Virus record (IMG/VR): IMGVR_UViG_3300037183_000135
Coordinates: 1-42,592 of that record
Origin: a virus
Taxonomy: Duplodnaviria > Caudoviricetes
Strand: one strand, 5' to 3'
Length of the DNA: 42,592 bases
The position numbers and the translations under genes are program-made. Under the pieces are notes generated by a model. It was not told where the DNA came from, did no database searches, and saw only the letters and a list, made by a program, of their open reading frames with translations. Positions within the stretch are counted from its first letter, which is position 1. Every line of letters begins with the position of its first letter. This document shows positions 1 through 42,592 of this stretch, piece after piece.

Positions 1-293
1 CCGGGGGAGTACGCGACGGCGCCCTCGATGGCGGTGGTCACGGCCTTCTGGAGCTTGTCCGGGCTGACGTAGAAGTCGACGAAGCGCTTCACGTGCGCGG
101 GGTCCGGCTGCACAGTCTCGTACAGAGAGTCGCCGAGGCCCTGGATGAAGGAGTCGACCTCGGAGTCCTGCACGGGGCGCCCCGCGGCGGCGCGGAACTC
201 CTTCTCGATGGCCTGACGGTTCTTCGTCAGGTAGGACTCGATGGCTTGGTCGAAGGCCTGGAAAACGGCGTCGCCGCTGGCAGTGCGCTGCAT
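1..293 (-). CDS. Hypothetical protein, runs off the window start; possibly virion-associated
   Basis: Not in the ORF track. Manual translation from ATG at 293 gives MQRTASGDAVFQAFDQAIESYLTKNRQAIEKEF..., open to position 1, with GC3-rich codons. Confidence 0.75.
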   Translation of the reverse strand, partial: MQRTASGDAVFQAFDQAIESYLTKNRQAIEKEFRAAAGRPVQDSEVDSFIQGLGDSLYETVQPDPAHVKRFVDFYVSPDKLQKAVTTAIEGAVAYSP

Positions 294-349
294 ACGGTCG
301 AGCGGCGATAAAAGCTGTAGGTCGGAGAAGGGAGGCAGTACGGGAGAAG

Positions 350-655
350 ATGGCCGTCCCCGTACTGATATACGAAGCCGTCATCCTGCTGACGGGAGTC
401 CTCAGGCTAAGGATAGCCCGGGAGAGCGACCACGAAGAACGGGGAGGGAACGAGCTCGGGAGATGGTACGAGTGGAAGGACCAGTCGGCGGCCGACGCTT
501 TCAGGAACGCGAACTTGCTGAGGTCGGCGAAGAAGCTCATGATCCCGGCCACGGCCGTATTCGGTTCGGACTCCGTGTCGGAAATTAACATCTCCTGGGA
601 GAAGAAGTTCCGGGTGAAGAACAGGCTCCTCGCCCACTGGATCATGGAGTCCTGA
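350..655 (+). CDS. Small hypothetical protein with hydrophobic N-terminus and C-terminal IMES tag
   Basis: 101 aa, GGAG upstream, ends LLAHWIMES. Confidence 0.7.
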   Translation: MAVPVLIYEAVILLTGVLRLRIARESDHEERGGNELGRWYEWKDQSAADAFRNANLLRSAKKLMIPATAVFGSDSVSEINISWEKKFRVKNRLLAHWIMES

Positions 656-866
656 CCGGGAACTCGCCGGAGTCCAGGAGGACCATGACCTCCCGGAGGG
701 CGGCGAGGTATCCGGCCACGTAGTAGCCGCTCTCCTCCGCCCCGGACACAAGATGGCGCTTCTCGTCCAGGACATCCTTATGGTCCACGAGAAGGCGGCG
801 CTCCACGTCGAGCACCCGCCGCTGACACTTCCCGAGGGCCTGACGGACCTCTTTGACGTCACTCAT
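642..866 (-). CDS. Hypothetical protein
   Basis: Start MSDVKEV at 866 overlaps the stop of the upstream gene (TGATG coupling). Confidence 0.65.
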   Translation of the reverse strand: MSDVKEVRQALGKCQRRVLDVERRLLVDHKDVLDEKRHLVSGAEESGYYVAGYLAALREVMVLLDSGEFPVRTP

Positions 867-1081
867 CAGGGATCGACCTCGAAGCCAAGGCAAAGGGCGA
901 AGCAGGCCCGGTGATAGACGGCATCCCCGATGCCGTCCGGATCCCCGGCGAAGGGCAGAATGAAGCCCCTGTCCGAGCTGCGCACGTGGACACCACACTG
1001 GATGCAGGCCCGGCCGACCGGGGCCGGCACCCTCTCGATGGTCTCATGGACCGGGGCGTCGGGGTCCCCGAAGTATTGCAC
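866..1081 (-). CDS. Small putative zinc-binding protein
   Basis: CIQC...HRAC motif; starts 9 nt after the stop of the 1091-2191 gene. Confidence 0.6.
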   Translation of the reverse strand: MQYFGDPDAPVHETIERVPAPVGRACIQCGVHVRSSDRGFILPFAGDPDGIGDAVYHRACFALCLGFEVDP

Positions 1082-1090
1082 GTTGCCAGC

Positions 1091-2191
1091 TTACGCCGTC
1101 GAGACCTGAGCACGAAGTTGCGTCGAACTAAAGTCCCAGAGGCCGTCCACCTCGTGGAACAGCTGGGACAGAAGGTCGTAATCCCGGATGCCAGACTTCT
1201 CGAAGACCTTGTACATGGTCAGAACCTCGCCGTCGACGGGACGCTGCGTGATGTAGAAGCGAGTCTTGAGCTGGGAGAGCTCGTAGAGCATGGGAAGAAC
1301 GGGCTGCCCCCACTTCGGGTCGAGCATACGGAGGAGGGCGTCCGCGCCCATGGCGATAGGGGTCCCGGGGAAGCGCCGGGCCTTATCGAGGTATAGCGAG
1401 TCGCCACGCGTGAACAAGCGATCGTGGCCGCGCAGCATGCGAGCACGCTTCAGCAAGTCCTGGAGGGTTAGGGGCGCCTTATGGGGGCCGTCCGCGGTCA
1501 CGTGGAAGACCACCGGCTTGAGGGCCTTCTTCGACACCTCGGAGGCCACGCCGAGGTGTCCGGGATGCGGAGGATTGTAGGCACCCGGCATGAGGACAAT
1601 ATCCTTCGGGATCTCGGACGTCCGCTCGCCGTTCTTCGCAAAAAACGGGTGGGCGTAGAAGCGTTCCAGGGCGAGAGAGGTCGAGTCCTCCACGCCGCGG
1701 GTCGAGACCGTCGCCCGCCAGTCCAGGTTGACAGCCTGAAAGAGAAGGGAGAGGCCGACGGAGTCGCAGATCACGCCGTCGCTGAGGCGATAGTCCTCCC
1801 CGACGCCCTTGACCAAAACCTGGTTCATGGAGACGACCTGCTCGTCGGTGATAAGGCACGCATGGACCCGGTGTTCACCACGATGCTCGCGCTCGCTGGC
1901 GACGGAGGCCGTGAGACCCAGTCCGACGGGCTTCTTCCCGCCGAACGAGTAGGCGCGCTGATAGGCGACGCAGGCGAGATCGATCGCCGCCTCGGGGGAA
2001 CAATAGCTCTCCGGGACGAAGCCGAGGGTCTTGTCGGTCTCGGCCTGCCGGTAGGGGAAGGAGGCGCCGGACAGGTAGGCCGAGCTGCCGGGGACCTCCC
2101 ACAGCTTCTGCTGCAGCCCAGCCCCTCCGCCGGTGCAGATAATATGGATGCTGACTCCGGCGGCCTTGAGTTCGTCTGCCCAGGGGATCAT
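1091..2191 (-). CDS. CinA/PncC-like domain fused to a HxGH nucleotidyltransferase (NadD/NMNAT-like)
   Basis: N-terminal CTGGG...PGSSAYL resembles CinA C-terminal domains. C-terminal PGAYNPPHPGH, MGAD and SSTQLR are cytidylyltransferase-like superfamily motifs. Lies next to NAMPT. Confidence 0.75.
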   Translation of the reverse strand: MIPWADELKAAGVSIHIICTGGGAGLQQKLWEVPGSSAYLSGASFPYRQAETDKTLGFVPESYCSPEAAIDLACVAYQRAYSFGGKKPVGLGLTASVASEREHRGEHRVHACLITDEQVVSMNQVLVKGVGEDYRLSDGVICDSVGLSLLFQAVNLDWRATVSTRGVEDSTSLALERFYAHPFFAKNGERTSEIPKDIVLMPGAYNPPHPGHLGVASEVSKKALKPVVFHVTADGPHKAPLTLQDLLKRARMLRGHDRLFTRGDSLYLDKARRFPGTPIAMGADALLRMLDPKWGQPVLPMLYELSQLKTRFYITQRPVDGEVLTMYKVFEKSGIRDYDLLSQLFHEVDGLWDFSSTQLRAQVSTA

Positions 2192-2202
2192 TCTCTTACT
2201 CT

Positions 2203-2424
2203 CTAGTGTGTCTGAGGGGTGGGCTCCAGGACAGCTCGGGTCGTGTTTGCCTCGTGCTTGGAGCCCTCAAAGTCAACGTGGACGATATTGCAGTCGTGGT
2301 TCCGACACCAGACCTGGAAGCCGAGCGGGGTCCATCCAGCCTCGATATTCTGGGGAAGACTCTCCTTCAGGCAGGCCCCACAGTGCATGAAGGCCTGGAT
2401 CTCCTTGGTGTTCGGAATGCTCAC
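2203..2424 (-). CDS. Small Cys/His-rich hypothetical protein
   Basis: HCGAC...WCRNH motifs; fills the gap in the NAD operon. Confidence 0.65.
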   Translation of the reverse strand: MSIPNTKEIQAFMHCGACLKESLPQNIEAGWTPLGFQVWCRNHDCNIVHVDFEGSKHEANTTRAVLEPTPQTH

Positions 2425-2439
2425 GGGGGCGGATAGAGA

Positions 2440-2466
2440 GCGCGGCCCGGGACCTACGGGCCGCGC
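2440..2466 (-). terminator. GC-rich hairpin downstream of NAMPT
   Basis: Perfect 10-bp stem GCGCGGCCCG/CGGGCCGCGC with a 7-nt loop; weak pyrimidine tail on the minus strand. Confidence 0.55.
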
Positions 2467-2472
2467 CGGCCG

Positions 2473-3903
2473 TCACGCAGCGAGCAGGAACTCCGCGCCG
2501 GCGAGGGCCCGGACCTCGCCGAGGTTCTGATGGCGGAGAGTACGCCCCGTGTCCCAGACGTCCTCCATGATGTTCGTGACGAGCTCTCCCGGAAGCGTCC
2601 GGTAGATCCCGTTCTCAAGGACGAGGGAGTGTCGGCCGCGGAAGCTGGCCTTCCCCGGATCCGTCTTCGGATCCTTGAAGATCTCGCAGACAACACCGTC
2701 GATGACGGCGTCCCAGCACTTGTAGGCGAACTTGTTCGTGTCGCGGTTGAGGCCCTTCTGGAGAAGCTCGCCGCCCATGCCGAACGCGATGTTCGAAGCG
2801 GAGTAGCCGGCGGCCATCATAGCGCCGAGGATCTCGTCGATCGCCTCGAGGCTGACGCCGTCGCCCTGGATGAGGCGAACCCAGCCCGGAAGGACCTTGT
2901 AGCCCTTCGAGTTCTTGGTCATCCCGACCTTGCGCTCGAGGATCTCCAGGCTCTTCAGGATGATGTCCAGGGGGACGCCGGAGTCAGGACGGACGACGAC
3001 GGTCGACCCGCTCGCCTCGATCTCCGCGGCCAGCTCGCCGCCCCACATGTTCTCGACCACGTCGAAGTAGTCGTAAGTGTCGGAGACGCACGCCCAGACG
3101 GCGCCCTTCCTCCCGAACGCCTTGAACATATGGCGGTAGAAGTCGCCCTGACGAGCGCGTCCCCACTTACAGGCGGTCGAGTGCTCGGCGGCAGGGATGC
3201 TGCAGCCGGCCTGGGTCGGGCTCACAGTGTTGGCGTCCGGGCCGTAGAAATTGTCCGCATAGAGGACGCCCATGTACGTGTCCGTCCCCATGAAGTTCAC
3301 GAGATGGGACATGCCGCCGATACCGGCCTGCTCACGGCAGGTGACGGCACGGCCGCCGAAGTCGTGGAGCTTGTACGGAAGCTCGGCCAGCGGGTTGTCC
3401 GAGGTCAGCTCGAGGTACTTGAAAATGGTCTTCTTCGCCTCGTAGCTCTTGGTGGCCACCGAGATCGGATACCACTGGCGGACGACCTGAGTCTCGACGT
3501 AACCGGCGGCCCAAGAGAGCTCGGGGTCCGTCGAGCGGACGTCCAGAAGAATGTTGTTGGTCGGAATGATCGAGCCCTCCTTGGGAGCCCGAATCTTGAC
3601 CGGAAGGTACCCATTGTGGCGCTCGAGGATCTTGAGCCAGCCCTCGCGGTTGAAGGGCGTCCCGTAGGCAGGCAGCTTCTCCGAGGCGTAGTTAATCTGG
3701 TCGAGGGTGACCGGATCCGAGAGCTCCTCATTCAGGAAGCGCTGGAGGCCGAAGAACACGGTCTTGTCGAACTTCCCGCCACGCGAGGAGAGATAGAAGC
3801 CGGACTCGGTCGTGTTGGGAGGGTCCTGGAGCCAGTGGCTGAACTTGTAGCCGTCGGTGTCGAGGATGTTGCCTACGAGGCGTGACAGGTTGAGGTTTCT
3901 CAT
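2473..3903 (-). CDS. nadV: Nicotinamide phosphoribosyltransferase (NAMPT/NadV)
   Basis: Motifs DTDGYKFSH, KLHDFGGR, SIPAAEHS, VSDTYD, VVRPDSG, IQGDGV, AFGMGGELLQ, NRDT, KDPKTDPGK. Confidence 0.93.
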   Translation of the reverse strand: MRNLNLSRLVGNILDTDGYKFSHWLQDPPNTTESGFYLSSRGGKFDKTVFFGLQRFLNEELSDPVTLDQINYASEKLPAYGTPFNREGWLKILERHNGYLPVKIRAPKEGSIIPTNNILLDVRSTDPELSWAAGYVETQVVRQWYPISVATKSYEAKKTIFKYLELTSDNPLAELPYKLHDFGGRAVTCREQAGIGGMSHLVNFMGTDTYMGVLYADNFYGPDANTVSPTQAGCSIPAAEHSTACKWGRARQGDFYRHMFKAFGRKGAVWACVSDTYDYFDVVENMWGGELAAEIEASGSTVVVRPDSGVPLDIILKSLEILERKVGMTKNSKGYKVLPGWVRLIQGDGVSLEAIDEILGAMMAAGYSASNIAFGMGGELLQKGLNRDTNKFAYKCWDAVIDGVVCEIFKDPKTDPGKASFRGRHSLVLENGIYRTLPGELVTNIMEDVWDTGRTLRHQNLGEVRALAGAEFLLAA

Positions 3904-3904
3904 A

Positions 3905-4612
3905 TCAAGCTCCTTCTTTCAGCCCGAACTTCAAATCAAGAACGATCCCGGATTTCTCCAGTTCCCGGTACGAGGACCGGTCAAACCTATATAGGGCAGA
4001 GCGCGGAGTGGTGAGGGCCTCTCTTCCCGTTTTCTTCAGAAACCCGAGGCCGAGCATTCTCCGCTGGAAGTTCCTCTTGTCGAGAGGAGAGTCGATGAGA
4101 CACTCGTAAAGACCCTGTAGTTGAGTCAGGGTGAACTCCCCTGGAAGGAGACCAAAACCTACAGGAGAGTATCTGACCTTGGCTTTCAGGCGGGAGACGG
4201 CCGTCGCCACTATGGAGGCGTGATCAAAAGCCAGATCAGGAAGATCCGAAACGGGAAACCAGCGTGCCTCGGCAGCATCAGAGGATGCCTTCGGAGAGTG
4301 ATCAAGGGTCGGAGTGAGAGCGAAATACGCGATCGATATTACCCTTCCGCGCGGGTCACGCTTCGGGGCGCCGTACGTGTACAGTTGTTCCAAGTGGGAA
4401 ACAACGATCCCAGTTTCCTCCTCCAACTCTCTCTTGGCAGCGTCATCGAGAGACTCGTTCATGTTAACAAAGCCGCCAGGGAGAGCCCAGAAGTCCTTGA
4501 ACGGGGAGCCTTTCCTCCGGATGAGGAGGATCTCGAGCCCGGAATCTGACTGGACGCCGAAAACGACGGCATCGACGGTAACGGAGGGTCGTGGATATTT
4601 ATAGGTCGGCAT
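3905..4612 (-). CDS. nrtR: NrtR-like Nudix hydrolase plus winged-HTH (ADP-ribose-responsive regulator family)
   Basis: Nudix box GGFVNMNESLDDAAKRELEEETG, RDPRGR, LAFDH; C-terminal FTLTQLQ...DKRNF wHTH; directly upstream of nadV. Confidence 0.85.
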   Translation of the reverse strand: MPTYKYPRPSVTVDAVVFGVQSDSGLEILLIRRKGSPFKDFWALPGGFVNMNESLDDAAKRELEEETGIVVSHLEQLYTYGAPKRDPRGRVISIAYFALTPTLDHSPKASSDAAEARWFPVSDLPDLAFDHASIVATAVSRLKAKVRYSPVGFGLLPGEFTLTQLQGLYECLIDSPLDKRNFQRRMLGLGFLKKTGREALTTPRSALYRFDRSSYRELEKSGIVLDLKFGLKEGA

Positions 4613-4642
4613 TATGTGTTATAGTACACTATTGACTGTGTA

Positions 4643-5026
4643 ATGCAGAACATCATAAGAAATCTAGAGAACGCAAAGGCACGGACGAAGCCGCAGCATG
4701 ACGTGCGCACGGACCAGATCCTGGTGACGATCTATGCGGTCGAACATATAAAGACGGGGGACATTGTCTATGTCGGCGCCTCGACCGATCCGGAAGCAAG
4801 ATGGCGGAGACCCGCCCAAACTGTGAAGTTAGATAAGATAATTCATCTAGAAGAAACCATTCTTCTCTACCAGGTCGAGCGGGAGACCTTCTGGATAGAA
4901 GAAATGTTGAAAAGAGGATATAAGCTGAGCAACAAGTCGGCACCCCAGAGAATCCAAGTGAGCTCATATGTGCACGAGCTGCCACAACCGCATCGGAATC
5001 GGCCACCTGGAAAGCTGGAAAGATAG
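4643..5026 (+). CDS. GIY-YIG family endonuclease (short)
   Basis: TIYAV...VYVGAS...RW...ERETFWI...N motif order; visibly lower GC than the flanks. Confidence 0.7.
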   Translation: MQNIIRNLENAKARTKPQHDVRTDQILVTIYAVEHIKTGDIVYVGASTDPEARWRRPAQTVKLDKIIHLEETILLYQVERETFWIEEMLKRGYKLSNKSAPQRIQVSSYVHELPQPHRNRPPGKLER

Positions 5027-5061
5027 CGTAGCTACAGAACCGGGCACCGTAAGGTGCCGAG

Positions 5062-5286
5062 ATGGCGTCGACGGTGACAAAGGTGCGGTGGTGGCTCGAC
5101 TCGGTCCGGGGCCTGAAAGCCCACATAGACCTCTACAAGCACATGTACCGCCTCGCCCAGAACGTGCCGGTGAACCAGAGGACGAGGGCGCTCGCGGACC
5201 AGCTCCGGAGGCAGGAGGGAATGATCGGCTTCTGCCTCCTCCACGTCATACTCGTTCACCCGGTCGGAAGCGGAAGGATGGATTAA
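5062..5286 (+). CDS. Hypothetical protein
   Basis: 74 aa, ends 3 nt before the next start. Confidence 0.5.
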   Translation: MASTVTKVRWWLDSVRGLKAHIDLYKHMYRLAQNVPVNQRTRALADQLRRQEGMIGFCLLHVILVHPVGSGRMD

Positions 5287-5289
5287 CTC

Positions 5290-5649
5290 ATGGAATACGA
5301 GGCGTTCCTGACCAAGGTCATAGACGACGGCATCGCGGCAGCCACGAAGAGCTACGCGTCGCGCCCGGACAAGCTCAAGGGGGCGGTGGCCGGATTCGAG
5401 GCCTGCAGGGGAAAGAGCCCCGAGCAACTAAAGTCCGAGCTCGAGACGGCAGGAAAGGCCACAGAGATGGCGCGGATCTGCAGGGCGAACAACTACTGGG
5501 AAGTCCGCTGCTTCGAGGCGGAGGTCGAATGGGTTTGCAACGTCGTGAGCGCCGCGATGGCCAGTCAGAACGCGCCGACGATCGTCAGCCCGACCGCGCG
5601 AGGGGTCATGAAGGCAGCCGACGTCCTGGGCGTCAGGGGCGCATCGTGA
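5290..5649 (+). CDS. Hypothetical protein
   Basis: 119 aa with typical codon usage; stop overlaps the coaD start (GTGA). Confidence 0.75.
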   Translation: MEYEAFLTKVIDDGIAAATKSYASRPDKLKGAVAGFEACRGKSPEQLKSELETAGKATEMARICRANNYWEVRCFEAEVEWVCNVVSAAMASQNAPTIVSPTARGVMKAADVLGVRGAS

Positions 5650-6173
5650 GGGCGGCGAAGGCGATCTACGCCGGCTCCTACGACCCGTTCACGTACGGGC
5701 ACAAGGCGGTGGCGGAGGACACCCTGAAGATCTTCGGGAGGGTCGTCATAGCCATCGGGACAAACGGGTCGAAGGCTCCGCTCTTCAAGACGGAGAGGAA
5801 AATAGAGATCATCAAGGGATACTGGCCGGGCGAGACGTTCGGGGTGGACGACAGAATCCAGGTAACAACGTTCTCAGGGCTCCTCACCCAGTTCTGCCGC
5901 GAGTGGACCGAGAACGCGGTCCTCATACGAGGCCTACGGGCCGTGTCGGACTTCGAGTCCGAGATGGTCATAGCGGCCGCGAACCGCAGGCTGAGCGACC
6001 AGGTCTCGACCGTGTTCATCCCCACGCAGCCGGAGGTCGCCTACATCTCCTCTAGCGTCGTGAAGGAGATCGCCCGGAACACGACCCAGATAGCGGATCT
6101 CCTCCCCTACGTCACTCGCGACGTAGCGGAGGAGATGATGTCTCAGATCGGGCTCGGCTTTCCGAGGAAGTAG
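5646..6173 (+). CDS. coaD: Phosphopantetheine adenylyltransferase
   Basis: AIYAGSYDPFTYGH, LIRGLRAVSDFESE, ISSSVVKEIA. True start is GTG 5646 inside ORF 4968..6173. Confidence 0.9.
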   Translation: MRAAKAIYAGSYDPFTYGHKAVAEDTLKIFGRVVIAIGTNGSKAPLFKTERKIEIIKGYWPGETFGVDDRIQVTTFSGLLTQFCREWTENAVLIRGLRAVSDFESEMVIAAANRRLSDQVSTVFIPTQPEVAYISSSVVKEIARNTTQIADLLPYVTRDVAEEMMSQIGLGFPRK

Positions 6174-6174
6174 C

Positions 6175-7368
6175 TCAGACCGTCTTGCCGTTGACGGTGA
6201 TCTTCGTCGCGCCGGTGATGACGATGGTGTCCGTCGCGGGCGCGGGCGGAACCGGGGGCGTCGGGACCGGAGGAACAGGCGGCGTCGGGACCGGAGGAGG
6301 GACCGGCGCCGCGCCCTTCAGGAGGGAGAACATCTTCGCCGCCACGGGGACACCGTTGCCGGTGCAGTCGTCGTAGCCCGCGCGGGCCACGTACGTCCCG
6401 TTGTTCCCGGACGTGATGTCGCGGAAAGCGCCGGCCTGGAGCATGTAGATCCTGTCGTTCCAGAAGCCGAGGTTCTTGCCGAGGGCCGCGCCGAGAATGG
6501 CCGAGAGGGCCGCCCACATGGGAGCGACGGCCGAGGTGCCGCCGATGACCATGCTCTGGCCGTCGACCACGACGACCCAGCCGGTGTTCGGATCGGCGAC
6601 TCCGGCGACGTCCGGGACGCCGCGGTTCTTGCCGCCGGGGACGTTCGCCGAGGCCTGCCAAGCCGGGATGGCGAAGAGGGAGCTCACGCCGCCGCCGGTG
6701 GCGCCGCCCGCGGAGCCGTCGTTCCAGACGACCTCGTTGACGGGGCTCGTGGCGGTGAGGGAGGTGCCGCCGCAGCCCATGACGTACGGGGAGCTGGCGG
6801 GGAAGTCGACGTGCTTACCCTTCTCGCCGTCGGTCGACCCGTTGTCGCCGGCCGCTGCGGTGACCGTAATCCCGGCGGCCGCGGCGGCCTGGAAGGCGGA
6901 GTTGAAGGAGGAGACGGAGGCCGAGCTCCACTGGTCCTCGGCGGCGCCCCAGGAGATGGAGATAGCGTCCATCTTGTCCGTGATCGCCTGCTGGATGGCC
7001 TTGAGGAAGCCGGAGTCCGTGTTGTCCGCCATGTAGCAGTGCATCTGCACGCCGGGGGCCATGCCGCCGATGACGCAGAGGTCGAGCATGACCTCGCCGT
7101 CCGCGCCGTTCGGGTCGCCGGGGGCGTTCTGGGCGCCGTCGATCGAGTGAAAGATCACGGGCTTGACGGTCAAGCCCATGGACTTGAAGTACGTGTCGAG
7201 GTCCGACTGGACGTACCCCCCGCCCAGCTCGATAACGGCCACGTTCTTTCCGGTCCCGTCGCCCACGGCGGTGAAGCCGTAAAAGGCGGCGAGCTGCTTC
7301 GGAGTGTAGTTGACGCCGGCAGTGTTATGGTTGAAGCGACTATGCTTTAGGTATGACTTGAACTTCAT
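6175..7368 (-). CDS. S53 sedolisin/kumamolisin-like serine-carboxyl peptidase without prodomain
   Basis: Catalytic EVMLD (Glu/Asp), AAAGDNG, GGTSAVAP (Ser), Ca-site GYDDCTGNG. Start MKFKSY at 7368 with AGGAG SD. Confidence 0.9.
   Translation of the reverse strand: MKFKSYLKHSRFNHNTAGVNYTPKQLAAFYGFTAVGDGTGKNVAVIELGGGYVQSDLDTYFKSMGLTVKPVIFHSIDGAQNAPGDPNGADGEVMLDLCVIGGMAPGVQMHCYMADNTDSGFLKAIQQAITDKMDAISISWGAAEDQWSSASVSSFNSAFQAAAAAGITVTAAAGDNGSTDGEKGKHVDFPASSPYVMGCGGTSLTATSPVNEVVWNDGSAGGATGGGVSSLFAIPAWQASANVPGGKNRGVPDVAGVADPNTGWVVVVDGQSMVIGGTSAVAPMWAALSAILGAALGKNLGFWNDRIYMLQAGAFRDITSGNNGTYVARAGYDDCTGNGVPVAAKMFSLLKGAAPVPPPVPTPPVPPVPTPPVPPAPATDTIVITGATKITVNGKTV
6240..6312 (-). repeat. Coding repeat giving a Pro-rich linker (PVPPPVPTPPVPPVPTPPVPPAP)
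   Basis: GGCGTCGGGACCGG repeated within the C-terminus of the peptidase. Confidence 0.7.
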
Positions 7369-7405
7369 GGGACACTCCTGGGAGAAACTCCCCGCCACCA
7401 TATGT

Positions 7406-7750
7406 TCAGACGCGCGCTGAGCGGTCGAGCGCCGCCTGGAGGAGGCGGAGGCTCGTGGCTGCGAAGCGGCGGCTGCGTGACGACGCGACACCGGAGGCGA
7501 CGTACCTCAGGTACTTCGACACGGTCTCCGGGCTAGGGCTCTCGAGGACGGCCGCGACGGCCTTGATCTTCCCCTCGAGCTCGGCCGCCCAGTCCAGGAG
7601 GCCCTTGGCCTCGTCCTCGGACAGGCCGTGCCGGACGAGACTCTCGACCTCGGCATGGAGGCTCTTGAGCTCCTCGCCCAGGATCGACTCGATGGTCTGG
7701 TCGTGAACGGGAGCGCCACCCGTGATCTGGGCCTGTGCCGGCTGCGTCAT
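7406..7750 (-). CDS. Hypothetical protein
   Basis: Helical, charged ORF; start MTQPAQ preferred over 7768. Confidence 0.6.
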   Translation of the reverse strand: MTQPAQAQITGGAPVHDQTIESILGEELKSLHAEVESLVRHGLSEDEAKGLLDWAAELEGKIKAVAAVLESPSPETVSKYLRYVASGVASSRSRRFAATSLRLLQAALDRSARV

Positions 7751-7773
7751 GAACAGCCGGCCCCACAAAAGGC

Positions 7774-8613
7774 TCAGGCGCGCTCGGAACGACGGACTCT
7801 CTGTCGTTCATTAGCACATTCTCGGCAATATCTATGTCCACCAGGACGGGGCCGAGCGTTCGCCATATCGTGACCGTGAATACAAAAGTCCTTCTTCGGG
7901 GGACGGTGCCGTGTTTTCGCGATGTGCTCAGGACTTAGTTTTCTCCCCGTGAGCTTTGCAATGTGTTCTGGGCTCAGCTTCCTCCCAATAAGGGCTGCAG
8001 ACAGATTCTTGCGGGCCTCGTCACTTGTGGTGGCGCGGGTCCGACCGCGGACTAAGTCCGACACCTTTTGGCGACGCTCGGGGAGAGCCATCGACTTACG
8101 GATACCATCGACGTTCCTAGCCCTATAACCAGGATCAAGATGTTTGGCTCTCGCGATATCCGAGAGCTTTGCACGGACTTCCGGGCTCTGCAAGGAAGCT
8201 TTGTTCTTCGCGCGGGACTCAGGCGTGCGACATCCGGACATATCTTTCGGATGATTCGCCCGAAACTCTGGGCGATCCCATGGGTTCTTGACGGGATGAG
8301 GAGCGTGTTCTCCACCTCTTGCCAGATTGAACCCTCTGGCCGGATCCAGAGTGCCGAGATCCTCGATCCAACGCTCCTCAGCGGCATTCGCCTCTTCGAG
8401 CGTCGAGCAGACCTCGAGGACCTCGTGCGAAAAGGCTTCCTTCCCGTACTTGCGGATGGCGGCCCAGAAGTGAGCACAGCCCTTCCCTCGCTTCGCCCTA
8501 GCGTTCTGAACGTGTTGATTCCAACGGAAGAGCATCGTCTTCTTCGTCAGACCGACGTAGCGGCGGCCTGAGGCGACGTGCGTGTGTGAGTAGACGATCC
8601 AGCGGGGCTCCAT
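7774..8613 (-). CDS. GIY-YIG (Seg-like) homing endonuclease with NUMOD3-type repeats and a C-terminal zinc finger
   Basis: IVYSHTH...RYVGLT...RW..H...EERWI...GFN; two GRKLSPEHIAK repeats; CIHGH...CREC. Confidence 0.85.
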   Translation of the reverse strand: MEPRWIVYSHTHVASGRRYVGLTKKTMLFRWNQHVQNARAKRGKGCAHFWAAIRKYGKEAFSHEVLEVCSTLEEANAAEERWIEDLGTLDPARGFNLARGGEHAPHPVKNPWDRPEFRANHPKDMSGCRTPESRAKNKASLQSPEVRAKLSDIARAKHLDPGYRARNVDGIRKSMALPERRQKVSDLVRGRTRATTSDEARKNLSAALIGRKLSPEHIAKLTGRKLSPEHIAKTRHRPPKKDFCIHGHDMANARPRPGGHRYCRECANERQRVRRSERA

Positions 8614-8647
8614 GAAGGAACCCTACCGGACCAATACTCGTGAGGCG

Positions 8648-10954
8648 CTAAATCTTTACTTCTTTCTCAACCATGGCCACAGAGCAGTCCACTTTCTGAC
8701 CGCCGACATCTATTGTCATAGTGGTATCATCGAGAGTAGGTAGATCTGAGAACCAGACCTGGCCGACGACGATGGTGAACGTGGTCTGAGACACGGAGTG
8801 GAGAAGCTCCCGGGCGCGGGCCCTGGCCGCCTTCGCCTGGCCCTCGAGCCATACCTCCAGGACCTTCTCCTTGGCGGCAGCCTTCAGGTAAATGTCGCTC
8901 GCCAGGAAGGCCTCGACCTCGTCGTAGGTGGCCTTCATGAGCTGGGCCCCGGCGTTGAGCTTGCCCTTCGCGACCGCGGAGCGCAGGTCCTTAAGAGACG
9001 GGAGGGAGGACAGACCCTTGAGGGACACCTTGAGCTCCTTGCTCATGTAGACGTCCGTCGTAGGAGCAACCACACGCTTCGGGTTGAACCCGTAATCCTG
9101 GAAGCCCTGCTCCTTCAACCAGTCCGCGGCAGGGACGCCGTACTTCTCGGCGAACCCCTCGGCCTTCTTGGCCGGGAGGAGCTCCTTGACGAAGGAGTTG
9201 TAGACCTTCTGGGCGGCCTGCACGCGCGTGAGCTCGTAGCAGGTCTCGAAGAAGTCCTTGGCCGAGACCTCCTTGACCATCTTCCGGTTGATGATCGGGA
9301 GAGAGTCGAGAGCGAGAATGTGTTCGCCCTTCTCCCCGTCGTGGTCGCAGAACAGGTTCTGGGACGCCGCCTGGAGCTTGGCGTACGTCTCCTTCGTCAG
9401 GCGGACAGGAAGGGTCTTCACGTTCACGAGGCCGTCCTTCACGACGGTGTAGTTGCGCGTGATGGCCGTGTCGATCTCCTTCGGCAGGAGGTCCTTGAGC
9501 TCCGGGGTGACCCGTCCGGAGATGTCGACCTTGCCAGGCTTCCGGACCTGGACGGAGACGTTCGGGCGGTCCTCGTTGAACACGAGGTTCGAGACGGGGT
9601 AGCCGTCCGGGGCCGGGTACGGCTCGAACTTCAGGGCCTCCTTGCCGGCGGTGATGGCCGCGACGCGGGCGGCGTACTCCGAGATCTTCTTCGCGTTGCG
9701 CTCCATGGCCATCTTGGCCGTGAGCTCGTCCATCTCCTTCTGCTCTTCCTCGTTCAAGATCTCGGAGGAGTCGATGGTCCCGCGGCCGATGCGGTTGTAC
9801 TTGAAGCCCTCGTGCTCCAGGAGCAGACGGTTCCCGTCGTCCTCGGAGAGGATGCGGAGCAGGTCCAGGACGGTGAAGGCGTCGTCCGGAGGAACGAGCT
9901 TCGGGTCGTAGCCGTCGACGAGACGAAGAGAGGGCTCGATGGCGGCCAAGCGGGCGGCATCGACGAACTCCGAGTACTTCTGCTTCCCGAAAAGGCCAGA
10001 AAACTTCTTAATGAAGCGGACATCGCCGGTCGCCTTTAGAAGGGCGAGCACCACGTCCGACTTCATGCGCTGGGCGTAGAGCGAGAGCGCGGCGTAGGCA
10101 GCCTGGTAGTGGACGGCGTCAGGCTTCCCACCCGGCTCGGTCCGGAGGGTCCCGAGGGCGGCCGGAGAAAGGAACCAGATCTCCTTCGTATCCTCGGGAA
10201 CCTGGGCCGCGCCGGCCTCGACGGAAAAGGTGAGAAGGTCGCTCCCGGAGAAGGCATAGGCGAAACCGCCGATGACGTCTCCGGGAACCTTCACCTCGAC
10301 GCGCTTGGCGCCGGACTGGCGCTTCTGCATGGCGTTCTCGAAGGCCGGCGCGTAACGGTCGAAGTCCTCGGCGAAGATCAGGGCGCCGCCGGACTTCTCC
10401 GCCATCTGGGTCAGGAGCGGCCGGTCGGCGTAGTAGCCGTACTCGACGAAGGTGGCCGAGGACACCGCGGCGCCTGCCTTCTCAATAGCTTTCAGAATTT
10501 CGGATCGGGCAGAGCAGTTATCACACCCGTCGGAAAGAAAGATGAGAGACCGCGCGCGATTCGGGTTACGCACTTCGAGACGACCGGTTAACGCCGGGAT
10601 TTCCGAGATCGGCTGCAAAAACCCGGTCAAACCGATCGGCTTCAGCCAACGATCAATAGCTTGCTCAACCGTTTTCAAGTCTGCGAGGGTGGCGACGGGC
10701 TCTGCCTCAATCAGAATCCCGAATTGGCCGAGGCCGCTGAACCAAACGATAGAGATGGTATCTCTTTCGCGAAGAAGCTTCGGGAGTTTTTTCTTTAGCT
10801 GCTCACGAATTTTCGGCAGGTCGTAGGCCATTGAGCCGGAACAGTCGACAATCAAAATGTGATCGGTGTCGCGCTCTAGAGTCTCCAGCTTTGAACCGGA
10901 AACGACCTGATCCACAAGCCAAATTGACGAACTGACCTGATAACTTGTGTTCAT
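8648..10954 (-). CDS. von Willebrand factor A (MIDAS) domain protein
   Basis: ILIVDCSGSM (DxSxS), GLT, LIFLSDG. Start MNTSYQ at 10954 with GAGGA SD. Confidence 0.85.
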   Translation of the reverse strand: MNTSYQVSSSIWLVDQVVSGSKLETLERDTDHILIVDCSGSMAYDLPKIREQLKKKLPKLLRERDTISIVWFSGLGQFGILIEAEPVATLADLKTVEQAIDRWLKPIGLTGFLQPISEIPALTGRLEVRNPNRARSLIFLSDGCDNCSARSEILKAIEKAGAAVSSATFVEYGYYADRPLLTQMAEKSGGALIFAEDFDRYAPAFENAMQKRQSGAKRVEVKVPGDVIGGFAYAFSGSDLLTFSVEAGAAQVPEDTKEIWFLSPAALGTLRTEPGGKPDAVHYQAAYAALSLYAQRMKSDVVLALLKATGDVRFIKKFSGLFGKQKYSEFVDAARLAAIEPSLRLVDGYDPKLVPPDDAFTVLDLLRILSEDDGNRLLLEHEGFKYNRIGRGTIDSSEILNEEEQKEMDELTAKMAMERNAKKISEYAARVAAITAGKEALKFEPYPAPDGYPVSNLVFNEDRPNVSVQVRKPGKVDISGRVTPELKDLLPKEIDTAITRNYTVVKDGLVNVKTLPVRLTKETYAKLQAASQNLFCDHDGEKGEHILALDSLPIINRKMVKEVSAKDFFETCYELTRVQAAQKVYNSFVKELLPAKKAEGFAEKYGVPAADWLKEQGFQDYGFNPKRVVAPTTDVYMSKELKVSLKGLSSLPSLKDLRSAVAKGKLNAGAQLMKATYDEVEAFLASDIYLKAAAKEKVLEVWLEGQAKAARARARELLHSVSQTTFTIVVGQVWFSDLPTLDDTTMTIDVGGQKVDCSVAMVEKEVKI

Positions 10955-10994
10955 TCGATCCTCATCAGACTTTTGGTGACTAATAGAGTGACTA

Positions 10995-11522
10995 ATGGTT
11001 ATACCGAAGAAAAGAAAGTGCACGAAGTGCGGTAAGAAGAAAAAACTGGATTCTGAGTTCAGAAATCAAGTGAACGGAAAGTACGGGAAACAATCTGCGT
11101 GCAAAGAATGTGTCAAGCTCCAGCTAAGGGAGTATAGAAAGACACCTGAGGGGAAAGCGAAACACAGAGAGTACCAGCGCAAACACAGAAAAACGCACGG
11201 ATGTATCGAGAAACGCAAGGGATATAGGAGGACACCTGAAGCGGTATGGAAAACGTACAAGTACGGGGCCGAAAAAAGAAATCTCCTTTTCAGCATACCT
11301 ATCGAGGAGTTCGTTGATAGATTTTGGGAAAAACCGTGTACATACTGCGGAGACCCGATCGAGACGGCCGGAATAGACCGAATCGACAACTCCGCCGGCT
11401 ACACGGCTCTCAACACAGTCCCGTGTTGCTCAACATGCAATTTCATGAAAAGAGACATGAAATGTCAAGATTTCTTGAATCACTGCAAGAGAGTAGCGAG
11501 TCTCGTCGTCATGCGCGACTGA
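10995..11522 (+). CDS. HNH-type homing endonuclease
   Basis: N-terminal CTKC...CKEC; C-terminal CTYCG, GIDRIDNSAGY..N.VPCCSTCNFMK; AT-rich relative to the flanks. Confidence 0.85.
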   Translation: MVIPKKRKCTKCGKKKKLDSEFRNQVNGKYGKQSACKECVKLQLREYRKTPEGKAKHREYQRKHRKTHGCIEKRKGYRRTPEAVWKTYKYGAEKRNLLFSIPIEEFVDRFWEKPCTYCGDPIETAGIDRIDNSAGYTALNTVPCCSTCNFMKRDMKCQDFLNHCKRVASLVVMRD

Positions 11523-11829
11523 AGCGCGGGACCCTCCGGGGGCCCAGGGACTGACATCGGCGGCGGTGCACCATCTGGTGCATTGCCGGCGGCCGGGGGC
11601 GGAGGGGAGGGGGCGCACGGAAATGGTAAGAGGGATGCAGAGAGCCCAAGAAGGCCCTCATGGCGAGGCGGAACTCCTCGGCCTTCGTCCTCGGGGCCCC
11701 GTCGGGAACGTCGCCGTACATGGGCCCGTCGTTCGGACCTGGATAAGGTATGGTTCCGTAGACGATGTAAGAAGAGACGGCGGTGGCGGAGGACCAGATG
11801 GGGACAGTCGTCGTTGTTGACCCGTACAT
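11509..11829 (-). CDS. Hypothetical protein
   Basis: Only plausible ORF filling the gap between the HNH gene and the membrane protein gene. Confidence 0.4.
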   Translation of the reverse strand: MYGSTTTTVPIWSSATAVSSYIVYGTIPYPGPNDGPMYGDVPDGAPRTKAEEFRLAMRAFLGSLHPSYHFRAPPPLRPRPPAMHQMVHRRRCQSLGPRRVPRFSRA

Positions 11830-11846
11830 GGCTAGAGGACCATACT

Positions 11847-12452
11847 ATGATAGTGCTAATATGGTTTCTGAACTTCGGGATCTCGTGGCTCAACGCGTGG
11901 GGCTGCGGCAAGACCTGGAACGAGACAAAGCACTCGGGAGGAGTTCCGCACTTCATGAACTGGATGGGCGCGACGATGTCCGCCTGCGGGTTCAGCTGGT
12001 GCTACATGATCGTACTCTTGGCCGTCGGGTCGGCGATACCGGCCGGGACAGGGCCGGACGCGCACCTCATCCCGCGGTCCGTCGTCGACGTCATGGCGTC
12101 TCTGGAGTACTTGGCACTCGTCGGGCCAATGCTCGGGTCGGGGATAGCCATCACGGTCCACGCGTGGGGCGTCGCGTACAGGCGAAGGAGCTTTGGGTCC
12201 GGGGCCGTGGCCGCTTACGACACCTGGGCGCAGATCTACAACATCCAGGGAGCGATGGACTATGTGCCGGAGGCGACTTCGAAGGTCGGGGACTTCTTCG
12301 AGTCGGACGACTCCGACGACGGCAAATGGCTGATAGTCATCGCCCTGGTGGCGGCAGTCCTCGTTGGCGGGCTGCTCACGACCAGGGCGATAATCCGGTC
12401 GACGGCGAAGTCGACCGCGATGAGCAGGTCGTCCTTCACTCCGGCGGCCTAG
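11847..12452 (+). CDS. Multi-pass membrane protein
   Basis: Start MIVLIWF with GAGGA SD; about 4-5 hydrophobic segments. Confidence 0.75.
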   Translation: MIVLIWFLNFGISWLNAWGCGKTWNETKHSGGVPHFMNWMGATMSACGFSWCYMIVLLAVGSAIPAGTGPDAHLIPRSVVDVMASLEYLALVGPMLGSGIAITVHAWGVAYRRRSFGSGAVAAYDTWAQIYNIQGAMDYVPEATSKVGDFFESDDSDDGKWLIVIALVAAVLVGGLLTTRAIIRSTAKSTAMSRSSFTPAA

Positions 12453-12453
12453 C

Positions 12454-12570
12454 TCAGGCCTTCTTCGCTGCGGGCTTCGCTGCCGCTTTGGCTGCGGGCT
12501 TCGCGGCCGCCTTCTTGGCCGGGGTCTTCTTCACTGCTGCTTTTTTCGCGGTCTTCTTTGCGGTTGACAT
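12454..12570 (-). CDS. 38-aa histone H1-like Lys/Ala/Pro protein
   Basis: Below the ORF-track cutoff. MSTAKKTAKKAAVKKTPAKKAAAKPAAKAAAKPAAKKA; GGAGG SD upstream. Confidence 0.8.
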   Translation of the reverse strand: MSTAKKTAKKAAVKKTPAKKAAAKPAAKAAAKPAAKKA

Positions 12571-12619
12571 ATTGGCTTGTAGCCTCCTGTGGATGACGTT
12601 ACCGTGGAACGCAATAAGC

Positions 12620-12835
12620 GAGAGCGGGAGGTCGCGACGTTATGCTTCGGTTTGATGAGAGCTCGCGGCTCAGTCCTCGGTTCTGAGGGCTGTGGGCTGA
12701 CACTTTGCGGAATGCTGAATGCTAGGATGTCAGTGCCGGTTTGCGGATTGTTGATCCATCTGTAGATGGGTAAACGTCGAGGGTCGCAGGCACCCTGGAC
12801 GCCCGAAGCCCAAGCGTCGTCTCCTCCCGCCCCGC
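12620..12835 (-). ncRNA. Candidate structured ncRNA
   Basis: Three nested closing stems (12624-31/12823-30, 12635-39/12815-19, 12644-50/12803-09) enclose four hairpins. No credible ORF in the gap. Strand is inferred from the neighbouring genes. Confidence 0.65.
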
Positions 12836-12845
12836 AGTCCTCACG

Positions 12846-13352
12846 CTACGCCGCGTGGAGCGGCGTCTCGTGGTTTTTCTTCTCGACGAGGTCGTTCAGG
12901 GCGTCGAAAGACGCCTGGACCTCGTCCACCCTGTCGGACCTGGAGGCCTCGGGGAGGTCGCAGGTCATCGGGATGAGCTTGATGTGGCCAACGCCGTGGA
13001 CGTAGACCGTCTCCTCCTCGTTCGTGCTCTGGGCCGAACGGACGACGAGGCCCTTCAGCCAAGCGAGCTCGCCCTTATACTCCTGGAGCAGCTTCACGGC
13101 GTAGGTGAGGGTCATCGTCTTGCCGCCGAACTCGATCTTCGTGACCGCGTTCGTGACGGCCAGGCGGGCCTCGATGGCGATGAGCTCGAGGCGCGCGGAC
13201 TCGATCCTCTTCACCGTCTCGGCAAAGTTGTACGCGGGCTTCTCCGCGCTCTTGAAGGTGACGGCCGCGGCAGCCCGAGTCTTATACTCGGCAAGCTTTC
13301 CCTTGAGCCTGGCCGCGTTGCGCAGGGCCTGGGAGATGGTCAAGTCAGACAT
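12846..13352 (-). CDS. All-helical protein resembling the DIP1984/DUF6847 family
   Basis: Pattern M.LTISQAL...L...., I..TN..T.I...G..MTL..A...., and L...ID/VE..N near the C-terminus, recognised from memory. Confidence 0.6.
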   Translation of the reverse strand: MSDLTISQALRNAARLKGKLAEYKTRAAAAVTFKSAEKPAYNFAETVKRIESARLELIAIEARLAVTNAVTKIEFGGKTMTLTYAVKLLQEYKGELAWLKGLVVRSAQSTNEEETVYVHGVGHIKLIPMTCDLPEASRSDRVDEVQASFDALNDLVEKKNHETPLHAA

Positions 13353-13410
13353 GACGAAATCCTACAACCGGAGACGAAGGTCGAGGACCCCGTAGCGTAC
13401 GGGACAAACG

Positions 13411-15293
13411 ATGACGAAAGCGATCGTTCCGGACGTCCTTCGGTCGAAGCCACTCGAGAGCGAGGAAGTGAAGACCGGGCAATGGTTCTGGGTCAAGGAC
13501 GGGAAGGACCGATGGTTCGGCTGCGTAGTGACGGTCGGGTCGAACTACTTCGAGATCGAGTCCCCGAAGGGAGGAACCTGTCGAATCCACGCGGACGAGT
13601 TCGACGCAGAGTGCGAGCGGGAGAACGACCCGGACTCGGTCATCGACCGTAACATCGCCGAGGCCGGGGGACAGGTGGAGTCCCTAATGGGGGAGGTGCG
13701 GGCCCTCACAGCAAGGCTGGCCGTAACGGGAGGACATGAGCTCGGGACGGGGGAGGAATGCCAGGCGCTGGCGGTGGCGACCGAAGGAAGGAGCTACAGC
13801 GAGTACAGCAAGTCGCTCGTGAAGGCGAAGAAGGAGGACCTTCCGGCGCTCTTCGAGAAGATCGAGAAGGCGAACAAGTCCATGGCGTCCTGGATGTCGG
13901 CCAAGGTCATTCCCCTGAAGGCCGAGGCCAAGGGCATGAAAGGCGTCATAGGGCAGATAGAGGACCGAGTCTTCAACGTCGAGCTCTACGCCGGGCTGGT
14001 CGAGCAGGTCGTCCTGTGCAAGGACGGGGAGCCCGCCCCGACCGGGGAGAAGATAAGACTCCTCCAGAGGAGGCACTACATGGACGAGGAGTGCCTCGCC
14101 AACTACGAGGTAGGCGGGATGGAGATGAAGGACATCAAGGCCTTCGACCGGTGGATCTGCAAGAAGCAAAACCAGGACCGCCTGCTCCCCTTCCCCGCTG
14201 CGCCGTGGCCTTCCAGGTGAGGAGAAACGAGAAGTGGCGGGAGGGGTGGAGCATAGCCGACTTCCTCCAGATCTTCCACCTGAAGGAGGCGGACAAGACG
14301 ACGTTCCTGTATATGCGGAACGGCGATCGCGTCTACCGGCTGGAGACGCAGATCGAGTTCGGCGAGCAGCTCTTCCCGGACATCCGGCAGCTCCGCCCGA
14401 ACGACGCCGTGTGGGCGAAGGTCTGGTCCAACGGGTCGGTGCAGAGCATCATATCCGAGGGCGAATACCTCGAGAAGAAGAAGCAATCCGAGGCGGAGGA
14501 GGCGGAGCGCAAGCGCGAGCACGCGAGGGCGAAGCCCGAGGACAGGTGGAAGTTCCGGTCATGGGGAGGACGGGCCGACCACGAGGAGTACAAGCCGTTC
14601 AACCAGACGAACGTCTTCTACGACGACATCTCGGCGGAACTGCAGGCCAAGCTGAAGAAGCATAACCGGATAGCGCTCGTGCTCCAGGGCATCCTCGACC
14701 GGTCGCCGGTGTTCCACCCGCACCCCCCGTGGCAGATCTGGACCGAGGCGGGATTCGCCCTGGCCCTCGAGCTCGTCCACGACGACTCGTTCGCCCTCCC
14801 CTCCGGGCCGCCGCCGGACTTCGAGGCCTACCGGAAGAGGCTCAACCTCCAGCTCCGCCCGGGCTGCGTCACGATCGGGCAGCAGGACTTCTGGGGGCGG
14901 CACGAGGCCGAGAAGGAGAACCGGAGGCGGGAGAGCGACCACCGGACGCGCGGGCGCAACTACGAGGTCCACCACTACAGCCCGTACGGGAACCCGGGTC
15001 CCGGGGACCTGGCCCGGCCGGTCCACGTGAACAAGGTCGGGAAGTGCACATACGCGTGGTCCCGGGAGAGACAAGTGGAGAAAAAATGGGGGCAGAGGAT
15101 CGGGGAGCCGATCAAGGTCCGCTTCGACGTCCCGTCCAGAAAGCTTCTTTGCGCGGACGCCTACGAGCGAGGAGACTTCCACCAATTCTTCGACGACCCA
15201 CGCACGAGGACGGACTACCTGAAGTGGGCGCCCTTCCTGCTCGAGGCCGAGGAGTACAAGGCCGGCAACAGGAAGGTCCGGGACCCGGGCTAG
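13411..15293 (+). CDS. Large hypothetical phage protein (~627 aa) split by a -1 frameshift near 14193-14196
   Basis: ORF 13411..14220 reads sensibly to DRLLPFP. The overlapping frame continues RCAVAFQVRR... to 15293. One extra C in TTCCCC restores a single frame. Confidence 0.75.
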
Positions 15294-15302
15294 GCCTTCA
15301 TT

Positions 15303-15380
15303 GTGGAACCAAGAACTTGCAAGAAATGTGGCCGGGAAGACTTAACAGAAGATGATTTCTACCGTCAGTTAGTCTCTTCC
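15303..15380 (+). pseudogene. Remnant N-terminus of an HNH homing endonuclease
   Basis: MEPRTCKKCGREDLTEDDFYRQ resembles KRKCTKCGKKKKLDSEFRNQ of the 10995 gene, then the frame runs into antisense pyrE. Confidence 0.5.
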
Positions 15381-15382
15381 AT

Positions 15383-15976
15383 TCATGGTTCTTCAGGAAC
15401 GAACTCTTCGATACGAAATATCGAGAGCATAGGGACGCCGCCAACGGTCGAACTCGGAACCTCCTTAGACCAAGCGTTTCTACGGTCGACGACCGAGATC
15501 ACACCGAGAACGACATAACCGGCCTCTTGGAGAGCAACTAACGCCTTCAAAGCAGAATTGGCGGTGGTAGTAGTGTCCTCGACCAGGACGACGTCGCATC
15601 CGGACGGAAGGTCAGGGGCCTCGACCAGGTTCTTCGTCCCGTGACCCTTGGCCTCCTTACGGACGTGGATTGCGGAGGCACCGGAGGAGAAAGAAGAGGC
15701 AATACTGGCGAGATGACACCCCCCAAGGGCCACACCGGCGTAGGCGACCGGCTTCCCGAGCTCGGAAGCCTTCGCGAGAATGAGGGCGGCCAGGGGCTCG
15801 GCGGCCTCATGTAAAAGGGCGGTCTTCTTGAGATCGCAATAAACTCGACTTCTATCCCCGGAGGAGAGAGTGAACTCTTCCCCGACCGGGACGACGCGAA
15901 CCGACTTCTCTCGAATGAGAGTCAGGACTTGGGAACGACACTCTTTTTCATACTGACCGTCCGGTTCCATGTTCAT
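15383..15976 (-). CDS. pyrE: Orotate phosphoribosyltransferase
   Basis: FTLSSG.S..Y.D, VRKEAKGHG, PRPP-binding VVLVEDTTTT, VVDR. Start MNMEP at 15976. Confidence 0.88.
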   Translation of the reverse strand: MNMEPDGQYEKECRSQVLTLIREKSVRVVPVGEEFTLSSGDRSRVYCDLKKTALLHEAAEPLAALILAKASELGKPVAYAGVALGGCHLASIASSFSSGASAIHVRKEAKGHGTKNLVEAPDLPSGCDVVLVEDTTTTANSALKALVALQEAGYVVLGVISVVDRRNAWSKEVPSSTVGGVPMLSIFRIEEFVPEEP

Positions 15977-15992
15977 GGGCCAGAGTACAACG

Positions 15993-16106
15993 TCACTTCC
16001 GGCGGGAGTGCCATCCCTTGAACGCCCAGATCGCGGCCTCCTGGACGGCGAGAAGGACCGACACCATGACCATGAACTCCCAAAGGGAGGGGAGCTTCGG
16101 GACCAT
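15993..16106 (-). CDS. 37-aa single-pass membrane peptide
   Basis: Not in the ORF track. MVPKLPSLWEFMVMVSVLLAVQEAAIWAFKGWHSRRK, preceded by GTATCTT-N6-ATG. Confidence 0.55.
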   Translation of the reverse strand: MVPKLPSLWEFMVMVSVLLAVQEAAIWAFKGWHSRRK

Positions 16107-16162
16107 CTTCCAAAGATACTACCGGAGGTCAAGGTCCGAAGAACGAAGCCTGGTCGGGAGGG

Positions 16163-16600
16163 TCATGGCTTCACAGTCTGGAGCTCGTCCGCGGTGGCAT
16201 CACGCGATGCCATGGCCACATCGCAGCGGCCAGCGGCCATCTCCTTGAACGCGGTGCCAGTCCCAGCGCTCCTCACCTCCACGATGAACCTTTCTCCAGC
16301 CAGGGATCCGCTAACGACGACGACAGACGAGGATGACTCCCGGCGGACGTCCGTGGCGCCCTTGGACGAGAGATAGTCCTCAACAAGGGCGGGGGCCAGC
16401 TCGACCCCGATCGTGTTCGAGCCGCACAGGCGGACAGAGGCCGGGCCGGAGACTGGCGCGGGGGCGACCGAGGCGGCAGGCTCCGCCGACGGGACGGAAG
16501 AAGAGAATTCCGGGATCCGGGACCGGAAGGCCAGAAAGACCGTGAGAACGATGACCAAACCAGCGCCGACGATGGGCGCCTTCCTAACTCTTGATGCCAT
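16163..16600 (-). CDS. Membrane-anchored partial PstS-like (PBP) domain protein
   Basis: N-terminal TM helix, Pro/Ala linker, then GSNTIG..LAP.L...GTGTAF...GRCDVAMASR. Stops shortly after this motif. Confidence 0.7.
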   Translation of the reverse strand: MASRVRKAPIVGAGLVIVLTVFLAFRSRIPEFSSSVPSAEPAASVAPAPVSGPASVRLCGSNTIGVELAPALVEDYLSSKGATDVRRESSSSVVVVSGSLAGERFIVEVRSAGTGTAFKEMAAGRCDVAMASRDATADELQTVKP

Positions 16601-16656
16601 GGCCGAAGCATACGAGGGGAAGAGGAAAACCTACAGAATAGGATCCCTTTACCCGG

Positions 16657-16896
16657 CTACGACTCCATGACCTCGCGCGCTATCCGGTGCGCCGTCCTCT
16701 CCCGCTTCCCGGTCCCGCCGCAGCCAGGGCATTTCTTCGGGACGCAGCTGCACCGGCAGCTGTCGAAGACCATGACACCGGGGGTCGAGAGCTCGCAGGA
16801 CGCCACATGATAGTTCTCGCCCGAGCGGCCAGAGCCGTTACAGACGACGCAGACCTTCCGGACCTTCGGGAGGACGCTCTTGGACTTCCGGGACAT
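16657..16896 (-). CDS. DnaJ-type CxxCxGxG zinc-finger small protein with VMES tag
   Basis: CVVCNGSG...CPGCGGTG; ends RIAREVMES. Confidence 0.7.
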   Translation of the reverse strand: MSRKSKSVLPKVRKVCVVCNGSGRSGENYHVASCELSTPGVMVFDSCRCSCVPKKCPGCGGTGKRERTAHRIAREVMES

Positions 16897-16897
16897 A

Positions 16898-17092
16898 TCA
16901 GTGATGGCCGAAGCAGTCGTGCCATATGATGGCGAAGACCAGAAAGAAGGCGACATAGGCGAAGGCCGTCGGCCAGTTCATGTTCTCGCCGAGCTCAAGG
17001 TCGTCTCCGTCGTCGACGGTCTCGACATAGAGGTCTTCGTCCTCGTCGACCTCGTCCTCGTCGTCTTCCTCTTCAATGGGAATAAGGGCCAT
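16898..17092 (-). CDS. Acidic small membrane protein
   Basis: Asp/Glu-rich N-terminus, C-terminal TM helix. Confidence 0.7.
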   Translation of the reverse strand: MALIPIEEEDDEDEVDEDEDLYVETVDDGDDLELGENMNWPTAFAYVAFFLVFAIIWHDCFGHH

Positions 17093-17101
17093 GGAAGGAC
17101 A

Positions 17102-17359
17102 CTACAGCGGGCGAACTCTGACCACAAGCTCGAGGGCGGCCCGGACCGAGAAGACGTGGAGGACGCCCTTCACATCCCGGACGTAGACCGTGTACTCCGG
17201 CGGCATCATCGCCCCGCGCTCGAGGGCGTAGAGCTCCGCCGCGTAGGCGGGCTCCTCCCTGAACCAGTTGGGCGGGGCGGTGACAAGGCGGGTGAGCACA
17301 CCCTCGGGCGGCTCGGTCTCGCCCGGGCCCCAGACTCTGTCGGCGAGGGCCATCGTCAG
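17102..17359 (-). CDS. Hypothetical protein
   Basis: Fills the operon gap; start is uncertain (near MALADR). Confidence 0.55.
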   Translation of the reverse strand: MTMALADRVWGPGETEPPEGVLTRLVTAPPNWFREEPAYAAELYALERGAMMPPEYTVYVRDVKGVLHVFSVRAALELVVRVRPL

Positions 17360-17763
17360 TTCTGGAGCGACGAGAGGCTCGGGGTGTGGGCGACGAGGCA
17401 CGCCTCGAGCGCCGGGAGGTGCGCAGGCTCCACGGAGACGAAGTAAGTGGTCTCAATGTCGCCGTCGAGCATCTCCACATGGAAATGGCCGCTCACCTGG
17501 AGGACACCGTCCTCGTTGAGGAAGAGATGATGCTGGATCAGGAAGCCTGAGAAGAACTCCATACTGTCAGAGTCAGGAAAGACGATGGAGACGATGTCGT
17601 CCGGCCCGCCCGTCTCGCCCCCGGAGGACACGGCGTCCAGGCCGCCCTGGAAAACGTCCATGACGGGAAGGCCCATCGTCAGCATGCCAACGGCGATCCG
17701 GTAGAAGCGGGGCTCCACCTCGACGGAGTTATCCCCGTACGTGACCTCGACCTTTTCCGTCAT
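17356..17763 (-). CDS. Hypothetical protein
   Basis: ATG at 17763 preceded by GTAGTGT-N6. Confidence 0.7.
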   Translation of the reverse strand: MTEKVEVTYGDNSVEVEPRFYRIAVGMLTMGLPVMDVFQGGLDAVSSGGETGGPDDIVSIVFPDSDSMEFFSGFLIQHHLFLNEDGVLQVSGHFHVEMLDGDIETTYFVSVEPAHLPALEACLVAHTPSLSSLQN

Positions 17764-17785
17764 CAACACACACTACAGCCGAAGA

Positions 17786-18040
17786 TCATGATTCCATGAC
17801 GTCCTTGACGAGGTCCAGCTTCCGCCGCCGGCGCCCTTTCATGACTTCGGCCACGAAGCACGCGGTCACGAAGCTAAAGATGAAGCCGATGAGGCCGATG
17901 TAGAAGATAACGCACGCGGACCACCACGGGCTGTTCCCGCACGGGGAGCCGGGAGGGAAGGGCATGAGACGGGTTAGGGCCCACGCGAGGAGAACGTAGA
18001 GCGCGAGCGCCAGGACGTAGACGGAGAACCTCCTCGGCAC
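17786..18040 (-). CDS. Two-TM small membrane protein with VMES tag
   Basis: Two hydrophobic helices, basic tail, ends DLVKDVMES. Confidence 0.7.
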   Translation of the reverse strand: MPRRFSVYVLALALYVLLAWALTRLMPFPPGSPCGNSPWWSACVIFYIGLIGFIFSFVTACFVAEVMKGRRRRKLDLVKDVMES

Positions 18041-18474
18041 TCAGGACTCCATGATCAGGCGTGCGAGCTTCACGCGGTCCCGGTACATGTCGACCTTGTC
18101 GTACTCGACGCCGTACGTGTCCGGGAGCTTGGTCCAGAAGCGGCTCTTCGGGACCGCCTTCCCCTTGTCGTTGATCACCTTCCAGGTGATCGAGTCGTAG
18201 TCGTCCTCCACCCGGACGCGAGACTTGTTGAAGGTCCGGATGTAGATACGGTCGCACTCGAGCGTCGTCCCGGAGTCGAGCGTGACGAGGACCGTCTTGT
18301 AGCCGGAGTCCTTGCTCCAAAGGCCCCCGAAGTACTTCGGGGCCGACGGGCCGACGGGTCGACGAGCTTACGGGTCTTGGCGAACTCGACGTTCCGGCGC
18401 TCGAGGACGAGCGCGAAGGACCATGGGGCGACGAGGGTGATGCGGTCTCCGCAGGCTGGGATGTAAAGCTTCAT
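18041..18474 (-). pseudogene. Hypothetical protein interrupted by an 8-bp tandem duplication; ends IMES
   Basis: Removing one GGCCGACG copy at 18341-18356 gives MKLYIPACGD...VDPSAPKYFGGLWSK...DRVKLARLIMES. Confidence 0.75.
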
Positions 18475-19259
18475 GGCGAAACGTACGTCCGGGCCTCCCC
18501 GAGCTTCCAGCCGACGGGGTCCGGGATCCCGGGAGGCGGAGGGAGCACGGGGCCACGCCTGAGAGGGACGGGAGAGAGTCCGTCAACGAGCCCAAGACAG
18601 CGGTCCTGATTGACAAGCAAGGCCATAGTAGAGACTATCTCGTCATCAGACATATCGCGGAAGTCCTGTCCGACGTTCAGGCCGTACTCCCGGTAGAAAG
18701 AGAGCCAGTCCCGCCCGGCGTCAACGTCGAGGCTGCAGGCGAGAAGGAACTGCCAGCCCGTGGGCTCCGTGGGGCCCGCGAGATGGACGGGCTGATCCAT
18801 GGCAAAACAGTGGGCCATCTCGTGGATGGCGTACGGCCAGGCCCCAAAACGGTCGACGAAAACATGGCAGGTGTCCCAACAATGGGCGACCGGGTACACG
18901 AAGTCCATGGTGGCCAGGTCGTCCCGCCAAAAACGGCGCGGGCAGACGACAAGCCCGCCATCCCAGGAGGCGCAGATCTCGGAGAGCTTGGAAACGCGGA
19001 GCTGGTCGACGGTCGGCACGGGCAAAAGTACGCCGGCCCTGGACGTAAGCTCCGGCATGCCGTCAGTCCTCGCGATCAGGAAGTCCGCCCTCCCCTCCCT
19101 CCCGGAGAACGTCCGAAAATACGTCGGGGAGTTCTTCCGGGAGCAGGAGGTCCTCGGAATCCCCTGCCTCGTCGCCTCCCGGTACACCCACCATCCCAGC
19201 GGAGGGCCCTTCAGAACGTGGGCGAAGGGAATGGCCCCCAGCCATTCCGTTGAGCTCAT
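18471..19259 (-). CDS. Hypothetical protein with HExxH motif (start uncertain)
   Basis: AIHEMAHCF; stop overlaps the next start (ATGA). Confidence 0.5.
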   Translation of the reverse strand: MSSTEWLGAIPFAHVLKGPPLGWWVYREATRQGIPRTSCSRKNSPTYFRTFSGREGRADFLIARTDGMPELTSRAGVLLPVPTVDQLRVSKLSEICASWDGGLVVCPRRFWRDDLATMDFVYPVAHCWDTCHVFVDRFGAWPYAIHEMAHCFAMDQPVHLAGPTEPTGWQFLLACSLDVDAGRDWLSFYREYGLNVGQDFRDMSDDEIVSTMALLVNQDRCLGLVDGLSPVPLRRGPVLPPPPGIPDPVGWKLGEARTYVSP

Positions 19260-19401
19260 GCGATTCGGCAGGTCGGACGCCGGGAGGGAGGTCGGGGACG
19301 AGATCCGGGCGGCGAAGAAAGAAAGGCCGGAGGACCTGTTCGAAGCCTACGCGGAAGAGCCGCGATACCAGAGCATCGACTGCGACTGAGTAGGATAGGA
19401 C

Positions 19402-19728
19402 ATGGAGGCGGACGACATCAGGGCGGCGGTCGAGGACGAACGGGAGAGGCTCGAGGCAGGCCTGCGCGCGGGGCGGCCGGAGAACTGGCAGTGCGACCAG
19501 AGGACCCGGGACGTCTGGTGCCTCGGCACCATCATAGACGAGCGCTACGCGGGCCTGGACCCGGAGCGCCGGCGCGAGCTCGGATGGGCGTTCAGCCGAA
19601 TGGTCCGGTCGGCGGAGGACCCGTTCGAGGTCGCGGCCAAGGTCGTGAGGGTCGGGGACGACGGGTCCGACGTCGGGGAGGTCACGAAGGACCACTGGAC
19701 CGCCAAGAACCACCGAAGGTGGGGCTAG
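19402..19728 (+). CDS. Hypothetical protein
   Basis: 108 aa, GC3-rich, preceded by GTAGGAT-N5-ATG. Confidence 0.65.
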   Translation: MEADDIRAAVEDERERLEAGLRAGRPENWQCDQRTRDVWCLGTIIDERYAGLDPERRRELGWAFSRMVRSAEDPFEVAAKVVRVGDDGSDVGEVTKDHWTAKNHRRWG

Positions 19729-19729
19729 G

Positions 19730-19933
19730 TCAGTAAAACGCGCCCTTGATGAGATGGTTCACGAGGTAGACCGCCCTGTCCCCGAGCTCCTTCACGCGCT
19801 CCCGGGCGGCGTCCTCGCTCCCGCACGTCCGCTCGTAAGCGTAATAAGGCTGTCCTCCAGAGACGGGCTCCTTTATGTACATGTAGACGTAGAAGTTATC
19901 CTCCCTCGGAGGAGCCTCAGCAGGTCGCGCCAT
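19730..19933 (-). CDS. Hypothetical protein
   Basis: 67 aa; overlaps the end of the upstream gene. Confidence 0.55.
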   Translation of the reverse strand: MARPAEAPPREDNFYVYMYIKEPVSGGQPYYAYERTCGSEDAARERVKELGDRAVYLVNHLIKGAFY

Positions 19934-20339
19934 CGTCCGCCGTCCCGTCCGCGGCCGCCCGCAGATGCTCGTCGAACTCCTCGCGGGAGACGCCGCCCGG
20001 CTCGTTGTCCCACGTCGGGTCCCGGTAGTCCGGGTTCTTGATCGCGAAATAGAGGCTCCAGGCGGACGAGCGCCAACCTTGGTGCCCGAGCTTCGGGTCC
20101 GGACGGCTCATGACGCCGCGGCAATGGTGAGCAAGCGGCGTCGCGTCCCCTCCGAGCTCCCCGAAGGCGAGGAGCTTCAGGAGGTCCGGGTGCGCGACGG
20201 CCCAGGAGAGGGCGTCCGCGTGCCCGAGGGAGTCCACGTGCAGGACGTGGACGGTCGCAGCGGGGTGCGGGGCGTCGGAGGCCGTCAGGACGACCTTCAC
20301 GAGGAAGTCAGGAGGGATGACGGAAGGGTCGACGGTCAT
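19917..20339 (-). CDS. Hypothetical protein
   Basis: 140 aa; ATGA coupling to the upstream gene. Confidence 0.7.
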   Translation of the reverse strand: MTVDPSVIPPDFLVKVVLTASDAPHPAATVHVLHVDSLGHADALSWAVAHPDLLKLLAFGELGGDATPLAHHCRGVMSRPDPKLGHQGWRSSAWSLYFAIKNPDYRDPTWDNEPGGVSREEFDEHLRAAADGTADDGATC

Positions 20340-20590
20340 CCGACAATCCGCTTAAGGGCGGCCCAGACCGGCTTCAGGTACTCGTTGATGGTGTCGCGAG
20401 CCTTCTCGGCGCCAAGAAGATAAGCGTCTACGCAGAGCGCAGAGTGGGAGAGGCCGGCAGCCTTCAGCGCCGCCTCAGCGGCCACGCGCTCGCCCTTCCC
20501 GCCAGAGTCGCGGCGGACGAAGCTCGGAGCGTGGACGGCGATCCAGCGAAGGGTGTAGTGAGCAGGGTTCTTCTTCTTGGCCTTGGGCAT
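20336..20590 (-). CDS. Hypothetical basic protein
   Basis: 84 aa; preceded by GTAAGCT-N6-ATG. Confidence 0.7.
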   Translation of the reverse strand: MPKAKKKNPAHYTLRWIAVHAPSFVRRDSGGKGERVAAEAALKAAGLSHSALCVDAYLLGAEKARDTINEYLKPVWAALKRIVG

Positions 20591-20659
20591 GGCCAGAGCT
20601 TACAGTAGCTTCGATTTTCGAACATGCAGAAACCAAAGACGGAGTAAGCCTCTTCGCAT

Positions 20660-22156
20660 CTAATGGGCCGGCCTCAGAAAAACGAACTTCGTCTTCGGCT
20701 TCTCCGTGAAGCGTTCCAACCCATGCTTCGCGACGTAGGCGGCCTCGGTCATCTTCAGCTTCGAGGCAATGTCGTAGACCCTCTTCTTATTGATGGTGAG
20801 TCCGGACACATCCATATAGTGGTAACTAGGACGAGTCTTCCCGACTAGAGTCCAATTCGAAGCCTTGTAAATGATCCCGGAATGGCCGAAGGTCTCATCG
20901 GCAAAACTGACCAGCTCCATGACGTCCGGATGGTGAGAGAAAGCGAGAGAAACACATCTCGAGACCAACCAGGAGGCAAAGTTCTTCTTCTGATGGGACG
21001 GGCGAATGCAAAAGCGGTCAAGCTCGAGGACCTGTTTACACTTCAGGCCGCGCGAGGAGGCGACCTCCAGCCGCGTTACGGAATTGAACTTGCAGACCGC
21101 AATCAAATCTTCGCCAAAGTACGCCCCGTAAACGGAAATCCCGGCCCGTCCCCTGCCGGCATAATGGAAGGCGTCCAGGAAGTCCGTATACAGGACAGTC
21201 GGCTCCCCCTTGCCCCCGATGCGAACAACTCTGACTTCAGAGAGGGAAAAATCAACAGGCTCGACGTTGGGGAGGGAGCCGATCATGGAACGGACCATCT
21301 TATCGACGATGTTCGGGTTGAGGAAGTTCTTCTCCTCCAGACGAAAAGCCCTATATTCCGGATGATACCTTTCCGTGTAAGTGAGCTTAGCTCGATCCTT
21401 GGCAGCCCTCTTCTTGTCCGCGTGCCAGTACTCCCCGTCAACATCGATGAGCACTCCGTGCTCTGACAGGAAGAAGTCCCAGATGTAGAGCCCGACCTCA
21501 TATTGAGGAATGAAGGCGATACCAAGGCTAGAGAGCCTGGCGGCCATAGCTCTCTCGAGCCCGGAACGGAAACCGTCTCCCAGCTGCTTCGCTCTGGCAA
21601 CATTGGACTTTTCAATGGCGTCAGGACGCTGCACGCCGCAGCCGAAGCACTTGTAGACGCAGGTGCGGCCGGACTGACGGTGTCTCCGGGCCTGATGCAG
21701 GAGGCTACTAAGTTTCACCCCTTTCGGGGATGAACAGTCTTCGCACCGAGCTATGACTTTCCCTGTCTTCACGTTTTTCGGAAGACCGCCAAACATTCCG
21801 ACCGTGGCCGGAAGATCGATGACCGACATGACGGAGTCGACGCTCACTCCCGTCTTCCCGGACTTGGAACACCGATGACAACGATAGAGGACCGAGGAGC
21901 CGGAGACGGCATTCCTCCGATATTGCTTCAGGAGACTTACGAGTTCGACATTGAAGCGGCGGCGACATATCTGGCAACCAACGTCAAGGCGAGGTTTATC
22001 CGAAAGAGAAGGACTCTTCTGGAGAAGGGTGATCGATTCCGGAGAGAGGACGGACTGGAGAGCTGGATACTGCTCCAGCCATCCGGACATTTGGGAACAA
22101 CCGTTACAGAACCCGAAGAAAGAGTTGTCTTGATCTCCGCACCTAACGCACGCCAT
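20660..22156 (-). CDS. Multi-zinc-finger + DUF559/Vsr-like endonuclease + Mom-like (GNAT) domain fusion
   Basis: Six CxxC pairs; WDFF....LIDVDGEYWH; HY.G...ELDRFC...KNFASWL...VSFAD...GH.G.IYKASNW. Confidence 0.75.
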   Translation of the reverse strand: MACVRCGDQDNSFFGFCNGCSQMSGWLEQYPALQSVLSPESITLLQKSPSLSDKPRLDVGCQICRRRFNVELVSLLKQYRRNAVSGSSVLYRCHRCSKSGKTGVSVDSVMSVIDLPATVGMFGGLPKNVKTGKVIARCEDCSSPKGVKLSSLLHQARRHRQSGRTCVYKCFGCGVQRPDAIEKSNVARAKQLGDGFRSGLERAMAARLSSLGIAFIPQYEVGLYIWDFFLSEHGVLIDVDGEYWHADKKRAAKDRAKLTYTERYHPEYRAFRLEEKNFLNPNIVDKMVRSMIGSLPNVEPVDFSLSEVRVVRIGGKGEPTVLYTDFLDAFHYAGRGRAGISVYGAYFGEDLIAVCKFNSVTRLEVASSRGLKCKQVLELDRFCIRPSHQKKNFASWLVSRCVSLAFSHHPDVMELVSFADETFGHSGIIYKASNWTLVGKTRPSYHYMDVSGLTINKKRVYDIASKLKMTEAAYVAKHGLERFTEKPKTKFVFLRPAH

Positions 22157-22197
22157 GTCCGATAGTACAACCGATAAGCCCCGATACCCAGATACGA

Positions 22198-22232
22198 CTG
22201 AGCCCCGGGACCTATCGGCGCCGGGGGCTCAG
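22198..22232 (-). terminator. Hairpin terminator after the major capsid gene
   Basis: CTGAGCCCC...GGGGCTCAG inverted repeat 26 nt past the MCP stop. Confidence 0.65.
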
Positions 22233-22258
22233 CAGGAGCAATTAAGCTCGGGCTCGGA

Positions 22259-23161
22259 TCAGCGAGTCACAATCAGGCGGACGAGACCGCGCGGATTGTA
22301 GGCTCCGATGCCGAGGTTCTCGAACATCGAGAAGCCGATCGTGCGCTCCTCGGGGTTGTCCGCGCTCAGCACGGTCAGCTCGGTGCGCACCGGGATGCGG
22401 CCGAACATCTCGGGCTCGCAGCAGCAGTAAACCACGCCTGCCGGCACGAGGCGCGACACAATGAACTGGGCATTCCACCCAGTGGCCATCATGCCGGTCT
22501 TCCACAACGTCGCTTGCGACTCGATGTCCAGCACGTCACGACCGAACTTGCGGATGTCCGCGTAGTCACGGGCGTTCATGTAGACACGGGCCACGCGCAG
22601 GTCGTGGAACTCGATCTCGGCAAACGCGTCCGCGAGGACGGCAGGCGAGATGGGGGCCACCACCGGGATGTCCGGGTTCGTACCGCCCGCGAGTTCGTCG
22701 AACCCGTTGACCGAGATCGCGTCCATGATCGAGAAGACGCGGTCGTCCTCTGCGGCCTGGATCTGCGCCTTGCCGAGGTCCTGCATGCGCTTCAGGAGGT
22801 CATAACGACGCTCCTTGATTTGCGTGAGGGGGGCCTTGGGGAGCGCGGCGATCTCGAACAGCGGGAAGATCACGCGACGCGGCTTCATCACCGCCGTGAT
22901 CGACTCGCCCTCTTCGCCGATCACGTACGCCGTGACGTCGGGGTCCTTGTCGTAGATCGCCAGCGCGCCGTCCGGGATCTGCTCGACCAGGAAGGTCTTG
23001 CGGCCCACGGACGAGTAGTCGCGGCGCTCGCGCAGCGGCTGGATCATCGAGGCCGCGAGGCGACGACGACCGGCCTGGCTGCCGATGTGCTTGTCCACGA
23101 TCGACTCGCGGATCGAGTTGTCCACTACGTGGACGCCAAACGGATTCATTGAAGCGTTCAT
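22259..23161 (-). CDS. Major capsid protein (HK97 fold)
   Basis: 300 aa, strong codon bias, AAAGGAAG SD, last gene of the head operon. GRRRLAASMIQPLR..DY..VGRK...FEI...P......R.YD...R....IQ..ED pattern recalled from large-myovirus MCPs. Confidence 0.85.
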   Translation of the reverse strand: MNASMNPFGVHVVDNSIRESIVDKHIGSQAGRRRLAASMIQPLRERRDYSSVGRKTFLVEQIPDGALAIYDKDPDVTAYVIGEEGESITAVMKPRRVIFPLFEIAALPKAPLTQIKERRYDLLKRMQDLGKAQIQAAEDDRVFSIMDAISVNGFDELAGGTNPDIPVVAPISPAVLADAFAEIEFHDLRVARVYMNARDYADIRKFGRDVLDIESQATLWKTGMMATGWNAQFIVSRLVPAGVVYCCCEPEMFGRIPVRTELTVLSADNPEERTIGFSMFENLGIGAYNPRGLVRLIVTR

Positions 23162-23187
23162 TTTCTTCTTCCTTTCGTCCGTTAGGC

Positions 23188-23877
23188 TCAGCCGGTGAAG
23201 GTGAGGGTTGCGAACATCTCGGAGCTCGTCGAGTCCGGAGGTGCGATGACGGTCCCCATGCGGGTCACGTCGGGTTCACGGGGAAGGCCTGAAGTGCCGC
23301 TCCCGGTGGCCGCGGTGTTGATCCAGGCGAACTCGTAGGAGTCCAGCCAATTGTTCGTGAGGAGGCCGTTGACCGACGCGTAGAGCTTGTCGCCCACGTT
23401 GTAGGTCAGCGCAGTTCCGACGACGGCGGAGCTGCCGAGGGTGCCGCTGATCCACGAGTTGGTCGTCTGAACCTGGGTCTCGTAGACCTTGACGCCGACC
23501 GAGCCGCCGCGAAGGAAAGGGCCCTTGCCCGATGCCGCTGCGGGGAGGTTCTCGTACGCGTTGCCGAGCGCGTCGTTGATGAACAGGCCCAGGGGGCGAG
23601 TCCCGGCGACGTAGGCCGAGCTGACGAGCACGGCGCCGCCGACCGCGTTCGCGCCGATGTCGGGGCGGGTGAACGTCACCGATCCGCCGAGCACGCCGCG
23701 CTTCACGTTTGCCGGCAGGGTCGTTGAGACCGCCGACGGTGTAGTAACTACGTTCGGGTTCGCCTGCGTGAATGCGTCCGAAGAAAGGACAGGGATGCTG
23801 TCCTTGATCAACGAATACAGGATCCGCAGGGCGCCCTGATTCAGGCCGGGGCCTGATTCTTGTCCGCCAATTCCCAT
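23188..23877 (-). CDS. Putative head decoration/auxiliary capsid protein
   Basis: Directly upstream of MCP; RPLGLFINDA, ASGK, YNVGDKLYAS.NGLLT beta-rich pattern. Confidence 0.65.
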   Translation of the reverse strand: MGIGGQESGPGLNQGALRILYSLIKDSIPVLSSDAFTQANPNVVTTPSAVSTTLPANVKRGVLGGSVTFTRPDIGANAVGGAVLVSSAYVAGTRPLGLFINDALGNAYENLPAAASGKGPFLRGGSVGVKVYETQVQTTNSWISGTLGSSAVVGTALTYNVGDKLYASVNGLLTNNWLDSYEFAWINTAATGSGTSGLPREPDVTRMGTVIAPPDSTSSEMFATLTFTG

Positions 23878-24057
23878 GATTCAATTCTCCAGTTGCGTCA
23901 GTGTCCGGGAAAGAGAGGTTCCTCGAGAGTCGCCGACGTGGATGGATTCAGTCCGGGTCGCCCCGCGAGTCCGGCTCCGCGCCGCCTTGTCCTTCAGTTC
24001 GTCTCCTCTGCGTCACCTTCGTTGGAAGCCTGTCTGCGTATCCTTTATTCAGTATTC

Positions 24058-24082
24058 TTAGGCCGCCCGAGGGCGGCCTGAA
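24058..24082 (-). terminator. Strong hairpin after the scaffold gene
   Basis: AGGCCGCCC-GA-GGGCGGCCT inverted repeat a few nt after the stop. Confidence 0.55.
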
Positions 24083-24087
24083 GTGTC

Positions 24088-25287
24088 TCAGAGCGCCGGG
24101 GGGCGCTCCCAGAGGTTCGCGAGGTCGTCGCCCTCGGCGCGGCGCTTGGTCGGTGCGGCCTGGACCTGCCCGATGCGCTTGGCCGAGGCCGAGGCCGTGC
24201 GGGTCGCCGGGGAGGGGCCGTAGCCGCCCGTGGACGCCGCCTGGATCTCGCGCTGCGCCATGACCTCGGGGTGCTCGTCGAAGAGCGACGCGAGCTCGGA
24301 GGTCTCGCCGGCGACGTGGGCCGACTCGTCGTCCTCGCCGTCGTCGAACGTGATGTCACCCAGGTCGGAAGCCAGCGGCATCACGGCGGGGGTTGCCGGC
24401 ACTGCCACCGGCGGGGCGAAGATTTCGGTCAGCTCGGGCGACGGGGCGCCGCCGGGGGCGCACTCTTCGGCAAGCATCTGGTCCAGGGCCTGCAGGTCCT
24501 CTTGGGACATGCACTGCTGTTGGGCCTGCTGCTCCTGCTGCTGAGCCTGCTCCTGCTGCTGAGCCTGCTGCTCCTGTTGAGCCTGCTGTTCCTGCTGGCC
24601 CTGATGACCCTGCTGCTCTTCCTCTTTCTCCTCGGCGACGCGGACGGAGGCGACGATCTTGAGCATCGAGCGGAGGGTCGGGTCGTCAACCGTCATGATG
24701 ACGGAGGCGAGGCGCTCCACGTCGCCCTCCTTGGCGCCGTCGGGCAGCATGCGGGACGCCAGCTTGCAGCAGGCGGTCGCACGGCGGACCTTGCGGTCGC
24801 GGGGGAGGGAGTCGGGGGAGAGGGCCTGGAGACGGGCGAGGGTCGACGCGATCGTCCTGGCCGGAAGGGCCATGAGCTCGGTCGCCTGGTCCATCAGGGC
24901 GCCGGCGTCGTTGGTGCGGAGGAGCTCGCGGCTCAGATCGAGCGCGTAGCCGGCCTTGCGGGTGACGGCAGCCTCGCGGGCGTTGTCGTACTTGCCGGAT
25001 CCGCCCCACTCCTTCGAGTCCTTGTGGTCGAACGTGTCCTTGCGGATCTCGCCGAACCCGACCTCGTTGCGCTTGACATGGTCACCCTCGTAGTCCAGCT
25101 CCACGTTCTTGTTCGTGGTGGGCGTCTCCGCCCAGCTGTCAGGATCACCGTTCTCGTACTCCACCGGAGACGGTTGCGGGTGTTCCTGGTTCATGGTGAA
25201 AATGTCTGCCTTGCGAGACGTGGCCGCCTGACGCGGGGCCGATTCGCTACCAGGCTTCGACGACCAAGTGCTGCGCTGACGGTTCAT
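24088..25287 (-). CDS. Putative scaffold protein
   Basis: Lies between protease and decoration/MCP genes; low complexity, acidic, poly-Q tract; C-terminal DDLANLW. Confidence 0.65.
   Translation of the reverse strand: MNRQRSTWSSKPGSESAPRQAATSRKADIFTMNQEHPQPSPVEYENGDPDSWAETPTTNKNVELDYEGDHVKRNEVGFGEIRKDTFDHKDSKEWGGSGKYDNAREAAVTRKAGYALDLSRELLRTNDAGALMDQATELMALPARTIASTLARLQALSPDSLPRDRKVRRATACCKLASRMLPDGAKEGDVERLASVIMTVDDPTLRSMLKIVASVRVAEEKEEEQQGHQGQQEQQAQQEQQAQQQEQAQQQEQQAQQQCMSQEDLQALDQMLAEECAPGGAPSPELTEIFAPPVAVPATPAVMPLASDLGDITFDDGEDDESAHVAGETSELASLFDEHPEVMAQREIQAASTGGYGPSPATRTASASAKRIGQVQAAPTKRRAEGDDLANLWERPPAL
24515..24620 (-). repeat. Coding CAG-rich repeat (QQEQQAQ)n
   Basis: TGAGCCTGCT/CCTGCTG iterations. 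Confidence 0.75.
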
Positions 25288-25329
25288 GGCTTATAACGTC
25301 TCCTACTCCGGCTGTGTTTCATCAATGTC

Positions 25330-28107
25330 TTAAACATTTTGAGGAACGGAAGCGATTCTCCCGATCCTCACGAAGAACTTCTGCTCAGGCGCGGACAGAG
25401 CGCGGCCAACACGGACTTTGCAGGCGGCCACGTAGGAGCGCTCGCTGGGGAAGTCTGAGGAGGGGCCTGTGTTCATCGCTGCCTGATAGAGGGCCGCGGG
25501 CATGGCCGCGGACCTGACCGTGTCATGAATCCATGAAAAAACTATAAGGTCACGGGGGGTCAGGCCCGTCACCCTGTTCGAAAGGATCGAGCGCCTGGTG
25601 GCGGCGTAGAAGCGGATCAGCGCGGCGTTGCCGGAGAACCTCTTGGCGACGGCGGCGACGGAGGCCGGGCCGCGGGAGGACGTGGCGAGCAGCGTCTCGT
25701 TCATGTCCGAGTCCGAGAGGGACGGGGTGGCGGTCGGCACGTCCTCGGGCTTCGGGGCGAGCTTGTCGCCGAGGCCCTTGACGATGCCCTCGAGCAGGAG
25801 CTCCTGCGCCTTGTCGACGAGGCCCTGCATCTTGTCCGAGCCCGATGGGGCGGCAGGGGCCGGGTCGCCGATCGGCGGGACGTCGTCCTCGGCGCCGTCG
25901 TCCTTCTTCTTGCCGTCGTCGTCAGGACCCTGTCCGCCGGGGGCGTCAGCGGGCTTGCCGAAGGCGGGCTCGTCGCCGCCCCGGGACTGGGACTGATCCT
26001 GTTCTTCGGCTACGCGGGTCGAGGCCGCGAGGGGGATGCCGGTCGGGAGCGGGTCCATCGAGCGGCGGAGCATCACGGCCTCGCCGCGGGTCAGGGCGTC
26101 GGAGAACGCGACGCTGGCGGCCATGTCGTCGTTGAGGAAGTTCCTGCGCACCGCGCCCTTGAAGGCGGGGTTGCGGACCCAGGAGGCCTCGATGAAGGTG
26201 TTGCTGTTCGGGACGGAGACGTGCCCGATGAGCTCGCCGAGGCGATGTTCTACGCCCTCTTCGTCCGCGAACTTGCTCCCCTTGCCGTCGTACATGATGC
26301 ACGGGCAGAGCTGGGTGTCGTCGGACGCCACGTTGCCGCAGCGGTTGCAGCAGGTGAACAGGGATATGCAGCCCATCGAGAGCGCGGAGATATTCCCCGC
26401 CATAATGTCGCGGACCAGGATCTGGTGCTTTCTGTCCGTGGCGACGAGGATGTCGACGTAGCAGGTATTGCCGAGGTCTCGGGCAATGGCGTCGACAATG
26501 AAGCCCTTCGACAGCTCCGGGATCTGGATGTGCTCCAGGTAGTTAGGGGCGCCGATGAAGGTCCGGTAGGTAGACAGAAGCAGCGAACGCTCCCAGCAGT
26601 CCGAATTATGTACCGAGCGCCTGTTTGCCACATAGCTATGGTCAATCTCGGTCTCAAAGTTGAAGACGGTCCCGTCATACCACTTCTTCTCGATTGTCTT
26701 GATCAGGTTCGCAATGCCGTCGTCACGGGTCCTGAATTCCAGAAAACGGTTTTTCCGTCCGGATTTGGAATTACGCCAGGCGTCTTCCATGAAGCCGCCG
26801 ATCACAACCTTCTCGGCCTCGATAGCGTTGATAGTCGTCACATTGGCTACACACGACTTTGTCGGGTCATTGACGATGATCCACCCGCCGTTCCCGTCGC
26901 AAATCCGCTTACGGCCTGAACGAACTGTTCGGTGGGTGCTGGACACGACCCCGAGCCTGGCCAGCAAGACGCCCATCTGGGAGTGTAGGTCAACAGACGA
27001 AGTCGTGACTGTCAGCCACCCGCCGACCGTCTTCTTAACGGATCCATCTCCCTCAAGCCAACCTTGCACGACGAGCTTTTGGAGCTCTATCGGCCAAGTC
27101 AGGACCTCCGGGTCGAGTTTCTTCGTTCTCGCGTGCTCGCCGGCATACCTTTTGAAGAATTGGACCGCCTCAATGGCGTAGTTCGTGTAGAGCTTGATCG
27201 CGTTCTCAGAGATCGTGTGCTGACGCACCTTGATCTCAGCCCCGAACTCCGAGTCCATAAGGCGGACTATGTCGGCCGCCAGAGTGTCAACCTCGTCCTT
27301 GCATAGAGAAAACTCGACGCCGACCGGGATGTTATGCGTCTCGTCCGGGAACAAATCACGGACGTTCTTTCTAACACGGTGGAGCTTCTGCCGATGAAGG
27401 TGTCCCTCCGCCAGGTAGTAGCCGAGGAGCTTGGCCTTACCGGGGGTCACCCCGGACGGGTTCGACTCGCCGCGAAGCTTCGGATATAGGACATGGTCGT
27501 TCTCGCGGACGAGACCTGCGGACAGCCAGCCAAACTCGCCGGTGTCGACGGTCTTGGCGCCGGACTTCCTTGGCCGCGATACCCAGATCGGGTGTTCGCC
27601 CGTCACGATGAGAGGACGATGGTCTCCGCGAGACCCAATGCTGTAGATCCAGCCCCTATGAGGGTGGACGAAGGTCTTCACGACCTTCCGAACGCTCCCC
27701 GTGTGGGATATGACCTCATCACCGACAATGACGGACTCGATCGGTTTCTCGGTCCCGTCCGCCATCAAGATCATAGTCCCGGCTGGACAACAGTTGTTGT
27801 TGATAATCTCCTGACAGGCCGGCTTCACTCGGAAGTCCGGGTAGCGGACGTCGATCTGGACGCCGCGCTCCATGCGCTTGCCGGTGACGGCGCCCTTCGG
27901 GGCGTAGGTGTCGACCGAGGCGACGATCGTCGCGTGCGAGAGCAGGAACTGCTTCGGGTCGCACTTGCGAAGGACGTCCTTGGCGATTCGCCCGACGTAG
28001 TCCTTCGAGACCGCGCCCTCGTGCTGCTGGCGCAGCTCGTCCATCCACTCGTCGAACTGGATGGCAGTCTTCGAGATGATAGCGTTGGCAGTGCGTCGGA
28101 ATGACAT
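25330..28107 (-). CDS. Prohead (maturation) protease with intein
   Basis: Spliced product reads INNNSDCWER...TFIGAPNYLEH...GFIVDA...LSMGC...CNRCG...FIEASWVRNPAF; position in the head operon fits. Confidence 0.75.
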   Translation of the reverse strand: MSFRRTANAIISKTAIQFDEWMDELRQQHEGAVSKDYVGRIAKDVLRKCDPKQFLLSHATIVASVDTYAPKGAVTGKRMERGVQIDVRYPDFRVKPACQEIINNNCCPAGTMILMADGTEKPIESVIVGDEVISHTGSVRKVVKTFVHPHRGWIYSIGSRGDHRPLIVTGEHPIWVSRPRKSGAKTVDTGEFGWLSAGLVRENDHVLYPKLRGESNPSGVTPGKAKLLGYYLAEGHLHRQKLHRVRKNVRDLFPDETHNIPVGVEFSLCKDEVDTLAADIVRLMDSEFGAEIKVRQHTISENAIKLYTNYAIEAVQFFKRYAGEHARTKKLDPEVLTWPIELQKLVVQGWLEGDGSVKKTVGGWLTVTTSSVDLHSQMGVLLARLGVVSSTHRTVRSGRKRICDGNGGWIIVNDPTKSCVANVTTINAIEAEKVVIGGFMEDAWRNSKSGRKNRFLEFRTRDDGIANLIKTIEKKWYDGTVFNFETEIDHSYVANRRSVHNSDCWERSLLLSTYRTFIGAPNYLEHIQIPELSKGFIVDAIARDLGNTCYVDILVATDRKHQILVRDIMAGNISALSMGCISLFTCCNRCGNVASDDTQLCPCIMYDGKGSKFADEEGVEHRLGELIGHVSVPNSNTFIEASWVRNPAFKGAVRRNFLNDDMAASVAFSDALTRGEAVMLRRSMDPLPTGIPLAASTRVAEEQDQSQSRGGDEPAFGKPADAPGGQGPDDDGKKKDDGAEDDVPPIGDPAPAAPSGSDKMQGLVDKAQELLLEGIVKGLGDKLAPKPEDVPTATPSLSDSDMNETLLATSSRGPASVAAVAKRFSGNAALIRFYAATRRSILSNRVTGLTPRDLIVFSWIHDTVRSAAMPAALYQAAMNTGPSSDFPSERSYVAACKVRVGRALSAPEQKFFVRIGRIASVPQNV
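26605..27792 (-). mobile_element. Intein (396 aa) with LAGLIDADG homing endonuclease, in the protease
   Basis: Block A CCPAGTMILMADG, block B VTGEHP, LLGYYLAEG and GWLEGDG, terminal VHN followed by Ser. Confidence 0.92.
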
Positions 28108-28122
28108 CTATGCTCCCTCGCC

Positions 28123-28698
28123 ATGTCCAACAAAAGTCTGACGGTCCGCGGCGTACTCTGCGGCGTGAAGGAAAAAAGACTCCGGGACGGAAAGAAGGAC
28201 GTCAGGAAGGCCAGCGGCCTCAGGACAGAGGGCGTCGCCCAGAAGCGCGAAACGCCGTGGCGCCCGGAGAACCCGGGGTCCCTGAAGAGAAGGGGAGAAG
28301 GCCGGAAGGAGCTCCGGTATCTCGCCACGAAGGGCGACAAGGAGTTCCACATCTTCAACCCGGAGACGTGCCTCCACGTCGGGAAGCACGACAAGAGAAT
28401 AGGGGTCGTCTACCGATATCGGACGGACAAGTGGATGCTCCGGAACTGGGACGGAGACGGCAGCAACGTCCGGCGAGGGATCGTCGAGTGGGACAGCGAG
28501 GGAGGGGCCAAGGCACTCCGGGCCAGGTGCGTCCGGAGGGCCCTGGAGCACGCGAACATCGTCACCGTCCCGGCCTGGCTCCTGAAGGAGATGAACCAGC
28601 CCGGAAAGTGGGGAAGCCAGAAGTTCTGGGAGAAGCTCGTCGAGGCTCACAAGGTGGCCATGGACCTGGGCCTGATCCACGAGGTCATGGAGACTTGA
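28123..28698 (+). CDS. Hypothetical basic protein with VMET tag, antisense within the head module
   Basis: 191 aa, ends GLIHEVMET. Confidence 0.7.
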   Translation: MSNKSLTVRGVLCGVKEKRLRDGKKDVRKASGLRTEGVAQKRETPWRPENPGSLKRRGEGRKELRYLATKGDKEFHIFNPETCLHVGKHDKRIGVVYRYRTDKWMLRNWDGDGSNVRRGIVEWDSEGGAKALRARCVRRALEHANIVTVPAWLLKEMNQPGKWGSQKFWEKLVEAHKVAMDLGLIHEVMET

Positions 28699-29239
28699 GG
28701 GACTTCGCGCGAGCCACGGCGGCGTCGGCCGTCCTGTCGTACCAGGCCGTCACGGACTTCTTAAAAGGCCACATCCACATGTAGACGGAGCCTGTGAAGG
28801 CGGGGATGACGACATCGCGCCACCCGGCGTCGTAGACGATCTCCGGGACGTGCCCGAGCTCGGCGGCGGCCATGAGGCTCTCGGTGTAGGCCTCGCGCTC
28901 GAACGCCATCCGGAAGTAGGAGAGGCCGGCCGGGAGCGGGATGAACAGGTACATGAGCGAGAACAAGAACATCCCGTACTTGCGGCGCTGACGCATGTGG
29001 ACGCGCTCGTGACGCAGGGTGACGAGAAGGTTGAAGGGGGCGGGGTCGTCGAGCCAGGACTGCGGGGCGTAGACGGTGTAGCCGATGGTTGTGGCGAAGT
29101 CGGTGAGGAACGTCTTCGTGCGGCCGAGCGTCAGGACCCTCAGAAGGACGTCGATCACCTTCATCAGCCGGCTCCCGCCCTTCGGGAGAAGCTTGAAGTC
29201 CGGAAACTCGGAAAGGATCTCGGCTATGAGGACCTTCAC
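28685..29239 (-). CDS. HExxH zincin-like protein
   Basis: TTIGYTVY...LRHERVHMRQ...FEREAY. Confidence 0.7.
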   Translation of the reverse strand: MKVLIAEILSEFPDFKLLPKGGSRLMKVIDVLLRVLTLGRTKTFLTDFATTIGYTVYAPQSWLDDPAPFNLLVTLRHERVHMRQRRKYGMFLFSLMYLFIPLPAGLSYFRMAFEREAYTESLMAAAELGHVPEIVYDAGWRDVVIPAFTGSVYMWMWPFKKSVTAWYDRTADAAVARAKSLKSP

Positions 29240-29253
29240 CGGAGGCTGGAGTA

Positions 29254-29700
29254 TCAGGCGGTCCCCTTCATCAGGTCCGCGCAGAACTCGCGGCGCCCGG
29301 ACTGACTCCTGATCATTTCGACGTCGACCACTCCGCGGTAGGTCCGGGCCATGGAGGACAAGGAGATGGTATGGCAGATAGAGGTCTCCATATCGCCGTC
29401 CCGGACGAAGGCCACGAACCCAAGCTGAAGGTAATGAGGGGAGTCCTCCGAAAGGACGATGGCGCCGGGATGGGCGTCGACCCAGCGGCGGACGTCGGAA
29501 ACCAAGACAGCCAGGTCCGTGTGGGTCGGACGGGCCTTCGCCGTATCGAAGTATAACTCAGGACCCTCGTCCTCTTCGGCAGAATCGGCCTTGATCACGG
29601 GCTCCGAAGGGACCGGGGCCGGCGAGGGTTTCGGCCACGCCGCGGACGCGGCGCCGGTGATCAGTCCGAAGAGGCTCGGGAAGAAATATCTGCGCTCCAT
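29254..29700 (-). CDS. Hypothetical protein with signal-like N-terminus
   Basis: MERRYFF...AASAAW; preceded by GTAGCGT-N6-ATG. Confidence 0.6.
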   Translation of the reverse strand: MERRYFFPSLFGLITGAASAAWPKPSPAPVPSEPVIKADSAEEDEGPELYFDTAKARPTHTDLAVLVSDVRRWVDAHPGAIVLSEDSPHYLQLGFVAFVRDGDMETSICHTISLSSMARTYRGVVDVEMIRSQSGRREFCADLMKGTA

Positions 29701-29709
29701 GGAGGAACG

Positions 29710-31563
29710 CTACCGTCTCGCGGCGGCCCGGAGAATCGGGAGGATGACGGCGCGGGTCGAGGGGCGCGTCCGGGCGAGCCTCACCAGGACGGGCGTGATG
29801 ATGCGGCGCGCGGCCGTGCGGGTCGCCCGGAGGTCCGTGGAGGCGGCCTTCAGCTGAGGGCCCACATCATTGTAGAGCTCCTTCAGGTACTTCTTCATCT
29901 TGTCCGGGTCGTCGAGGCTCTCGCGGAGCATGTCCACGTAGTGCCTTACGGTCCATTGGAAGTGCTTCGGGTCTTGCTTCCCGTGGGTGTCGGGGGAGGG
30001 GGCCTCCGCCGAGCTGCCGTCCTCGTTCATCAGGACGTCCTCGCTGCCGTCCTCCAGGTCCACCGGCTTGACCATGGTCTGCAGGTGGTCGCGGGCGCCG
30101 GACAGGATCTCCTGCCCGCGCTTGATGAGGGCGGGGATCCGGTCGCGGATAGCGCGGATCTTGTCGCGAGTCGGCTCGATGCGGACGTCGTCCATGTCGG
30201 ACAGCAGGGCCTTGGCGCCGTCGAAGAAGTCTCGGTTCTCGCGAAACTCTTCCTCGATGTAGTGGGAGGCGTCGGTCCACTCGCGCGTCCCCTCGACGAA
30301 TTCGTCCATCGCATTGTCGTCCATACTGTAGGACGTCTGGAGGGCGGACGGGTCGTCGCTCTTCTTGTCCTTCTTGAGCTTCTTCGACATGGACTTGAAG
30401 AAGTCCTTGAAGCCGGAGGTCTGCTCGTCGGCGGACACGCGGGAGGCGACCTTGCCGAGCGCCTTGGTGCGGTCGAGGATCTTGCGTAGCTCCTCCTCCT
30501 CGGAGATGCCGTCCTCGAAGAACTTGGCGAACTCGTCGGCGTCCTCGTAGTCCGAGAGCGCGGAGCCGAGCTCCTGATCCAGGGACTTGAGAACATACAG
30601 CATCTCGTCCATGTGCTGCTCCCAGGTCTTGACGCCCGGGTTGATCACGGAGAGGCGGCCGTAGCCGGTTGAGACGGCGACCGCAGCGACGATGGCGCGC
30701 GAGGCTTCCGGAGAGGACGCGGAGAGCGACTCGGCTATAGAGAGGAGGTTGGAGGCCGCCTTCTTCCTGGCGCGCTCCTTCGAGGGAGGGGCCGGAATCT
30801 CGGCTCCCTCGGCGGGGGTCGGGACGACGGCGGCCTCGGGAAGGGCCTCGTCCCAGATGAGGTCCTTCGGCGAGATGGAGAAGCCGCAGCCGGTGCAGCT
30901 GAGGACCTTCTTGTTCGCGCGGTACGTCCTTGGCCTCATGCCATCGGCGCCGCAGCGCGGGCAGCGGATCTTGCCCATCGACTTCTCGCGCTGGGTCACC
31001 TTGTAGCGGCGTCCCTTGTCCTTCCAGTACAGGGCGAGGCGCGGGGACGGGGTCCGGCCGGCGTCGTACAGGTTGGCGACGGTGAGGCGCACGGCGTCGT
31101 CGCCGAACTTCTCGGAGAGGGCGGTCGAGAGCGACATGAAGGCCGCGATCTCGTCGAGCCCGTCGTGGTGGGCCTTGCAGGCCGCGCGCCAGAGCGGGGC
31201 CGTGGAGACCTCGTACTTGGCGGCGACGGAGGCCGTCAGGCTCTTGCGCCATTTCGCGTCGGCCTTCAGGGCGTCGACGTCGTTCTCGAACCTCGTCTGC
31301 GCCCAGCTGGAGTAGGTCTGGTCGAGGGAGAGCGGAGGGGCGACGTCGCCCGAGAGGTCGCGGATGAGCTCGGTCGGGGACTCCTGCTCGGAGCCCCACG
31401 GCCATTGGACCTGCACGGTCCCGTTGCGGTAGTCGACGAACACGACGCGGCCGGCGTAGGGGCTCGGGAAGAAGTTCCTCATATCCGTCTTCCTGACGAC
31501 ATCGCCGGACGTGAAGTCCTTCGCCGCCGCAACGTCATCCACGAATGCAAGTCGCGTATTCAT
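29710..31563 (-). CDS. Putative head-associated protein with zinc ribbon
   Basis: CPRCG...CTGCG; 617 aa within the head operon. Confidence 0.7.
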   Translation of the reverse strand: MNTRLAFVDDVAAAKDFTSGDVVRKTDMRNFFPSPYAGRVVFVDYRNGTVQVQWPWGSEQESPTELIRDLSGDVAPPLSLDQTYSSWAQTRFENDVDALKADAKWRKSLTASVAAKYEVSTAPLWRAACKAHHDGLDEIAAFMSLSTALSEKFGDDAVRLTVANLYDAGRTPSPRLALYWKDKGRRYKVTQREKSMGKIRCPRCGADGMRPRTYRANKKVLSCTGCGFSISPKDLIWDEALPEAAVVPTPAEGAEIPAPPSKERARKKAASNLLSIAESLSASSPEASRAIVAAVAVSTGYGRLSVINPGVKTWEQHMDEMLYVLKSLDQELGSALSDYEDADEFAKFFEDGISEEEELRKILDRTKALGKVASRVSADEQTSGFKDFFKSMSKKLKKDKKSDDPSALQTSYSMDDNAMDEFVEGTREWTDASHYIEEEFRENRDFFDGAKALLSDMDDVRIEPTRDKIRAIRDRIPALIKRGQEILSGARDHLQTMVKPVDLEDGSEDVLMNEDGSSAEAPSPDTHGKQDPKHFQWTVRHYVDMLRESLDDPDKMKKYLKELYNDVGPQLKAASTDLRATRTAARRIITPVLVRLARTRPSTRAVILPILRAAARR

Positions 31564-32030
31564 CTTAACCCCTGCTGGCGCATAACAAAGGCAATACGCT
31601 CATGTTCTTCAGCTGTCCCCGAGCCCTTGAGACTGTTGGCTTTATGGGAAATGACCTGGATGTTCCCGGGAACATATCCGAGCTCGGGTCGTATCCTGTC
31701 TAAGGAAGGAGAATCGGGGCCAACCTTCCCGACGTTTAGCTTCAGCGGCATTCCGAGATATGGACAGAAGTCGGGGATAGTAATATCGTCCGCGGTCAGA
31801 CGAAACGGAACCCCCTTCTTGATCGCCCTCTTCTCAGCCTCCCTGAGAACATATTTGGTCCAGTGTTGCTTAGGACGCAAGGTCCTGGAGTTGGCGTAGC
31901 ACCGATTTCGGTTGGCCTTCGCCTTCTCCGGACTATTTTGCCGAAAACGCGCCGAACGCACAGCAGAGCTCGATCGCCCGGATTCGGATCCGGGGACCAA
32001 GCTCAAGACTGGAGTCTTGGCGTTTGGCAA
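31560..32030 (-). CDS. HNH-type homing endonuclease
   Basis: CPYLG...SPSLDRIRPELGYVPGNIQVISHKANSLK; lower GC. Confidence 0.8.
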   Translation of the reverse strand: MPNAKTPVLSLVPGSESGRSSSAVRSARFRQNSPEKAKANRNRCYANSRTLRPKQHWTKYVLREAEKRAIKKGVPFRLTADDITIPDFCPYLGMPLKLNVGKVGPDSPSLDRIRPELGYVPGNIQVISHKANSLKGSGTAEEHERIAFVMRQQGLR

Positions 32031-32047
32031 GGTGGTTCACCGAAGAG

Positions 32048-32563
32048 TTACGGAGCCCAGGTCTTGGGGGTGCTCGCGGAGCGCGCCGAGCCCTGCTTGG
32101 TGCTCTTGCCCGAGGATCCGCCCGGCCAGCTCGGTTGCTTCTTCGTCGGCGCCGTCCACTCCGACAGGTCGCGGACGTCGTACTCGTTGCGCTCGGAGAC
32201 CGTCGCGGAGTTGTCCTGGTCGAAGGTCGGGACCGACTTCGAGTTGAAGCTCGGCTCCGTCTTGTGCATGTACGGCTCGTCGGACTCCACCTTCTCGGGG
32301 GCGTTGACGTTCTCGAAGGTCTTCATGTAGGGCTCGTCCGAGTCCTGCTTGATGACCTTGGAGACCTTCGCCTTGTACGCCTTGAGGCCGTTCGGGCCGA
32401 ACGCGGCGATCTGGATTCGGTCGGCCGAGGTGTCGATGAGATGGACGAGCTCCGACGCAACGCGGGCGTCGATGAATCCGGCCTTGGCGAGACGTTCCAT
32501 CTCGTTACCCGTCGAGTCGAGGGTGTCGAGGACCTGGGCAGCAATCTTCTTATTGATCGGCAT
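32048..32563 (-). CDS. Putative virion protein
   Basis: Start MPINKK with GGAG SD; internal repeat SDEPYM x2. Confidence 0.7.
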   Translation of the reverse strand: MPINKKIAAQVLDTLDSTGNEMERLAKAGFIDARVASELVHLIDTSADRIQIAAFGPNGLKAYKAKVSKVIKQDSDEPYMKTFENVNAPEKVESDEPYMHKTEPSFNSKSVPTFDQDNSATVSERNEYDVRDLSEWTAPTKKQPSWPGGSSGKSTKQGSARSASTPKTWAP

Positions 32564-32612
32564 TTGGACTCCAGCAGTTCGGGACGCGATTAATGGCCTA
32601 TGCGGGATCACC

Positions 32613-33863
32613 TCACCAGGAGGCGTCCTCCGCTGCGATGGAAGCCTTCTTGTCGCCCTTTTTCTTCATGTTCTTGAGGAACTGGGGCGGAATCTTGCCT
32701 TTGCCCTTCTTCTTGTCCTTCTTCTTCGCCGCGGCGAGGATGAAGGGACCGAGGGCGGCCTTGGCCGCGGGACTGGCGGCGGCGACCTTGAGGAGGACGG
32801 GAAGCGGAACCTCGGCGAGGTCCTCGGCCGCGGCAGTAACGGCGGGGGCGGACGCGACGCCGGCCCTCGGACTGCCGACGGAGGCGGCGTCCGAGATGGA
32901 CTGGACGGCCTCGGCCTCAGTGCTCACCAAGGACCGCAGGTTCTTGACGATCTGGAGGGCGGCGGACGGGTTGGTGTCCCGGAGGTCGCTTGCCACCTGG
33001 ACGAGCTGCTGATATGACGCGTTTTTCTTGATCATGGCGGAAGCACTCCTATTGTCGCCCTTGGGCGCCTTCATTGGAAGGACTGTGTCAGAAAAGGTGT
33101 CGTACCCCCACTTAGCCAGACGGTTCAGGAGGAGGTCGTAGGTCTCGGAGTCGATCTTCGACTGGTAGGCGTTGCCGTTCGCAGTCTGAATCGACAGGTC
33201 CAGGGCGGCGCGGAGGGGCGCATCCTTTGCGCCGTCATCCCATCCGTACTTCAGCCAGTCCTCGTCCAGTAGCTTGCCGGCGAACTTGACGATCGCGTCA
33301 TAGTCCTTGTTCGTGAAGTAACGCCTGTCCGGCAGGGCGACGGTGTTCGGGGAGTCCGTCGGGTTGCCGCGGACGTCGCGAACCCCATGATATGCTCCGG
33401 TCCTTGGGGACATCGGCGAGAACGCCCTATTAAAAGCCGCTAGGCCGAGGGCGCGATCCATCTCCTCCAGGCGGGCGGGGTCCATGTCGTAGCCGGTGTT
33501 CTTCAGAAGCTCCAAAAGGGAGGAGTCGTCGTGCTCCTTCACCAGCTTCTCGAGGGTGGCGGGAGGGACGTCGGAGGCATCAGAGAGGGCGTCGATGGCC
33601 GAGTCGAAGTCGAAGTCCTCGTCCGCCTCGTCCTCCTTCGTCATATGCTCGAGGTCCCGAAGGTACCGGTCGAGGTCGGCGTCGGAGACCGAGGACTCGC
33701 GGCGCTTGGTGGTGTCCGGATCCTTCTCGCGGACCCTTCGCCGGCGCTGCTCGTGGCGCGGGGCACGCCTCTCCTTATGCTTTCTGGAGGGGGCGGGCTT
33801 CCGGTTCAGGAGCCTGTCGGCCTCCCGGTCCTCCCTCTCGGCAGGGCTGAGGTCGTTGGGCAT
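32613..33863 (-). CDS. Putative head-associated protein
   Basis: 416 aa directly downstream of the portal; Lys-rich C-terminus GKIPPQFLKN. Confidence 0.7.
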   Translation of the reverse strand: MPNDLSPAEREDREADRLLNRKPAPSRKHKERRAPRHEQRRRRVREKDPDTTKRRESSVSDADLDRYLRDLEHMTKEDEADEDFDFDSAIDALSDASDVPPATLEKLVKEHDDSSLLELLKNTGYDMDPARLEEMDRALGLAAFNRAFSPMSPRTGAYHGVRDVRGNPTDSPNTVALPDRRYFTNKDYDAIVKFAGKLLDEDWLKYGWDDGAKDAPLRAALDLSIQTANGNAYQSKIDSETYDLLLNRLAKWGYDTFSDTVLPMKAPKGDNRSASAMIKKNASYQQLVQVASDLRDTNPSAALQIVKNLRSLVSTEAEAVQSISDAASVGSPRAGVASAPAVTAAAEDLAEVPLPVLLKVAAASPAAKAALGPFILAAAKKKDKKKGKGKIPPQFLKNMKKKGDKKASIAAEDASW

Positions 33864-33894
33864 GGATCGTCAGGCCTTAAGGGCGAAAGAAAGT

Positions 33895-36849
33895 CTATTC
33901 ACTGTCGCCCCCGAAACGGTCGCCATTCTTGCCGGCGACATTCAGGCCGAGGTTCTTGTAGACCTTGTCCTTCACGTCCGTGTCCTCGGCCAGGGAGTCG
34001 CCGATGGAGGTAAGGGCCGCCCGGATGAGCTCGTTCATGTTCGCGTCCTTGAGCGTGAACGCGTCCTTCTGCAGCTGGTCGTGGGCGTCGTCCACGTCGA
34101 TGTTAAGAAGGTCGTAGATGTACGCGATGGGCATCGAGCCCTTCTGGTACAGGTTGTACATGAAGTCCTGGAGCTCCGTGTTGTCGCGGAGGGCCAGACG
34201 TGTGAACTGGAGCTTCGGGTAGAGGAGGTTCCGGTTCCCGTCCTCGTCGACCTCAAAGAACTGCTTCTTCTCGGCGACCGGGGCGAACAGCTGCTCCTCG
34301 ACGAACTGGGCCATCGTCTCCCTGTAGAGGAGGTACATTGTGTTCATAACGTCGAGGTGGATGCGCTCCCCGGAGTAGGTGCTCTCGCCCGTGAGCATAG
34401 ACTCCGTGATGCGGAGGCCGATGAACAGGAGCTTGTTCGTGATCTCGTACTCCGTCGACAGGTCGAGAAGGCGGTCACGGGATCCGATCTCGTCCCAGTG
34501 CAGCTCGAAGTTGGCGACGACGGTGAAGTCCGGGTCCTGGAGGGCCTGGTCTATCTGGTCCCGGACGCCCTCAACGTCGGTCTCGGACATCTTGTCGCCC
34601 CAGACAACGCGCTTCGGCGTCATCGCGCGGGAGGCGATGGAGGTCTGGGCCTGGCGAAGCTTGTCCTGGAACAGGAGCGTCCGGAGGCAGCGCTCGAGGA
34701 TGGACGTGCCGCGGTCGTCGTAGGCGGCCTTCTTGTGGGCCAGGTGGTAGCAGAACGACGAGCAGTAGTAGTCCTGGTACGGGCTCGTGTTGAGGGGGAT
34801 AGGCTGGCCGTTGAGGAGCCGGTCCTTGATCATGTCCGGGATGTCGGCGGCGATCTTGGCCGCCTCCGGGTCGGACGTGTTCTGGGCACGGAGGACGACG
34901 AGCCGGTCCTTCTCGCTCGGAATGAGCTCCATCTTGGTCTTGTTTGTGTACTGGAAGACCTCCAGCTTGACCTGCTCCGGGGGCAGGATGGTGAGCTTCT
35001 CCCACCCCCTATAGTTCTTCGCCACGAAGTCGAGGATGGCCTTATGCTGCTCCTGTGGAGGCTTCGGCTCAAACTTCTTGATACGTCTTCGTGTGGACCG
35101 GCCGACGTAGTCGACCTCACCGATCTCCTCCTCGGTGATGTCCATCGTCAGCTCCTCGGGGACCTCCGGGAGCATGTCCTGGTCCTCGGCGAAAATGAAG
35201 ACGTTACCTTGAAGCCAGTACTCGTGCGTCGCGTCATACAGGACCTGGAACATCCGGACACGCCGGCACATCTCCTCATAGAAGTGGAGGATCTGCTTGT
35301 TACGGCGGCGGTCCTTGCCCTTCGGGAGGGACAGGCGGATCTTGGACATCGGGACGTCCGTATTATGGGTAGCCAACCCATAGGCAATATAGCTCTTCCG
35401 ATCCCCAGAACCGTGAACCTCTATGTTATGAACCAAACCGTCATACTGGACGGTCGAAACCCTCTCAATGCGCCTAAGGACGCTGGATCCGACACGGACG
35501 CTATACTCACGGGTCGAACGGGCAGAGTATTTCCCCTTCACGAAGTTAGCATAATGGGAGAACTCTACATGGAAACGATAAGGTATTATGATCCGGTAGG
35601 TAGTCCCGCGTGGGGTAAAGCCACTCTTCCTGGTTTTTGGCTCAACAGCATGAATGACCGGAGAGTAGCCAACCTTCGATGCAAGAGTGTGGATCTGATG
35701 GGCCATCCTCTCGGAGGTCGTCGTGGCAACGTAACCGTTCTTCGTAAGACAGCCATCACCATTCCAGTAAGCGCCGAGAAATTCCAGAATATCCTCTCTG
35801 GGAGATTCAATAAGATCCAGGCTTAGCTTCTTCTCGCGAGAACCACTACCAACGTGATGGTAACAAAACTCGGCAAAATCTCTCTTATAACATTTGACAT
35901 CACATGAGCGTGAGCCGCTCCGAACACGCTTTCGGGCCTCGTGAGAATACTCCGAGAAGAACATTTCGGATATTTCGTCGGCTATGGTCTCGAACTCGTT
36001 CTCGTTCAGAGTGAAGACTACCCTGTCAAGATGGCCGTACGAGGTCCTCGACAACGAACCTTCAGCCGCATAGTACCCGAGCAGACGAAGCTGGTTCCTT
36101 GTGAAAACAGATTCGGAAGAAACGATCGACGGAGAACATACATAATCCCCCTCCTTCAAATCTTTAGCAAACACAAACGATGGCTTGCCGAAATCGACGC
36201 CTGCACATTTTTTCTGCCTGCAAAGGGACTTCGACCCACGTTTGCAGGCGCCCAAACCGTAGATGGGGAACTTGCAGTTAACCTGCGAAGCTCGATAAAT
36301 CAAAAAAGGATGGTTCTCAGTGCAGTCGATGTCTTCGTCGACCCCGCGAACCTTCAGTCGGGTGATGGGACCACGAACCATATCCTCGAAGGTCCGAAGA
36401 ACCCTCGTTGTCTCCCCGAGACCGTTAACGACCTCGTCTCCGACGACCAAAGACTCTATAGGCCTGACAGTCCCGTCCCGCATAAGGACCGGGGCGCCGG
36501 GAGGAAAACAATGGAAGTCGATGGCCGCGCCGACTATGGGGTGCGTCGTGTACCAGAACCGGAAGAGCTCGCGCTTCTCGCGCTCAGACTGCGGGAGCTC
36601 GAGAAAGTCGGTCGAGAGCTGGGGGCTGTAGAACTGCGAGTGGGCGTCGACGACGTTCGTCGGGGAGCTCCCATACCCGGAGAAGCCACCCATGGAGCTG
36701 CCGCCATAGTTGGCGACGCGGATGGACTGTCGTGACTCGCGGCGAGCCTGACGTTCAAGCTTCGTCAGCTGCTGGCGGGTTAGGCTCTGGTCCGTGTCCT
36801 GACGACGAACGCCAAAACGGGTCTTGGGAGGGGTCTTCTTAGTTGCCAT
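33895..36849 (-). CDS. Portal protein with intein
   Basis: Spliced RELFRFWYTTHPIVGAAIDFH/TDVPMSKI; HEYWLQGNVF; GTSILERC; lies downstream of terminase. Confidence 0.8.
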   Translation of the reverse strand: MATKKTPPKTRFGVRRQDTDQSLTRQQLTKLERQARRESRQSIRVANYGGSSMGGFSGYGSSPTNVVDAHSQFYSPQLSTDFLELPQSEREKRELFRFWYTTHPIVGAAIDFHCFPPGAPVLMRDGTVRPIESLVVGDEVVNGLGETTRVLRTFEDMVRGPITRLKVRGVDEDIDCTENHPFLIYRASQVNCKFPIYGLGACKRGSKSLCRQKKCAGVDFGKPSFVFAKDLKEGDYVCSPSIVSSESVFTRNQLRLLGYYAAEGSLSRTSYGHLDRVVFTLNENEFETIADEISEMFFSEYSHEARKRVRSGSRSCDVKCYKRDFAEFCYHHVGSGSREKKLSLDLIESPREDILEFLGAYWNGDGCLTKNGYVATTTSERMAHQIHTLASKVGYSPVIHAVEPKTRKSGFTPRGTTYRIIIPYRFHVEFSHYANFVKGKYSARSTREYSVRVGSSVLRRIERVSTVQYDGLVHNIEVHGSGDRKSYIAYGLATHNTDVPMSKIRLSLPKGKDRRRNKQILHFYEEMCRRVRMFQVLYDATHEYWLQGNVFIFAEDQDMLPEVPEELTMDITEEEIGEVDYVGRSTRRRIKKFEPKPPQEQHKAILDFVAKNYRGWEKLTILPPEQVKLEVFQYTNKTKMELIPSEKDRLVVLRAQNTSDPEAAKIAADIPDMIKDRLLNGQPIPLNTSPYQDYYCSSFCYHLAHKKAAYDDRGTSILERCLRTLLFQDKLRQAQTSIASRAMTPKRVVWGDKMSETDVEGVRDQIDQALQDPDFTVVANFELHWDEIGSRDRLLDLSTEYEITNKLLFIGLRITESMLTGESTYSGERIHLDVMNTMYLLYRETMAQFVEEQLFAPVAEKKQFFEVDEDGNRNLLYPKLQFTRLALRDNTELQDFMYNLYQKGSMPIAYIYDLLNIDVDDAHDQLQKDAFTLKDANMNELIRAALTSIGDSLAEDTDVKDKVYKNLGLNVAGKNGDRFGGDSE
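35362..36510 (-). mobile_element. Intein (383 aa) with LAGLIDADG homing endonuclease, in the portal
   Basis: CFPPGAPVLMRDG, CTENHPF, LLGYYAAEG and YWNGDG, terminal THN followed by Thr; lower GC. Confidence 0.92.
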
Positions 36850-36866
36850 GGCCGATCACTTTCCCC

Positions 36867-37466
36867 TCAATAGAAGGAGACATCCTTCTCAGACATAATC
36901 TCGTCTCGGACAGCCGACACGTGGACCGAGACCGTAGCGCGGCCCCTTCCAGCGAGACGGTTCAAAACGGCGGCGCCGCCGGCCGCGGAAAGGATGAGAT
37001 CCCGTATGACGGGATGCGGCTTGCCCGCGCTCCTGGGGACAGACTTCCCGAAATCGTCAACGGCGCGGGAGACGAGGTCCGAGGCGTCGGCGAGGCGGGA
37101 GACGAGAAGGCTGTAGGCCTCCTCCGTCCCGTCCGGGACGACGAGGTCCGAGGCGCGGGCGAAGGCCAGCTTCGACGCGAGATCGCGCGCCACGCCGTGG
37201 ACGGCGCGCTGGAGGTCGGCCGGACGAAGGCGGGCGGCGAGACCGTACCGGACGAGGTCCGGGGAGACCGAGGAGGCACGGGCGGCGTCGAGGGCGGCAG
37301 CACCGCGGGTGAGAGAAATGACGGCCTCTGAGACGACGTCTAGGGCCTTGGCGTAGGCAGAGGAGGCCCGAGCCAGGGAGGCGGACTCCGAGGCGCGGCG
37401 CTCCTCGCTGGCTCGCGCAGACGCACGCTCGCGCGGGGACTTCCTCGATGCTTTCCTGGCGGCCAA
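36867..37466 (-). CDS. Hypothetical Ala/Ser/Arg-rich protein
   Basis: TTG start preceded by GTAGGGT-N5. Confidence 0.6.
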   Translation of the reverse strand: MAARKASRKSPRERASARASEERRASESASLARASSAYAKALDVVSEAVISLTRGAAALDAARASSVSPDLVRYGLAARLRPADLQRAVHGVARDLASKLAFARASDLVVPDGTEEAYSLLVSRLADASDLVSRAVDDFGKSVPRSAGKPHPVIRDLILSAAGGAAVLNRLAGRGRATVSVHVSAVRDEIMSEKDVSFY

Positions 37467-37474
37467 GCCGAACC

Positions 37475-37729
37475 CTACCGGGCCTCGTCGCAGGCTTCAT
37501 CCATCTTCCGGGGCGCCATGAGCTCGTCTATGGCCTTCTCGAGCGTCCCGACGCTGTTCATGTCGCCGGACATGAGGGACTCCCAAGAACCCCCGTGATC
37601 CCAGAAAGTCCGGCAGATGAAGACCACATCGTCGTCCGAGAGGTCCGAGTCGGACCCCCACGTGTGGTCCGTGACCTGCCGGATTATCCGGTACGCGGCA
37701 GTGTCCTTGACGCCAGCTTCCATAGCCAC
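37475..37729 (-). CDS. Hypothetical acidic protein
   Basis: 84 aa between the terminase and the 36867 gene. Confidence 0.6.
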   Translation of the reverse strand: MAMEAGVKDTAAYRIIRQVTDHTWGSDSDLSDDDVVFICRTFWDHGGSWESLMSGDMNSVGTLEKAIDELMAPRKMDEACDEAR

Positions 37730-37795
37730 AGGGGTGACAACAAGCTCACCGGGACTGTCGACCTGGAAGCAAACGCCCGTGTTCAGAACAACACA

Positions 37796-39778
37796 TCATC
37801 TCCTTCTCATGGAGGCTGGGACCTGCCGCTCCCTGGGCGGAGGACCATGGAAGCGCGCTCTCGCGCGCTGTGCCATGTGGTAGTTCACGGCGGGCGGGCG
37901 ACGAGGAAGGGGCGGGGAGGCCGAAACCCTAGAGGCGTCCAGGACGTGCGGATTAGCCTTGACGTATTCGGCGGCCAGATGGACGCTCCTGGCAAAGCCG
38001 TCCGAGAAGTCATCCTTCTTCCCGGGAATGGACGGCTTGGCGACGACGATGATGTTCTTGCCGCCAGAGCTGGCCTGAAGCTCGAGAAGCTCAGCCACGT
38101 GCGGGGAGTGGAGCATGTTCAGGAGGTCGGAGTCCTCCCCGCGCTCCGGGGTCGGGTAGTCATAAAGGCCGAGCTGGCGCGTGAACATGAGCATCTTCAT
38201 GTTCTGGTACACGTCCGAGCTGTCCATGGCAGTGAAACGTCGGGTCTCGAACTGGGTCAAGCCCTTCTTATGCAGCTTCTGCTCGAAGATGACGCCGAAG
38301 GCCTGATCGAGAAGACCGCCGGTGATATAGAAGCGCCTCGAGAGGGAGTAGAACCAGTCAACTATCTCGTCAATATCAAGTCGCTGTTGGTCGACCAGAG
38401 TCCTCGCATAGGGTATGGCCGGGGGTGACGGAAGATGAGGGTTCGACTCCTCCCAGGGGACTCCGGCACACCAGGTCTCGTGGTACCCAAGCTGGATCCT
38501 CCCGTCCACGATGTGGGAGAGGGATACAGAGGTCCCGTCCCCGGTAATGCCCAAGTCGCCGCCGGCGAAGAAAGGCTCACGCGGGGCACCGCGAAGAAGG
38601 GGCCGGAGGTCGGGGACGCAGCAGTCGAGGAGGTCCTTGGCGTTCTCTATCCAGCCGCGAACGCGGTCGGAGAACTGGGCCCCATACTCGGTCTCGAACG
38701 CGCGGGCGTTCTTGGCGCGCTCGACCTCGTAGTCGGACTCGTCGACGGTCGGGTTTACCTCCCAGGTCGGGGCCTGGATCATCAGCATCTGCGAGGAAGC
38801 CACGCCGCCGGACTTCGAGAGCTCATACAGGTTGTAGAAGAGGCCCTCCTTCGCGTCGGGGGAGGAAATGCATATCATGCGGCCGTCGGAGGGGCCGATG
38901 GGGGTCCGGCGATTCTTCGGGTCCTTCGGGGAGAACTGTTTAAGGGAGGGCGTCATGGCCCGGTAGACCTGGTCGGCGGACGACTTGCCGTCGTTCACGA
39001 AGAACGCGAGCTCGTCCAGTATGCACGCCATGCAGCCGCGGCCGCGGATACCGCGGGCGATGGAGCTCTTGAAGGTGGCCGATATCGTGGCCTTGTTCGG
39101 GTCCTTCTTGAAGCGCTGGGCGTCGCTCTCCGTCCGGAACTTCATGAAGCTCTGCGTGTTCCGCTTGAGAGAGCTCTGGAAGTAGTCGACGTGCTGGACG
39201 TGGTTGTTTATCTCGCCGTAGACGATCTCGGCCTGCTCCTTGTCGTTGGCGATACAGAGAACGCGGATCTCGGTGCTGGGGAGAAGGCCGTAGTAGGCCT
39301 GCGGGAAGCCGCGGGCTATGAGCTTATAGAGCTCGTAGGCCGAGATGATCGAGGAGAGCATGCTCTTCCCCGAGCGACGGCCGAGGACGAGGATTAGCTC
39401 CCGGCGGGCCTTGAAGTCCTGGACGCGTATGTTGCAACGTCCGTGATCGAAGAGGTGGCGTAGATAGTCGACCTCCGTCATCTCGACGGCGGCGGAGCGA
39501 CGGAAGGTCTTGCTGACCCTTATTCGGTCGCCAGGGTTCTCCGGGAGGACGGCGTCGAGCGGAATGTTGTAGTAAAGCTTCAGGATGAAGCGCTGGACGG
39601 GATACAGGCCGTTCGGAAGAAGCTTGAACTTTTCGATGAACTCCAGGATGTTCAGGAACCCGGGGTCGAACTCGTCGGCGGAGCCCGAGTCAACGTGCTT
39701 CTGGCGCCTCTTCCTGGAGATGACGTCGTCCAGCGCTCCGGTCAGCTGGCTCTTGTCCTTCTTCTCAACGCTAGGCAT
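37796..39778 (-). CDS. Terminase large subunit
   Basis: PVQ adenine motif, Walker A GRRSGKS, Walker B CILDELAF, ISSP coupling motif, nuclease GGDLG and KDDFSD. Confidence 0.9.
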   Translation of the reverse strand: MPSVEKKDKSQLTGALDDVISRKRRQKHVDSGSADEFDPGFLNILEFIEKFKLLPNGLYPVQRFILKLYYNIPLDAVLPENPGDRIRVSKTFRRSAAVEMTEVDYLRHLFDHGRCNIRVQDFKARRELILVLGRRSGKSMLSSIISAYELYKLIARGFPQAYYGLLPSTEIRVLCIANDKEQAEIVYGEINNHVQHVDYFQSSLKRNTQSFMKFRTESDAQRFKKDPNKATISATFKSSIARGIRGRGCMACILDELAFFVNDGKSSADQVYRAMTPSLKQFSPKDPKNRRTPIGPSDGRMICISSPDAKEGLFYNLYELSKSGGVASSQMLMIQAPTWEVNPTVDESDYEVERAKNARAFETEYGAQFSDRVRGWIENAKDLLDCCVPDLRPLLRGAPREPFFAGGDLGITGDGTSVSLSHIVDGRIQLGYHETWCAGVPWEESNPHLPSPPAIPYARTLVDQQRLDIDEIVDWFYSLSRRFYITGGLLDQAFGVIFEQKLHKKGLTQFETRRFTAMDSSDVYQNMKMLMFTRQLGLYDYPTPERGEDSDLLNMLHSPHVAELLELQASSGGKNIIVVAKPSIPGKKDDFSDGFARSVHLAAEYVKANPHVLDASRVSASPPLPRRPPAVNYHMAQRARARFHGPPPRERQVPASMRRR

Positions 39779-40416
39779 CAGTCGGCCTCCGCCCCGTCCA
39801 TCTTCCGCTCCCAGCCGATCATGTCCGCCTTCATCTGCTGGAAGACGAGGTCGATGATCTGGGGTTCCACCCCGCTCTTCTCCATGGAGTCGTAGAAGAA
39901 CTCCATCCAGACCTTGAAGATGGCCTGCAGACGGGGCGACTTGAGGTCGAGATGCTCGCCACGGGCGGCCTCGAGACGCTTCAGGAGCAGGTCGGCGAGG
40001 CTGCGAAGGCCGGCGATTCGGCTCACGCTGTAGTTGGCGGAGTTCTTCCCGTCCTTTATCGCCTTGCGGCGCTCGAACTTCAGGTGAGAGAGCTCCTCGA
40101 CGATCTCGGCGAGGACCGCCTCACCGAGCTCGTGAGCGGTGCCATGGCGGCGGACGACCTCCGTCATCTTCTGTTCGGAAACGAAGCGCTCACGCTCACG
40201 GATCTCCGCGTCGACCGCGACAGGGTCTATGACCTCAGGGCTCGACGGCTGGACGTTCCCGCTCCTCACAGGCCCCGCCACGTAGTCCGCGCCAAGGTCC
40301 GAGTGCGGGTCGACGGTCTTGCCGCCGGGCAGGACTATGAGGTTCCCTCGCGACGGCTTAACCGGCGCGTCGTCGTCCAGAATGTCGTCCCCGTCCTCGG
40401 GGCCGTCGTCGTCCAT
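39778..40416 (-). CDS. Putative terminase small subunit
   Basis: Helical 212-aa protein coupled (TGATG) to TerL; positional evidence only. Confidence 0.5.
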   Translation of the reverse strand: MDDDGPEDGDDILDDDAPVKPSRGNLIVLPGGKTVDPHSDLGADYVAGPVRSGNVQPSSPEVIDPVAVDAEIRERERFVSEQKMTEVVRRHGTAHELGEAVLAEIVEELSHLKFERRKAIKDGKNSANYSVSRIAGLRSLADLLLKRLEAARGEHLDLKSPRLQAIFKVWMEFFYDSMEKSGVEPQIIDLVFQQMKADMIGWERKMDGAEAD

Positions 40417-40435
40417 AGAGGACCCTACCGGACGA

Positions 40436-42403
40436 TCAGTCCGTAACCGACTGCCCGGACAGCGAGATCTCGCCCTTGGCGACCCTCGGAGCGGCGATCT
40501 CGACCGGGAGCTCCGCGGTCAGCTCGAACTCGGCGACGGGGTTCCGAACGGGGGCGGAGGCCTGGACGACCGGCAGGCGGCGCCTCTCGGCGACCTCGAG
40601 GCGGACCTCCTCGGGAACCTGCCGGATGAGGGTCTTGGCGAGCTTGGAGCACCAGCCCGGGTGCGTCTGAAGGCGGCAGCCCGTGCAGCCAGAGGACGCC
40701 AGGACGTTCGGAACGCTGTTGAGCTTGCGAAAGTTGTCTGACGCCGTCTGGCACCCGCGGCCGTAGTCGCGGTAGGCGGTCGGATCGATGAAATATGATC
40801 CCTGGACGCCGTCGTCCTTGGCCAGCTGGGCGCCGACGGACGGCACCTGGGCGAGGTCCGAGCGGGCGTAGCGGCGGAGGACGGCGGACTGAAGCTTCCG
40901 GCCCTGAAGGCCGGTGTTCATGAGGTGCGAGATGGTCTTGCGGACCTCCTCGGGGTCCATCTGGGCCGCGGCGGCCTCGCCGGTCGTGGTCCCGTGATGC
41001 AGGGCGACCTTGGGGGCCGTCTGGTAGTCCACGTGGCGCAGCTGCGCGGGAGCCTCGGTCAGGTTGACGTGGGCGATGGCGGGGGCCCAGTCGGAGAACG
41101 GCGTGGCGGCGACGCGCTGGGCGGCAGAGGCAGCCTGCTCGGACGTGATGCGGCCGGCGGCGACAGCGCGGCCGAGGGCGCGGCTGAAGTTCTCGACAGT
41201 GAGGGGCGGGCGCTGACGGACGACGACGGTATGCTCGAGAAGGGAGGCATACTCCGGGGTCGCGCGGTCGGCGGCGGTGAGGCCACGAAGGAGGACGAAG
41301 TCGGGAGAGCCGGACTTGATCCCGGCCTGGACGAACTTGAGGGTCTCGCGCACGCCGCCGAGGGCGTCGCCGTCGAGGTAGGTGTGCCCGAGGAGGCCGT
41401 GCTCGCGGGACAGACCGCGGACCTCGGCGTCCGAGGAGGCGACGATGGAGGCGACGTCGTAGCGGCCCTGCATCATGCGCTTGGCCACGACGCGGGCCAT
41501 GGAGCCCGGCATCGGGTCGCAGGCGGAGGCGGCCTGACGGTCCCTGAAGGCGGCGACGTCGGCCTCGGTGACCGGCTTCGGCTTGTGGACGGCGCGCTGC
41601 TGGATGGTCTGGGGGGCCTCGAGCGGGGTCGTGGCGACCGGACGGAGGAAGGCCTCGCGGAGGACGCCGCGGATGGTCTCGGGGGTGGAGCCGGCAGCCA
41701 CGATGGCCTGGACGGCGCCCGGGACGAGGCGGTTCTCGGAGGCAAGCTGGGGGAGGTACGCGGCAGCGGTCTTGCGGTCGTACGGGACCTCGGTCGTCAG
41801 GCGCTTCTTGAACGACGAGCAGGAGCCGGACTTGTTGCAGACGCAGCCGCCGCAGGCCTCCTTGGCGAGTACGAACAGGGCGCGCTTGGCGGTCTTGGCG
41901 ACGAAGTCGCGGTGCGGCCCCTCTTGGGCGCAGCGGGGGAAGTGCTTGGCGTCGACGTAGACGTTGCCGAGCAGGCCCTTCTCGGCCAGGATCTCGGCGG
42001 CCTCGACGTGGGACGCGGACAGCTGTTCCGGGCTGAACTCGGAGCGAAGGCGGGTTGCGATGACCTGGTCCGGGAGGCCGGCGACAACGTAAGCCGCCAG
42101 ACGGTTGGTCACGGACGAGTTCGACCGAAGGGTCGCCTCGGGCCGGTCCAGCGGGTTGCGGTTCACCATCGTGTGAGGCCGCATCGGGTTGATCTCGGGG
42201 ACGCGCGGGTCCTTGCCGTCCCACGACAGGGCCGACTGCAGCTCCGGGATCATGTCCAGGTTCTGCTCCGGGAGGGCCTCGAGCGCGCGATAGTCCTCCT
42301 CATTGACGTTCAGCCAGGATAGGTCCGAGACACCCTGATTGCTCATCACCTCGGTGATGTCACCGATGCCGGACTCGAACTCATCAGGTACCCTGCTGGC
42401 CAT
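40436..42403 (-). CDS. Putative virion protein with duplicated Cys-cluster module
   Basis: GLLGNVYVD...C...CGGCVCN...C and GVQGSYFID...C...CTGC...C; 655 aa. Confidence 0.7.
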   Translation of the reverse strand: MASRVPDEFESGIGDITEVMSNQGVSDLSWLNVNEEDYRALEALPEQNLDMIPELQSALSWDGKDPRVPEINPMRPHTMVNRNPLDRPEATLRSNSSVTNRLAAYVVAGLPDQVIATRLRSEFSPEQLSASHVEAAEILAEKGLLGNVYVDAKHFPRCAQEGPHRDFVAKTAKRALFVLAKEACGGCVCNKSGSCSSFKKRLTTEVPYDRKTAAAYLPQLASENRLVPGAVQAIVAAGSTPETIRGVLREAFLRPVATTPLEAPQTIQQRAVHKPKPVTEADVAAFRDRQAASACDPMPGSMARVVAKRMMQGRYDVASIVASSDAEVRGLSREHGLLGHTYLDGDALGGVRETLKFVQAGIKSGSPDFVLLRGLTAADRATPEYASLLEHTVVVRQRPPLTVENFSRALGRAVAAGRITSEQAASAAQRVAATPFSDWAPAIAHVNLTEAPAQLRHVDYQTAPKVALHHGTTTGEAAAAQMDPEEVRKTISHLMNTGLQGRKLQSAVLRRYARSDLAQVPSVGAQLAKDDGVQGSYFIDPTAYRDYGRGCQTASDNFRKLNSVPNVLASSGCTGCRLQTHPGWCSKLAKTLIRQVPEEVRLEVAERRRLPVVQASAPVRNPVAEFELTAELPVEIAAPRVAKGEISLSGQSVTD

Positions 42404-42425
42404 CGTCTCTATACACCATGAAAGA

Positions 42426-42592
42426 TCAAATAGTACCGAAGTCGCCCATGCCGCGCTCCAGCTTAGCCAGAGCGCGAGCCACGCTGGCCGCGCACTGGGT
42501 GAGCCTGGACGCTACCCTCCGGTTGGCGGTCGTCATACTCAGCTCGAGAAGGCGGCCATGCAGGGAGGCCAGACGGCGCAGGTCTTCAGGAG
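42426..42592 (-). CDS. C-terminal part of a hypothetical protein (partial)
   Basis: Open frame ...PEDLRRLASLHG...NRRVASRL...GDFGTI ending at the stop at 42426. Confidence 0.6.
   Translation of the reverse strand, partial: PEDLRRLASLHGRLLELSMTTANRRVASRLTQCAASVARALAKLERGMGDFGTI

Follow-up and report, generated by a model that had tools for sequence, protein, structure and literature searches.

What lies in the gap behind a small gene for a helical protein in a fragment of a large phage, and do the gene and the gap belong together? The DNA analyzed here, referred to as the window, is a stretch of 42,592 nucleotides that covers about 9% of a phage genome. It encodes terminase, portal, major head protein, and head protease, along with NAD-salvage genes and homing endonucleases. 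On its minus strand, a gene for a 168-aa protein (12846-13352) is separated by 275 nt from a 38-aa Lys/Ala-rich ORF that resembles histone H1 (12454-12570). A sequence-only reading of this locus had proposed that the two proteins and a structured RNA in the gap form a ribonucleoprotein system, and had called the gap the longest non-coding stretch. The gap is long, but a simple codon-trained caller places it third of 53, after gaps of 461 and 324 nt. Both of the longer gaps overlap ORFs that the caller discarded.

The gap contains an element that is real, structured, and uncatalogued. It is RNA-like, about 218 nt long (12618-12835), closed by stems, and assigned to the minus strand from the gene. 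The 5' arms of three nested closing stems (12803-12835) are exact complements of the 3' arms (12618-12650). The stem pairs listed by the earlier reading (12624-12631 with 12823-12830, 12635-12639 with 12815-12819, and 12644-12650 with 12803-12809) all proved to be exact reverse complements, and its four inner hairpins (12671-12692, 12697-12733, 12756-12769, and 12775-12801) are present. Two of these hairpins, 12775-12801 and 12756-12769, form a variable part of the multiloop (12756-12801), in which the number and sequence of hairpins differ by locus. Another, 12671-12692, sits within the repeat array and is lost from the alignments beyond the nearest relatives. The minus-strand fold of 12618-12838 has a z-score of -4.75, and none of 200 shuffles is equally stable, so that the comparison with shuffled controls favors a genuine structure. 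The entire gap scores -3.22 on the minus strand and -3.51 on the plus strand. The RNA had not been recognized as a named family, and a search of Rfam at gathering and E-value levels found nothing over the element, whether in the window itself or in the 25 groups of related loci. Neither ARAGORN nor Rfam matched the element as a tRNA, tmRNA, 6S, SRP, or RNase P RNA.

The element carries an array of heptamers. On the minus strand, the dinucleotide AG stands at six successive positions spaced exactly 7 nt apart, with the A at 12698, 12691, 12684, 12677, 12670, and 12663. This six-step run was reached by none of 20,000 dinucleotide shuffles, and with any dinucleotide and any lag from 4 to 10 allowed, 3 of 3,000 shuffles reached a run of six. 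It is unique within the 42.6-kb window on both strands. The repeated unit is UNAGC. A first block of three units, the third degenerate (12705-12725, minus), is followed by a second block of seven, six with a perfect AG and the seventh degenerate (12652-12700, minus). Counted with its degenerate members, the array consists of ten units in register, split 3+7. A conserved twin-hexamer element with a YGRYRY-like sequence (12728-12738, minus) precedes it. The strict form of this pattern occurs in 14 of the 25 groups, and several of its columns are invariant or nearly so in a 23-row alignment. Directly after the last heptamer, the innermost closing stem opens with CC. The sequence-only reading had noticed a 7-nt periodicity from TGC (GCA on the minus strand) at 12706, 12713, 12720, 12734, and 12742. 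The trinucleotide is found at these positions, and also at 12643. The periodicity holds, but the proposed unit does not. The GCA run keeps exact register for only three steps, which 45 of 20,000 shuffles match, and the TGC positions cover the first block and its edge alone, missing the main array.

The layout is shared by related loci. Five scans yielded 54 loci besides that of the window; 23 were dropped as duplicates, truncated loci, or partial matches, leaving 32 distinct loci in 25 sequence groups, ten of which form one clade. Searches by tblastn found nothing in phages (query P0001) or plasmids (query P0027), and a single-protein locus search of viral contigs and an alignment search of GTDB genomes were likewise without result. 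In all 25 groups, a stem-closed split array stands behind the gene. The conservation of structure downstream of homologs is supported, as is the idea that an RNA-like element with a 7-nt periodic tract travels with the gene. Over the 25 groups, AG pairs at lags of 7, 14, and 21 number 168, 128, and 108, versus about 44 ± 6 in shuffles. The 7-nt period reaches p <= 0.01 individually in 20 of them, and the consensus unit is U-N-A-G-C. A chain model finds 8 to 12 units in every group and exactly ten in 14, of which 12 are split 3+7; the counts are similar under three gap penalties. In three loci (L036, L038, and L046), hairpin inserts break the array and the units resume afterwards. This is what would be expected if the array were read as a single strand from which loops can be extruded. 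The element begins about 10-30 nt past the stop codon in nearly all loci. One locus departs from this, its element being preceded by some 130 additional bases after the stop codon (L038:3502-3640).

The fold is also conserved, with z-scores below -2 in 21 of the 25 groups. The end arms vary in sequence, yet once composition effects were removed, 14 of 25 groups had cognate arms that paired better than swapped ones (z < -2), as against 4% of swapped pairs. Without this correction, cognate arms came first in only nine groups. When 20 loci were aligned plainly with MAFFT, the 5' halves failed to align, and for this reason RNAalifold returned no consensus pair. A count of pairs in the innermost stem gives 97 of 115 versus 55.6 after permutation, but it is circular since the partners were picked by folding. 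The position behind the gene, the 3+7 layout, and the arm-specific pairing are kept across proteins down to about 30% identity. The element is very probably a conserved RNA partner of the gene.

The same comparison removes the histone-like protein from the proposed system. It had been counted as a third component, and was ruled out as a core part because only 5 of the 32 loci have it, every one of them a member of the nearest clade. The 38-aa ORF, which has no match in Pfam, NCBIfam, or PADLOC, is a local neighbor outside the conserved unit. A 19-nt element between the RNA and this ORF (12592-12610, minus) is kept in the close relatives L001, L014, and L015 and partly in L016. It may serve the small ORF as a promoter or regulatory element.

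On which strand is the element read, and is it expressed? It is most likely read on the minus strand, judging by the gene and by the end arms, which favor the sense strand in 21 of 25 groups. Whole-fold energy was discarded as a guide to the strand, being indecisive: the sense strand is lower in 10 of 25 groups, or 12 when the array is kept unpaired. In two loci (L214 and L264), the element is followed by terminator-like hairpins with U tails, which fit the strand of the gene. Assembled contigs from a soil metatranscriptome (X20) give a weak hint of expression. The whole of a 196-nt contig from a close relative, at a mean word depth of 290, aligns to 12626-12819, differing at 11 letters and by 4 gaps. 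Ten of 12 listed changes fall at unpaired positions, and the other two, by reading, keep minus-strand pairing. A second contig of 189 nt also covers the element, and one of 217 nt covers the small ORF. The 168-aa gene is represented by a short unrelated piece, and the flanks by nothing. These data come from one study and from a relative, as contigs only, and the 196-nt and 189-nt contigs give neither ends nor strand. Two other RNA runs (X21 and X22) had nothing over the element, which does not prove that it is absent there; the comparison covered 4 of 20 runs. We infer a discrete transcript on the strand of the gene.

The element could instead be a 3' UTR. The protein would then act on the mRNA that encodes it, much as TRAP does on a leader, by binding it and setting its stability or the read-through into the next gene. 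The short distance from the stop codon suits such a role, as do U-rich tails or terminators after the element in several loci and the failure to find a sigma-70-type promoter in 12300-13500. We nevertheless consider it improbable. X20 assembles the element alone with the coding region uncovered, which is a weak argument, and different loci have different genes downstream.

How specific is the array to this gene? By itself it is not, because UNAGC arrays are common without the gene, and reverse pattern searches led us to reject the array as a marker. A six-unit pattern occurs in about 900 viral stretches, and of the 125 that were returned, 2 follow the gene. With the split pattern, 5 of 15 matches in viral contigs lie behind it, all five being loci that were already known. 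In genomes, the split pattern has about 650 matches, and 2 of the 120 returned are behind the gene. Both are new loci (L264 and L214), found with a pattern that fixes just 2+5 units and located behind DUF6847-like genes. L264 is exactly 3+7, and L214 is 3+7 plus two weak extra units. The dispersed arrays have the identical unit and 7-nt period. Unlike the array described here, they have from 5 to 33 units under like scoring, with ten in 11 of 148, and are tied to no fixed gene. Since the heptamer is shared with dispersed repeats, specificity resides in the count of about ten, its division into two blocks, the stems that close the element, and the position behind one gene family. UNAGC-type arrays with a 7-base period (L057-L316) abound in viral contigs as well as in genomes of many phyla, often as mirror pairs.

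This abundance suggests two further explanations. The first is that a DNA-level dispersed repeat settled behind the gene, the stems being a terminator-like by-product; such arrays are common, and folding leaves the strand undecided. It is the least probable account, in view of the fixed position, the 3+7 layout, and the arm-specific pairing kept at low protein identity, and of the separate RNA contig in X20. The second is that the RNA acts as a decoy, soaking up a host protein that normally binds the dispersed UNAGC arrays, in which case the DUF6847-like protein would bind elsewhere or only share the operon. The very large number of viral and genomic arrays, nearly all without the gene, and the mostly phage-borne nature of the clade speak in its favor. 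Against it, the unit count is near ten only behind the DUF6847-like gene, and none of 23 same-strand ORFs upstream of genome arrays matches a four-helix-bundle family, which is a narrow test. A decoy is also harder to reconcile with the canonical bacterial members described below, which keep the 7-nt period with other letters. This fits a product of the gene itself better than a decoy, which we regard as unlikely.

The 168-aa protein is a fold-level relative of DUF6847 that scores below the curated cut-offs: 22.1 bits against PF20935 (cut-off 27) and 27.5 against NF038048 (cut-off 70). Its AlphaFold2 model is helical, with a pLDDT of 97.5 and long amphipathic helices. The only PDB fold match at E <= 0.001 is 3kdq, with a TM-score of 0.69-0.81 at 16% identity. 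The protein thus belongs to a phage clade of distant DUF6847/DIP1984 relatives. The clade has 502 representatives at E <= 0.001 and 134 at 1e-30, and 117 of 143 relatives match PF20935 at E <= 0.01. Five positions (R11, K17, R26, K93, and R138) are basic in more than 90% of the 143 aligned relatives. A tree made with FastTree served solely for choosing sub-alignments.

The protein had been expected to oligomerize, and modeling agrees with this. It is predicted to self-associate through a two-fold interface: a four-copy model has a self-association score of 0.65 versus 0.00 for the best of three controls, with contacts that agree between runs at >=83% and a pLDDT of >=86. The mark used for this score is reached by 20 of 30 solved pairs and by 1 of 23 single chains. 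A resemblance to 3kdq may have helped the protein to pass it. The confident contacts are those of a two-fold dimer, and the model says nothing on ten subunits.

A small gene strictly linked to a repeated RNA, and a protein with long amphipathic helices, would also suit a toxin-antitoxin or superinfection-exclusion pair, in which the protein is harmful unless held by the RNA. Type III toxin-antitoxin systems combine an RNase toxin of the ToxN/CptN/TenpN kind with upstream pseudoknot repeats of 34-57 nt. Here, the RNA is downstream of the gene and its units are of 7 nt, which is unlike type III antitoxin repeats. PADLOC had no match for four family members, Pfam gave none to a type III system, and no nuclease or pore-former fold is among the matches at E <= 0.001. 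Type III membership was accordingly rejected. The antitoxin-like role once suggested for the RNA is not borne out either, given the PADLOC result and 3kdq as the only fold match. There is little likelihood that the pair is a toxin with its antidote.

Do canonical members of the family have a comparable element? About 1,300 bacterial genomes were searched, giving 24 usable canonical loci, of which 18 strong and non-redundant ones were tested. The two branches are related, as the phage-clade profile recovers 23 of 24 proteins of this small set at E <= 0.001. The 18 canonical loci have no AG array. They have a weaker 7-nt period with other letters: GYA recurs at lags of 7, 14, and 21 with z-scores of 4.9, 6.6, and 3.1, in a test of 11 patterns at 10 lags on related sequences. 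In an anchored A profile of 14 canonical loci, 7 is the strongest of 11 periods. The canonical tract ends in ACC, like that of the window. Relatives of DIP1984/DUF6847 (PF20935, NF038048, and 3kdq) thus share with the window the fold of the protein and a structured element with a 7-nt period behind the gene. They differ from the phage clade, which has the sharp UNAGC array. A T-loop motif is found in 8 of 18 canonical elements versus none of 25 phage-clade elements. A G-rich strand is at the 3' end in 15 of 18 canonical elements (L319-L349) and at the 5' end in the phage clade (12823-12845 in the window). A circular permutation could possibly relate the two kinds of element.

In two bacterial genomes, DUF6847 genes occur in tandem about 2 kb apart (L329/L343 and L330/L342), each followed by its own related element. 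The cultured Bacillus phage phiAGATE has a DUF6847 gene above the Pfam cut-off, gp045 (L056:2465-3436), which lies among tRNAs and is followed by an unannotated gap of 450 nt. No AG array was seen on reading this gap.

The neighborhood of the gene provides a hint of function. Genes for tRNA, RNase P RNA, RNA ligase, RtcB, or Ro60 lie within 3 kb in 14 of the 25 groups, as a raw count. Genes for tRNAs are within this distance in 8 of 25 groups. The clade of ten groups has an RNase P RNA gene behind the element in eight and an RNA ligase gene in six. RtcB (L048), Ro60 (L018, as the next gene), and RLIG1 (L017) occur once each. The window and its nearest clade (L001, L014, L015, and L016) have no tRNA or repair gene nearby.

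The RNase P RNA genes are an observation in their own right. They are full bacterial class A genes (254-308 bits) in viral contigs, mostly directly behind the heptamer element and with an RNA ligase gene next. The copies are located at L034:3814-4153, L031:3804-4294, L033:3812-4141, L036:3917-4278, L037:3807-4145, L038:3983-4346, L044:1852-2334, and L032:4225-4568, and two of them are about 130 nt longer than usual. A literature search for phage-encoded RNase P RNA gave nothing.

Taken together, the gene and the element likely form an undescribed RNA-protein particle, whose layout is kept in related phages and in which copies of the protein bind the motifs one by one. Our preferred explanation, held with moderate confidence, is that an oligomer of the DUF6847-like protein binds the ten UNAGC units, one per subunit, in a particle that serves the handling of damaged RNA by the phage. 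The element would likely be a stable RNA. Its units would probably be bound one per subunit by an oligomer of dimers, possibly five. The array would be held single-stranded on the protein, and the closing stems and variable hairpins would point away from it, where a partner could grasp them or where they could act as triggers sensitive to nucleases. The role in handling damaged RNA would follow from the location beside tRNA, RNase P, and RNA-ligase genes. The parts of this explanation differ in strength. Binding of the units by the protein is rather probable. A ten-fold stoichiometry is plausible but tentative, and a role in RNA repair is a still more tentative suggestion. Extended to the whole family, the idea would make DUF6847 proteins RNA binders that count. 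Ten helical subunits, arranged as a ring or a short filament, would wrap ten 7-nt units of the RNA adjacent to their own gene, in huge phages and bacteria alike, and scaffold or trigger tRNA or RNA repair, with the unit letters co-varying with the protein clade. This generalization is speculative, and we would call it doubtful.

Are there known systems of this kind? TRAP is a small ring of beta-sheet subunits that recognizes repeats with a period of about 5 nt in an mRNA leader. Part of the published account describes 11 subunits that bind 11 NAG repeats, one site each, with the RNA wrapped around the protein (PMC4027176). The system proposed for the window resembles TRAP, as far as that account goes, in combining an oligomer, one site per subunit, and a counted run of NAG units. 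In contrast to TRAP, a helical protein would bind about ten units at a period of 7, on an RNA that follows the gene and is folded into a closed multiloop. A TRAP-type leader does not describe the data: lag 5 is depleted and lag 7 enriched over the 25 groups, and the protein model is helical.

Sponge RNAs of the CsrB/RsmZ type have many GGA sites in hairpin loops for an oligomeric protein. The likeness is that one RNA offers many sites to an oligomer. The sites of the present element are UNAGC units in a periodic tract, in contrast to the GGA hairpin loops, and the element has no Rfam match.

Y RNA and YrlA (RF02553), the partners of Ro60 (Rsr), are a further parallel. In the excerpted text of PMC4201824, they are gene-adjacent RNAs closed by a long stem and containing a large internal loop, found in RNA-repair neighborhoods, and the element of the window shares the gene-adjacent location, the closing stem with its large internal loop, and, through related loci, the RNA-repair context. 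However, it measures about 220-300 nt rather than 80-130 nt, has no Rfam match and no T-loop, and its partner is not Ro60, so that it falls outside the Y RNA/YrlA family. A periodic array is not part of the Y RNA description in that excerpt. Ro60 is adjacent in only one of the loci scanned, L018, and is absent from the window, which covers about 9% of the genome.

The literature on DIP1984, DUF6847, PF20935, NF038048, and 3kdq yielded no RNA partner. The portion of PMC7824862 that deals with RNA repair and NAD makes no mention of the element. The supplements of PMC10690425 that were searched had no match, and the element could be listed elsewhere in that paper without a name. A structural-genomics family of unknown function (3kdq, 2009) gains a specific, testable ligand candidate, namely a periodic RNA tract of counted units for which a stoichiometry is predicted. 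If the preferred explanation is correct, a helical oligomer that reads 7-nt units would be a new mode of RNA binding beside those of TRAP, Hfq, and Csr, and could possibly be used as a programmable scaffold. That the pair recurs next to genes for tRNAs, RNase P RNA, and RNA ligases in phages hints at an unrecognized part of the phage answer to RNA damage by the host. The shared heptamer may also help explain dispersed 7-base genome arrays, which have long been unexplained.

Other features of the window deserve mention. Next to the 168-aa gene, two large plus-strand ORFs of 269 aa and about 360 aa (13411-15293) overlap at 14205-14220 and have no family match; they are either neighbors or one frameshifted gene. 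An NAD-salvage cluster (1091-6173) encodes a nicotinamide phosphoribosyltransferase, an NrtR-like NUDIX regulator, and two cytidylyltransferase-like proteins. The head protease and portal genes (25330-28107 and 33895-36849) contain LAGLIDADG domains, accompanied in the first by a Hint domain, and these insertions are likely inteins.
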